Shown here: piece by piece, positions 1 through 64,000 of the stretch | Layout: every line of letters begins with the position of its first letter | How positions within the stretch are numbered: position 1 is the stretch's first letter | NCBI GenBank assembly: GCA_964016885.1 | Contig: OZ024760.1 | Span: forward strand, 29,636,001 to 29,700,000 | Source: Eledone cirrhosa | Lineage: Eukaryota | Reading direction: 5' to 3' | DNA length: 64,000 nucleotides | Position numbers and translations under genes: made by a program | The notes under the pieces: model-generated | Seen by the model: only the letters and a program-made list of their open reading frames with translations | What the model was told of the DNA's origin: nothing | Database searches by the model: none

Positions 1-82
1 CACACACACACACAACACAACACACAGATTGATAAACTTGACACACACATACAGAAATACATATATATATACATATATATAT

Positions 83-268
83 CTAGGGCGGGTAAAATTC
101 CCGAGATCCATGGACGAGTTCTCTCCAGCGGTCTCTGTCCCTCATTATTGCTGCCATGTCCTACAGACCAGTGTCTGTCCTTAGGACATCAACATACGTT
201 AACCTTGGTCTTCCTCTTCCAGTGTGTCCATGTAGGGGCTCCCACAGGAGCACTGAGTGCAGTGTCAA
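83..268 (-). mobile_element. 3' terminal fragment of an RTE/RTE-X-like non-LTR retrotransposon (degenerate)
   Basis: Minus-strand translation SVLLWEPLHGHTGRGRPRLTYVDVLRTDTGL*DMAAIMRDRDRWRELV matches the RTE C-terminal pattern (GRGRP...DR..WR); internal stop; ends in (TA)n. Confidence 0.75.
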
Positions 269-408
269 CATATATTTATATTTATAAGTAGAAGTGGTAT
301 TTAATTTGTTGGAAGTCCGACAAACATAAATGTTTATAACTGATTTAGAGCACCCAACAGTTTATTGGAGTAAATATTCAATGATATTAAATAAATGGAA
401 ACTATATT

Positions 409-472
409 TATTTTATTATATATATTTCAAGGGTACCAAGACAACATTGGTACGCTTTCATCAGATAAAATA
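409..472 (-). ncRNA. Type I hammerhead ribozyme motif, family A, intact core
   Basis: Minus strand reads TATTTTAT-CTGATGA-aagcgtacca..tggtaccctt-GAAA-TATATA-TA-ATAAAATA: 8-bp stem I, canonical core, stem II, palindromic stem III, AUA cleavage triplet. Confidence 0.85.
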
Positions 473-522
473 CAAAGTTTGTTTTATAAATAGAGACGTA
501 CCCATTTATAAAACAAACTTTG

Positions 523-583
523 TATTTTATCTGATGAAAGCGTACCAATGTTGTCTTGGTACCCTTGAAATATATATAAAATA
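523..583 (+). ncRNA. Hammerhead ribozyme motif, family A, 3-nt deletion at the cleavage site
   Basis: CTGATGA 531-537, GAAA 567-570, followed by TATAT-ATAAAATA (3 nt shorter than the intact copy). Confidence 0.7.
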
Positions 584-623
584 AATATGGTTTTATAAAT
601 ATAGTTTCCATTTATTTAATATC

Positions 624-802
<179 letters not shown>

Positions 803-1428
803 TCAATACATGAAAAATGAAAAATAATCACATTTACTTACAAACGCTGCTTATTACTCATAATTGAGGCCAGAAAATCATGAAAACCTCAAGAACTGTG
901 TATATATGTATATATATATATATTATATATGCTTATGTGTGTGTATATATATATGTGTTGTTATATGTAAAAATAGGATTAGTAATTTACGGTGGCATTC
1001 GATAGTAAACCGTGTGTCAGGTGTTGTCATAGTGCTCGCTTGGTTGCTATAGAAACAGAGAGAGAAAGAGAGACAGTGTGTGGACGGAGACAGAGTGAGA
1101 GAGAGTGAGAGGGATAAAGAGAAAATGGAGAGAGATAGAGAGAGGAAAAATGGGACAGAGACGGAGAGTGGAGAGAGACGATAGGGAGAGATTTCCTAGA
1201 CAAGGAAGATAAGTCATAAAGCACAATAAACGGGAAGGGGTAAGGCAAGAGTTATCTGCTCTTGCTGATTATACGGAGTGTCCTAAAAAAACAGCTACCC
1301 TCTTTAAATGAAAATAAATGTACTATTGGGTTAGAAACAAGACTAATGGTTAAATATGAGTACATTGGGGGGGGGGGGGCACTGTATTATATAATATACA
1401 CGGAATGATGGAGTGTCACGATAGTTAA

Positions 1429-1433
<5 letters not shown>

Positions 1434-1492
<59 letters not shown>
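1434..1492. repeat. (AT)n microsatellite at the left boundary of the PLE
   Basis: Visible run. Confidence 0.95.
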
Positions 1493-1495
<3 letters not shown>

Positions 1496-1990
1496 GAGGT
1501 TATATTTAATTTGCTGGGATTCAACAAGCTTAAACATTTTTATAACTGATATAAAACACTCAACAGTTTATGGAGTAAATATTCAATATATTAATAAATG
1601 GAAACTATATTTATAAAACCATAATTATTTTATTATATATATTTCAAGGGCAACCAAGACAAATTTTGGTGCGCTTTCATCAGATAAAATACAAATTTGT
1701 TTTATAAATATTGACATACCCGCATAAAGACAACCTTAACGGTTGAGGTTCGCTGGAAAGTGGAAAAAATATTTTATTGAGGGTGATTCAAAGTTATGAG
1801 TAAGTATGCAAATGAGTGTCAGACAAATTGAAAAAACATCGGTTTATTTAAATTAAACTGTTGGAAGAAAATAGTGAAAGGGAGAGAGAAAAGGGAGAGA
1901 GAAAAAATATTGAAAGGGAGAGAGAAAAAATAGTGAAAGGGAGAGAGAAAAAATAGTGAAAGGGAGAGAGAAAAAAAAGAGAAAGAGAGA
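1496..1990 (-). repeat. Inverted pseudo-LTR of the PLE (1584-1990) plus ~90-nt tail extension (1496-1583)
   Basis: High-identity inverted match to ~11165-11542; the extension matches 290-379. Confidence 0.88.
1626..1691 (-). ncRNA. Type I hammerhead ribozyme motif, family A, intact core
   Basis: Minus strand: TATTTTAT-CTGATGA-aagcgcaccaa..ttggttgccctt-GAAA-TATATA-TA-ATAAAATA. Confidence 0.85.
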
Positions 1991-2384
1991 AATCGGACTC
2001 GTTTATAAGAAGACTTAGATGGCGTGCTTTTCATTTCGATAAAAAAATCAGATGAAAAAGAAAATAAATCCAACTTCGATAGGATCTTCAAATCCAAGAA
2101 AAATCCACCTACCAACAAATTATTAATGGAATTTGAAAATGAAATTATTTCAATCATACAAAACATTAAATTTAAGAAAAACCATTTTGTAGGCCAGGAT
2201 TACCTCAAAAGTCTTAAAAATAATATAGAAAATTTTGAAAGAACTGAAAAAATTCTTGTTAAATCTGATAAAACCAACAATCTATATGGAATGCAATAAT
2301 AATCTTATATTGAAGGAATTAAGGAAAAATTACAAGAGAGCAACCAATGATGACCTTGAAATACTAAATAGAGAAGCTAATAAT

Positions 2385-2507
2385 TGTTTCTACGTTAGGA
2401 ACAAGGCCAGCAATTACCCAGTGTATTACTGGTACTTTATTTTATCGACCCCGTAAGGATGAAAGGCAAAGTTAACCTCGGCAGAATTTGAACTCAGAAT
2501 GGCAACG
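2385..2507 (-). mobile_element. tRNA-derived SINE family 1, 5'-truncated copy
   Basis: Matches four other copies; 17-bp TSD ATAGAGAAGCTAATAAT at 2368-2384 and 2508-2524. Confidence 0.9.
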
Positions 2508-3440
2508 ATAGAGAAGCTAATAATGCAAAGATTAGGCATCGAAAATAGGACTGAACCCTTTATACCTAAAAAACCAAAAATTAATTTGAAAGACCACAAA
2601 ATAAATTTTGAAATAGAATTACCAGTTAGACTTATATCACCATCTAAATCGAACCTAGGCATAGTTAGCAAAAATATCTTAGATAGAATCATACCGCAAC
2701 TTAAAGAAATATCTTACTTAAAATTATGGAATGGGACTAATGAAGTTATAGACTGGTTTAAGGACAAACAATATAAGCATAACAATAAATTCATTCAATT
2801 GGATATTGCAAATTATTACTCATCTATCACTCCTAATTTACTTAATAAAGCCCTTACATACGCATCTAAATATACTGATTTATCTAGCGATGAAATCCAC
2901 ATCATCTTAACTGCACGTAAAACCTAAATTAAATTTAACAACCATCTTTGGACTAGAGCAGATAGGGATAACAATTACGATATTACTATGGGATCATCGG
3001 ACTCGGCGCAATTAACGGATCTCGTGAGGATTTTTATTAACAATACATTACATAGAAAAATACCGGAGATGACCGGTGGTTTATATCGTGATGATATGCT
3101 ATTGCTAATTGAAAATAATAATAATTGTGAAATCAATAGAAAAAGAAAATCAATAATACAATTTTTTAATAGCTTTAATCTTAAGGTAGAGAATAATTAT
3201 AAAATAGTTAATTTTTTAGATGTAACATTAAACCTTAATACTGGTCTATATTATCCATTTCATAAAATCAATGAGAATTTAAACTATGTTAACTTTAATT
3301 CCAATCACCCGAGATCCGTTAAGAACACTATCGTAAATTCCGTACAGCAACGTATTTCTAGAATTTCAGCGAATAAAAATATATTTGAAGATAAGGCACA
3401 GTATTATAACGAAGCTTTAAGTAGAGCAGGCTATAATAAT

Positions 3441-3628
3441 TGTTTCTACTTTTGGCACAAGGCCAGCAATTATCCCAGTGCATTACTGGTACTTTATTTT
3501 ATCGACCCCGTAAGGATGAAAGGCAAAGTTAACCTCGGCGGGATTTGAACTCAGAATGGCAAGGGCCGTAACTCTATGCGTCAAAGCAGGGCATCCGACC
3601 CTCTACCGATACTGCCAACCCACCGCCC
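3441..3628 (-). mobile_element. tRNA-derived SINE family 1, full length
   Basis: Minus strand has A-box-like TGGCAGTATCGG, B-box GAGTTCAAATCC, central GCCTTTCATCCTTACGGGGTCGATAAAATAAAGTACC (Meta-domain-like, from recall) and ATT tail; 14-bp TSD CAGGCTATAATAAT at 3427-3440 and 3633-3646. Confidence 0.92.
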
Positions 3629-3904
3629 AGATCAGGCTATAATAATGAAATTAAATACATCGACAATAAAGATACCCCAATTAACCATAATTATAATTAT
3701 AATTATAATAAGAAAGCTAGCACAAACTCTAAAATTAAAAGAAGAAATAGAACTAGAAATGTGTTATGGTTCGCTCCTCCTTTCTCATTAAGTATTAAAA
3801 CTCCTTTAGCTAAACTATTTTTTAAAGCTCTCGATAATTGTTTCCCCAAGACACATAGGTATCATGCAATCTTTAACAGACATACAATTAAACTATCATA
3901 TTCT

Positions 3905-4087
3905 TTCAACAGCAGAAATGTAGAGATGAAATATACGTTTATTTTTTGATGTAGCACAAACAATGGTGTTGTACAGAGGCTGGTTTCTGGCGTGGGATCC
4001 GTCGGCTTTCCAGTGGCTGTCTGTCTTTTCTTTCTGGCGTTCTCAACCGGCGTTGTTCTATCAAGGAGCGTGAGGCGTCTTACTACA
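3905..4087 (-). repeat. 3' LTR, missing ~52 bp of its U5 end
   Basis: Near-identical direct repeat of 9193-9373; starts TGTAGTAAG on minus. Confidence 0.92.
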
Positions 4088-4312
4088 GTACCTCGAGCCA
4101 GATTTTCAAATTATCGAAAATCGATGTCATTACTCACATGTGGAGTAAGATGGCGAACAATGCAACAAGGGGGAGCTATCCGCTCTAGCAAAAATTGAAT
4201 CCAGAACAAGGATTTGAAAAATGTTAAAAAAAAAACGACATGCATGCATAAAAAAACAAGGCAAAGAAAAAGCAGAAACACAGAGGCAAAAAAAAGGTGC
4301 AGCTAACATAGT

Positions 4313-7300
4313 CTAAATATAGACGGTGCTGCAAAATTTTTTGGGCCAGTGGACCCTACGACCTGAACGGGTCGTGGTCTTGTAACGTGGCGATGGTGGT
4401 GGTGTAGGGACAGGCGATGATGGTGGTTCAGGAACAGTCGTTCGCTCAACAGGCAAATACGAAGGGGTTCGTGGATCAGGAACCACAGCGTCCGTGTCAA
4501 GGTGCGCCTGCTTAAGTCTGTCTAATGTAACTGTCTCCCTGGACCCCTTAATATCTAACGTGAAATGCTTAGCCGAGCGCGCTAAGACACGGTAAGGTCC
4601 AGTGTAAGGCTGTGTGAGCGGGGGCTTCACCGTATCATTCCTTACAAAGACATGCGTCCACGAGGCAATATCCCTCGGGACAGCAGTCTTGACAGTTTGT
4701 TTCCTAGTGTCCATTGGCGGCAAATCCTGGAAATAGGAGCGCAAACGGGACACGTAGGAAGCGTGATCTTGGGCATCAAGATCGATAGGGGCAAGCATTT
4801 GCCCGGGCAACGTCACAGGGGCACCGTACAGTACTTCGGCCGGTGAAAATCCAAAGTCGACCTTCACCGTTGACCGAATCCCTAGTAGCACAATAGGGAG
4901 GTACTCGCTCCAATGCGCCGAGTCCATTGAGGCCATTAAGGAGGCCTTCAGTTGGCGGTGAAAACGCTCCACCATACCATTCGAAGCGGGATGGTATGCC
5001 GTAGTTCTAATGCGTTTAGCACCAATTAATTTTGACAGCTCGAGGAAAAGGCTCGACTAGAACTGTCATCCACGGTCGGTAGTTATTGTGGATGGAACTC
5101 CATAACGAGAGATCCATCCAGACACAAGAGCACGTGCTGTTGTCTCCGCGGTGATGTTTTTCAAGGGGATGGCCTCAGGCCATCTCGAAAAACGGTCAAT
5201 GACGGTAAGTAGATAAGAAAAACCATCGCTGACAGGCCAAGGTCCCACTATGTCAATATGAATATGTGAAAAACGCGCATCTGGGTTAGCAAAGGTACCC
5301 AGGGGAGCCTTGACGTGTCGATGGACCTTTGATCTCTGGCAAGCGACGCAGGAACGGCACCAAACAGCAATTTCACGCCTCATATTTGGCCAGAAAAATC
5401 TAGCTGATATGAGCTTTGCTGTGGCAGAAGATCCTGGATGCGAGATACAATGTAATCCCAGAAACACGGTCCGACGATGATTCTCTGGAACGAAGGGCCT
5501 AGGCACGTCCAAAGAGATGTCGCAGAGAATTTGGCCAACTGCAGTCGACAGAGGCAAGTATTTCATCTCGCAATTCGCAAACTCGGGCGATGTGACATCC
5601 AATGACTCAAGGGGAGGCTGATACGCAGCCAAACGAGTCAGGTCTATGTCAGAGGATGACGAGATCGCTGTCACGAGTAAGCGGGACAAAGCATCGGCCG
5701 CTGTATTTAGTGAACCCGGAATGTTCTGGATATCACTCGTATATTGCGAGATGAAATCAAGGTGTCTCGTCTCTCTGGGCGAGTATTTATCAGCCTTCGC
5801 TCTCAAAGCAAAAGTCAATGGTTTATGGTCAGTGAGGATAGTAAATTGTCTACCCTCTAGCACATGTGAAAAATGTTTCACGGCCAAATAGATGGCTAAA
5901 AGCTCTCTTCCAAAGGTGCTGTAGCGCGTCTCAGCAGGATTTAGCTTTTTGGAAAAAAACTCCAGCGGTTGCTGGTAACCATTGATGTTTTGCTGTAGTA
6001 GTACTGCGCCCACAGCGATATCCGATGCATCAACACAAAGCGTTAGCTTTGCACCGGGTACCGGGTGAGTCAGTAACGAAGCATTAGCCAAAACAGTTTT
6101 GGCGTGCTGAAAATCAGCAAGTTGAGTGTCTGTCAAAGAAATATCTTTGTTCTTCCTCCGACAATTTTTCAAAATTTCTGTCAGGGAGAAAAGCAATTTT
6201 GCACAATTTGGCACGAAACGCCTATAAAAATTAACCAGACCTAAGAACTGGCGTAACTGACGTAGTGAGGTCGGTGGAGGCAAATCCTCTATGACCTTAA
6301 CTCGCTCAGGCCGGGGTCGAATACCGTCAGCATCGATGATGTGACCCAAGAAAGTCAGTGACTCAGCACCAAAAACACATTTGGGTGCATTAAGCTGCAC
6401 GTTATACGCCTTCAATCGGCGGAAAAGAAGATTCAAATGGTGCGTATGCTGCTCAGGAGAAGAACTAGCAATGAGCAGATCGTCAATATAGGTATAGACG
6501 AAATCGAGGCCGCGAGTAACCTCATCCATAAACCGCTGAAAAGTACTAGCGGCGTTCCTTAATCCGAACGGCATAGTCAAAAACTCGAAAGACCCAAACG
6601 GCGTAACTATAGCCGTTTTTGGAATGTCATTTTTATGGACAGGAATTTGATGGTACGCACGAATTAAATCCAGTTTGGAGAATATCTTGCATCCCTGCAA
6701 CAAAGACGCAAAGTCTTGCAGATGAGGGATAGGATAACGGTCCGGTACCGTTATCGAATTCAGGCGTCGATAATCTTCAGTAGGTCTCCAATCGCCATTC
6801 GCTTTCGGTACCATGTGTAATGGGGACGCCCACGGGCTCGTGGACGGACGAATAATCCCCATTTGCAGCATATGATCAAACTCTGATCGTGCTGCTTTGA
6901 GTTTGTCCGGAGGCAAGCGACGAGGACGAGAGAAAACGGGAGCACCAGTTGTAGATATGAAGTGCTCCGTGGTATGAGTTGGTTCATCAAATCGAAAATT
7001 TCCCCGAGTCAGTTGCGGGAACGAGTTCAACAACGCATGGAAAGGATCACCGGTGTTAGCAAGAAAAAATGTCGGGCTAACCATTGGAACTCCTGCTGCC
7101 TTGCCAACAACAGTTAATCCCGTGATGCCATCAATTAGGCGTTTACCACGAAGGTCCACCGTCAATGAAAAATGGTGGAGAAAATCCGCGCCTAGAATCG
7201 GATACGGCAAGGCAGCGACAGTAAATATCCATTTAAACTCGCGCCGCAGATTACGAAACTGCAAAGGTAACGAGATTTGTCCGAAAGTTCGAATCGGCGA

Positions 7301-7507
7301 ACAATTTACTGCCTGCAACTCAATAGGCGTCTCAGGGGGAGTCTCCTTCATACAACACACAGGCCATACGGAACAAGCTGCACCTGTGTCAACCAGAAAA
7401 GCTCTACCTGACAGCAGGTCCTCAATGAAAAAGTGGCGGTTAGATGTTTCGCAGAGCGCACTATCCGCCGTTAGTGACTCTGGTCGTCTTTTCCCTCGTA
7501 AGCACAA
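4313..7507 (-). pseudogene. pol: Gypsy pol (protease, RT, RNase H, integrase) with two in-frame nonsense codons in integrase
   Basis: LVDTGA, YIDD, DAS..ELLAI..TDH, HHCC finger (H..SHPG..CVAC), TDRG*QF*S (TGA 5066-5068, TAG 5057-5059), same frame continues to NGMVERFHR and YTGPYRV. Confidence 0.93.
7452..7495 (-). promoter_or_regulatory. Putative -1 ribosomal frameshift signal
   Basis: G GGA AAA heptamer (7495-7489) in the gag frame, pol in the -1 frame, hairpin CAGAG-T-CACTA..TAGTG-CG-CTCTG 6 nt downstream. Confidence 0.75.
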
Positions 7508-8250
7508 GGAGGCCTACAACGGGCGGCTTTTTTACCATATCTTTCATGGTAATAACAATATGGTGTTCCTGGTGTGTTGGAAGGGCTACGGTGGCGAGAA
7601 GTTGAATAACGTCGTGAGTGGCTCGTCTGCCGTCCAAAGGACCTGAATTCCTTGCACAACTCCGCCATTTGACGAGTCATGGCTTCCATTGCGGTGATTA
7701 AATTGCCATCAGACGCTGATGAGCGTGATTGAGGAAGAGAAGAGGAAGCAACGAACTTTGGCTTCGAAGTGTCTCTCTTCGTCACCTCTACAATTTTGTC
7801 AGCAGAGACAGCAATGTGATCCAGGGTATTCACCTCTAGCATATGGGCTAGGATCGCCTGTACCTCTTGAGGTAGGCGAGAGAAGAACAATTGCTTCAGG
7901 AAAGGGCTATCCTGATTTTGGGAATCGCTCAAATCCCGCAAATGCCGGAGAAAAGCGGTAGGGGTCCTGTCACCTAATCGTTCGTCCTCGATCAGTGACC
8001 GAAAACGACTCTCTACCGACTTACAATTCCTCCTCAAAATCTCGCCCTTCAAAAACTCATACGTCAAGTCAGAGGGGGGGGGGTCTGTAATTAGGTCTTG
8101 GACCGAATCTGCTAGATTAGGGGGAAGGCCGCTAATCAGTACAGCGAGGCGCTGGTCAGATTCGGTCTTACAGACCGTAAAATACGCCTGTAACTGGGCA
8201 ATCCACATCTTAGGTTTTCCAGTAAAGGCGGGCAAATGTGGCACATTCAT
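7471..8250 (-). CDS. gag: Gypsy gag polyprotein (259 aa)
   Basis: Intact ORF with [19 protein letters not shown] and [18 protein letters not shown] (CHCC) motifs. Confidence 0.9.
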
Positions 8251-9120
8251 GTTAACTTTTATAAAAAAAATATATACATATATATCTAAACAGCAATTAA
8301 TGTACCCTTGTACAGTGAAAAGAGAACAGCCAATATTGAGAAAAAGTTAAAGGGCAAAAAGAAACAGACATTCAAAACATAAGGAAATATGAAAAATACA
8401 TAAAATACAGATATATATCTTTTAAAAAAAAATTTTCCTTCAACGTCTGTCCCCTCGCGATGCTTCAACGAACCAGCCAAATCAAATAAGGTAAAAAAGA
8501 GGAGGAGAAAAAAAAATGTTTGTTTTTTTAAAAAAAATATATCCGCGTTGGATATCAACAAAGGTAACCGTTGGTAAAAAATCCCTTAGAAAAAGGTAAG
8601 GCATGTATATCCCCATGCTGGGCAGTTATGTTCACAAAAAAAAGTTTAGTCTCTTCTCTCTTGATCAGTCATGGAACACACACGCAATTCAAAAAATGTG
8701 TCCGTTACAAAACTGGGACGGAACGCAACGCCACCTTGGAAAAATACACTTTTTTCTTTTTTCTTCTGTAAGTTGCGAAAAAGTTGGCAACGGAAATGGA
8801 ATATTCAAGTGAATAAAAAAAAATTGCTCTAAATTATCGACACGAATGAATCGTTTTGATATTTCCGATGTGTGGTGGTTTGCGTCGGTAAGGCTATGAA
8901 GCTGCCACTCACTATTCCCTGTTTTGGTCAGTGGTTAAACAATGTTGTCGCTGCTGCTGCTGTCGTTGTTGTTGTCGAGTGTAGCAAAAAGTTTTTGAAA
9001 TACTACTAATTTTTCAATAATTTTAAAAGGAATATTTTTTTATTTTCGCAAGTTGCGAAAAAAAGGCCGGCGCGTGGCAATAAAAGTTCAACTGAATGAA
9101 AAAGAAAGGGCTGCGTTAAA

Positions 9121-9138
9121 TTCTTACGTCGGTCACCA
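9121..9138 (-). promoter_or_regulatory. Primer binding site, tRNA-Trp-like
   Basis: TGGTGACCGACGT 1 nt after the LTR end; equals the tRNA-Trp complement TGGTGACCCCGACGT minus 2 C. Confidence 0.7.
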
Positions 9139-9139
9139 C

Positions 9140-9373
9140 TTTAGCAGTATTAGTTATAGATGTTATCGAGATACGAGTGACATAATAATTATTTCAACAG
9201 CAGAAATTAGAGATGAAATATACGTTTATTTTTTGATGTAGCACAAACAATGGTGTTGTACAGAGGCTGGTTTCTGGCGTGTGATCCGTCGGCTTTCCAG
9301 TGGCTGTCTGTCTTTTTTTCTGGCGTTCTCAACCAGCGTTGTTCTATCAAGGAGCGTGAGGCGTCTTACTACA
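9140..9373 (-). repeat. 5' LTR (~234 bp)
   Basis: TGTAG...CTAAA (terminal CA apparently mutated), followed by the PBS. Confidence 0.9.
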
Positions 9374-9979
9374 GGTATCATTCAATCTTTAACAGACATA
9401 CAATTAAACTATCATATTCTACCACTATATTCTAGCACAGAATATAAATAGAATCAATAATAGAAACTTAAAACTTAACCAGAATAGCATTAATACCTCT
9501 AGCAATATCCAATACAATGATACTGTTCCCAATAATATAAATTCTGATAAATGTAATTGTAGAATTAAACCTAACTGTCCTTTAAATAATAACTGTTTAG
9601 TTAAAAATGTAGTATACAATTGCAATGTCAAAACCAATGATAATTCCTTTAACTATGTCGGCTCTACTTCGACTGACTTCAAATCTCGTTTCAATAACCA
9701 TAAATGTTCCTTTACGAATATTGGTAAAACATCTTCAACCTCTTTATCCAGCTTATTATGGAACTTAAAATCCAAGAATATAAACTATTCTTTATCTTGG
9801 AATATTGTCTCCAAAGCACCAGCCTACAGAAACACAGCTTTATCCAAATTTTGCAGCTATGCGTTGAAGAAATATTCTTTATACTAAAATGTAAGAACTC
9901 TATTAATTTGCGTAATAACCTATTTGGTTCTTGTAAACATTGTTTAAATTCAACTTTTAGATATATATATAAAATGTAA
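9374..9979 (+). pseudogene. PLE linker and GIY-YIG endonuclease (frameshifted)
   Basis: Manual translation CNCRIKPNCPLNNNCLVKNVVY..YVGST..FKSRFNNHKCSF..TSLSSLLWNLK..W.I..C.LCVEE..CKH; stop at 9977-9979. Confidence 0.9.
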
Positions 9980-11432
9980 TATATGGTTAATCTTCCTTCC
10001 ATAATGTTTTCTCTATGCAAACACCTATAATCTCATTCCTCAGATTATATCCATATATGGTTCAAGAATTTAATATAATTCTAATTTTAATAACTTCGTA
10101 AATATATAAAATACACTTATTAAATTTTTAATTTACTCCTTAAAACCTTTACTTTCTAATATTTCTACTTCATAAATATACTTTATATTATTACACTTAT
10201 CAATCCTACCTCCAAAAAATATATCATAACCTTTTTGAATGACTACTTGAAATTCTTTTAAGAAAAGGTTTTCGAAAATTTTAAAAATTTTCTTTGAAAG
10301 ACTTTTTGAAAGTTTTTAAAAAAAATTTTTTGAAAAAACTTTTTGAAAGAATTTTTTGAAAGATACGGAAAAACTATTATTTTCATATCTTCCAATATTT
10401 TTATATCTTCCAATATTTTAAACATTTTTAATATTTATGTATTTTCATATATTTCCAAATACTTCTATATATTTGGAATAATGTATGGTTTGTTTTAATT
10501 ATATTTTAAGATGAATTTTTATAACTTCTTATAACTTTTTAAGAGATTTTTATGTATCCTTGGAGTCATTTGAGTTTTTTTTTAAATCCCTTTTAAACTT
10601 CCTTTAAACTTCCTTATTGTTTTTTATAATCTCAATTTTTATAGTTTTAATTTATAGTCTGAATTTTTAAATGGTTTTAGTATATACTTCTAAATAAGTA
10701 CTTAATCCTTTGTAAACTCTCGTAATTTTTCGTAATCTTTGGAATTTTTTAGGCTAAATATAATTTTGCCAAACTTACTTTAATTAAAAAAAAACAAAAC
10801 AAAACAATACTAAATATTTTTCCAATGTAAAATACTATACATTTAAATAATTTATCATCTATAGCATAACATACCCATCTAAATCCATATATTATTAATA
10901 CATCTTAATATATTTTAAATACTTCTTATTTTTAATTAAATTTAACAGTATTTTTATTTATTCTTAATTTAATTTTTAACTTATTATAAATATAGTATTA
11001 GGTTTAATATAAACATAGCATAATGAACGTTATATTTACGATTTGAGTATCCATCCCTGGAAAAGCTCATTTCTTCGCTCGCTCTTCATAAATTTTCTTC
11101 ACTATCACTCTGCATAGTCTTGTCTCTCTTTCTTTCTCCCTCTTTATCACCCTTTTTCTTTCTTCTTCTCTCTCTTTCTCTTTTTTTTTCTCTCTCCCTT
11201 TCACTATTCCTTCTCTCTCCCTTTCAATATTTTCTCTCTCTCCCTTTCTCTATTTTCTTCCAACAGTTTAATTTAAATAAACCGTTGTTTTTTCAATTTT
11301 TCTGACACTCATTTGCATACTTACTCATAACTTTGAATCACCCCCAATAAAATATTTTTTCCACTATCCAGCGAACCTCAACCCTTAAGGTTGTCTTTAT
11401 GCGGGTATGTAAATATTTATAAAACAAATTTG

Positions 11433-11500
11433 TATTTTATCTGATGAAAACGCACCAAAATTTGTCTTGGTTGCCTTGCCCTTGAAATATATATAAAATA
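11433..11500 (+). ncRNA. Hammerhead motif, family A, in the 3' pseudo-LTR; 3-nt deletion at the cleavage site
   Basis: CTGATGA 11441-11447, GAAA 11484-11487, then TATAT-ATAAAATA; TTGCC duplication in stem II. Confidence 0.7.
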
Positions 11501-11538
11501 ATTATGGCTTTATAAATATAGTTTCCATTTATTAATAT

Positions 11539-11588
<50 letters not shown>

Positions 11589-11589
11589 C

Positions 11590-11769
11590 AACAAAGGTAA
11601 AACTTGAACCGTTAAGGTCTCGTTCCTGGATATGTCAATATTTATAAAACAAACTTTGTATTTTATCTTTATCTGATGAGAGCATACCAAAGTTTTGGTA
11701 CCCTTGAAATATATATAATAGAATAAATATGGTTTTATAAATATAGTTTCCGTTTATTAATATCATTGA
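11590..11769 (+). mobile_element. Solo PLE pseudo-LTR 3' end with hammerhead motif (11665-11725)
   Basis: CTGATGA 11673-11679, GAAA-TATATA-TA-ATAGAATA; same 3' terminus (..TATCATTG) running into (AT)n. Confidence 0.8.
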
Positions 11770-12218
11770 TATATATATATAATATATGTAGAAATAAACA
11801 CAGGGTGTCCTCGGCCCTAGGGCTACCTCCCTACTCACCACCATAGGTGCTGAGGTGGCCAGCCGAAGGTCAGCTCTTCCAGCGCGTCTCACTTGCCGTC
11901 CTCCGGGGAAACGCCTCTATTTTGTCCGCCGAGGCTGAGGGGAGACAAGCCGATTATATTACGAATTCTGTTGGATAGCCTTATATATACCACAAACAGT
12001 AAATTGTGTGTTTAAAATTACAAGGGCTGAAAGACCACATTGGTGTGACAAATATATACTATGTAAGAAACGGAAAATACAAGATAAAAGGTACTATCAG
12101 TTTCAATAACTATTAATCTCCTGGACAGATTAGAGATTTAACCTGTTTCGCCCTGAAAGGTGTTTGTAACACAATATATATATATACTACGTTTTTTGAA
12201 ATATCTATTTCTGCGTTT

Positions 12219-12294
12219 ACAGATTGACTTTGTTAGTTTCAGAAGATCCCGTTAAGGGTGAAAGCAGCGATTCTTTGCTTAAACTTTAATCTGT
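12219..12294 (+). ncRNA. Type I hammerhead motif, family B (core CAGAAGA, U4A change)
   Basis: Stem I AGTTT/AAACT extended by ACAGATTGA/TTAATCTGT across an internal loop, stem II CCC/GGG, GAAA, stem III AGCAG/TTGCT, CUU triplet; followed by (AT)n. Confidence 0.65.
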
Positions 12295-12296
12295 TA

Positions 12297-12380
<84 letters not shown>

Positions 12381-12386
12381 CACATA

Positions 12387-12751
12387 CATATTGTTCCCCC
12401 GGTATTAACGGAGGTTATGTTCTTGGAGCACCCGCGAAGAGTAAACAACCGCGAATATTTAAAGTGGTCGATAAAAATGCCTATAAACGTCAAAATATAA
12501 CTTTAAATATATTTTTTTAAAAGAGGGCGTCTCGTGCGAGGAGGCGTCCAATAGGCCAGAAAATACGGTATATTGTTATTAATAATTTAGTGTTTAAAAA
12601 AATATATATTGCCACAAAAAAGCCATTAAAAAATCGTGGAAGATATTTACGATCTCGCGAATATGCAGTGGTTTCCACGAACAATTATTAGTTAGGTCCT
12701 AAGGAAAATACTGCGAATAACTGGGGCTGCAAAAGCTGGGGGTACGCTGTA
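12387..12751. mobile_element. Degenerate Tc1/mariner-pogo-like MITE remnants (possibly nested)
   Basis: Right end GGGGGTACGCTG-TA, left end TA-CATATTGTTCCCCCG, repeated CGCGAATA, internal pogo-like end AAAATACGG-TA at ~12570. Confidence 0.45.
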
Positions 12752-12756
12752 TATAT

Positions 12757-12856
12757 CACTGTCACCATCCACCACCACCACCACCACCACCATCACTGAC
12801 ACCATCCACCACCACCACCATCACTGACACTATCCACCACCACCACCATCACCACC
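12757..12856. repeat. (CAC)n-based short tandem repeat
   Basis: Three ATCACTGACACCATC(CAC)n-like units. Confidence 0.85.
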
Positions 12857-12876
12857 TTAAAAACAACTATAATAAT

Positions 12877-13001
12877 TGTTTCTACTTTTGGCACAAGGCC
12901 AGCAATTACCCAGTGTATTACTGGTACTTTATTTTATCGACCCCGTAAGGATGAAAGGCAAAGTTAACCTCAGTGGGATTTGAACTCAGATCGTAAAGGG
13001 A
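12877..13001 (-). mobile_element. SINE family 1, 5'-truncated
   Basis: Matches 3441-3560 and 56505-56630. Confidence 0.9.
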
Positions 13002-13389
13002 AGCCTTGGGGGGGGGGGGGGGGGCGAGAGTGGAGAGCCGTTACTCTTTGCTGTAAAGCAAACAATTATTATTATTATTATATAAAAATTGAACTGGACT
13101 GGAAAAGTCAACAGTTGACATGATTTTGATTTTGTATCAGTACTGGCGGTAATATTTATATATATATGTGTTTGTGTTTGTGTGTGTGTTTGTGTGTGAG
13201 TGGCGTGTGTGTTTGTAGTTTGTATGCATGAGTGTGGGTGTGTGAGTGAGTGTGTGCACCGTGAGTGTCAATAAGTGGGTTTTTTTTTTACCATGCTGTA
13301 AAATGGAGGGGTAGAGAGGGCTCGTATGCAGTAGATATACAGGGAAATTAGACAGTATAAGTTGCATTGATACACATTTTTCAAATGCA

Positions 13390-14041
13390 GGCGGGTGCTA
13401 TAGAAGTGGTGGATAGCTTCTGGTACCTAGGAGATCAGATTAGCATGGGAGGAGGTGTTCCGAGGCCATAGTATCTAGAATAAGTATGGGTTGGAAGAAG
13501 TTTAGGGAGCTACTTCCTCTGCTGACAAAGAAGGGTTTCTCCCTGCATACGAAGGTCGGTTATATGATGCCTGTGTGAGGAGCGTGATGCTGCATGATAG
13601 TGAGACATGGGCAGCAACTGCAGAGGATGTGCGATGGCTGGAGAGAAATGAGGCAAGCATGCTCTGTTGGATGTGCAGTGTCAATGTGCGTGAACGACCC
13701 AGCATGAATGTTTTCAGAGAGAAACTGTGAGAGGGATAGAATGTAGTGTGCGAGAGAGGAGACTGCGGTGGTATGGACATGTGATGTGCATGGCGGATGA
13801 CCGATGGGTGAAGAAGTACCAGGAAATGCCAGTTGAAGGAAGACGTGGTAGAGGTAGACCACAAAAAACATGGGCGGAGGTGGTGAGAGCAGACCTCAGA
13901 TTGCTGAAGCTCACAGAGGAGATGACGAAGGGTCGTGACAAGTGGAGAGATGCTGTGCTGAATAAGACCCGTCCCACCCTTGCAAGCAGGGAAAAGCGGA
14001 CGTAAAATGATGATGATGATGATGATGATGATGACGATGAT
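13390..14041 (+). mobile_element. RTE-clade LINE 3' fragment with (GAT)n tail
   Basis: Translation EVVDSFWYLG..GWKKFREL..YDACVRSVMLHDSETW..RRLRWYGHV..GRRGRGRPQKTW..RDKWR, stop 14003-14005, then TGA repeats. Confidence 0.88.
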
Positions 14042-14189
14042 ATAATTACATAATAAATAACACAATATCATGGAATAATTATATTGTGTTGCTTATTATG
14101 TAATTAAATAGCTCTGTACTATACATAGAGCATTCTTCTTTCCTTTACCTTTTCTAAGGAAATACATAACATATTTGGGAGAAGATCTG

Positions 14190-14640
14190 GCTTTGACGTA
14201 GTCAACAAACAAGTTGGCATAGTTTGGACCCATTCTGGTTCTCATCGCTACCCCAGAGACCTGCTGATAAAATTCACCCGAAAAAGAAAAGCCATTGAGG
14301 GTGAGAACAAGCTCAGCCAGACGGAGAAGAGTGGTAGTGTTGGGGTAAGGGTAGGGCATAAATCTAAAAAATGTTGGAGAGTGTGGAGACCGTCATCATG
14401 AGGGATGACGGTATAGAGAAGTGATGTCCAGGGCAAAGAGAAGGCAGGAGGGAAGGAGAAGGAGTTGAAGAGTCTAAGGGCATGATTAGTGTTGAGGATG
14501 TGGGAGGGGAGATTGCCGACCAACGGGGCACGGATGGTGTCTAAATATTCAGAAATTATCTCGGTGGGGCAGTTGCATGCAGAAACGATAGGACGGCCAG
14601 GATTATTTTGTTTGTGTATTTTGGGGAGGAAGTATGTACT
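14190..14640 (-). mobile_element. Internal RT fragment of a second, different PLE (Neptune/Poseidon-like)
   Basis: YFLPKIHK..PGRPIVS..SLYTVIPH..LVLTLNGFSF..YQQVSGVAM.TRMGPNYANLFV, frameshifted. Confidence 0.85.
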
Positions 14641-15345
14641 GGCCAAACATTCGCTGGAGGCTGGCTTACACATCAACATCTCAAAAACAAAATGTATGAC
14701 AACTGATAAAAACAATGCCAATCTCCAACTCACTATCTCTAACCAGCAAATTGCTGAAGTTACAGAGTTTGTATATCTCAGTCACAAACTATCACCAGAT
14801 AACAATGGAATGGTTGCTGCCCAGTATCGAATTGCTGTAGGCTGTACTAGGAGGTACTAACATCAAAACGAGTTTCCTATCATTTGAAGGCTAAGATCTT
14901 TGATACTTACATCCTACCAGTTGTGTTATACGGTCCTGACTGTGTTAATTGGACAACAAGGTCACTTGAGAAGCTCTCTACATTCCAGAACCACATCATG
15001 AGACTTATGACAGGCAAGCGGCTCAGCGACCGTATCTGTATCAGTGAGCTGCTCAACATTACCAGACTTAAACTAATTACATCAATTGTCAAGTCAAGAG
15101 TATTCAAACTATACGGCCATATAAAAAGATCAACTCGTGTTGTGAGTAGGTTATGCCTAGAAGGAAGGTTGGCTGGTAAGAGAAGCAGAGGCCGGCAGCC
15201 AAAACGATGGCTTGACAAAGTCAACTTATGGACTGCACTTGATCTTTGTTCTTTAAACTCTGCTGGAGGTGATCGAACTTTGTGGAGAGCGATATCACAT
15301 GTTGATGCGCAGACTGCAACTGGCAGAGTTTAGTGTCACAAGATT
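14641..15345 (+). mobile_element. RTE/RTE-X-like LINE 3' fragment (different family from 13390-14041)
   Basis: GLHINISKTK..EFVYL..ILPVVLYG..YGHIKR..GKRSRGRQPKRW..DRTLWR. Confidence 0.85.
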
Positions 15346-15416
15346 ATTTGATGGTATTGTCACTTATATGTCTGAATTATTGTTGGCTTGTTGCTTACAT
15401 TAATTTCTCTATTTTC

Positions 15417-15488
<72 letters not shown>

Positions 15489-15493
<5 letters not shown>

Positions 15494-15810
15494 GATATCC
15501 ACGGTAAGTTGTGGGGTCTAGTCTGCATGAAGATCTCAATGTAATCCATATGTTGAAAATGTTGTAGGTTAAAATAAATCCCGGAAAACAATAAAACATT
15601 AAAAGGAAAACAGTCATGATATAAGTTAAAACAATGAAATAAAAAATCAAGTCATTAGAGATATACTTCACTGCTTTACGATCGTTTCTAGGTGATGATA
15701 ATACATTGTAACTATACTTTGTTATCGATCTATGTAAGGTTAGTTACAAAATATCAGATAAAGAGAATATTTACTTACATGCATATCACCCGCTGTTGTC
15801 AAAAGCAATA
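15489..15810 (-). mobile_element. Hammerhead-bearing pseudo-LTR-like repeat, family C (left copy, may extend to ~16200)
   Basis: 15614-15803 is the reverse complement of 16707-16894; ends in (AT)n at 15420-15488. Confidence 0.65.
15670..15809 (-). ncRNA. Candidate type I hammerhead with U3-A8 core variant and long stem II
   Basis: ATTGCTT-TTGACAA-[~107-nt stem II with GGTGAT/ATCACC and GTAACTA/TAGTTAC]-GAAA-CGATCG-TA-AAGCAGT. Confidence 0.6.
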
Positions 15811-16212
15811 ATAATTTTATTCAAAATTAGTAGTAAATTAGTATTATGTTTAGTTCTATGACCTTATTTGGAGGTAGCTGAAGAACTAACCAATCAGATT
15901 GTGTTTTCCATGATGTTAAGATGAAAAATAATTCACTTTAGTTGAGGTCATGACACTTTGAAAGGAATGGTTGAATGGTGTTAATAATAGAATTGCCATA
16001 AAAAATCTATTAGGAAGAGAGGGATTGTCAAATTGATAGTTGAATGTATCTGGTATAGTGAAGTTTAAAAGGAATGTAAAAATTAAATGTTGAGTTGTGT
16101 TGTATGGAGTTTTTAGTTGAATATAAATTAAAGTCATAGGAAAGATAGTATATTAAAAGATGAAAATTATAATAAGATAATGAAATACAGTAATACAATA
16201 ATATAATATAAT

Positions 16213-16399
16213 TATTTCTACGTTTGGCACAAGGCCAGGAATTACCCACTGCATTACTGGTACTTTATTTTATCGACCCTGTAAGGATTAAAGGCAAAGT
16301 TAACCTCGGCGGAATTTGAACTCAGAATGGCAAGGACCGTGACTCTATACGTCAAAGCATGGCGTCGGACCCTCTACCAATACTGCCAATCCACCGCCC
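16213..16399 (-). mobile_element. SINE family 1, full length
   Basis: Matches 3441-3628 end to end. Confidence 0.9.
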
Positions 16400-16706
16400 T
16401 CTATAATAATATAATATAATGTAACACAATATAGTACGGTGTGGTAAATTGCACTTAGTATAATACAGCGTATGATATGCCTTAAAATACTTTCAAGTAT
16501 GTCTATGTATAAATAAGCAAATACATGTTGACATAGTCAAAACGCATAAATTTCATAGATCACAAAGTGCATATACCCACATTATAGATAGAGGTATAGT
16601 TATATTGATACTCAATTAAAAATATACATATGCATAAATAGATGCAAACATATACATACATCTATACATGTGCACACAATCATATACACATATATTTATA
16701 TATATA

Positions 16707-16894
16707 TTTGACAACAGCTGGTGATATGCATGTAAGTAAATATTCTCTTTATCTGATATTTTGTAACTAACCTTACATAGATCGATAACGAAGTATAGTT
16801 ACGATGAATTATCATCACCTAGAAACGATCGTAAAGCAGTGAAGTATATTTCTAATGACTTGATTTTTTATTTCATTGTTTTAACTTATATCAT
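16707..16894 (+). repeat. Inverted copy of the family C repeat, 5'-truncated at the ribozyme core
   Basis: TTGACAA 16708-16714 ... GAAACGATCGTAAAGCAGT to 16840; preceded by (TA)n. Confidence 0.8.
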
Positions 16895-17232
16895 CATTTC
16901 ATCATTTCATTTTACGTCCGCTTTTCCCTGCTTGCAAGGGTGGGACGGGAACTGATTCTGGCTTGATTTCTACAGCTGGATGCCCTTCCTAACACCAACC
17001 TCATTTACAGTGAGTGCTGGGTGCTTTTTTGCCGTGGCACCTCCACGACCACTTTGCAGTGGAATGATAGGGACCCCACTCCCTATCATCTCATTTCTAC
17101 AGCTGAGTAAACTGTAGCAATGTGAAATAAAGTGTATTGCTCAAGGAAACAACACATCACCCGGTCTGAGAATTGAACTCACAACCTTTTGATTGCAAGG
17201 CCAATGCTCTAACCACTAAGCCATGTGCCTCC
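16895..17232 (-). mobile_element. SINE family 2: tRNA head, CORE-like domain, second conserved block, RTE-derived tail
   Basis: Head TGGCTTAGTGGTTAGAGC..GAGTTCAATTC; CORE-like CCTTGAGCAATACACTTTA..CAGCTGTAGAAATG; GGTTGGTGTTAGGAAGGGCATCCAGC; last 43 bp identical to 13968-14010. Confidence 0.85.
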
Positions 17233-17269
17233 ATATATATATATATTTATATATATATATATATATATT

Positions 17270-17317
<48 letters not shown>

Positions 17318-17335
17318 CGAAAGAAGACTACTGTG

Positions 17336-17355
17336 TTTATTAAACTATCTTTATT
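17336..17355 (-). promoter_or_regulatory. Two AATAAA polyadenylation signals of the minus-strand gene
   Basis: TTTATT on + at 17336-17341 and 17350-17355, ~140 nt after the putative stop. Confidence 0.5.
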
Positions 17356-17487
17356 CTTAATTTTGCTCTTCCTGTTTTTTTTTTCTTTTTCTTCCTTTTA
17401 ACTTCAGTTTTCCTGTTTCCAGTGAAACTCTACACTTTAATCAGTGGAGTACAACATTGGTGGTGGGGGGGGAGGTGACCATTCACT

Positions 17488-17543
17488 TCAAGATCCTCTT
17501 GGCCGTCTTGGACACACGGGGCGGCATGGTGTTATTGGACGGC
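17488..17543 (-). CDS. Putative terminal coding exon (acceptor uncertain)
   Basis: A strong polypyrimidine tract ends in CTG rather than CAG; phase 1 gives GRPITPCRPVCPRRPRGS*; unique sequence followed by polyA signals. Confidence 0.35.
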
Positions 17544-17617
17544 CAGGGAGAAAGAAGAAATAGAAACAACACAATTAAAACAAAAACAAAACAAAAAACA
17601 TCCAAAACAAAATACCT

Positions 17618-18216
17618 GGGGTGGGTGGGGAGAAGTGGGGGTAGTGGGTGGTGGTGGTGGTGGGGAGAAGTCGGGGGTGGTGGGTGGTGGTGGTGGTGGT
17701 GGTGGTGGTGGTGGGGAGAAGTCGGGGGTAGTGGGTGGTGGTGGTAGAAGTTGGGGGTAGTGGGTGGTGGTGGTGGTGGTGGTGGGGAAAAGTTGTTGGT
17801 GGTGGTGGTGGGTAGAAGTTGGGGGTAGTGGGTGGTGGTGGTGGTGGTGGTGGGTAGAAGTTGGGGGTAGTGGGTGGTGGTGGGGAGAAGTTGTTGGTGG
17901 TGGTGGTGGAGAGAAGTTGAGGGTAGTGGGTGGTGGTGGTGGGGGTGGGGTAGAAGTTGGGGGTAGTGGGTGGTGGTGGTGGTGGGGAGAAGTTGGGAGA
18001 AGTTGGGAGTAGTGGGTGGTGGTGGAGAGAAGTCGGGGGTAGTGGGTGGTGGTGGTGGGAGTGGGGGTAGAAGTTGGGGGTAGTGGGTGGTGGTGGTGGT
18101 GGTAGTGGTGGTGGTAGTGGTGGTGGGGAGAAGTTGGGGGTAGTGGGTGGTGGTGGAGAGAAGTTGGGGGTAGTGTGTGGTGGTGGTGGGGAGAAGTTGG
18201 GGTAGTGGGTGGTGGG
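17618..18216. repeat. G-rich minisatellite AGAAGTTGGGGGTAGTGG(GTG)n
   Basis: About 20 variable-length units visible. Confidence 0.92.
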
Positions 18217-18428
18217 GATACGTTGGACGTAACATGGGGGGGGGGGGGTGACATCATGTAAGAGGAAGGGCAAGTCAAATAGATAAACATGAAGGGTGGA
18301 CTGATAGAGGGAGGGGGGAGAGATGGGGAGAGGGAGAGAGAGAAGAGATTGAGAAGGAGGAGGGAGAGAGGGAGAGAGGGAGAGGAGAGGGAGAGAGAGG
18401 AGAGGGATATAGGTGGTCAGAGAAATAG

Positions 18429-18902
18429 CAATGATGATGGTGATGATGATGATGATGATGATAACAATAATGACGGTAATGCTGATGATGATGATGGTGA
18501 TAATGATGTTGATGAGAATGATGGTAATGGTGATAGTGGTGGTAATGGTGATGGTGGTGGTGGTGGTGATAATGGTGATAGTGGTGGTGGTGGTGGTGAT
18601 AGTGATGATGATGATGATGGTGATGGTGGTGGTGGTGGTGCTGATGATGGTGATAGTGGTGGTAATGGTGATGGTGGTGGTGGTGGTGATGATGGTGGTG
18701 ATGATATTGATGGTGATGATGGTGATGATGGTGGTGGTGGTGATGATGGTGATGATATTGATTGTGATGGTGGTGATGATGGCAATGATGCTGGTGATGA
18801 TGATGATATTGATTGTGATGGTGGTGGTGGTGGCGGTGGTGTTGGTGATGGTGGTGGTGGTGGTGGTGGTGATGATAATGATTGTGATGGTGGTGATGAT
18901 GG
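18429..18902. repeat. Mixed (GAT)/(GGT) trinucleotide repeat
   Basis: Visible; begins a few nt from the donor at 18909-18910. Confidence 0.92.
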
Positions 18903-18910
18903 CCGTTTAC

Positions 18911-19075
18911 CTGGATTACATTGGCATTTATCAGGAGACTGAGGAGGGAGACACTGCGAGGCAGGTAGGTTGGTTCTGCAGCACTGTGTCATCTCCAGGC
19001 CTGGACAACATGGGGTGTCGGTCTTGGGATTCTTTGAAGTGATTGTACCGATATATTTATTGGGCCTCGACTGAC
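18911..19075 (-). CDS. Internal exon of unknown gene, Cys/Pro-rich (165 bp, phase 1-1)
   Basis: ttatttccag|GTCAG...CCAG|gtaaac; GQSRPNKYIGTITSKNPKTDTPCCPGLEMTQCCRTNLPASQCLPPQSPDKCQCNP, no stop. Confidence 0.75.
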
Positions 19076-19099
19076 CTGGAAATAAGCAGAAAAATAAAG

Positions 19100-19430
19100 A
19101 GTCAGACATGGACATCTGGAGAGTCAGACAGACAGATGGACATCTGGAGAGCCAGACAGACAGATGGACATCTGGGGAGCCAGACAGACAGATGGACATC
19201 TGGAGAGCCAGACAGACAGATGGACATCTGGAGAGCCAGACAGACAGATGGACATCTGGAGAGCCAGACAGACAGATGGAAATCTGGGGAGCCAGACAGA
19301 CAGATTGACATCTGGAGAGTTAGACAGACAGATTGACATTTGGAGAGCCAGACAGACAGATGGACATCTGGGGAGCCAGACAGACAGATGGACATCTGGG
19401 GAGCTAGAGACACAGATTGACATCTGTTCT
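19100..19430. repeat. 28-bp minisatellite GACAGACAGATGGACATCTGGAGAGCCA, ~11-12 copies
   Basis: Direct inspection. Confidence 0.95.
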
Positions 19431-19518
19431 AGCTTGCTGAGCCTCTGAACTGGTGGCCCGATGGACAGACAAACAGATATATACACAGATGGACAGTGTG
19501 ACCAGCAGTTTTAGTTAC

Positions 19519-19716
19519 CTGAAGCAGGTTGAGCTTGGTTCAAAACGATTTGGAGGGGTGAAGTTTCTGGCCGTTTATGTTCCTTGATGTTGATTTCAAA
19601 CTCTGCTGATTTTGCCCAGTCATCCCCCGTTTCATCAGTCTGGACATATACACCACCTTCATCTGATAACACATTCTGTTGCTGGACTCTGGCTTTCTCC
19701 TGGGACTTTGATGAGC
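19519..19716 (-). CDS. Internal exon of unknown gene, repeat module 3 (198 bp, phase 1-1); absent from the ORF track
   Basis: ttaatttcag|GCTCA...TTCAG|gtaact; GSSKSQEKARVQQQNVLSDEGGVYVQTDETGDDWAKSAEFEINIKEHKRPETSPLQIVLNQAQPAS. Confidence 0.82.
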
Positions 19717-19917
19717 CTGAAATTAAAGGTCAAACATGACCACTTCTTTATGGTTGACCACAATGTTGTAAAATAGGAAACAACAGATGATCAAAGAGAT
19801 AAGACAGCCAGACTGGTGGTGAGGTGATCAAAGAGGATGACAGACAGACAGACCAGTGATCAGATGATGAAAGGGTCAAAACAACCAGACAAATAGACAG
19901 ATTAGTGGTTTAATTAC

Positions 19918-20130
19918 CTAGAAAGCTATTCTTTGAGCCGGATTCCTGTTTTGGCAATTTTGCACAACCGTGGGGAGGGAGGTTCAAGTTGATACGGAGT
20001 GGAGCATGTGGAGGCCGCTCATGTTCCTCGATGTTGATCTTATACTGTGTCGGATTCGCCCTAGTAACTGCTGTCTGCTCCGTCTGTACAGCCATGTTTG
20101 AGCTACTCTTCACCTTTAGGAGGGATTCAG
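19918..20130 (-). CDS. Internal exon of unknown gene, repeat module 2 (213 bp, phase 1-1)
   Basis: tttcatttcag|CTGAA...TTCTAG|gtaatt; AESLLKVKSSSNMAVQTEQTAVTRANPTQYKINIEEHERPPHAPLRINLNLPPHGCAKLPKQESGSKNSFL. Confidence 0.82.
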
Positions 20131-20162
20131 CTGAAATGAAATAAAGTCAAGCCTGTAAAGCC

Positions 20163-23056
20163 TGACACAGTTGGGTGACTCTGATACAGCTAAAGACATG
20201 TCAGTCAGTTTGGTGACATGTCTGTCAGTTGGGTGTCTGTGACACGGTTGTATGACTCTGGTACAGCTAAAGACATGTCTGTGACACGGTTGTATGACTC
20301 TGGTACAGCTAAAGAAATGTCTGTGACACGGTTGTGTGACTCTGGTACAGCTACAGCCATGTCTGTGACACAGTTCGGTGACTCTGGTACAGCTACAGCC
20401 ATGTCTGTGACACAGTTGTGTCACTCTAATACAGCTACAGCCATGTCTGTGACACGGTTGTGTGACTCTGGTACAGCTACAGCCATGTCTGTGACACGGT
20501 TGTGTGACACTGGTACAGCTACAGTCATGTCTGTGACACAGTTGTGTGACTCTGGTACAGCTAAGACATGTCTGTGACACGGTTGTGTGACTCTGGTACA
20601 GCTAAGACATGTCTGTGACACGGTTGTGTGACTCTGGTACAACTAAGACATGTCTGTGACATGGTTCGGTGACTCTGGTACAGTTAAAGACATGTCTGTG
20701 ACACGGTTGTGTGACTCTGGTACAGCTACAGCCATGTCTGTGACACGGTTGTGTGACTCTGGTACAGCTACAGCCATGTCTGTGACACAGTTGTGTGACT
20801 CAGGTACAGCTACAGCCATGTCTGTGACACGGTTGTGTGACTCTGGTATAGCTACAGTCATGTCTGTGACACAGTTGTGTGACTCAGGTACAGCTACAGC
20901 CATGTCTGTGACACAGTTGTGTGACTCTGGTACAGCTACAGTCATGTCTGTGACACAGTTGTGTGACTCTGGTACAGCTACAGTCATGTCTGTGACACGG
21001 TTGTGTGACTCTGGTACAGCTAAGACATGTCTGTGACACGGTTCGGTGACTCTGGTACAGCTAAGACATGTCTGTGACATGGTTGTGTGACTCTGGTACA
21101 GCTGAGACATGTCTGTGACACGGTTGTGTGACTCTGGTACAGCTAAGACATGTCTGTGACACAGTTGTGTGACTCTGGTACAGCTACAGCCATGTCTGTG
21201 ACACAGTTGTGTGACTCTGGTACAGCTACAGTCATGTCTGTGACACAGTTGTGTGACTCTGGTACAGCTAAGACATGTCTGTGACACGGTTGTGTGACTC
21301 TGGTACAGCTAAGACATGTCTGTGACACGGTTCGGTGACTCTGGTACAGCTAAGACATGTCTGTGACATGGTTGTGTGACTCTGGTACAGCTAAGACATG
21401 TCTGTGACACGGTTGTGTGACTCTGGTACAGCTAAGACATGTCTGTGACACAGTTGTGTGACTCTGGTACAGCTAAGACATGTCTGTGACACGGTTCGGT
21501 GACTCTGGTACAGTTAAAGAAATGTCTGTGACACGGTTGTGTGACTCTGGTACAGCTAAGACATGACTGTGACACAGTTGTGTGACTCTGGTACAGCTAA
21601 GACATGTCTTTGACACAGTTCGGTGATTCTGGTACAGCTAAGACATGTCTGTGACACGGTTGTGTGACTCTGGTACAGCTAAGACATGTCTGTGACATGG
21701 TTCGGTGACTCTGGTACAGTTAAAGACATGTCTGTGACACGGTTGTGTGACTCTGGTACAGCTACAGCCATGTCTGTGACACAGCTCGGTGACTCTGGTA
21801 CAGCTACAGCCATGTTTGTGACACAATTCAGTGACTCTGGTACAGCTACAGCCATGTCTGTGACACAGTTGTGTGACTCTGGTACAGCTACAGCCATGTC
21901 TGTGACACAGTTCAGTGACTCTGGTACAGCTACAGCCATGTTTGTGACACAATTCAGTGACACTGGTACAGCTACAGCCATGTCTGTGACACAGTTGTGT
22001 GACTCTGGTACAGCTAAAGACATGTCTGTGACACGGTTGTGTGACTCTGGTACAGTTAAAGACATGTCTGTGACACAGTTCGGTGACTCTGGTACAGCTA
22101 AGACATGTCTGTGACGCAGTTGTGTGACTCTGGTACAGCTAAGACATGTCTGTGACACAGTTCGGTGACTCTGGTACAGCTAAGACATGTCTGTGACACA
22201 GTGGTGTGACTCTGCTACAGCTAAGACATGTCTGTGACACAGTTCGGTGACTCTGGTACAGCTACAGCCATGTCTGTGACACAGTGGTGTGACTCTGGTA
22301 CAGCTGCAGCCATGTCTGTGACACAGTTGTGTGACTCAGGTACAGCTACAGCCATGTCTGTGACACGGTTGTGTGACTCTGGTACAGCTACAGCCATGTC
22401 TGTGACACAGTGGTGTGACTCTGCTACAGCTAAGACATGTCTGTGACATGGTTGTGTGACTCTGGTACAGCTACAGCCATGTCTGTGACACAGTTGTGTG
22501 ACTCTGGTACAGCTACAGCCATGTCTGTGACACAGTTGTGTGACTCAGGTACAGCTACAGCCATGTCTGTGACACGGTTGTGTGACTCTGGTACAGCTAC
22601 AGCCATGTCTGTGACACAGTGGTGTGACTCTGCTACAGCTAAGACATGTCTGTGACATGGTTGTGTGACTCTGGTACAGCTACAGCCATGTCTGTGACAC
22701 AGTTGTGTGACTCTGGTACAGCTACAGACATGTCTGTGACACAGTTCGGTGACTCTGGTACAGCTAAGACATGTCTGTGACACAGTTGTGTGACTCTGGT
22801 ACAGCTACAGCCATGTCTGTGACACAGTTCGGTGACTCTGGTACAGCTACAGCCATGTCTGTGACACAGTTGTGTGATTCTGGTACAGCTAAGACATGTC
22901 TGTGACACAGTTGTGTGACTCTGGTACAGCTAAGACATGTCTGTGACACAGTTCGGTGACTCTGGTACAGCTACAGCCATGTCTGTGACACAGTTGTGTG
23001 ACTCTGGTACAGCTACAGCCATGTCTGTGACACAGTTGTGTGACTCTGGTACAGCT
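20163..23056. repeat. 41/42-bp minisatellite TGTCTGTGACACAGTTGTGTGACTCTGGTACAGCTACAGCCA, roughly 69 copies
   Basis: Variants ending CTACAGCCA (42), CTAAGACA (41) and CTAAAGACA (42) are interspersed. Confidence 0.97.
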
Positions 23057-23352
23057 CAGATGAAATAAAGTCATTCAGTAAAGCCGTGACTAGTTGTTGT
23101 TGTTGTTGTAGTACCATTACAGTTGTAAAAGTGACGGGATGTTGTGGCAATCATGGTTATATCAACTTATTTCATGTTATACAATATAGAGAGAAAAGAA
23201 GGAGAGAGAAAGAAAGAGTGAAACAGAGAGTCAGATAGATTGGGGGGGGGGGTATTCAGAGTGATAAAGAGAGAGAGAGAGGGAGAGAGGAAGAAAAAGA
23301 GAGTGATAAAGAAGGAGAGTTAGAGAACGAGAGAAAGTGATGGGTTTGTTAC

Positions 23353-23502
23353 CACGGGAAATGAGGTTCTGAGGCAGGGTAAGCTTTATATGGAGCGGTA
23401 GACTGAAAGGAGTCTGTTGGTCTCCTTTCATCTTGGTACTGGAGGTCTGCATAGCCATGTTCTGTACTGAGGAGGACTTCACACTTTCTCTACGGGACGA
23501 CA
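23353..23502 (-). CDS. Internal exon of unknown gene, repeat module 1 (150 bp, phase 1-1)
   Basis: tatattgcag|TGTCG...CCGTG|gtaaca; SSRRESVKSSSVQNMAMQTSSTKMKGDQQTPFSLPLHIKLTLPQNLISR. Confidence 0.78.
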
Positions 23503-23506
23503 CTGC

Positions 23507-26500
23507 AATATAATATATTATATTATAGAGAATATAATATAATGTAATACAATGTAATGTAATGTAATGTAATGTAATGTAATGTAATACAATGTAATGT
23601 AATATAATATGTAATGTAATGTAATGTAATGTAATGTAATGTAATATAATATAATATGTAATGTAATGTAATGTAATGTAATGTAATGTAATGTAATATA
23701 ATATAATATAATATAATATAATATAATATAATATAATATGTAATGTAATGTAATGTAATGTAATGGAATGTAATATAATATAATATAATATAATATAATA
23801 TAATATAATATAATATAATATAATATAATATAATATAATATAATATAATATAATATGTAATGTAATGTAATGTAATGTAATGTAATGTAATATAATATAA
23901 TATAATATAATATAATATAATATAATATAATATGTAATGTAATGTAATGTAATGTAATGGAATGTAATATAATATGTAATGTAATGTAATGTAATGTAAT
24001 GTAATGGAATGGAATGTAATATAATATGTAATGTAATGTAATGTAATGTAATGTAATGTAATGTAATGTAATGTAATGTAATGTAATGTAATGTAATGTA
24101 ATGTGTAATGTAATGTGTAATGTAATGTAATGTAATGTAATGTAATGTAATGTAATGTAATGTAATGTAATGTGTAATGTAATGTAATGTGTAATGTAAT
24201 GTAATGTAATGTAATGTGTAATGTAATGTAATGTGTAATGTAATGTAATGTGTAATGTAATGTAATGTAATGTAATGTAATGTAATGTAATGTAATGTAA
24301 TGTGTAATGTAATGTAATGTAATGTAATGTAATGTAATGTAATGTAATGTAATGTGTAATGTAATGTAATGTGTAATGTAATGTAATGTAATGTAATGTA
24401 ATGTAATGTAATGTAATGTGTAATGTAATGTAATGTGTAGTGTAATGTAATGTGTAATGTAATGTAATGTAATGTGTAATGTAACGTAATGTAATGTAAT
24501 GTGTAATGTAATGTAATGTAATGTAATGTAATGTGATGTGTAATGTAATGTAATGTAATGTAACGTAATGTGTAATGTAATGTAATGTAATGTAATGTGA
24601 TGTGTAATGTAATGTGATGAAATGAAATGTAATGTAATGTAATGTAATGTAATGTAATGTAATGTAATGTAATGTAATGTAATGTAATGTAATGTAATGT
24701 AATGTAATGTAATGTAATGTAATGTAATGTAATGTGTAATGTAATGTAATGTGTAATGTAATGAAATTTAATGTAATGTAATGTAATGTAATGTAATGTA
24801 ATGTAATGTAATGTAATGTAATGTAATGTAATGTAATGCAATTTAATGTAATGTGTAATGTAATGTAATGTAATGTAATGTAATGTAATGTGTAATGTAA
24901 TGTGTAACGTAATGTAATGTACTGTAATGTAATGTAATGTAATGTAACGTAATATAATGTAATGTAATGTAATGTGTAATGTAATGTAATGTGTAATGTA
25001 ATGTAATTTAATGTAATGTAATGTGTTATGTAATGTAATGTAATGTAAAGTAATGTGTAATGTAATGTAATGTAATGTAATGTAATGTAATGTAATGTAA
25101 TGTAATGTGTAATTTAATGTAATGTAATGTAAAGTAATGTGTAATGTAATATAATGTAATGTAATGTGTAATGTAATGTAATGTGTAATGTAATGTAATG
25201 TAATGAAATGTAATGTGTAATGTAATGTAATGTAATGTAATGTAATGTAATGTAAAGTAATGTGTAATGTAATGTAATGTAATGTAATGTAATATGTAAT
25301 GTAATGTAATGTAATGTAATGTAATGTAATGTGTAATGTAATGTAATGTAATGTAATGTGTAATGTAATGTAATGTAATGTAATGTAATGTAATGTAATG
25401 TAATGTGTAATGTAATGTAATGTGTAATGTAATGTAATGTGTAAAGTAATGTAATGTAATGTAATGTAATGTAATGTAATGTAATGTAATTCAATGTAAT
25501 GTGTAATGTAGTGTAAAGTAATGTTTAATGTAATGTAATGTAATGTAATGTAATGTAATGTAATGTAATGTAATGTAATGTGTAATGTAATGTAATGTAA
25601 TGTAATGTAATGTAATGTAATGTAATGTAATGTGTAATGTAATGTAATGTAATGTAATGTAATGTGTAATGTAATGTAATGTAATGTAATGTAATGTGTA
25701 ATGTAATGTAATGTAATGTAATGTAGTGTGTAATGTAATGTAATGTAGTGTGTAATGTAATGTAATGTAATGTAATGTAGTGTGTAATGTAATGTAATGT
25801 AATGTAGTGTGTAATGTAATGTAACGTAATGTAATGTAATGTAATCTAATGTGTAATATAATGTGTAATGTAATGTAATGTAATATAATATATGTAATGT
25901 AATGTAATGTAATGTAATGTGTAATGTAATGTAACGTAATGTAATGTAATGTAATATAATGTAATGTAATGTAATGTAATGTAATGTAATGTAGTGTGCA
26001 ATGTAATGTAACGTAATGTAATGTAATGTAATGTGTAATATAATGTGTAATGTAATGTAATGTAATATAATATATGTAATGTAATGTAATGTAATGTGTA
26101 ATGTAATGTAACGTAATGTAATGTAATGTAATGTAATGTAATGTAATGTGTAATGTAATGTAATGTAATGTGTAATGTAATGTAATGTAATGTAATGTAA
26201 TGTAATGTAATGTAATGTAATGTAACATAATGTAATGTGTAATGTAAAGTAATGTGTAATGTAATGTAATGTAATGTAATGTAATGTAATGTAATGTATA
26301 ATGTAATGTAATGTAATGTAATGTAATGTAATGTAATGTATAATGTAAGGTAATGTAATGAAATGTAATGTGTAATGTAATGAAATGTAATGTGTAATGT
26401 AATGTAATGTAATGTAATGTAATTTAATGTAATGTAATGTAATGTGTAATGTAATGTAATGTAATGTAATGTGTAATGTAATGTAATGTGTAATGTAATG

Positions 26501-29500
26501 TAATGTGTAATGTAATGTAATGTAATGTAATATAATGTAATGTAATGTAATGTAATGTAATGTAATGTAATGTAATGTGTAATGTAATGTAATATAATGT
26601 AATATGTAATGTAATGTAATATAATGTAATGTAATGTAACGTAATGTAATGTAATGTAATGTAATGTAATGTAATGTAATGTGTAATTATATGTAATGTA
26701 ATGAAATGTAATGTAATGTAATGTAATGTGTAATGTAATGTAATGTGTAATGTAATATAATGTAATGTAGTGTGTAATGTAATGTAATGTGTAATTTAAT
26801 GTACTGTAATGTAATGTGTAATGTAATGTAATGTAATATGTAATGTAATGTAATGTAATGTAATGTAATGTAATGTAATGTAATATAGTGTGTAATGTAA
26901 TGTAATGTAATGTAATGTGTAATGTAATGTAAATTAATGTAATGTAATGTAATGTGTAATGTAATGTAATGTGTAATGTAATGTAATGTAATGTAATGTA
27001 ATGTAATGTAATGTGTAATGTAATGTAATGTAAGGTGTAATGTAATGTAATGTAATGTAATGTAATGTAATGTAATGTAATGTAGTGTGTAATGTAATGT
27101 AATGTAATATGTAATGTAATGTAATGTAATGTAATGTAATGTAATGTAATGTAATGTAATGTGTAATGTAATGTAATGTAATGTAGTGTGTAATGTAATG
27201 TAATGTAATGTAATGTAATGTAATGTAATGTGTAATGTAATGTAATGTAATGTAATGTAATGTGTAATGTAATGTAATGTAATATGTAATGTAATGTAAT
27301 GTAATGTAATGTAATGTAATGTAATATAGTGTGTAATGTAATGTAATGTAATGTAATGTGTAATGTAATGTAATGTGTAATGTAATGTGAAATGTAATGT
27401 AAAGTAATGTAATGTAATGTAATGTGTAATGTAATGTAATGTGTAATGTAATGTAATGTAATGTAATGTAATGTAATGTAATGTAATGTAATGTGTAATG
27501 TAATGTAATGTAATGTAATGTAATGTAATGTAATGTAATGTAATGTAATGTAGTGTGTAATGTAATGTAATGTAATATGTAATGTAATGTAATGTAATGT
27601 AATGTAATGTAATGTACTGTAATGTAATTTAATGTAATGTAATATAGTGTGTATTGTAATGTAATGTAAAGTGTAATGTAATGTAATGTAATGTAATATA
27701 ATGTAATGTGTAATGTAATGTAATGTAATGTAATGTAATGTGTAATGTAATGTGTAAAGTAATGTAATGTAATGTAATGTAATGTAATGTAATGTGTAAT
27801 GTAATGTAGTGTAATGTAATGTAATGTAATGTGTAATGTAATGTAATGTAATGTAATGTAATGTGTAATGTAATGTAATGTAATGTAGTGTGTAATGTAA
27901 TGTAATGTAATGTAATGTAATGTAATGTAATGTAATGTAATGTGTAATGTAATGTAATGTAATGTAATATAATGTGTAATGTAGTGTAATGTAATGTAAT
28001 GTAATGTGTAATGTAATTTAATGTAATGTAATGTAATTTAATGTAATGTAATGTAATGTAATGTAATGTAATGTAATGTAATGTAATGTGTAATGTAATG
28101 TAATGTAATGTAATGTAATGTCATGTAATGTAATGTGTAATGTAATGTAATGTAATGTAATGTGTAATGTAATGTAATGTAATGTAATGTAATGTGTAAT
28201 GTAGTGTAATGTAATGTAATGTAATGTAATGTAATGTAATGTAATGCAATGTAATGTGTAATGTAATGTAATGTAACATAATGTAATGTAATGTAATGTA
28301 ATGTGTAATGTAATGTAATGTAATGTAATGTGTAATGTAATGTAATGTGTAATGTAATGTAATGTGTAATGTAATGTAATGTAATATAATGTAACGTAAT
28401 GTAATGTAATGTAATGTAATGTAATGTAATGTAATGTAATGTAATGTAATGTAAGGTAATGTAATGTAATGTAATGTAATGTAATGTGTAATGTAAAGTA
28501 ATGTAATGTAATGTGTAATGTAATGTAATGTAATGTAATGTAATGTAATGTAATGTAATGTAATGCAATGTAATGTAATGTAATGTAGTGTGTAATGTAA
28601 CGTAATGTAATGTAATGTGTAATGTAATGTAATGTAATGTAATGTAATGTGTAATGTAATGTAATGTAATGTGTAATGTAATGTAATGTAATGTAATGTA
28701 ACGTGTAATGCAATGTAATGTAATGTAATGTAATGTGTAATGTAATGTATTGTGTAATGTAATGTAATGTAATGTAATGTGTAATGTAATGTAATGTGTA
28801 ATGTAATGTATTGTGTAATGTAATGTAATGTAATGTAATGTGTAATGTAATGTAAAGTAATGTGTAATGTAATGTAATGTAATGTAATGTAATGTAATGT
28901 AATATGTAATTTAATGTAATGTAATGTAAAGTAATGTGTAATGTAATATAATGTAATGTAATGTGTAATGTAATGTAATGTAATGTAATGTAATGTAATG
29001 TAATGTAATGTAATGTAATGTAGTGTGTAATGTAATGTAATGTAATGTAATGTGTAATGTAATGTAATGTAATGTAATGTAATGTGTAATGTAATGTAAT
29101 GTAATGTGATGTGTAATGTAATGTAATGTAATGTAATGTAACGTGTAATGCAATGTAATGTAATGTAATGTAATGTGTAATGTAATGTATTGTGTAATGT
29201 AATGTAATGTAATGTAATGTGTAATGTAATATAATGTAATGTGTAATGTAATGTATTGTGTACTGTAATGTAATGTAATGTAATGTGTAATGTAATGTAA
29301 AGTAATGTGTAATGTAATGTAATGTAATGTAATGTAATGTAATGTAATATGTAATTTAATGTAATGTAATGTAAAGTAATGTGTAATGTAATATAATGTA
29401 ATGTAATGTGTAATGTAATGTAATGTGTAATATAATGTAATGTAATGTAATGTAATGTGTAATGTAATGTAATGTAATGTAATGTAATGTAACGTGTAAT

Positions 29501-32500
29501 GCAATGTAATGTAATGTAATGTAATGTGTAATGTAATGTATTGTGTAATGTAATGTAATGTAATGTAATGTGTAATGTAATGTAATGTAATGTGTAATGT
29601 AATATATTGTGTAATGTAATGTAATGTAATGTAATGTGTAATGTAATGTAAAGTAATGTGTAATGTAATATAATGTAATGTAATGTAATGTAATGTAATG
29701 TAATGTAATATGTAATTTAATGTAATGTAATGTAAAGTAATGTGTAATGTATTATAATGTAATGTAATGTGTAATGTAATGTAATGTGTAATATAATGTA
29801 ATGTAATGAAATGTAATGTGTAATGTAATGTAATGTAATGTGTAATGTAATGTAATGTAATGTAATGTAATGTAATGTAATGTAATGTAATGTAATGTAA
29901 TGTAAAGTAATGTGTAATGTAATGTAATGTAATGTAATGTAATGTAATGTAATGTGTAATGTAATGTAATGTAATGTAATGTAATGTAATGTATAATGTA
30001 AGGTAATGTAATGAAATGTAATGTGTAATGTAATGAAATGTAATGTGTAATGTAATGTAATGTAATGTAATTTAATGTAATGTAATGTAATGTGTAATGT
30101 AATGTAGTGTAATGTAATGTGTAATGTAATGTAATGTGTAATGTAATGTAATGTGTAATGTAATGTAATGTAATATAATTTAATGTAATGTAATGTAATG
30201 TAATGTAATGTAATGTAATGTGTAATGTAATGTAATATAATGTAATGTGTAATGTAATGTAATATAATGTAATGTAATGTAACGTAATGTAATGTAATGT
30301 AATGTAATGTAATGTAATGTAATGTAATGTAATGTGTAATTATATGTAATGTAATGAAATGTAATGTAATGTAATGTAATGTGTAATGTAATATAATGTA
30401 ATGTAGTGTGTAATGTAATGTAATGTGTAATTTAATGTACTGTAAAGTAATGTGTAATGTAATGTAATGTAATATGTAATGTAATGTAATGTAATGTAAT
30501 GTAATGTAATGTAATATAACATAGTGTGTAATGTAATGTAATGTAATGTAATGTGTAATGTAATGTAATGTAATGTAATGTGAAATGTAATGTAAAGTAA
30601 TGTAATGTAATGTGTAATGTAATGTAATGTGTAATGTAATGTAATGTAATGTAATGTAATGTAATGTAATGTAATGTAATGTGTAATGTAATGTAATGTA
30701 ACGTGTAATGTAATGTAATGTAATGTAATGTAATGTAATGTAGTGTGTAATGTAATGTAATGTAATATGTAATGTAATGTAATGTAATGTAATGTAATGT
30801 AATGTAATGTACTGTAATGTAATTTAATGTAATGTAATATAGTGTGTATTGTAATGTAATGTAAAGTGTAATGTAATGTAATGTAATGTAATATAATGTA
30901 ATGTGTAATGTAATGTAATGTAATGTAATGTAATGTGTAATGTAATGTAATGTGTAAAGTAATGTAATGTAATGTAATGTAATGTAATGTAATGTGTAAT
31001 GTAATGTAGTGTAATGTAATGTGTAATGTAATGTAATGTAATGTAATGTAATGTGTAATGTAATGTAATGTAATGTAGTGTGTAATGTAATGTAATGTAA
31101 TGTAATGTAATGTAATGTAATGTAATGTAATGTAATGTAATGTGTAATGTAATGTAATGTAATGTGTAATGTAATGTAATGTAATGTAATATAATGTGTA
31201 ATGTAGTGTAATGTAATGTAATGTAATGTGTAATGTAATTTAATGTAATGTAATGTAATTTAATGTAATGTAATGTAATGTAATGTAATGTAATGTAATG
31301 TAATGTAATGTAATGTGTAATGTAATGTAATGTAATGTAATGAAATGTAATGTAATGTAATGTGTAATGTAATGTAATGTAATGTAATGTAATGTCATGT
31401 AATGTAATGTGTAATGTAATGTAATGTAATGTAATGTGTAATGTAATGTAATGTAATGTAATGTAATGTGTAATGTAGTGTAATGTAATGTAATGTAATG
31501 TAATGTAATGTAATGTAATGTAATGTGTAATGTAATGTGTAATGTAATGTAATGTAATGTAATGTAATGTAATATATGTAATGTAATGTAATGTAATGTA
31601 ATGTAATGTAACGTAATGTAATGTAATGTAATGTAATGTGTAATGTAATGTAATGTAATGTAATGTAATGTAATGTAATGTGTAATGTAATGTAATGTGT
31701 AATGTAATGTGTAATGTAATGTAATGTAATGTAATATAATGTAACGTAATGTAATGTAATGTAATGTAATGTAATGTAATGTAATGTAATGTAATGTAAT
31801 GTAATATAAGGTAATGTAATGTAATGTAATGTAATGTAATGTGTAATGTAAAGTAATGTAATGTAATGTGTAATGTAATGTAATGTAATGTAATGTAATG
31901 TAATGTAATGTAATGTAGTGTGTAATGTAATGTAATGTGTAATGTAATGTAATGTAATGTAATGTAATGTAATGTGTAATGTAATGTAATGTAATGTAAT
32001 GTGTAATGTAATGTAATGTAATGTAATGTAACGTGTAATGCAATGTAATGTAATGTAATGTAATGTGTAATGTAATGTATTGTGTAATGTAATGTAATGT
32101 AATGTAATGTGTAATGTAATGTAATGTAATGTGTAATGTAATGTGTAATGTAATGTGTAATGTGCAATGTAACGTAATGTAATGTAATATAATGTAATGT
32201 AATGTAATGTAATGTTTAATGTAATGTAATGTAATGTAACGTGTAATGTAATGTAATGCAATGTAATGTAATGTAATGTAATATAATGTAATGTGTAAGC
32301 TAATGTAATGTAATGTAATGTAATGTAATGTAATGTAATGTAATGTAATGTAATGTAATGTGTAATGTAATGTAATGTAATGTAATGTGTAATGTAATGT
32401 AATGTAATGTAATGTAATGTAATGTAGTGTGTAATGTAATGTAATGTAAGATAATGTAACGTAATGTAATGTAATATAATGTAATGTAATGTAATGTAAT

Positions 32501-35500
32501 GTAATGTAATGTAATGTGTAATTAAATGTAATGTAATGTAATGTAATGTAATGTAGTGTGTAATGTAATGTAATGTAATGTAATGTAATGTAATGTGTAA
32601 TGTAATGTAATGTGTAATATAATATAATGTAATGTAGTGTGTAATGTAATGTAATGTAATGTAATGTAATATGTAAGGTAATGTAAGGTAATGTAATGTA
32701 ATGTAATGTAATGTAATGTAATGTAATTTAATGTAATGTAATGTAATGTAATGTAATGTAATGTAATGTAATGTAATGTGTAATGTAATGTGTAATGAAT
32801 TGTAATGTAATGTGCAATGTAATGTAATGTAATGTAATGTAATGCAATGTAATGTAATGTAATGTGTAATGTAATGTAATGTAATGTAATGTGTAATGTA
32901 ATGTAATGTAATGTAATGTAATGTAATGTAATGTGTAATGTAATGTAATGTAACGTGTAATGTAATGTAATGTAATGTAACGTAATGTAATGTGTAATGT
33001 AATGTAATGTAATGTAATGTAATGTAGTGTGTAATGTAATGTAACATAATGTAATGTAATGTAACATAATGTAATGTAATGTAATGTGTAATATAATGTG
33101 TAATGTAATGTAATGTAATGTAATGTAATGTAATATAATATATGTAATGTAATGTAATGTAATGTAATGTGTAATGTAATGTAATGTAATGTAATGTGTA
33201 ATGTAATGTAATGTAATGTAATGTAATGTAATGTAATGTAATGTAATGTAATGTAATGTAAGGTAATGTGTAATTAAATGTAATGTAATGTAATGTAATG
33301 TAATGTAATGTAGTGTGTAATGTAATGTAATGTAATGTGTAATGTAATGTAATGTGTAATGTAACGTAATGTAATGTAGTGTTTAATGTAATGTAATGTA
33401 ATGTGTAATTTAATGTACTGTAATGTAATGTAATGTAATGTAATGTAATGTAATGTAATGTAATGTAATTTAATGTAATGTAATATAGTGTGTAATGTAA
33501 TGTAATGTAATGTAATGTGTAATGTAATGAAATGTGTAATGTAAAGTAATGTAATGTAATGTAATGTAATGTGTAATGTAATGTAATGTAATGTAATGTA
33601 ATGTGAAATGTAATGTAATGTAATGTAATGTAATGTGTAATGTAATGTAATGTGTAATGTAATGTAATGTAATGTGTAATGTAATGTAATGTAATGTAAT
33701 GTAATGTAATGTGTAATGTAATGTAATGTAATGTAATGTAATGTGTAATGTAATGTAATGTAATGTAATGTAATGTGTAATGTAATGTAATGTAATGTAG
33801 TGTGTAATGTAATGTAATGTAATGTAATATAATGTAATGTACTGTAATGTGTAATGGAATGTATTGTAATGTAATGTAATGTAATGTAATGTAATGTGTA
33901 ATGTAATGTAATGTAACGTGTAATGTAATGTAATATAATGTAGTGTGTAATGTAATGTAATGTAATGTAGTGTGTAATGTAATGTAATGTAATGTAATGT
34001 AATGTAATGTAATGTAATGTGTAATGTAATGTGTAATGTAACGTAATGTAATGTAATGTAATATAATGTGTAATGTAATGTAATGTGTAATGTAATGTAA
34101 TGTAATGTAATGTAATTTAATGTAATGTAACGTAATACGTAATGTAATGTAATGTAATGTGCAATGTAATGTAATGTAATGTAATGTAATGTAATGCAAT
34201 GTGTAATGTAATGTAATGTAATGTAATGTGTAATGTAATGTAATGTAATGTAATGTAATGTAATGTGTAATGTAATGTAATGTAATGTAATGTAATGTGT
34301 AATGTAGTGTAATGTAATGTAATGTAATGTAATGTAATGTAATGTAATGTGTAATGTAATGTAATGTGTAATGTAATGTAATGTAATATATGTAATGTAA
34401 TGTAATGTAATGTAATGTAATGTGTAATGTAATGTAGTGTAATGTAATGTGTAATGTAATGTAATGTAATGTAATGTAATGTGTAATGTAATGTAATGTA
34501 ATGTAGTGTGTAATGTAATGTAATGTAATGTAATGTAATGTAATGTAATGTAATGTAATGTAATGTAATGTGTAATGTAATGTAATGTAATGTGTAATGT
34601 AATGTAATGTAATGTAATATAATGTGTAATGTAGTGTAATGTAATGTAATGTAATGTGTAATGTAATTTAATGTAATGTAATGTAATTTAATGTAATGTA
34701 ATCTAATGTAATGTAATGTAATGTAATGTAATGTAATGTAATGTAATGTGTAATGTAATGTAATGTAATGTAATGAAATGTAATGTAATGTAATGTGTAA
34801 TGTAATGTAATGTAATGTAATGTAATGTCATGTAATGTAATGTGTAATGTAATGTAATGTAATGTAATGTGTAATGTAATGTAATGTAATGTAATGTAAT
34901 GTGTAATGTAGTGTAATGTAATGTAATGTAATGTAATGTAATGTAATGTAATGTGTAATGTAATGTGTAATGTAATGTAATGTAATGTAATGTAATGTAA
35001 TATATGTAATGTAATGTAATGTAATGTAATGTAATGTAACGTAATGTAATGTAATGTAATGTAATGTGTAATGTAATGTAATGTAATGTAATGTAATGTA
35101 ATGTGTAATGTAATGTAATGTGTAATGTAATGTAATGTGTAATGTAATGTAATGTAATGTAATATAATGTAACGTAATGTAATGTAATGTAATGTAATGT
35201 AATGTAATGTAATGTAATGTAATGTAATGTAATGTAATGTAATGTAATATAAGGTAATGTAATGTAATGTAATGTAATGTAATGTGTAATGTAAAGTAAT
35301 GTAATGTAATGTGTAATGTAATGTAATGTAATGTAATGTAATGTAATGTAATGTAATGTAATGTAATGTGTAATGTAATGTATTGTAATGTGTAATGTAA
35401 TGTAATGTAATGTAATGTAATGTAATGTAATGTAATGTAATGTAATGTAATGTAATGTAGTGTGTAATGTAATGTAATGTGTAATGTAATGTAATATAAT

Positions 35501-38500
35501 GTAATGTAATGTAATGTGTAATGTAATGTAATGTAATGTAATGTGTAATGTAATGTAATGTAATGTAATGTAACGTGTAATGCAATGTAATGTAATGTAA
35601 TGTAATGTGTAATGTAATGTATTGTGTAATGTAATGTAATGTAATGTAATGTGTAATGTTATGTAATGTAATGTGTAATGTAATGTGTAATGTAATGAGT
35701 AATGTGCAATGTAACGTAATGTAATGTAATATAATGTAATGTAATGTAATGTAATGTTTAATGTAATGTAATGTAATGTAACGTGTAATGTAATGTAATG
35801 CAATGTAATGTAATGTAATGTAATATAATGTAATGTGTAAGCTAATGTAATGTAATGTAATGTAATGTAATGTGTAATGTAATGTAATGTAATGTAATGT
35901 GTAATGTAATGTAATGTAATGTAATGTAATGTAATGTAGTGTGTAATGTAATGTAATGTAATATAATGTAACGTAATGTAATGTAATATAATGTAATGTA
36001 ATGTAATGTAATGTAATGTGTAATTAAATGTAATGTAATGTAATGTAATGTAATGTAGTGTGTAATGTAATGTAATGTAATGTAATGTAATGTAATGTGT
36101 AATGTAATGTAATGTGTAATATAATATAATGTAATGTAGTGTGTAATGTAATGTAATGTAATGTAATGTAATATGTAAGGTAATGTAAGGTAATGTAATG
36201 TAATGTAATGTAATGTAATGTAATGTAATGTAATTTAATGTAATGTAATGTAATGTAATGTAATGTAATGTAATGTAATGTAATGTAATGTGTAATGTAA
36301 TGTGTAATGAATTGTAATGTAATGTGCAATGTAATGTAATGTAATGTAATGTAATGCAATGTAATGTAATGTAATGTGTAATGTAATGTAATGTAATGTA
36401 ATGTGTAATGTAATGTAATGTAATGTAATGTAATGTAATGTAATGTGTAATGTAATGTAATGTAACGTGTAATGTAATGTAATGTAATGTAACGTAATGT
36501 AATGTGTAATGTAATGTAATGTAATGTAATGTAATGTAATGTAATGTAGTGTGTAATGTAATGTAACATAATGTAATGTAATGTAACATAATGTAATGTA
36601 ATGTAATGTGTAATATAATGTGTAATGTAATGTAATGTAATGTAATGTAATGTAATATAATATATGTAATGTAATGTAATGTAATGTAATGTGTAATGTA
36701 ATGTAATGTAATGTAATGTGTAATGTAATGTAATGTAATGTAATGTAATGTAATGTAATGTAATGTAATGTAATGTAATGTAATGTAATGTGTAATTAAA
36801 TGTAATGTAATGTAATGTAATGTAATGTAATGTAGTGTGTAATGTAATGTAATGTAATGTGTAATGTAATGTAATGTGTAATGTAACGTAATGTAATGTA
36901 GTGTTTAATGTAATGTAATGTAATGTGTAATTTAATGTACTGTAATGTAATGTAATGTAATGTAATGTAATGTAATGTAATGTAATGTAATTTAATGTAA
37001 TGTAATATAGTGTGTAATGTAATGTAATGTAATGTAATGTGTAATGTAATGAAATGTGTAATGTAAAGTAATGTAATGTAATGTAATGTGTAATGTAATG
37101 TAATGTAATGTAATGTGAAATGTAATGTAATGTAATGTAATGTAATGTGTAATGTAATGTAATGTGTAATGTAATGTAATGTAATGTGTAATGTAATGTA
37201 ATGTAATGTAATGTAATGTAATGTGTAATGTAATGTAATGTAATGTAATGTAATGTGTAATGTAATGTAATGTAATGTAATGTAATGCAATGTGTAATGT
37301 AATGTAATGTAATGTAGTGTGTAATGTAATGTAATGTAATGTAATGTAATGTAATGTGTAATGTAATGTGTAATGTAACGTAATGTAATGTAATGTAATA
37401 TAATGTGTAATGTAATGTAATGTAATGTAATGTAATGTAATGTAATGTGTAATGTAATGTAATGTGTAATGTAATGTAATGTAATGTAATGTAATGTAAT
37501 GTAATGTGTAATGTAATGTAATGTGTAGTGTAATGTAATGTGTAATGTAATGTAATGTAATGTGTAATGTAACGTAATGTAATGTAATGTGTAATGTAAT
37601 GTAATGTAATGTAATGTGATGTGTAATGTAATGTAATGTAATGTAACGTAATGTGTAATGTAATGTAATGTAATGTAATGTGATGTGTAATGTAATGTGA
37701 TGAAATGAAATGTAATGTAATGTAATGTAATGTAATGTAATGTAATGTAATGTAATGTAATGTAATGTAATGTAATGTAATGTAATGTAATGTGTAATGT
37801 AATGTAATGTGTAATGTAATGAAATTTAATGTAATGTAATGTAATGTAATGTAATGTAATGTAATGTAATGTAATGTAATGTAATGTAATGCAATTTAAT
37901 GTAATGTGTAATGTAATGTAATGTAATGTAATGTAATGTAATGTGTAATGTAATGTGTAACGTAATGTAATGTACTGTAATGTAATGTAATGTAATGTAA
38001 CGTAATATAATGTAATGTAATGTAATGTGTAATGTAATGTAATGTGTAATGTAATGTAATTTAATGTAATGTAATGTGTTATGTAATGTAATGTAATGTA
38101 AAGTAATGTGTAATGTAATGTAATGTAATGTAATGTAATGTAATGTAATGTGTAATTTAATGTAATGTAATGTAAAGTAATGTGTAATGTAATATAATGT
38201 AATGTAATGTGTAATGTAATGTAATGTGTAATGTAATGTAATGTAATGAAATGTAATGTGTAATGTAATGTAATGTAATGTAATGTAATGTAAAGTAATG
38301 TGTAATGTAATGTAATGTAATGTAATGTAATATATAATGTAATGTAATGTAATGTAATGTAATGTAATGTAATGTGTAATGTAATGTAATGTAATGTAAC
38401 GTGTAATGTAATGTAATGTAATGTAATGTAATGTAATGTAATGTAATGTGTAATGTAATGTAATGTGTAATGTAATGTAATGTGTAAAGTAATGTAATGT

Positions 38501-41500
38501 AATGTAATGTAATGTAATGTAATGTAATGTAATGCAATTCAATGTAATGTGTAATGTAGTGTAAAGTAATGTTTAATGTAATGTAATGTAATGTAATGTA
38601 ATGTAATGTAATGTAATGTGTAATGTAATGTAATGTAATGTAATGTAATGTAATGTAATGTAATGTAATGTAATGTAATGTGTAATGTAATGTAATGTAA
38701 TGTAATGTAATGTAATGTGTAATGTAATGTAATGTAATGTAATGTAATGTAATGTGTAATGTAATGTAATGTAATGTAATGTAGTGTGTAATGTAATGTA
38801 ATGTAGTGTGTAATGTAATGTAATGTAATGTAATGTAGTGTGTAATGTAATGTAATGTAATGTAGTGTGTAATGTAATGTAACGTAATGTAATGTAATGT
38901 AATCTAATGTGTAATATAATGTGTAATGTAATGTAATGTAATATAATATATGTAATGTAATGTAATGTAATGTAATGTGTAATGTAATGTAACGTAATGT
39001 AATGTAATGTAATATAATGTAATGTAATGTAATGTAATGTAATGTAATGTAGTGTGCAATGTAATGTAACGTAATGTAATGTAATGTAATGTGTAATATA
39101 ATGTGTAATGTAATGTAATGTAATATAATATATGTAATGTAATGTAATGTAATGTGTAATGTAATGTAACGTAATGTAATGTCATGTAATGTAATGTAAT
39201 GTAATGTAATGTGTAATGTAATGTAATGTAATGTGTAATGTAATGTAATGTAATGTAATGTAACATAATGTAATGTGTAATGTAAAGTAATGTGTAATGT
39301 AATGTAATGTAATGTAATGTAATGTAATGTAATGTATAATGTAATGTAATGTAATGTAATGTAATGTAATGTAATGTATAATGTAAGGTAATGTAATGAA
39401 ATGTAATGTGTAATGTAATGAAATGTAATGTGTAATGTAATGTAATGTAATGTAATGTAATTTAATGTAATGTAATGTAATGTGTAATGTAATGTAATGT
39501 TATGTGTAATGTAATGTAATGTGTAATGTAATGTAATGTGTAATGTAATGTAATGTAATGTAATATAATGTAATGTAATGTAATGTAATGTAATGTGTAA
39601 TGTAATGTAATATAATGTAATATGTAATGTAATGTAATATAATGTAATGTAATGTAACGTAATGTAATGTAATGTAATGTAATGTAATGTAATGTAATGT
39701 GTAATTATATGTAATGTAATGAAATGTAATGTAATGTAATGTAATGTGTAATGTAATGTAATGTGTAATGTAATATAATGTAATGTAGTGTGTAATGTAA
39801 TGTAATGTGTAATTTAATGTACTGTAATGTAATGTGTAATGTAATGTAATGTAATATGTAATGTAATGTAATGTAATGTAATGTAATGTAATGTAATGTA
39901 ATATAGTGTGTAATGTAATGTAATGTAATGTAATGTGTAATGTAATGTAAAGTAATGTAATGTAATGTAATGTGTAATGTAATGTAATGTGTAATGTAAT
40001 GTAATGTAATGTAATGTAATGTAATGTGTAATGTAATGTAATGTAAGGTGTAATGTAATGTAATGTAATGTAATGTAATGTAATGTAATGTAGTGTGTAA
40101 TGTAATGTAATGTAATATGTAATGTAATGTAATGTAATGTAATGTAATGTAATGTAATGTAATGTAATGTAATGTGTAATGTAATGTAATGTAATGTAGT
40201 GTGTAATGTAATGTAATGTAATGTAATGTAATGTAATGTAATGTGTAATGTAATGTAATGTAATGTAATGTGTAATGTAATGTAATGTAATATGTAATGT
40301 AATGTAATGTAATGTAATGTAATGTAATGTAATGTAATATAGTGTGTAATGTAATGTAATGTAATGTAATGTGTAATGTAATGTAAAGTAATGTAATGTA
40401 ATGTAATGTGTAATGTAATGTAATGTGTAATGTAATGTAATGTAATGTAATGTAATGTAATGTAATGTAATGTAATGTAATGTGTAATGTAATGTAATAT
40501 AATGTAATGTAATGTAATGTAATGTAATGTAATGTAGTGTGTAATGTAATGTAATGTAATATGTAATGTAATGTAATGTAATGTAATGTAATGTAATGTA
40601 ATGTAATGTACTGTAATGTAATTTAATGTAATGTAATATAGTGTGTATTGTAATGTAATGTAAAGTGTAATGTAATGTAATGTAATGTAATATAATGTAA
40701 TGTGTAATGTAATGTAATGTAATGTAATGTAATGTGTAATGTAATGTGTAAAGTAATGTAATGTAATGTAATGCAATGTAATGTAATGTGTAATGTAATG
40801 TAGTGTAATGTAATGTAATGTAATGTGTAATGTAATGTAATGTAATGTAATGTGTAATGTAATGTAATGTAATGTAGTGTGTAATGTAATGTAATGTAAT
40901 GTAATGTAATGTAATGTAATGTAATGTAATGTAATGTGTAATGTAATGTAATGTAATGTAATATAATGTGTAATGTAGTGTAATGTAATGTAAAGTAATG
41001 TGTAATGTAATTTAATGTAATGTAATGTAATTTAATGTAATGTAATGTAATGTAATGTAATGTAATGTAATGTGTAATGTAATGTAATGTAATGTAATGT
41101 AATGTCATGTAATGTAATGTGTAATGTAATGTAATGTAATGTAATGTGTAATGTAATGTAATGTAATGTAATGTAATGTGTAATGTAGTGTAATGTAATG
41201 TAATGTAATGTAATGTAATGTAATGTAATGTAATGTAATGTAATGTAATGTGTAATGTAATGTGTAATGTAATGTAATGTAATGTAATGTAATGTAATAT
41301 ATGTAATGTAATGTAATGTAATGTAATGTAATGTAACGTAATGTAATGTAATGTAATGTAATGTGTAATGTAATGTAATGTAATGTGTAATGTAATGTAA
41401 TGTGTAATGTAATGTAATGTGTAATGTAATGTAATGTAATATAATGTAACGTAATGTAATGTAATGTAATGTAATGTAATGTAAGGTAATGTAATGTAAT

Positions 41501-44500
41501 GTAATGTAATGTAATGTGTAATGTAAAGTAATGTAATGTAATGTGTAATGTAATGTAATGTAATGTAATGTAATGTAATGTAATGTAATGTAATGTAATG
41601 TAGTGTGTAATGTAACGTAATGTAATGTAATGTGTAATGTAATGTAATGTAGTGTAATGTAATGTGTAATGTAATGTAATGTAATGTGTAATGTAATGTA
41701 ATGTAATGTAATGTAACGTGTAATGCAATGTAATGTAATGTAATGTAATGTGTAATGTAATGTATTGTGTAATGTAATGTAATGTAATGTAATGTGTAAT
41801 GTAATGTAATGTGTAATGTAATGTATTGTGTAATGTAATGTAATGTAATGTAATGTGTAATGTAATGTAAAGTAATGTGTAATGTAATGTAATGTAATGT
41901 AATGTAATGTAATGTAATATGTAATTTAATGTAATGTAATGTAAAGTAATGTGTAATGTAATATAATGTAATGTAATGTGTAATGTAATGTAATGTAATG
42001 TAATGTAATGTAATGTAATGTAATGTAGTGTGTAATGTAATGTAATGTAATGTAATGTGTAATGTAATGTAATGTAATGTAATGTAATGTGTAATGTAAT
42101 GTAATGTAATGTAATGTGTAATGTAATGTAATGTAATGTAATGTAACGTGTAATGCAATGTAATATAATGTAATGTAATGTGTAATGTAATGTATTGTGT
42201 AATGTAATGTAATGTAATGTAATGTGTAATGTAATATAATGTAATGTGTAATGTAATGTATTGTGTACTGTAATGTAATGTAATGTAATGTGTAATGTAA
42301 TGTAAAGTAATGTGTAATGTAATGTAATGTAATGTAATGTAATGTAATGTAATGTAATATGTAATTTAATGTAATGTAATGTAAAGTAATGTGTAATGTA
42401 ATATAATGTAATGTAATGTGTAATGTAATGTAATGTGTAATATAATGTAATGTAATGTAATGTAATGTGTAATGTAATGTAATGTAATGTAATGTAATGT
42501 AATGTAACGTGTAATGCAATGTAATGTAATGTAATGTAATGTGTAATGTAATGTATTGTGTAATGTAATGTAATGTAATGTAATATGTAATGTAATGTAA
42601 TGTAATGTGTAATGTAATGTATTGTGTAATGTAATGTAATGTAATGTAATGTGTAATGTAATGTAAAGTAATGTGTAATGTAATATAATGTAATGTAATG
42701 TAATGTAATGTAATGTAATGTAATATGTAATTTAATGTAATGTAATGTAAAGTAATGTGTAATGTATTATAATGTAATGTAATGTGTAATGTAATGTAAT
42801 GTGTAATATAATGTAATGTAATGAAATGTAATGTGTAATGTAATGTAATGTAATGTGTAATGTAATGTAATGTAATGTAATGTAATGTAATGTAATGTAA
42901 TGTAATGTAATGTAATGTAAAGTAATGTGTAATGTAATGTAATGTAATGTAATGTAATGTAATGTAATGTGTAATGTAATGTAATGTAATATAATGTAAT
43001 GTAATGTAATGTATAATGTAAGGTAATGTAATAAAATGTAATGTGTAATGTAATGAAATGTAATGTGTAATGTAATGTAATGTAATGTAATGTAATTTAA
43101 TGTAATGTAATGTAATGTGTAATGTAATGTAGTGTAATGTAATGTGTAATGTAATGTAATGTGTAATGTAATGTAATGTGTAATGTAATGTAATGCAATA
43201 TAATTTAATGTAATGTAATGTAATGTAATGTAATGTAATGTAATGTGTAATGTAATGTAATATAATGTAATGTGTAATGTAATGTAATATAATGTAATGT
43301 AATGTAACGTAATGTAATGTAATGTAATGTAATGTAATGTAATGTAATGTAATGTAATGTAATGTAATGTGTAATTATATGTAATATAATGAAATGTAAT
43401 GTAATGTAATGTAATGTGTAATGTAATATAATGTAATGTAGTGTGTAATGTAATGTAATGTGTAATTTAATGTACTGTAAAGTAATGTGTAATGTAATGT
43501 AATGTAATATGTAATGTAATGTAATGTAATGTAATGTAATGTAATGTAATATAACATAGTGTGTAATGTAATGTAATGTAATGTAATGTGTAATGTAATG
43601 TAATGTAATGTAATGTGAAATGTAATGTAAAGTAATGTAATGTAATGTAATGTGTAATGTAATGTAATGTGTAATGTAATGTAATGTAATGTAATGTAAT
43701 GTAATGTAATGTAATGTGTAATGTAATGTGATGTAACGTGTAATGTAATGTAATGTAATGTAATGTAATGTAATGTAGTGTGTAATGTAATGTAATGTAA
43801 TATGTAATGTAATGTAATGTAATGTAATGTAATGTACTGTAATGTAATTTAATGTAATGTAATATAGTGTGTATTGTAATGTAATGTAAAGTGTAATGTA
43901 ATGTAATGTAATGTAATATAATGTAATGTGTAATGTAATGTAATGTAATGTAATGTAATGTGTAATGTAATGTAATGTGTAAAGTAATGTAATGTAATGT
44001 AATGTAATGTAATGTAATGTGTAATGTAATGTAGTGTAATGTAATGTGTAATGTAATGTAATGTAATGTAATGTAATGTAATGTGTAATGTAATGTAATG
44101 TAGTGTGTAATGTAATGTAATGTAATGTAATGTAATGTAATGTAATGTAATGTGTAATGTAATGTAATGTAATGTGTAATGTAATGTAATGTAATGTAAT
44201 ATAATGTGTAATGTAGTGTAATGTAATGTAATGTAATGTGTAATGTAATTTAATGTAATGTAATGTAATTTAATGTAATGTAATGTAATGTAATGTAATG
44301 TAATGTAATGTAATGTAATGTAATGTGTAATGTAATGTAATGTAATGTAATGAAATGTAATGTAATGTAATGTGTAATGTAATGTAATGTAATGTAATGT
44401 AATGTAATGTAGTGTGTAATGTAACGTAATGTAATGTAATGTGTAATGTAATGTAATGTAATGTAATGTAATGTGTAATGTAATGTAATGTAATGTGTAA

Positions 44501-47500
44501 TGTAATGTAATGTAATGTAATGTAACGTGTAATGCAATGTAATGTAATGTAATGTAATGTGTAATGTAATGTATTGTGTAATGTAATGTAATGTAATGTA
44601 ATGTAATGTGTAATGTAATGTAATGTGTAATGTAATGTATTGTGTAATGTAATGTAATGTAATGTAATGTGTAATGTAATGTAAAGTAATGTGTAATGTA
44701 ATGTAATGTAATGTAATGTAATGTAATGTAATATGTAATTTAATGTAATGTAATGTAAAGTAATGTGTAATGTAATATAATGTAATGTAATGTGTAATGT
44801 AATGTAATGTAATGTAATGTAATGTAATGTAATGTAATGTAGTGTGTAATGTAATGTAATGTAATGTAATGTGTAATGTAATGTAATGTAATGTAATGTA
44901 ATGTGTAATGTAATGTAATGTAATGTAATGTGTAATGTAATGTAATGTAATGTAATGTAACGTGTAATGCAATGTAATGTAATGTAATGTAATGTGTAAT
45001 GTAATGTATTGTGTAATGTAATGTAATGTAATGTAATGTGTAATGTAATATAATGTAATGTATAATGTAATGTATTGTGTACTGTAATGTAATGTAATGT
45101 AATGTGTAATGTAATGTAAAGTAATGTGTAATGTAATGTAATGTAATGTAATGTAATGTAATGTAATATGTAATTTAATGTAATGTAATGTAAAGTAATG
45201 TGTAATGTAATATAATGTAATGTAATGTGTAATGTAATGTAATGTGTAATATAATGTAATGTAATGTGTAATGTAATGTAATGTAATGTAATGTAATGTA
45301 ACGTGTAATGCAATGTAATGTAATGTAATGTAATGTGTAATGTAATGTATTGTGTAATGTAATGTAATGTAATGTAATGTGTAATGTAATGTAATGTAAT
45401 GTGTAATGTAATGTATTGTGTAATGTAATGTAATGTAATGTAATGTGTAATGTAATGTAAAGTAATGTGTAATGTAATATAATGTAATGTAATGTAATGT
45501 AATGTAATGTAATGTAATATGGAATTTAATGTAATGTAATGTAAAGTAATGTGTAATGTATTATAATGTAATGTAATGTGTAATGTAATGTAATGTGTAA
45601 TATAATGTAATGTAATGAAATGTAATGTGTAATGTAATGTAATGTAATGTGTAATGTAATGTAATGTAATGTAATGTAATGTAATGTAATGTAATGTAAT
45701 GTAATGTAATGTAAAGTAATGTGTAATGTAATGTAATGTAATGTAATGTAATGTAATGTAATGTGTAATGTAATGTAATGTAATGTAATGTAATGTAATG
45801 TAATGTATAATGTAAGGTAATGTAATAAAATGTAATGTGTAATGTAATGAAATGTAATGTGTAATGTAATGTAATGTAATGTAATGTAATTTAATGTAAT
45901 GTAATGTAATGTGTAATGTAATGTAGTGTAATGTAATGTGTAATGTAATGTAATGTGTAATGTAATGTAATGTGTAATGTAATGTAATGTAATATAATTT
46001 AATGTAATGTAATGTAATGTAATGTAATGTAATGTAATGTGTAATGTAATGTAATATAATGTAATGTGTAATGTAATGTAATATAATGTAATGTAATGTA
46101 ACGTAATGTAATGTAATGTAATGTAATGTAATGTAATGTAATGTAATGTGTAATTATATGTAATGTAATGAAATGTAATGTAATGTAATGTAATGTGTAA
46201 TGTAATATAATGTAATGTAGTGTGTAATGTAATGTAATGTGTAATTTAATGTACTGTAAAGTAATGTGTAATGTAATGTAATGTAATATGTAATGTAATG
46301 TAATGTAATGTAATGTAATGTAATATAACATAGTGTGTAATGTAATGTAATGTAATGTAATGTGTAATGTAATGTAATGTAATGTAATGTGAAATGTAAT
46401 GTAAAGTAATGTAATGTAATGTAATGTGTAATGTAATGTAATGTGTAATGTAATGTAATGTAATGTAATGTAATGTAATGTAATGTAATGTGTAATGTAA
46501 TGTGATGTAACGTGTAATGTAATGTAATGTAATGTAATGTAGTGTGTAATGTAATGTAATGTAATATGTAATGTAATGTAATGTAATGTAATGTAATGTA
46601 ATGTATTGTAATGTAATTTAATGTAATGTAATATAGTGTGTATTGTAATGTAATGTAAAGTGTAATGTAATGTAATGTAATATAATATAATGTAATGTGT
46701 AATGTAATGTAATGTAATGTAATGTAATGTGTAATGTAATGTAATGTGTAAAGTAATGTAATGTAATGTAATGTAATGTAATGTAATGTGTAATGTAGTG
46801 TAATGTAATGTGTAATGTAATGTAATGTAATGTAATGTAATGTGTAATGTAATGTAGTGTGTAATGTAATGTAATGTAATGTAATGTAATGTAATGTAAT
46901 GTAATGTAATGTGTAATGTAATGTAATGTAATGTGTAATGTAATGTAATGTAATGTAATATAATGTGTAATGTAGTGTAATGTAATGTAATGTAATGTGT
47001 AATGTAATTTAATGTAATGTAATGTAATTTAATGTAATGTAATGTAATGTAATGTAATGTAATGTAATGTAATGTAATGTGTAATGTAATGTAATGTAAT
47101 GTAATGAAATGTAATGTAATGTAATGTGTAATGTAATGTAATGTAATGTAATGTAATGTCATGTAATGTAATGTGTAATGTAATGTAATGTAATGTAATG
47201 TAATGTGTAATGTAATGTAATGTAATGTAATGTAATGTAATGTAATGTGTAATGTAGTGTAATGTAATGTAATGTAATGTAATGCAATGTAATGTAATGT
47301 AATGTGTAATGTAATGTGTAATGTAATGTAATGTAATGTAATGTAATATATGTAATGTAATGTAATGTAATGTAATGTAATGTAACGTAATGTAATGTAA
47401 TGTAATGTAATGTGTAATGTAATGTAATGTAATGTAATGTAATGTAATGTGTAATGTAATGTAATGTGTAATGTAATGTAATGTGTAATGTAATGTAATG

Positions 47501-50500
47501 TAATGTAATATAATGTAACGTAATGTAATGTAATGTAATGTAATGTAATGTAATGTAATGTAATGTAATGTAATGTAATGTAATGTAATGTAATGTAATA
47601 TAAGGTAATGTAATGTAATGTAATGTAATGTAATGTGTAATGTAAAGTAATGTAATGTAATGTGTAATGTAATGTAATGTAATGTAATGTAATGTAATGT
47701 AATGTAATGTAATGTGTAATGTAATGTATTGTAATGTGTAATGTAATGTAATGTAATGTAATGTAATGTAATGTAATGTAATGTAATGTAATGTAATGTA
47801 GTGTGTAATGTAATGTAATGTAATGTAATGTGTAATGTAATGTAATGTAATGTAATGTGTAATGTAATGTAATGTAATGTAATGTGTAATGTAATGTAAT
47901 GTAATGTAATGTAACGTGTAATGCAATGTAATGTAATGTAATGTAATGTGTAATGTAATGTATTGTGTAATGTAATGTAATGTAATGTAATGTGTAATGT
48001 AATGTAATGTAATGTGTAATGTAATGTGTAATGTAATGTGTAATGTGCAATGTAACGTAATGTAATGTAATATAATGTAATGTAATGTAATGTAATGTTT
48101 AATGTAATGTAATGTAATGTAACGTGTAATGTAATGTAATGCAATGTAATGTAATGTAATGTAATATAATGTAATGTGTAAGCTAATGTAATGTAATGTA
48201 ATGTAATGTAATGTAATGTGTAATGTAATGTAATGTAATGTAATGTGTAATGTAATGTAATGTAATGTAATGTAATGTAATGTAATGTAGTGTGTAATGT
48301 AATGTAGGGTAATATAATGTAACGTAATGTAATGTAATATAATGTAATGTAATGTAATGTAATGTAATGTAATGTAATGTAATGTAATGTAATGTGTAAT
48401 TAAATGTAATGTAATGTAATGTAATGTAATGTAGTGTGTAATGTAATGTAATGTAATGTAATGTAATGTGTAATGTAATGTAATGTGTAATATAATATAA
48501 TGTAATGTAGTGTGTAATGTAATGGAATGTAATGTAATGTAATATGTAAGGTAATGTAAGGTAATGTAATGTAATGTAATGTAATGTAATGTAATGTAAT
48601 GTAATGTAATGTAATGTAATGTAATGTAATGCAATGTAATGTAATGTAATGTGTAATGAAATGTAATGTAATGTAATGTGTAATGTAATGTAATGTAATG
48701 TAATGTAATGTAATGTAATGTGTAATGTAATGTAATGTAACGTGTAATGTAATGTAATGTAATGTAACGTAATGTAATGTGTAATGTAATGTAATGTAAT
48801 GTAATGTAATGTAATGTAGTGTGTAATGTAATGTAACATAATGTAATGTAATGTAACATAATGTAATGTAATGTAATGTGTAATATAATGTGTAATGTAA
48901 TGTAATGTAATGTAATGTAATGTAATGTAATATAATATATGTAATGTAATGTAATGTAATGTAATGTGTAATGTAATGTAATGTAATGTAATGTGTAATG
49001 TAATGTAATGTAATGTAATGTAATGTAATGTAATGTAATGTAATGTAATGTAATGTAATGTGTAATTAAATGTAATGTAATGTAATGTAATGTAATGTAA
49101 TGTAGTGTGTAATGTAATGTAATGTAATGTGTAATGTAATGTAATGTGTAATGTAACGTAATGTAATGTAGTGTTTAATGTAATGTAATGTAATGTGTAA
49201 TTTAATGTACTGTAATGTAATGTAATGTAATGTAATGTAATGTAATGTAATGTAATGTAATTTAATGTAATGTAATATAGTGTGTAATGTAATGTAATGT
49301 AATGTAATGTGTAATGTAATGAAATGTGTAATGTAAAGTAATGTAATGTAATGTAATGTAATGTGTAATGTAATGTAATGTAATGTAATGTAATGTGAAA
49401 TGTAATGTAATGTAATGTAATGTAATGTGTAATGTAATGTAATGTGTAATGTAATGTAATGTAATGTGTAATGTAATGTAATGTAATGTAATGTAATGTA
49501 ATGTGTAATGTAATGTAATGTAATGTAATGTAATGTGTAATGTAATGTAATGTAATGTAATGTAATGTAATGTGTAATGTAATGTAATGTAATGTAGTGT
49601 GTAATGTAATGTAATGTAATGTAATATAATGTAATGTTCTGTAACGTGTAATGGAATGTATTGTAATGTAATGTAATGTAATGTAATGTAATGTGTAATG
49701 TAATGTAATGTAATATAATGTAGTGTGTAATGTAATGTAATGTAATGTAGTGTGTAATGTAATGTAATGTAATGTAATGTAATGTAATGTGTAATGTAAT
49801 GTGTAATGTAACGTAATGTAATGTAATGTAATATAATGTGTAATGTAATGTAATGTGTAATGTAATGTAATGTAATGTAATGTAATGTAATTTAATGTAA
49901 TGTAACGTAATACGTAATGTAATGTAATGTAATGTAATGTGCAATGTAATGTAATGTAATGTAATGTAATGTAATGCAATGTGTAATGTAATGTAATGTG
50001 TAATGTAATGTAATGTAATGTAATGTAATGTAATGTGTAATGTAATGTAATGTAATGTAATGTAATGTGTAATGTAATGTAATGTAATGTAATGTAATGT
50101 AATGTAATGTGTAATGTAATGTGTAATGTAATGTAATGTAATATATGTAATGTAATGTAATGTAATGTAATGTGTAATGTAATGTAATGTAATGTGTAAT
50201 GTAATGTAATGTAATGTAATGTAATGTAAGGTAATGTGTAATATAATGTAATGTGTAATGTAATGTAATGTAATGTAATGTGTAATGTAATGTAATCTAA
50301 TGTAGTGTGTAATGTAATGTAATGTAATGTAATGTAATGTAATGTAATGTAATGTGTAATGTAATGTAATGTAATGTAATGTAATGTAATGTAAGGTAAT
50401 GTAATGTAATGTAATGTAATGTGTAATGTAATGTAATGTAATGCAATGTGTAATGTAATGTAATGTAATGAAATGTAATGCAATGTAATGTAATGTGTAA

Positions 50501-53500
50501 TGTAATGTAATGTAATGTGTAATGTAATGTAATGTAATGTGTAATGTAATGTAATGTAATGTAATGTAATGTAATGTGTAATATAATGTAATGTAATGTA
50601 ATGTAACGTGTAATGTAATGTAATGTAATGTAATGTAATGTGTAATGTAATGTAATGTGTAATGTAATGTAATGTAATGTAATGTGTAATGTAATGTGTA
50701 ATGTAATGTAATGTAATGTGTAATGTAATGTAATGTAATGTGTAATGTAATGTGTAATGTAATGTAATGTAATGTAATGTAATGTAATGTAATGTAATGT
50801 AATGTAATGTAACGTAATATAATATAATGTAATGTAATGTAATGTAATGTAGTGTAATGTAATGTGTAATGTAATGTAATGTAATGTAATGTAATGTAAA
50901 ATGTAATGTAAGGTAATGTACTGTAATGTAATGTAATGTAATGTAATGTAATATAATGTAATGTAATGTAATGTGTAATGTAATGTAATGTAATGTAATG
51001 TAATGTAATGTAATGTAATGTAATGTAATGTAATATGTAATTTAATGTAATGTAAAGTAATGTGTAATGTAATATAATGTAATGTAATGTGTAATGTAAT
51101 GTAATGTGTAATATAATGTAATGTAATGAAATGTAATGAAATGTAATGTGTAATGTAATGTAATGTAATGTGTAATGTAATGTAATGTAATGTAATGTAA
51201 TGTAATGTAATGTAAAGTAATGTGTAATGTAATGTAATGTAATGTAATGTAATGTAATGTAATGTGTAATGTAATGTAATGTAATGTAATGTAATGTATA
51301 ATGTAAGGTAATGTAATGAAATGTAATGTGTAATGTAATGAAATGTAATGTGTAATGTAATGTAATGTAATGTAATGTAATGTAATTTAATGTAATGTAA
51401 TGTAATGTGTAATGTAATGTAATGTAATGTAATGTGTAATGTAATGTAATGTGTAATGTAATGTAATGTGTAATGTAATGTAATGTAATATAATGTAATG
51501 TAATGTAATGTAATGTAATGTAATGTAATGTAATGTGTAATGTAATGTAATATAATGTAATGTGTAATGTAATGTAATATAATGTAATGTAACGTAATGT
51601 AATGTAATGTAATGTAATTATATGTAATGTAATGTAATGTAATGTAATGTGTAATGTAATGTAATGTGTAATGTAATATAATGTAATGTAGTGTGTAATG
51701 TAATGTAATGTGTAATTTAATGTACTGTAATGTAATGTGTAATGTAATGTAATGTAATATGTAATGTAATGTAATGTAATGTAATGTAATGTAATGTAAT
51801 GTAATATAGTGTGTAATGTAATGTAATGTAATGTAATGTGTAATGTAATGTAATGTAATGTAATGTGAAATGTAATGTAAAGTAATGTAATGTAATGTAA
51901 TGTGTAATGTAATGTAATGTGTAATGTAATGTAATGTAATGTAATGTAATGTAATGTAATGTGTAATGTAATGTAATGTAATGTGTAATGTAATGTAATG
52001 TAATGTAATGTACTGTAATGTAATGTGTAATGTAATGTAATGTAATGTAGTGTGTAATGTAATGTAATATAATGGAATGTAATGTAATGTACTGTAATGT
52101 GTAATGGAATGTATCGTAATGTAACGTGTAATGTAATGTAATGTAATGTAATGTAATGTAATGTGTAATGTAATGTAATGTAATGTGTAATATAATGTAA
52201 TGTAATGTAGTTTGTAATGTAATGTAATGTAATGTAGTGTGAAATGTAATGTAATGTAATGTAATGTAATGTAATGTGTAATGTAATGTGTAATGTAATG
52301 TAATGTAATCTAATGTAATGTAATGTAATATAATGTGTAATGTAATGTAATGTGTAATGTAATGTAATGTAATGTAATTTAATGTAATGTAATGTAATGT
52401 GTAATGTAATGTAATGTAATGTGTAATGTAATGTAATGTAATGTAATGTAATGTAATGTAATGTAATGTGTAATGTAATGTAATGTAATGTAATGTAATG
52501 TGTAATGTAATGTAATGTAATGTAATGTAACGTGTAATGTAGTGTAATGTAATGTAATGGAATGTAATGTGTAATGTAATGTGTAATGTAATGTAATGTA
52601 ATGTAATGTAATGTAATATATGTAATCTAATGTAATGCAATGTAATGTGTAATGTAATGTAATGTAACCTTGTAATGTAATGTAATGTAATGTAATGTAA
52701 TGTAATGTAATGTGTAATGTAATGTAATGTGTAATGTAAAGTAATGTAATGTAATGTAATGTGTAATGTAATGTAATCTAATGTAGTGTGTAATGTAATG
52801 TAATGTTATGTACTGTGTAATGTAATGTAATGTAATGTGTAATGTAATGTAATGTAATGTAATGTGTAATGTAATGTAATGTAATGTAATGTAATGTAAT
52901 GTAATGTAACGTGCAACGTAATGTAATGTAATGTAATGTGTAATGTAATGTAATGTAATCTAATGTAACGTAATGTAATGTGTAATATAATGTAATGTAA
53001 TGTAATGTAATGTAACGTGTAATGTAATGTAATGTAATGTAATGTAATCTAATGTAACGTAATGTAATGTGTAATATAATGTAATGTAATGTAATGTAAT
53101 GTAACGTGTAATGTAATGTAATGTAATGTAATGTAATGTAATGTGTAATGTAATGTAATGTGTAATGTAATGTAATGTAATGTAATGTGTAATGTAATGT
53201 GTAATGTAATGTAATGTAATGTAATGTGTAATGTAATATAATGTAATGTGTAATGTAATGTGTAATGTAATGTAATGTAATGTAATGTAATGTAATGTAA
53301 TGTAACGTAATGTAACGTAATATAATATAATGTAATGTAATGTAATGTAATGTAGTGTTATGTAATGTGTAATGTAATGTGTAATGTAATGTAATGTAAT
53401 GTAATGTAAAATGTAATGTAATGTAATGTACTGTAATGTAATGTAATGTAATGTAACGTAATATAATGTAATGTAATGTAATGTGTAATGTAATGTAATG

Positions 53501-56500
53501 TGTAATGTAATGTAATGTAATGTAATGTAAAGTAATGTGTAATGTAATGTAATGTAATGTAATGTAATGTAATGTAATGTAATATGTAATTTAATGTAAT
53601 GTAATGTAAAGTAATGTGTAACGTAATATAATGTAATGTAATGTGTAATGTAATGTAATGTGTAATATAATGTAATGTAATGAAATGTAATGTGTAATGT
53701 AATGTAATGTAATGTGTAATGTAATGTAATGTAATGTAATGTAAAGTAATGTGTAATGTAATGTAATGTAATGTAATGTAATGTAATGTGTAATGTAATG
53801 TAATGTAATGTAATGTAATGTAATGTAATGTAATGTATAATGTAAGGTAATGTAATGAAATGTAATGTGTAATGTAATGAAATGTAATGTGTAATGTAAT
53901 GTAATGTAATTATATGTAATGTAATGTAATGTAATGTAATGTGTAATGTAATGTAATGTGTAATGTAATATAATGTAATGTAGTGTGTAATGTAATGTAA
54001 TGTGTAATTTAATGTACTGTAATGTAATGTGTAATGTAATGTAATGTAATATGTAATGTAATGTAATGTAATGTAATGTAATGTAATGTAATGTAATATA
54101 GTGTGTAATGTAATGTAATGTAATGTAATGTGTAATGTAATGTAATGTAATGTAATGTGAAATGTAATGTAAAGTAATGTAATGTAATGTAATGTGTAAT
54201 GTAATGTAATGTGTAATGTAATGTAATGTAATGTAATGTAATGTAATGTAATGTAATGTAATGTGTAATGTAATGTAATGTAATGTGTAATGTAATGTAA
54301 TGTAATGTAATGTACTGTAATGTAATGTGTAATGTAATGTAATGTAATGTAGTGTGTAATGTAATGTAATATAATGGAATGTAATGTAATGTACTGTAAT
54401 GTGTAATGGAATGTATCGTAATGTAACGTGTAATGTAATGTAATGTAATGTAATGTAATGTAATGTGTAATGTAATGTAATGTAATGTGTAATATAATGT
54501 AATGTAATGTAGTTTGTAATGTAATGTAATGTAATGTAGTGTGAAATGTAATGTAATGTAATGTAATGTAATGTAATGTGTAATGTAATGTGTAATGTAA
54601 TGTAATGTAATCTAATGTAATGTAATGTAATATAATGTGTAATGTAATGTAATGTGTAATGTAATGTAATCTAATGTAATTTAATGTAATGTAATGTAAT
54701 GTGTAATGTAATGTAATGTAATGTGTAATGTAATGTAATGTAATGTAATGTAATGTAATGTAATGTAATGTGTAATGTAATGTAATGTAATGTAATGTAA
54801 TGTGTAATGTAATGTAATGTAATGTAATGTAACGTGTAATGTAGTGTAATGTAATGTAATGGAATGTAATGTGTAATGTAATGTGTAATGTAATGTAATG
54901 TAATGTAATGTAATGTAATATATGTAATCTAATGTAATGCAATGTAATGTGTAATGTAATGTAATGTAACCTTGTAATGTAATGTAATGTAATGTAATGT
55001 AATGTAATGTAATGTGTAATGTAATGTAATGTGTAATGTAAAGTAATGTAATGTAATGTAATGTGTAATGTAATGTAATGTAATGTAATGTGTAATGTAA
55101 TGTAATGTAATGTAATGTAATGTAATGTAATGTAACGTGCAACGTAATGTAATGTAATGTAATGTGTAATGTAATGTAATGTAATCTAATGTAACGTAAT
55201 GTAATGTGTAATATAATGTAATGTAATGTAATGTAATGTAACGTGTAATGTAATGTAATGTAATGTAATGTAATCTAATGTAACGTAATGTAATGTGTAA
55301 TATAATGTAATGTAATGTAATGTAATGTAACGTGTAATGTAATGTAATGTAATGTAATGTAATGTAATGTGTAATGTAATGTAATGTGTAATGTAATGTA
55401 ATGTAATGTAATGTGTAATGTAATGTGTAATGTAATGTAATGTAATGTAATGTGTAATGTAATATAATGTAATGTGTAATGTAATGTGTAATGTAATGTA
55501 ATGTAATGTAATGTAATGTAATGTAATGTAACGTAATGTAACGTAATGTAACGTAATATAATATAATGTAATGTAATGTAATGTAATGTAGTGTTATGTA
55601 ATGTGTAATGTAATGTGTAATGTAATGTAATGTAATGTAATGTAAAATGTAATGTAATGTAATGTACTGTAATGTAATGTAATGTAATGTAACGTAATAT
55701 AATGTAATGTAATGTAATGTGTAATGTAATGTAATGTGTAATGTAATCTAATGTAATGTAATGTAAAGTAATGTGTAATGTAATGTAATGTAATGTAATG
55801 TAATGTAATGTAATGTAATATGTAATTTAATGTAATGTAATGTAAAGTAATGTGTAACGTAATATAATGTAATGTAATGTGTAATGTAATGTAATGTGTA
55901 ATATAATGTAATGTAATGAAATGTAATGTGTAATGTAATGTAATGTAATGTGTAATGTAATGTAACGTAATGTAATGTAAAGTAATGTGTAATGTAATGT
56001 AATGTAATGTAATGTAATGTAATGTAATGTAATGTGTAATGTAATGTAATGTAATGTAATGTAATGTAATGTAATGTAATGTATAATGTAAGGTAATGTA
56101 ATGAAATGTAATGTGTAATGTAATGAAATGTAATGTGTAATGTAATGTAATGTAATGTAATGTAATTTAATGTAATGTAATGTAATGTGTAATGTAATGT
56201 AATGTAATGTAATATGTAATGTAATGTAATGTGTAATGTTATGTAATGTGTAATGTAATGTAATGTAATATAATGTAATGTAATGTAATGTAATGTAATG
56301 TAATGTAATGTAATGTGTAATGTAATGTAATATAATGTAATGTGTAATGTAATGTAATATAATGTAATGTAATGTAACGTAATGTAATGTAATGTAATGT
56401 AATGTAATGTAATGTAATGTAATGTGTAATTATATGTAATGTAATGAAATGTAATGTAATGTAATGTAATGTGTAATGTAATGTAATGTGTAATGTAATA

Positions 56501-59500
56501 TAATTGTTTCTACTTTAGGCACAAGGCCAGCAATTACCCAGTGCATTACTGGTACTTTATTTTATCGACCCCGTAAGGATGAAAGGCAAAGTCAAACCTT
56601 GGCGGGATTTGAACTCAGATCGTAAAGGGACGTAACTATGCTGGAAAGCATGGCGTCCGACCCTCTACCGATACTGCCAATCCACCGCCCTTGTGTAATG
56701 TGTAATGTAATATAATGTAATGTAATGTGTAATGTAATATAATGTAATGTAGTGTGTAATGTAATGTAATGTAATATGTAATGTAATGTAATGTAATTTA
56801 ATGTAATGTAATATAGTGTGTAATGTAATGTAATGTAATGTAATGTAATGTGTAATGTAATGTAATGTAATGTGTAATGTAATGTAATGTAATGTAATGT
56901 AATGTAATGTAATGTAATGTAGTGTGTAATGTAATGTAATGTAATGGAATGTAATGTAATGTACTGTAATGTGTAATGGAATGTATCGTAATGTAACGTG
57001 TAATGTAATGTAATGTAATGAGTAATGTAATGTAATGTAATGTGTAATATAATGTAATGTAATGTAGTTTGTAATGTAATGTAATGTAATGTAGTGTGAA
57101 ATGTAATGTAATGTAATGTAATGTAATGTGTAATGTAATGTGTAATGTAATGTAATGTAATCTAATGTAATGTAATGTAATATAATGTGTAATGTAATGT
57201 AATGTGTAATGTAATGTAATGTAATGTAATTTAATGTAATGTAATGTAATGTGTAATGTAATGTAATGTAATGTGTAACGTAATGTAATGTAATGTAATG
57301 TAATGTGCAATGTAATGTAATGTAATGTAATGTAATGTGTAATGTAATGTAATGTAATGTAATGTAACGTGTAATGTAGTGTAATGTAATGTAATGTAAT
57401 GTAATGTAATGTAATGTAATGTGTAATGTAATGTGTAATGTAATGTAATGTAATGTAATGTAATATATGTAATGTAATGTAATGCAATGTAATGTAATGT
57501 AATGTGTAATGTAATGTAATGTAACGTGTAATGTAATGTAATGTAATGTAATGTAATGTAATGTAATGTGTAATGTAATGTAATGTGTAATGTAAAGTAA
57601 TGTAATGTAATGTAGTGTGTAATGTAATGTAATGTTATGTAATGTGTAATGTAATGTAATGTAATGTAATGTGTAATGTAATGTAATGTAATGTAATGTG
57701 TAATGTAATGTAATGTAATGTAATGTAATGTAATGTAATGTAATGTGTAATGTAATGTAATGTGTAATATAATGTAATGTATTGTAATGTAATGTGTAAT
57801 GTAATGTAATGTAATGTAATGAAATGTGTAATGTAATGTGTAATGTAATGTAATGTGTAATGTGTAATGTAATGTAATATAATGTAATGTAATGTAATGT
57901 AATGTAATGTGTAATGTAATGTAATGTAATGTAATGTAATGTAATGTAATGTGTAATGTAATGTAATGTAATGTAATGTAATGTAATGTGTAATGTAATG
58001 TAATGTAATGCTAAGTAATGTGTAATGTAATGTAATGTAATGTAATGTAATGTAATGTAACGTAATGTAACGTGTAATGTAATGTAATGTAATGTGTAAT
58101 GTAATGTAATGTAATGTAATGTAATGTAATGTAATGTAATGTAATGTAATGTAATGTAATGTAATGTAATGTAATGTAATGTAACGTGTAATGTAATGTG
58201 TAATGTAATGTAATGTAATGTAATTTAATGTGTAATGTAACGTAATGTAATGTGTAATGTAATGTAATGTGTAATGTAATGTAATGTAATGTAATGTGTA
58301 ATTATATGTAATGTAATGAAATGTAATGTAATGTAATGTAATGTGTAATGTAATGTAATGTGTAATGTAATATAATGTAATGTAGTGTGTAATGTAATGT
58401 AATGTAATATGTAATGTAATGTAATGTAATGTAATGTAATATAGTGTGTAATGTAATGTAATGTAATGTAATGTGTAATGTAATGTAATGTAATGTAATG
58501 TGAAATGTAATGTAAAGTAATTTAATGTAATGTAATGTGTAATGTAATGTAATGTGTAATGTAATGTAATGTAATGTAATGTAACGTAATGTAATGTAAT
58601 GTGTAATGTAATGTAATGTAACGTGTAATGTAATGTAATGTAATGTAATGTAATGTAATGTTATGTAATGTAATGTAATGTAGTGTGTAATGTAATGTAA
58701 TGTAATGGAATGTAATGTAATGTACTGTAATGTGTAATGGAATGTATCGTAATGTAACGTGTAATGTAATGTAATGTAATGTAATGTGTAATGTAATGTA
58801 ATGTAATGTAATGTGTAATATAATGTAATGTAACGTGTAATGTAATGTAATGTAATGTAATGTAATGTAATGTTATGTAATGTAATGTAATGTAGTGTGT
58901 AATGTAATCTAATGTAATGGAATGTAATGTAATGTACTGTAATGTGTAATGGAATGTATCGTAATGTAACGTGTAATGTAATGTAATGTAATGTAGTTTG
59001 TAATGTAATGTAATGTAATGTAATGTAGTGTGAAATGTAATGTAATGTAATGTAATGTAATGTGTAATGTAATGTGTAATGTAATGTAATGTAATCTAAT
59101 GTAATGTAATGTAATATAATGTGTAATGTAATGTAATGTGTAATGTAATGTAATGTAATGTAATTTAATGTAATTTAATGTAATGTGTAATGTAATGTAA
59201 TGTAATGTGTAACGCAATGTAATGTAATGTAATGTAATGTAATGTAATGTAATGTGTAATGTAATGTAATGTAATGTAATGTAATGTGTAATGTAATGTA
59301 ATGTAATGTAATGTAACGTGTAATGTAGTGTAATGTAATGTAATGTAATGTAATGTAATGTAATGTAATGTGTAATGTAATGTGTAATGTAATGTAATGT
59401 AATGTAATGTAATGTAATATATGTAATGTAATGTAATGCAATGTAATGTAATGTAATGTGTAATGTAATGTAATGTAACGTGTAATGTAATGTAATGTAA

Positions 59501-62500
59501 TGTAATGTAATGTAATGTAATGTAATGTGTAATGTAATGTAATGTGTAATGTAAAGTAATATAATGTAATGTGTAATGTAATGTAATCTAATGTAGTGTG
59601 TAATGTAATGTAATGTTATGTAATGTGTAATGTAATGTAATGTAATGTGTAATGTAATGTAATGTAATGTAATGTGTAATGTAATGTGTAACGTAATGTA
59701 ATGTAATGTAATGTAATGTAATGTAATGTGTAATGTAATGTAATGTAATGTAATGTAATGTGTAATGTAATGTAATGTAATGTAATGTAACGTGTAATGT
59801 AGTGTAATGTAATGTAATGTAATGTAATGTAATGTAATGTGTAATGTAATGTGTAATGTAATGTAATGTAATGTAATGTAATGTAATATATGTAATGTAA
59901 TGTAATGCAATGTAATGTAATGTAATGTGTAATGTAATGTAATGTAACGTGTAATGTAATGTAATGTAATGTAATGTAATGTAATGTAATGTAATGTGTA
60001 ATGTAATGTAATGTGTAATGTAAAGTAATATAATGTAATGTGTAATGTAATGTAATCTAATGTAGTGTGTAATGTAATGTAATGTTATGTAATGTGTAAT
60101 GTAATGTAATGTAATGTGTAATGTAATGTAATGTAATGTAATGTGTAATGTAATGTAATGTAATGTAATGTAATGTAATGTAATGTAATGTGTAATGTAA
60201 TGTAATGTGTAATAATATAATGTAATGTATTGTAATGTAATGTGTAATGTAATGTGTAATGTAATGTAATGTAATGTAATGTAAAATGTAATGTAATGTA
60301 ATGTACTGTAATGTAATGTAATGTAATGTAACGTAATATAATGTAATGTAATGTAATGTGTAATGTAATGTAATGTGTAATGTAATGTAATGTAATGTAA
60401 TGTAAAGTAATGTGTAATGTAATGTAATGTAATGTAATGTAATGTAATGTAATGTAATATGTAATTTAATGTAATGTAATGTAAAGTAATGTGTAACGTA
60501 ATATAATGTAATGTAATGTGTAATGTAATGTAATGTGTAATATAATGTAATGTAATGAAATGTAATGTGTAATGTAATGTAATGTAATGTGTAATGTAAT
60601 GTAACGTAATGTAATGTAAAGTAATGTGTAATGTAATGTAATGTAATGTAATGTAATGTAATGTAATGTAATGTGTAATGTAATGTAATGTAATGTAATG
60701 TAATGTAATGTAATGTATAATGTAAGGTAATGTAATGAAATGTAATGTGTAATGTAATGAAATGTAATGTGTAATGTAATGTAATGTAATGTAATGTAAT
60801 TTAATGTAATGTAATGTAATGTGTAATGTAATGTAATGTAATGTAATATGTAATGTAATGTAATGTGTAATGTTATGTAATGTGTAATGTAATGTAATGT
60901 AATATAATGTAATGTAATGTAATGTAATGTAATGTAATGTAATGCGTAATGTAATGTAATATAATGTAATGTGTAATGTAATGTAATATAATGTAATGTA
61001 ATGTAACGTAATGTAATGTAATGTAATGTAATGTAATGTAATGTAATGTAATGTGTAATTATATGTAATGTAATGAAATGTAATGTAATGTAATGTAATG
61101 TGTAATGTAATGTAATGTGTAATGTAATATAATGTAATGTAGTGTGTAATGTAATGTAATGTAATATGTAATGTAATGTAATGTAATTTAATGTAATGTA
61201 ATATAGTGTGTAATGTAATGTAATGTAATGTAATGTAATGTGTAATGTAATGTAATGTAATGTAATGTGAAATGTAATGTAAAGTAATTTAATGTAATGT
61301 AATGTGTAATGTAATGTAATGTGTAATGTAATGTAATGTAATGTAATGTAATGTGTAATGTAATGTAATGTAATGTGTAATGTAATGTAATGTAATGTAA
61401 TGTAATGTAATGTAATGTAATGTAGTGTGTAATGTAATGTAATGTAATGGAATGTAATGTAATGTACTGTAATGTGTAATGGAATGTATCGTAATGTAAC
61501 GTGTAATGTAATGTAATGTAATGAGTAATGTAATGTAATGTAATGTGTAATATAATGTAATGTAATGTAGTTTGTAATGTAATGTAATGTAATGTAGTGT
61601 GAAATGTAATGTAATGTAATGTAATGTAATGTGTAATGTAATGTGTAATGTAATGTAATGTAATCTAATGTAATGTAATGTAATATAATGTGTAATGTAA
61701 TGTAATGTGTAATGTAATGTAATGTAATGTAATTTAATGTAATGTAATGTAATGTGTAATGTAATGTAATGTAATGTGTAACGTAATGTAATGTAATGTA
61801 ATGTAATGTGCAATGTAATGTAATGTAATGTAATGTAATGTGTAATGTAATGTAATGTAATGTAATGTAACGTGTAATGTAGTGTAATGTAATGTAATGT
61901 AATGTAATGTAATGTAATGTAATGTGTAATGTAATGTGTAATGTAATGTAATGTAATGTAATGTAATATATGTAATGTAATGTAATGCAATGTAATGTAA
62001 TGTAATGTGTAATGTAATGTAATGTAACGTGTAATGTAATGTAATGTAATGTAATGTAATGTAATGTAATGTGTAATGTAATGTAATGTGTAATGTAAAG
62101 TAATGTAATGTAATGTAGTGTGTAATGTAATGTAATGTTATGTAATGTGTAATGTAATGTAATGTAATGTAATGTGTAATGTAATGTAATGTAATGTAAT
62201 GTGTAATGTAATGTAATGTAATGTAATGTAATGTAATGTAATGTAATGTGTAATGTAATGTAATGTGTAATATAATGTAATGTATTGTAATGTAATGTGT
62301 AATGTAATGTAATGTAATGTAATGAAATGTGTAATGTAATGTGTAATGTAATGTAATGTGTAATGTGTAATGTAATGTAATATAATGTAATGTAATGTAA
62401 TGTAATGTAATGTGTAATGTAATGTAATGTAATGTAATGTAATGTAATGTAATGTGTAATGTAATGTAATGTAATGTAATGTAATGTAATGTGTAATGTA

Positions 62501-64000
62501 ATGTAATGTAATGCTAAGTAATGTGTAATGTAATGTAATGTAATGTAATGTAATGTAATGTAACGTAATGTAACGTGTAATGTAATGTAATGTAATGTGT
62601 AATGTAATGTAATGTAATGTAATGTAATGTAATGTAATGTAATGTAATGTAATGTAATGTAATGTAATGTAATGTAATGTAATGTAACGTGTAATGTAAT
62701 GTGTAATGTAATGTAATGTAATGTAATTTAATGTGTAATGTAACGTAATGTAATGTGTAATGTAATGTAATGTGTAATGTAATGTAATGTAATGTAATGT
62801 GTAATTATATGTAATGTAATGAAATGTAATGTAATGTAATGTAATGTGTAATGTAATGTAATGTGTAATGTAATATAATGTAATGTAGTGTGTAATGTAA
62901 TGTAATGTAATATGTAATGTAATGTAATGTAATGTAATGTAATATAGTGTGTAATGTAATGTAATGTAATGTAATGTGTAATGTAATGTAATGTAATGTA
63001 ATGTGAAATGTAATGTAAAGTAATTTAATGTAATGTAATGTGTAATGTAATGTAATGTGTAATGTAATGTAATGTAATGTAATGTAACGTAATGTAATGT
63101 AATGTGTAATGTAATGTAATGTAACGTGTAATGTAATGTAATGTAATGTAATGTAATGTAATGTTATGTAATGTAATGTAATGTAGTGTGTAATGTAATG
63201 TAATGTAATGGAATGTAATGTAATGTACTGTAATGTGTAATGGAATGTATCGTAATGTAACGTGTAATGTAATGTAATGTAATGTAATGTGTAATGTAAT
63301 GTAATGTAATGTAATGTGTAATATAATGTAATGTAACGTGTAATGTAATGTAATGTAATGTAATGTAATGTAATGTTATGTAATGTAATGTAATGTAGTG
63401 TGTAATGTAATGTAATGTAATGGAATGTAATGTAATGTACTGTAATGTGTAATGGAATGTATCGTAATGTAACGTGTAATGTAATGTAATGTAATGTAGT
63501 TTGTAATGTAATGTAATGTAATGTAATGTAGTGTGAAATGTAATGTAATGTAATGTAATGTAATGTGTAATGTAATGTGTAATGTAATGTAATGTAATCT
63601 AATGTAATGTAATGTAATATAATGTGTAATGTAATGTAATGTGTAATGTAATGTAATGTAATGTAATTTAATGTAATGTAATGTAATGTGTAATGTAATG
63701 TAATGTAATGTGTAACGCAATGTAATGTAATGTAATGTAATGTAATGTAATGTGTAATGTAATGTAATGTAATGTAATGTAATGTGTAATGTAATGTAAT
63801 GTAATGTAATGTAACGTGTAATGTAGTGTAATGTAATGTAATGTAATGTAATGTAATGTAATGTAATGTGTAATGTAATGTGTAATGTAATGTAATGTAA
63901 TGTAATGTAATGTAATATATGTAATGTAATGTAATGCAATGTAATGTAATGTAATGTGTAATGTAATGTAATGTAACGTGTAATGTAATGTAATGTAATG
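23507..64000. repeat. Giant (TGTAA)n pentanucleotide satellite with TGTGTAA and single-base variants, >40 kb, runs off the window
   Basis: Direct inspection; the only non-repeat interruption seen is the SINE at 56505-56690. Confidence 0.99.
56505..56690 (-). mobile_element. SINE family 1, full length, inserted in the satellite
   Basis: Matches 3441-3628 and 16213-16399. Confidence 0.95.

What the first reader, a model, noticed from the sequence alone, without database searches (positions are those of the whole stretch)
567..583. Same 3-nt deletion at the ribozyme cleavage site in two independent insertions
Seen: plus-strand copies at 567-583 and 11484-11500 read GAAA-TATAT-ATAAAATA, while their inverted partners (409-428, 1626-1645) and the solo copy (11706-11725) read GAAA-TATATA-TA-ATAAAATA or -ATAGAATA. 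The two pairs belong to different subfamilies, so the loss probably arose twice, both times in the 3'-terminal copy and at the scissile AUA. Inference: a scar from RT jumping across self-cleaved RNA ends or from imprecise circularisation, i.e. a genomic footprint of ribozyme action during transposition. Alternative: ordinary slippage in ATAATA.
Basis: partly seen in the sequence, partly recalled or inferred. Interest (0 to 1): 0.72.

Follow-up and report, generated by a model that had tools for sequence, protein, structure and literature searches.

The report
Deletion hotspot at Penelope ribozyme cut
About 1.6% of one variant of a jumping gene's predicted self-cutting RNA motif have lost the same three bases at the predicted cut site, in either arm of an insertion; this likely reflects copying slippage in a short AT repeat rather than a scar of the RNA cutting itself, although the site is hotter than a matched control and a cutting scar is not excluded.

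Summary
The five copies are minimal type I hammerheads in the terminal repeats of a Penelope-like retroelement with Hydra-clade motifs. Genome-wide the 3-nt loss matches 105 copies against 6,565 intact ones, in many subfamilies, almost always in one arm only, so it recurs independently. It is not confined to the 3'-terminal arm (21 of 96 are tailed arms; baseline 31.5%, p=0.046). It is a real hotspot: about 14-fold above an equally old ATAATAAA control. But a variant with the same predicted cut site and equally stable stem I, differing by one base (ATAGAAT), shows 5 against 5,623, the control level, and loses 9 nt instead. Both preferred deletions use 4-nt repeats that straddle the scissile bond, and 5' truncations do not pile up at the cut. 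Best reading: microhomology slippage on an uncut template (0.6). A reverse-transcriptase jump over cleaved RNA stays possible (0.2): deleted copies do not look older than intact ones (weak test), and they lean to one arm. The scan noted related cut-site footprints in other genomes, as truncations, not deletions.

The parts
567..583 (+). GAAA, stem III palindrome and stem I 3' strand of hammerhead copy 1, with the 3-nt deletion
523..583 (+). Minimal type I hammerhead, 3'-terminal arm of insertion 1 (stem I 5' strand 523-530, CTGATGA 531-537); element ends near 620 in (TA)n
409..472 (-). Intact hammerhead, inverted tailed arm of insertion 1; predicted cut between 417 and 416; this arm has its own 14-nt deletion just downstream between ATAAATAT repeats
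256..383 (-). Tail extension of insertion 1 (approximate ends), present only on the inverted arm
   Evidence: tail motif used
1626..1691 (-). Intact hammerhead, inverted tailed arm of insertion 2 (inverted repeat about 1576-1985 against 11152-11550)
2009..3949 (+). Broken reverse transcriptase region of the Penelope-like element (DKT motif in 2009-2299, YRDD in 2928-3548), interrupted by stops and two short repeats
   Evidence: atlas neighbours carry HTH_animal and RVT_1; Pfam direct: no hit
3903..9373 (-). Nested LTR retrotransposon (RT, RNase H, integrase) splitting the element; ends approximate; bystander
9408..9887 (+). C-terminal GIY-YIG endonuclease remnant with CxCX5C linker
   Evidence: Pfam PF01541 E=0.0008, below its curated cut-off
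11433..11500 (+). Hammerhead of the 3'-terminal arm of insertion 2 with the 3-nt deletion (11484-11500) and a 5-nt duplication in stem II; ends near 11542 in (TA)n
11665..11725 (+). Solo intact hammerhead of the ATAGAAT variant, with a 6-nt duplication in front of the core

Best explanation
The 3-nt loss is a real, recurrent deletion at the predicted hammerhead cut site of a Penelope-like retroelement, and it likely forms when a polymerase slips between two overlapping ATAA repeats on an uncut template, without needing the RNA to have cleaved. Shown: the minimal hammerhead places a (TA)4 palindrome (stem III), the UA triplet end and an A-rich stem I side by side, giving an A/T-only tract of over 20 bases that is rich in indels of many sizes; the deletion chosen follows the best local repeat (3 nt with ATAAAAT, 9 nt with ATAGAAT). 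Inferred: the polymerase pauses or detaches at this junction and re-pairs 3 nt further on. Open: whether it is the element's own reverse transcriptase or second-strand synthesis at insertion (within-family age and arm data lean this way) or later host replication and repair (between-family scaling leans this way); I put these at about even. The deleted allele is predicted to lose the in-register core and is rarely passed on.
For: One base four places downstream of the cut changes the rate from 105/6,670 to 5/5,628 (p=3e-22), although both variants are equally old (substitution at the -1 base about 1.4% and 1.2%) and stem I is predicted equally stable (-2.4 and -2.5 kcal/mol). In the ATAGAAT variant a 9-nt deletion between AATA repeats appears instead (5 of the first 100 of 504 deletions, none in ATAAAAT), in copies with different stem II. 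Both 4-nt repeats straddle the scissile bond, while a jump between cut ends has only the terminal ATA, common to both variants. Junctions with foreign sequence are about 134 at the cut, 62 two bases upstream and about 226 at +5 in a pool 2.4 times larger (hand tallies): at most a twofold excess. A second hammerhead family with the same ATAATAAAATA and a far stronger predicted stem III (-8.3 against -1.0) has an 8-fold lower rate, 33/17,057, and is about threefold younger; its ratio of this deletion to 1-nt loss in the A run (33:18) equals that of the family here (about 105:55). One deleted copy sits in an insertion whose two arms share a broken core (L042). In the anole element uncut RNA is the dominant substrate and no RNA reads ended at the cut (PMC11167929).
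Against: The rate is about 14-fold (this family) and 5-fold (second family) above an ATAATAAA control with the same 4-nt repeat, after age matching; sequence alone explains this only if the longer A run and long A/T tract matter, which I could not test with an exact control. In the ATGAAAT variant, with only a 2-nt repeat, this deletion is still the commonest (25 of 91, against 18 for 2-nt loss in the TA repeat). The matching 3-nt gain was 0 of the first 100 of 551 insertions. Deleted copies are not older than intact ones (ratios 1.05 and 0.85; 49 of 96 exact against 48.4%), unlike substitution controls (1.43; 15 of 40), though that difference is not significant (p=0.19). They lean to the 3'-terminal arm (p=0.046). 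Both low-rate variants have a G-U pair in stem I, so lower cleavage cannot be ruled out.
Confidence: 0.6

Rival explanations
1. Scar of self-cleavage: the reverse transcriptase runs off the 5' end of the cut RNA and jumps to the upstream fragment by pairing its terminal TAT with the fragment's terminal AUA, merging the two ATA triplets.
For: Predicts exactly this product, and also the 1-nt loss seen at the site (5 of 100; 13 of 91). Excess over the control. No age bias and a lean to one arm. Ranking of the four variants of this family follows Watson-Crick versus wobble pairing in stems I and III (about 1.6, 0.5, 0.11, 0.09%). R2 elements show junction deletions and added bases where the RT runs off ribozyme-cut RNA (PMC3774820 passages).
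Against: ATAGAAT variant at control level despite the same ends and predicted stem energy; no sharp truncation peak at the cut; no mixed junctions with random added bases among 100 insertions listed; 5-nt and 7-nt versions using the other ATA triplets almost absent (0 of 100, one 5-nt case); the family with the best predicted ribozyme has a lower rate; uncut RNA dominates in the one element tested in vitro.
Confidence: 0.2
2. The element's endonuclease, which targets (TA)n, re-cuts the TATATATA of existing copies, and end-joining by the nearest microhomology removes 3 nt (or 2, 4 or 9).
For: Copies insert in (TA)n; the anole enzyme cuts AT-rich DNA including its own pLTR; the total deletion load around the TA repeat is similar in both variants (about 2-3% of copies) but split differently; families without the TA repeat are lower.
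Against: The second family lacks the TA repeat yet this deletion is 33 of its 77; no direct evidence of re-cutting; an age bias would be expected.
Confidence: 0.12
3. Imprecise circularisation of the cut RNA, then copying across the joint.
For: Hammerhead retrozyme RNAs of animals are circularised, probably by RtcB (PMC7229834 passages); circles were proposed for Penelope-like elements (PMC4209133).
Against: Trimming before ligation should not depend on a base four places downstream; copies here are inverted or truncated, not head-to-tail monomers cut at this site; no RNA data could be examined.
Confidence: 0.03
4. A deleted master lineage, or gene conversion between copies, spread one old event.
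For: A few insertions have it in both arms (L120; L031/L032; pairs visible).
Against: The partner arm also carries it in 1 of 32 aligned pairs; it occurs on many stem II backgrounds and all large contigs.
Confidence: 0.03
5. Assembly or sequencing error in an A/T-rich tract.
For: Would be age-independent, single-arm and context-dependent.
Against: Short-read contigs match the deleted form exactly at depths of 128-575.
Confidence: 0.02

Closest known systems
Minimal hammerheads in pLTRs of metazoan Penelope-like elements (Cervera and De la Pena 2014, PMC4209133; parts 1-2 of 4 read, supplements not seen)
   Same: Type I order, long stem II, small palindromic stem III predicted to work as a dimer, thousands of mostly solo or inverted copies.
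   Different: The parts read describe high variability but no recurrent deletion at the cut site; cleavage of this family is untested.
Hydra clade of C-terminal endonuclease Penelope-like elements (Craig et al. 2021, PMC8557442; passages only)
   Same: DKT motif, CxCX5C linker, no cysteine pair inside the GIY-YIG core, (TA)n targets, canonical hammerhead, inverted 5' copy and one-sided tail.
   Different: No tree was built; the open reading frame is broken; the tail here is about 90-130 nt rather than 30-40.
Poseidon element of Anolis carolinensis (Frangieh et al. 2024, PMC11167929; parts 1-2 of 4 read, supplements not seen)
   Same: Tail on one arm, AT-rich targets, hammerhead in the pLTR.
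   Different: Other clade; there the ribozyme is protein-assisted and dispensable for insertion in vitro; genomic indels at the cut were not reported in the parts read.
R2 retrotransposon 5' junctions set by HDV-like ribozyme cleavage (PMC3774820; passages only)
   Same: Precedent that a ribozyme cut leaves a genomic footprint through RT run-off and microhomology.
   Different: There the footprint is at the element's 5' end, common and heterogeneous; here it is internal, rare and a single product.

Membership tests
Minimal type I hammerhead of Penelope-like elements | CUGANGA and GAAA core flanking stem II | tested here: met
   All five window copies; Rfam gathering scan found nothing
Minimal type I hammerhead of Penelope-like elements | Stem I closing after a UH triplet end; short palindromic stem III | tested here: met
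   8-bp stem I and TATATA palindrome in intact copies; variants keep pairing through G-U. Single-strand folding does not give the active fold
Minimal type I hammerhead of Penelope-like elements | Self-cleavage at the predicted bond | not testable with these tools
   No raw RNA reads available
EN+ Penelope-like element, Hydra clade | RT followed by C-terminal GIY-YIG endonuclease | tested here: met
   Order of remnants; GIY-YIG E=0.0008, below cut-off; RT supported by YRDD motif and atlas neighbours only
EN+ Penelope-like element, Hydra clade | DKT motif, CxCX5C linker, no CCHH, (TA)n insertion | tested here: met
   Read by eye from translations against the description in PMC8557442; (TA)n flanks
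EN+ Penelope-like element, Hydra clade | Phylogenetic grouping with Hydra RTs | not tested
   No reference sequences on hand
Ribozyme-cleavage scar | Independent of sequence beyond the cut ends | tested here: not met
   105/6,670 against 5/5,628
Ribozyme-cleavage scar | 5' truncations pile up at the cut | tested here: not met
   At most twofold over neighbours (hand tallies)
Ribozyme-cleavage scar | Made at insertion, so independent of copy age | tested here: inconclusive
   No age bias within the family, low power; rate scales with age between families
Ribozyme-cleavage scar | Rate above matched non-cut sites | tested here: met
   About 14-fold and 5-fold over one control whose A run is one base shorter
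Microhomology slippage deletion | Deletion size and rate follow the local direct repeat | tested here: met
   3 nt with ATAA, 9 nt with AATA; exception: ATGAAAT variant

The most novel reading that the evidence does not exclude
The deletion is a fossil of hammerhead self-cleavage in living cells: in one to two percent of insertions the Penelope-type reverse transcriptase crossed a cut RNA by jumping on a 3-nt match, and the per-variant rates (1.6% down to 0.09%) are a genome-written read-out of how well each ribozyme variant cuts.
Probability: 0.2. Interest if true: 0.65.

Novelty: new member of a known kind. Interest (0 to 1): 0.33.

Why it matters
Whether Penelope-like hammerheads cut in vivo, and what for, is stated as unclear in PMC8557442 and PMC11167929. 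This genome holds over 38,000 copies of this motif family in natural variants that differ by single bases, which makes the question cheap to test: two RNAs differing at one position have an 18-fold different deletion rate. If slippage is the cause, it is a warning that indels at hammerhead cut sites are expected from the motif's own repeat structure and are not proof of ribozyme action. If cleavage is the cause, it is direct genomic evidence for in vivo activity and for template jumping by a telomerase-like enzyme.

Tried and rejected
Rfam scan: no family at gathering score. Repeat finder was swamped by a satellite. Pfam and PDB sequence searches did not recognise the RT remnant; comparing it with the nested element's RT was uninformative. 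Search for RNA runs gave only contigs with 4% of words; nothing on cleavage ends or circles. Laying X23/X24 on the intact arm did not list the deletion at the 1% threshold, as expected from its 0.5% share of all variants. A search for a high-copy non-ribozyme repeat with the exact ATAATAAAAT context found only further hammerhead copies. The first control candidate turned out to be a second hammerhead family and was used as such. The control actually used lies in a repeat that has its own CTGACGA...GAAA about 115 nt upstream in 10 of 16 copies seen; I read the control site as a hairpin loop, not its cut site, but did not prove this. A divergence script was faulty and its numbers were dropped. 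Broken cores among focal copies did not differ (6 of 79 deleted, 7 of 74 intact) and say little, since most are later mutations. A fold-back (quasi-palindrome) step with the downstream TTTTATA was considered; it fits the ATAAAAT excess but could not be tested. Rows dropped: 5 of the 105 matches were not listed by the tool; 4 of the 100 inspected are not true 3-nt deletions (L052, L096, L128, L142); one duplicate (L032) was removed in some tests; copies with gaps or truncation were left out of the substitution counts (72 of 95, 70 of 77, 35 of 40 used); the intact sample came from the first 75 Mb of one contig and holds a few repeated or mispaired loci in the arm test.

Full report
Observation. 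The two deleted copies differ in stem II and in the bases after the gap, each matching its own inverted partner, so the loss arose twice. The gap can slide within ATAATAA and so cannot be pinned to one side of the predicted scissile bond. Short-read contigs from one sample match the deleted form exactly, so the allele exists outside this assembly.

What the element is. The repeat is the terminal repeat of a Penelope-like retroelement in an animal genome of 3.0 Gb. Between the inverted arms at about 1576-1985 and 11152-11550 lie a broken RT with DKT and YRDD motifs and a GIY-YIG remnant with a CxCX5C linker, split by an LTR retrotransposon. These motifs, the (TA)n targets and the hammerhead fit the Hydra clade as described in PMC8557442 (passages); I built no tree. 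The ribozyme is a minimal type I hammerhead: 8-bp stem I, CUGAUGA, long stem II, GAAA, a TATATA palindrome and a predicted cut after TATATATA, as in PMC4209133 (parts 1-2 of 4). Rfam does not call it. Cleavage is predicted, not shown.

How common. Exact patterns give 105 deleted against 6,565 intact copies of the ATAAAAT variant; 4 of 100 inspected are not true 3-nt losses. They fall on many stem II backgrounds, and the partner arm shares the loss in 1 of 32 aligned pairs, so it recurs and is seldom inherited. Among the first 100 of 504 deletion alleles in this 15-base tract I counted by hand 21 of this kind, 17 and 9 losses of 2 and 4 nt in the TA repeat, 11 single losses in the A run, 5 single losses at the cut, 6, 5 and 5 losses of 5, 4 and 9 nt, and 21 others. 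Among the first 100 of 551 insertions about 44 were an extra TA and none was the matching 3-nt gain. The whole tract is unstable, and this is its commonest deletion.

Arm test. 21 of 96 deleted copies carry the tail against 2,069 of 6,565 intact ones (p=0.046). In pairs, the (TA)n-anchored arm was deleted 17 times and the tailed arm 10 times (hand tally, p=0.25).

Sequence test. The ATAGAAT variant has the same predicted cut, the same ATA on both sides and the same upstream stem strand (20 of 25 copies), with equal predicted stem energy. It has 5 deleted against 5,623 intact copies (p=3e-22) and is of similar age. It instead shows a 9-nt loss between AATA repeats (5 of 100), on different backgrounds and with an intact partner in the one pair seen. 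A jump between cut ends can use only the terminal ATA, which both variants share; the 4-nt repeats that predict both outcomes cross the scissile bond and need a continuous template (inference). Estimated rates for the other variants are about 0.5% (TATGTATA with ATAAAAT) and 0.11% (ATGAAAT), from hand tallies.

Control test. Dividing by substitutions at the same base to match age: this variant about 101:91, a second hammerhead family 33:85, the ATAGAAT variant 5:66, and an ATAATAAA site in another repeat about 18:228. In the same subfamily the neighbouring AATAAT lost 3 nt once against 18 times at the cut. The control has one A fewer, 5 of its 14 listed cases lie close together, and its repeat has hammerhead-like boxes 115 nt away, so it is imperfect. 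In the ATGAAAT variant the 3-nt loss leads (25 of 91) with only a 2-nt repeat; this is the result slippage explains least well.

Truncation test. If the RT often met cut RNA it should often stop there. Junctions with foreign sequence number about 134 at the cut (33 of the first 100 of 405), about 62 two bases upstream (of 82) and about 226 at +5 (37 of the first 100 of 611, in a pool about 2.4 times larger) (hand tallies). That is at most a twofold excess, much of it next to TA-rich flanks. Among 119 non-focal copies in fetched loci, 14 lacked a full CYTGAAA anchor and showed no pile-up at the cut.

Age test. Later mutations should favour older copies. Substitution controls do lean so (ratio 1.43, interval 0.90-2.29; 15 of 40 exact downstream). 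Deleted copies do not (1.05, 0.70-1.66; arm divergence 0.85, 0.65-1.11; 49 of 96 exact against 3,177 of 6,565), but the contrast is not significant (p=0.19). Between families the rate rises with age: the second family is about threefold younger and eightfold lower, with the same ratio to slips in the A run. Timing is therefore unresolved.

Mechanism. The minimal hammerhead itself builds the hotspot: palindromic TA repeat, UA triplet end and A-rich stem I make ATAATAAAA inside a long A/T tract. A polymerase copying it likely re-pairs 3 nt ahead. In the one Penelope-like element studied in vitro, uncut RNA is the main substrate and no RNA reads ended at the cut (PMC11167929, parts 1-2 of 4), which fits. 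A jump over cleaved RNA, for which R2 gives a precedent (PMC3774820, passages), would survive if the wobble variants cut much less.

Novelty. I found no report of such a deletion in six searches (listings, plus passages of PMC4918200 and PMC7229834 and part 1 of 5 of 10.64898/2026.07.22.740005); the library lacks most subscription papers and I saw no supplements. The element and ribozyme are known kinds; the quantified hotspot and the one-base switch are new detail. Earlier scan notes on other genomes describe truncations at such cut sites; I did not verify them. Verdict: real feature, probably slippage, worth a simple bench test; interest 0.33.

Noticed in passing
window 384-408 (-), 11470-11480 (+), 11660-11672 (+): Three further repeat-guided indels in the window's five copies: a 14-nt deletion in the inverted arm of insertion 1, a 5-nt duplication in stem II and a 6-nt duplication before the core.
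   Followed up: partly
genome-wide: At least 38,579 intact copies of this hammerhead end, 17,024 of a second family with a TGCGCA stem III, and a third related family; stem III stays palindromic across families.
   Followed up: partly
L270-L274: Recurrent 9-nt deletion joining GAAA to stem I, seen only in the ATAGAAT variant.
   Followed up: partly
L081:1190-1340 and similar: The control repeat (16,828 copies) carries CTGACGA...GAAA boxes about 115 nt upstream of the control hairpin; it may be the rearranged hammerhead family noted earlier in this genome.
   Followed up: no
window 3903-9373 (-): LTR retrotransposon with long open frames and matching terminal repeats, nested between RT and endonuclease of the Penelope-like element.
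   Followed up: partly
window 2390-2500, 3440-3630, 12880-12990, 16215-16400: Four copies of a short interspersed repeat beginning near CACAAGGCCAG, two of them inside the RT region.
   Followed up: no
window 23520-64000: Over 40 kb of a TAATG-type satellite with 7-base variants and extreme strand skew.
   Followed up: no
window 20140-23060 and 19100-19400: Minisatellites of about 32-33 and 27 bases.
   Followed up: no
window 15616-15820 and 16690-16894: 205-nt inverted repeat, 94% complementary, 869 nt apart; possibly a small DNA transposon.
   Followed up: no
The AATTAT subfamily is over-represented among deleted copies (38 of 96 against 17 of 77 intact), without looking older.
   Followed up: partly

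What the first reader, a model, noticed from the sequence alone, without database searches (positions are those of the whole stretch)
15670..15809. Hammerhead candidate with compensatory U3-A8 core and ~107-nt stem II (family C)
Seen: 7-bp stem I (ATTGCTT/AAGCAGT), palindromic stem III (ACGATCGT), GUA triplet and GAAA, but the core is UUGACAA instead of CUGANGA, in both copies (15796-15802 minus, 16708-16714 plus). Known: positions 3 and 8 form a Watson-Crick tertiary pair (C3-G8) in the active fold, so U3-A8 preserves it. Inference: a rare natural core variant that standard CUGANGA searches with short stem II limits would miss. Caveat: the base of stem II is a C-A mismatch, and two transitions could be decay.
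Basis: partly seen in the sequence, partly recalled or inferred. Interest (0 to 1): 0.75.

Follow-up and report, generated by a model that had tools for sequence, protein, structure and literature searches.

The report
Penelope hammerhead with swapped core pair
This is a likely self-cutting RNA motif in the end repeat of a Penelope-type jumping gene; its swapped core pair is shared by nearly all checked copies of the family and is already known from other animals, while its roughly 100-base side arm, kept by pairing in sister families, is longer than in the published table for this group.

Summary
The motif is real and sits in the pseudo-LTR of a Penelope-like retrotransposon with Hydra-clade protein motifs. 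U3-A8 is the family state, not decay: 826 genomic matches carry U3 against 5 with C3, none of those 5 has G8, and 98 of 100 listed U3 copies have A8. Sister families keep C3-G8 with the same 90-150-nt stem II (4,750 matches, 0 in controls). Stems I and II covary between families, and the C-A base and a C-C mismatch are shared. The two window 'copies' are the arms of one inverted insertion, and the second lacks stem I. U3-A8 is already published, including in Penelope hammerheads (PMC3088659, PMC4209133). The long stem II is absent from the 26 published Hydra rows. Cleavage is untested; genomic 5' ends at the predicted cut are weakly enriched (11, or 9, against 5 and 3). The scan noted a similar motif in this genome before (e1-9560118). 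Verdict: a well-supported new variant of a known kind.

The parts
15490..16707 (-). Long arm of a 5'-truncated Penelope-like element (3' region and pseudo-LTR with the long tail, ending 206 nt past the predicted cut), next to a (TA)n run at about 15420-15489
   Evidence: 92% over 1,109 nt to the RT/endonuclease-bearing copy L031 for 15616-16707; tail matches its other pLTR; 3' ends at +58 and +206 in 33 and 39 of 91 hits
15803..15809 (-). Stem I, 5' strand
   Evidence: pairs 1.3 and 1.4 are C-G and G-C here, U-A and A-U in sister families
15796..15802 (-). Core U3 U4 G5 A6 C7 A8 A9 (U3-A8 in place of C3-G8)
   Evidence: column pair C-G 13, U-A 5, unpaired 0 of 18 rows
15689..15795 (-). 107-nt stem II: C-A base, two pairs, C-C mismatch, 7-8-bp helix, then a long irregular hairpin
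   Evidence: positions 5-11 paired in 97%, 98% and 89% of cells in families C, D and E with different sequences
15730..15778 (-). 49-nt GT...AG segment inside stem II with splice-like signals; intron status not shown
   Evidence: GTAWGT in 95 of 104 rows and TACATAGATC in 87 of 104 (rows partly chosen on the AG-side letters); no precisely spliced genomic copy
15678..15688 (-). G12-A13-A14 and the palindromic stem III ACGAUCGU (2 bp as monomer, 8 bp between two copies)
   Evidence: duplex -10.0 kcal/mol
15676..15679 (-). GUA triplet; predicted cut between 15677 and 15676
   Evidence: Hammerhead consensus; A17 in 55 of 55 family rows; 11 genomic 5' junctions at this point
15670..15676 (-). Stem I, 3' strand
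16707..16897 (+). Short inverted arm of the same insertion: core 16708-16714, stem II 16715-16821, GAAA and stem III 16822-16832, stem I 3' strand 16834-16840; stem I 5' strand missing; no long tail
16208..16399 (.). SINE-like repeat carried inside the element's 3' region
   Evidence: Repeated elsewhere in the window; lies inside the continuous match to L031

Best explanation
This is a type I hammerhead motif in the pseudo-LTR of a Penelope-like retrotransposon, with a family-wide U3-A8 core pair and a roughly 100-nt stem II whose pairing is conserved across sister families, and it likely cuts the element's RNA after GUA, probably slowly and as a dimer. Shown: the host element, the fixed U3-A8, C3-G8 in sister families, covariation in stems I and II. 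Inferred: U3-A8 arose once in the ancestor of family C from C3-G8 and keeps the 3-8 tertiary pair; two pLTR copies pair through the 8-nt palindrome to build stem III; the cut trims tandem or read-through transcripts, 272 nt ahead of the ORF start in a pLTR-ORF copy. As a monomer U3 is predicted to pair with A17 and extend stem I into an inactive fold, which dimer formation or the element's protein would have to overcome.
For: Host: RT and C-terminal GIY-YIG (PF01541, E 1.3e-4) 1.2-1.4 kb upstream of the motif; pLTR followed by the ORF start in L050/L215. Core: 29 of 30 best loci UUGACAA; 826 U3 against 5 C3 matches, 0 of 5 with G8; 98 of 100 listed with A8, and N7 is the core position that varies. 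Sisters: 4,750 C3-G8 matches with 90-150-nt spacing, 0 controls; families C, D and E group on the endonuclease tree (87/89); more distant long-stem families also have C3-G8. Structure: 89.3% of cells paired, 23 cells changed on both sides, covariation score 0.355 against 0.206 in shuffles (0 of 500), slid controls 22-53% paired; stem II positions 5-11 change pair type between families. 5' junctions at the predicted cut 11 against 5 and 3 at two control sites (p = 0.024). Literature: U3-A8 occurs naturally and is reported active in vitro (PMC3088659, section 8); mismatched stem II bases are common in Hydra rows.
Against: No cleavage data. The 10.1-11.1 position is C-A, not the usual G-C, and C-A does not appear in the 26 published Hydra rows. 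The hammerhead-shaped monomer is 4.7-5.0 kcal/mol above the minimum-energy fold. The junction excess falls to 9 against 8 pooled (p = 0.076) when two junctions explained by stem I microhomology are removed, and two of the 11 share one junction. The 3-8 covariation rests on one evolutionary event; the C/D/E split is unresolved, so its direction rests on parsimony. The family C lower helix also pairs when slid by 3 (83% and 96%), and family D when slid by 2 (68% and 83%), because the sequences are repetitive. Published metazoan PLE hammerheads cut weakly (PMC4209133); in an Anolis PLE cutting needed protein, was not needed for insertion in vitro, and no RNA reads ended at the site (PMC11167929).
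Confidence: 0.72

Rival explanations
1. The family C motif descends from an active hammerhead but no longer cuts at a useful rate; the stems are kept as a promoter, protein-binding or template structure and U3-A8 was carried along.
For: C-A at the base of stem II; predicted U3-A17 trap; in an Anolis PLE the hammerhead was dispensable for insertion in vitro (PMC11167929); Naiads spread without canonical hammerheads (PMC8557442); weak junction signal.
Against: A dead core would not be expected to change at exactly 3 and 8 together and at N7 while keeping the other core letters; the C-A base is shared with C3-G8 families of thousands of copies.
Confidence: 0.2
2. The long stem II holds a spliceosomal 5' splice site, so splicing and ribozyme folding exclude each other: spliced RNA is the messenger and unspliced RNA is the cut or copied template. 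This can hold together with the best explanation.
For: GTAWGT is kept in 48 of 55, 42 of 44 and 5 of 5 rows while the helix below it turns over; family D reads AG|GTATGT; five AUGs lie between this site and the ORF start in L183; 5'-UTR introns in pLTRs are known for Penelope and Chlamys-3 (PMC8557442).
Against: The GT...AG distance is only 42-54 nt; both signals also pair inside the hairpin, and removing the segment weakens the fold; no precisely spliced genomic copy among 0 and 2 matches, though PLEs keep their introns; no far 3' splice site was established.
Confidence: 0.2
3. The two transitions are decay of a CUGACGA core in these copies, or the motif is a chance match.
For: G8 to A could be CpG decay after C7; Rfam has no hit.
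Against: 826 against 5, no C3-G8 copy in the family context, and the commoner subfamily has A7, so no CpG; covarying stems; position in a pLTR.
Confidence: 0.02

Closest known systems
Hammerheads of Hydra-clade Penelope-like elements (Craig et al. 2021, PMC8557442; section 11, passages, and part 2 of 59 of the supplement with File S2 read)
   Same: Type I motif in the sense strand near the 3' end, short palindromic stem III, frequent mismatch at the base of stem II (U-U in 14 of 26 rows), (TA)n targets, DKT, CxCX5C, CxxC and CxH protein motifs.
   Different: All 26 rows have C3-G8 and a stem-loop II of about 26 nt or less; here U3-A8, 107 nt, C-A base and C-C mismatch. The element is about 4.3 kb against generally under 3 kb, and reads RWR for RWK.
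Minimal PLE hammerheads with U3-A8 in Schistosoma mansoni Cercyon elements (Cervera and de la Pena 2014, PMC4209133; parts 1-2 of 4 read)
   Same: U3-A8 core in a pLTR hammerhead (about 1,300 hits), opposite-strand pairs 100-700 bp apart, dimer design.
   Different: Helix II of 7-8 bp with a conserved G10.1-C11.1 pair and little or no helix III.
Natural core variants of Perreault et al. 2011 (PMC3088659; section 8 and passages read)
   Same: C3-G8 to U3-A8 covariation in nature; stem II starting with a mismatch (U-U).
   Different: C-A at that position and a 100-nt stem II are not described in the section read.
Drosophila virilis Penelope and Chlamys-3 pLTR introns (PMC4209133; PMC8557442 passages)
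   Same: Splice-like signals within the pLTR 5' leader; in D. virilis the intron end touches the hammerhead.
   Different: There the intron is demonstrated and ends at helix I; here the signals lie inside stem II and splicing is not shown.

Membership tests
Type I hammerhead ribozyme | Core letters U4 G5 A6 A9, G12 A13 A14, A15.1-U16.1, H17 | tested here: met
   (the row-picking pattern fixed the GAAA and stem III letters)
Type I hammerhead ribozyme | Watson-Crick pair between 3 and 8 | tested here: met
   U-A in family C, C-G in D and E
Type I hammerhead ribozyme | Three helices around the core | tested here: met
   Stems I and II covary; stem III is 2 bp as monomer, 8 bp as dimer and invariant, so it gives no covariation
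Type I hammerhead ribozyme | Paired base of stem II (usually G10.1-C11.1; conserved but with known exceptions) | tested here: not met
   C-A in 98 of 104 rows; U-U exceptions are published
Type I hammerhead ribozyme | Loop I / loop II tertiary contact | not testable with these tools
   No recognisable loop-loop motif; the conserved C-C mismatch is a candidate only
Type I hammerhead ribozyme | Self-cleavage after H17 | not testable with these tools
   Only an indirect, weak excess of genomic 5' junctions
EN+ Penelope-like element | Single ORF with RT and C-terminal GIY-YIG | tested here: met
   homologues of 711-806 aa at 34-49% identity. Pfam found no RT family; RT is read from motifs such as LYRDD
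EN+ Penelope-like element | pLTRs, inverted 5'-truncated arm, one-sided tail | tested here: met
Hydra clade | DKT, CxCX5C linker, CxxC and CxH around the conserved E and N | tested here: met
Hydra clade | N-terminal RWK motif | tested here: inconclusive
   RWR in L031; a G-run insertion breaks it in L215
Hydra clade | Insertion into (TA)n | tested here: met
Hydra clade | Absence of the CCHH motif; grouping with published Hydra RTs on a tree | not tested
   No published Hydra protein was in the tree
Spliceosomal intron | Precise GT-AG removal in RNA | not testable with these tools
   No RNA holder listed; no precise genomic spliced copy

The most novel reading that the evidence does not exclude
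The 100-nt stem II is a splice-or-cut switch: it buries the element's 5' splice site in the helix that the hammerhead needs, so one pLTR yields either a spliced messenger freed of upstream AUGs or an unspliced, ribozyme-cut template, which would explain why Penelope-like elements keep both introns and weak hammerheads.
Probability: 0.15. Interest if true: 0.7.

Novelty: new variant of a known kind. Interest (0 to 1): 0.38.

Why it matters
The role of hammerheads in Penelope-like elements is open. Here one genome holds sister families that differ at the 3-8 pair yet share an oversized stem II with two fixed mismatches, which is a ready natural comparison for asking whether these motifs are selected for cutting and what the mismatches do. 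It also shows that descriptor and Rfam searches miss thousands of such motifs (4,750 plus 826 matches here). The core swap by itself adds little, since it is published.

Tried and rejected
Rfam at E up to 10: 34 matches, none a hammerhead. RNA evidence: no RNA holder listed; the three contig sets, of unrecorded kind and one sample, showed no joint at the GT-AG segment and no pile of loose ends at the cut among the rows shown; neither counts for or against. Spliced genomic copies: 0 for the exact junction of one subfamily; 2 shortened copies for both subfamilies, neither a precise GT-AG removal. A pattern for the tail-to-ORF junction found 0 because the ATG lies further on; L050 then showed it. 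I first read the linker as Neptune/Nematis-type and the tail as the ORF start; both were dropped. The family-wide constrained folding was inconclusive: stem I was recovered for family C (median 7 bp) but not for D and E (median 0), so I do not compare the energy gaps. Absence of shared variants from paired positions within family C is not used as evidence, since the searches fixed many of those letters. Two loci with a U3-A8-like string and other inserts (L166, L167) have only 4-5 of 8 stem I pairs and were left unresolved. Pfam gave nothing for the RT pieces or three homologues. Two papers asked for by id were not held, so Lunse et al. on dimer cleavage was seen only as a title in a reference list, and the in vitro U3-A8 study only as cited in PMC3088659. 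Paper searches for a long stem II in PLE hammerheads found no description; subscription journals and the supplements of PMC4209133 and the 2026 preprint were not seen and may hold one.

Full report
Observation. The insert folds into one long hairpin (z = -2.99, 1 of 200 shuffles). Rfam reports no hammerhead in the window (34 matches at E up to 10). The second core at 16708-16714 is real, but the two copies meet head to head at 16707 and are the arms of one insertion. The plus arm begins at the core and lacks the 5' strand of stem I.

Host element. A DNA search of the own genome (3.0 Gb) gave 41 matches from 40 scored of 1,856 candidates, the listed ones 96-100% identical. [quoted passage not shown] In L050/L183/L215 (one locus) the motif is followed by the tail and, 272 nt after the predicted cut, by the ORF start, so it lies in the pseudo-LTR and in the 5' leader of tandem copies. 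Inverted pairs are common, 3' ends fall at +58 or +206 (33 and 39 of 91 hits), and copies end in (TA)n. DKT, CxCX5C, CxxC and CxH match the Hydra clade as defined in PMC8557442 section 11; the lead to Hydra came from note e1-9560118 and I tested the motifs, not the tree position.

Is U3-A8 decay? No. 29 of the 30 best loci read UUGACAA, but these were chosen by likeness. Patterns that leave positions 7 and 8 free give 826 matches with U3 and 5 with C3, none of which has G8. Of the first 100 U3 matches listed, 98 have A8, 1 G8 and 1 U8 (counted from the listing). Position 7 varies by subfamily (A, C, rarely U), as expected for N7.

Sister families. A search for CUGANGA near the same stem III gave 124 matches against 8 controls and exposed relatives with the same stem II base. 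With a 90-150-nt spacing there are 4,750 matches and 0 controls; most listed rows belong to two groups, D and E, whose endonucleases are 57-68% identical to family C. On a 23-row tree C, D and E group together (87/89) in an open three-way split. More distant families with 56-102-nt inserts also have C3-G8, so U3-A8 is most simply derived, once, in family C. That direction is an inference.

Structure. On 18 hand-picked rows of the three groups, 13 named pairs gave 89.3% paired cells, 23 cells changed on both sides and a score of 0.355 (shuffles 0.206, 0 of 500), against 22-53% paired when slid; two measures that count pair types did not exceed the shuffles (314 and 446 of 500). On 104 rows picked by pattern from the fetched loci (C 55, D 44, E 5), stem I pairs 1.3 and 1.4 are C-G and G-C in C and U-A and A-U in D and E. 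Stem II starts with C-A (98 of 104), then a purine-pyrimidine pair, G-C, and C-C or C-U (104 of 104 unpaired). Positions 5-11 are paired in 97%, 98% and 89% of cells, with different pair types in each family at six of the seven positions. Slid registers also pair in C (3 nt) and D (2 nt) because of repeats, so the cross-family turnover is the evidence, not the slide. Inserts fold better than shuffles in all three groups (median z -2.6, -5.7, -2.8 on 12, 12 and 5 rows). So the long arm and both mismatches are conserved features, not decay.

Does it cut? Not testable here. Stem III is 2 bp alone and 8 bp between two copies (-10.0 kcal/mol); the hammerhead-shaped monomer lies 4.7-5.0 kcal/mol above a fold in which U3 pairs with A17. 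This fits the dimer model and low activity reported for metazoan PLE hammerheads (PMC4209133, parts 1-2 read). If cut RNA were copied, some insertions should begin at the cut. A pattern for such junctions gave 16 matches: 11 junctions and 5 single-base deletions. Controls 5 and 10 nt downstream gave 7 and 6 matches, of which 5 and 3 are junctions. That is p = 0.024, or 0.076 after removing two junctions that stem I microhomology explains; two of the 11 share one junction. It is a hint only. In an Anolis PLE the hammerhead needed protein and was dispensable for insertion in vitro (PMC11167929, passages).

Splice-like signals. Stem II contains GTAAGT ... TACATAG (15778-15730). GTAWGT is present in 95 of 104 rows while the helix beneath it turns over, and pLTR introns are known in Penelope and Chlamys-3. 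Against it: the span is 42-54 nt, both ends pair within the hairpin and removal weakens the fold, and no precisely spliced copy exists among the patterns tried. A longer intron from this GT would remove the cut site and five upstream AUGs, but no 3' site is established. I keep it as the bold, low-probability reading.

What is known. U3-A8 occurs in nature and is cited as active in vitro (PMC3088659, section 8) and was found as about 1,300 hits in Schistosoma PLEs. The 26 Hydra rows of File S2 all have C3-G8, a stem-loop II of about 26 nt or less, and U-U at its base in 14; those rows came from a canonical descriptor, so they could not have shown this variant. A non-Hydra row reaches about 53 nt. 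Seven paper searches found no 100-nt stem II in PLE hammerheads. Other papers seen: the 2026 retrozyme preprint (part 1 of 5), PMC7229834, PMC6765202 and PMC3846280 (passages), PMC2920678 (part 1 of 2). Earlier notes of this scan describe U3-A8, long stem II and a C-C mismatch in other pieces of this genome; a search by sequence did not link them to this stretch, so whether e1-9560118 is the same family is unknown.

Verdict. A real, well-supported hammerhead motif of a Penelope-like element with a compensated core; a new variant of a known kind, chiefly for its long conserved stem II. Cleavage is likely but unshown. Interest 0.38.

Noticed in passing
window 371-635, 1576-1750, 11152-11800: Another family of type I hammerheads with canonical CUGAUGA and a 29-36-nt stem II that also has a C-C mismatch at the fourth position; 371-635 is a near-perfect palindrome of two such copies.
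   Followed up: partly
window about 1990-3900 (+): A broken Penelope-like RT frame of a related family, interrupted by stops and two SINE insertions (2378-2505, 3431-3628).
   Followed up: partly
window about 23800-64000: About 40 kb of a 5-bp-based satellite (TGTAA with TG and TATAA variants), GC skew about 0.9.
   Followed up: no
window 19100-19426 and 20163-23060: Two shorter tandem arrays with periods that look like multiples of about 28 and 42 nt.
   Followed up: no
L044, L045, L066, L200, L075, L064: Several inverted arms begin at -135 to -131 from the cut, the start of stem I, which may mark the RNA's 5' end; most of these loci were chosen by a pattern that needs this region.
   Followed up: partly
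L216:2738-3739: Both arms of an inverted insertion carry about 365 nt of foreign sequence joined exactly at the predicted cut, so a chimeric template was copied twice.
   Followed up: partly
L195 and L199: Two insertions on different contigs share the same inversion junction (one arm at the cut, the other at +6) with the long tail on opposite arms.
   Followed up: no
L168-L176, L139, L148: Further hammerhead families with the same stem III, an 8-bp stem I, C3-G8 and varied 35-102-nt inserts in stem II.
   Followed up: partly
L031:5999-5195 and L033:4393-3718 (-): An Asn/Thr/His-rich low-complexity stretch between RT and endonuclease, recalling the Asn-rich inserts of rotifer Penelope ORFs in PMC3846280.
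   Followed up: no
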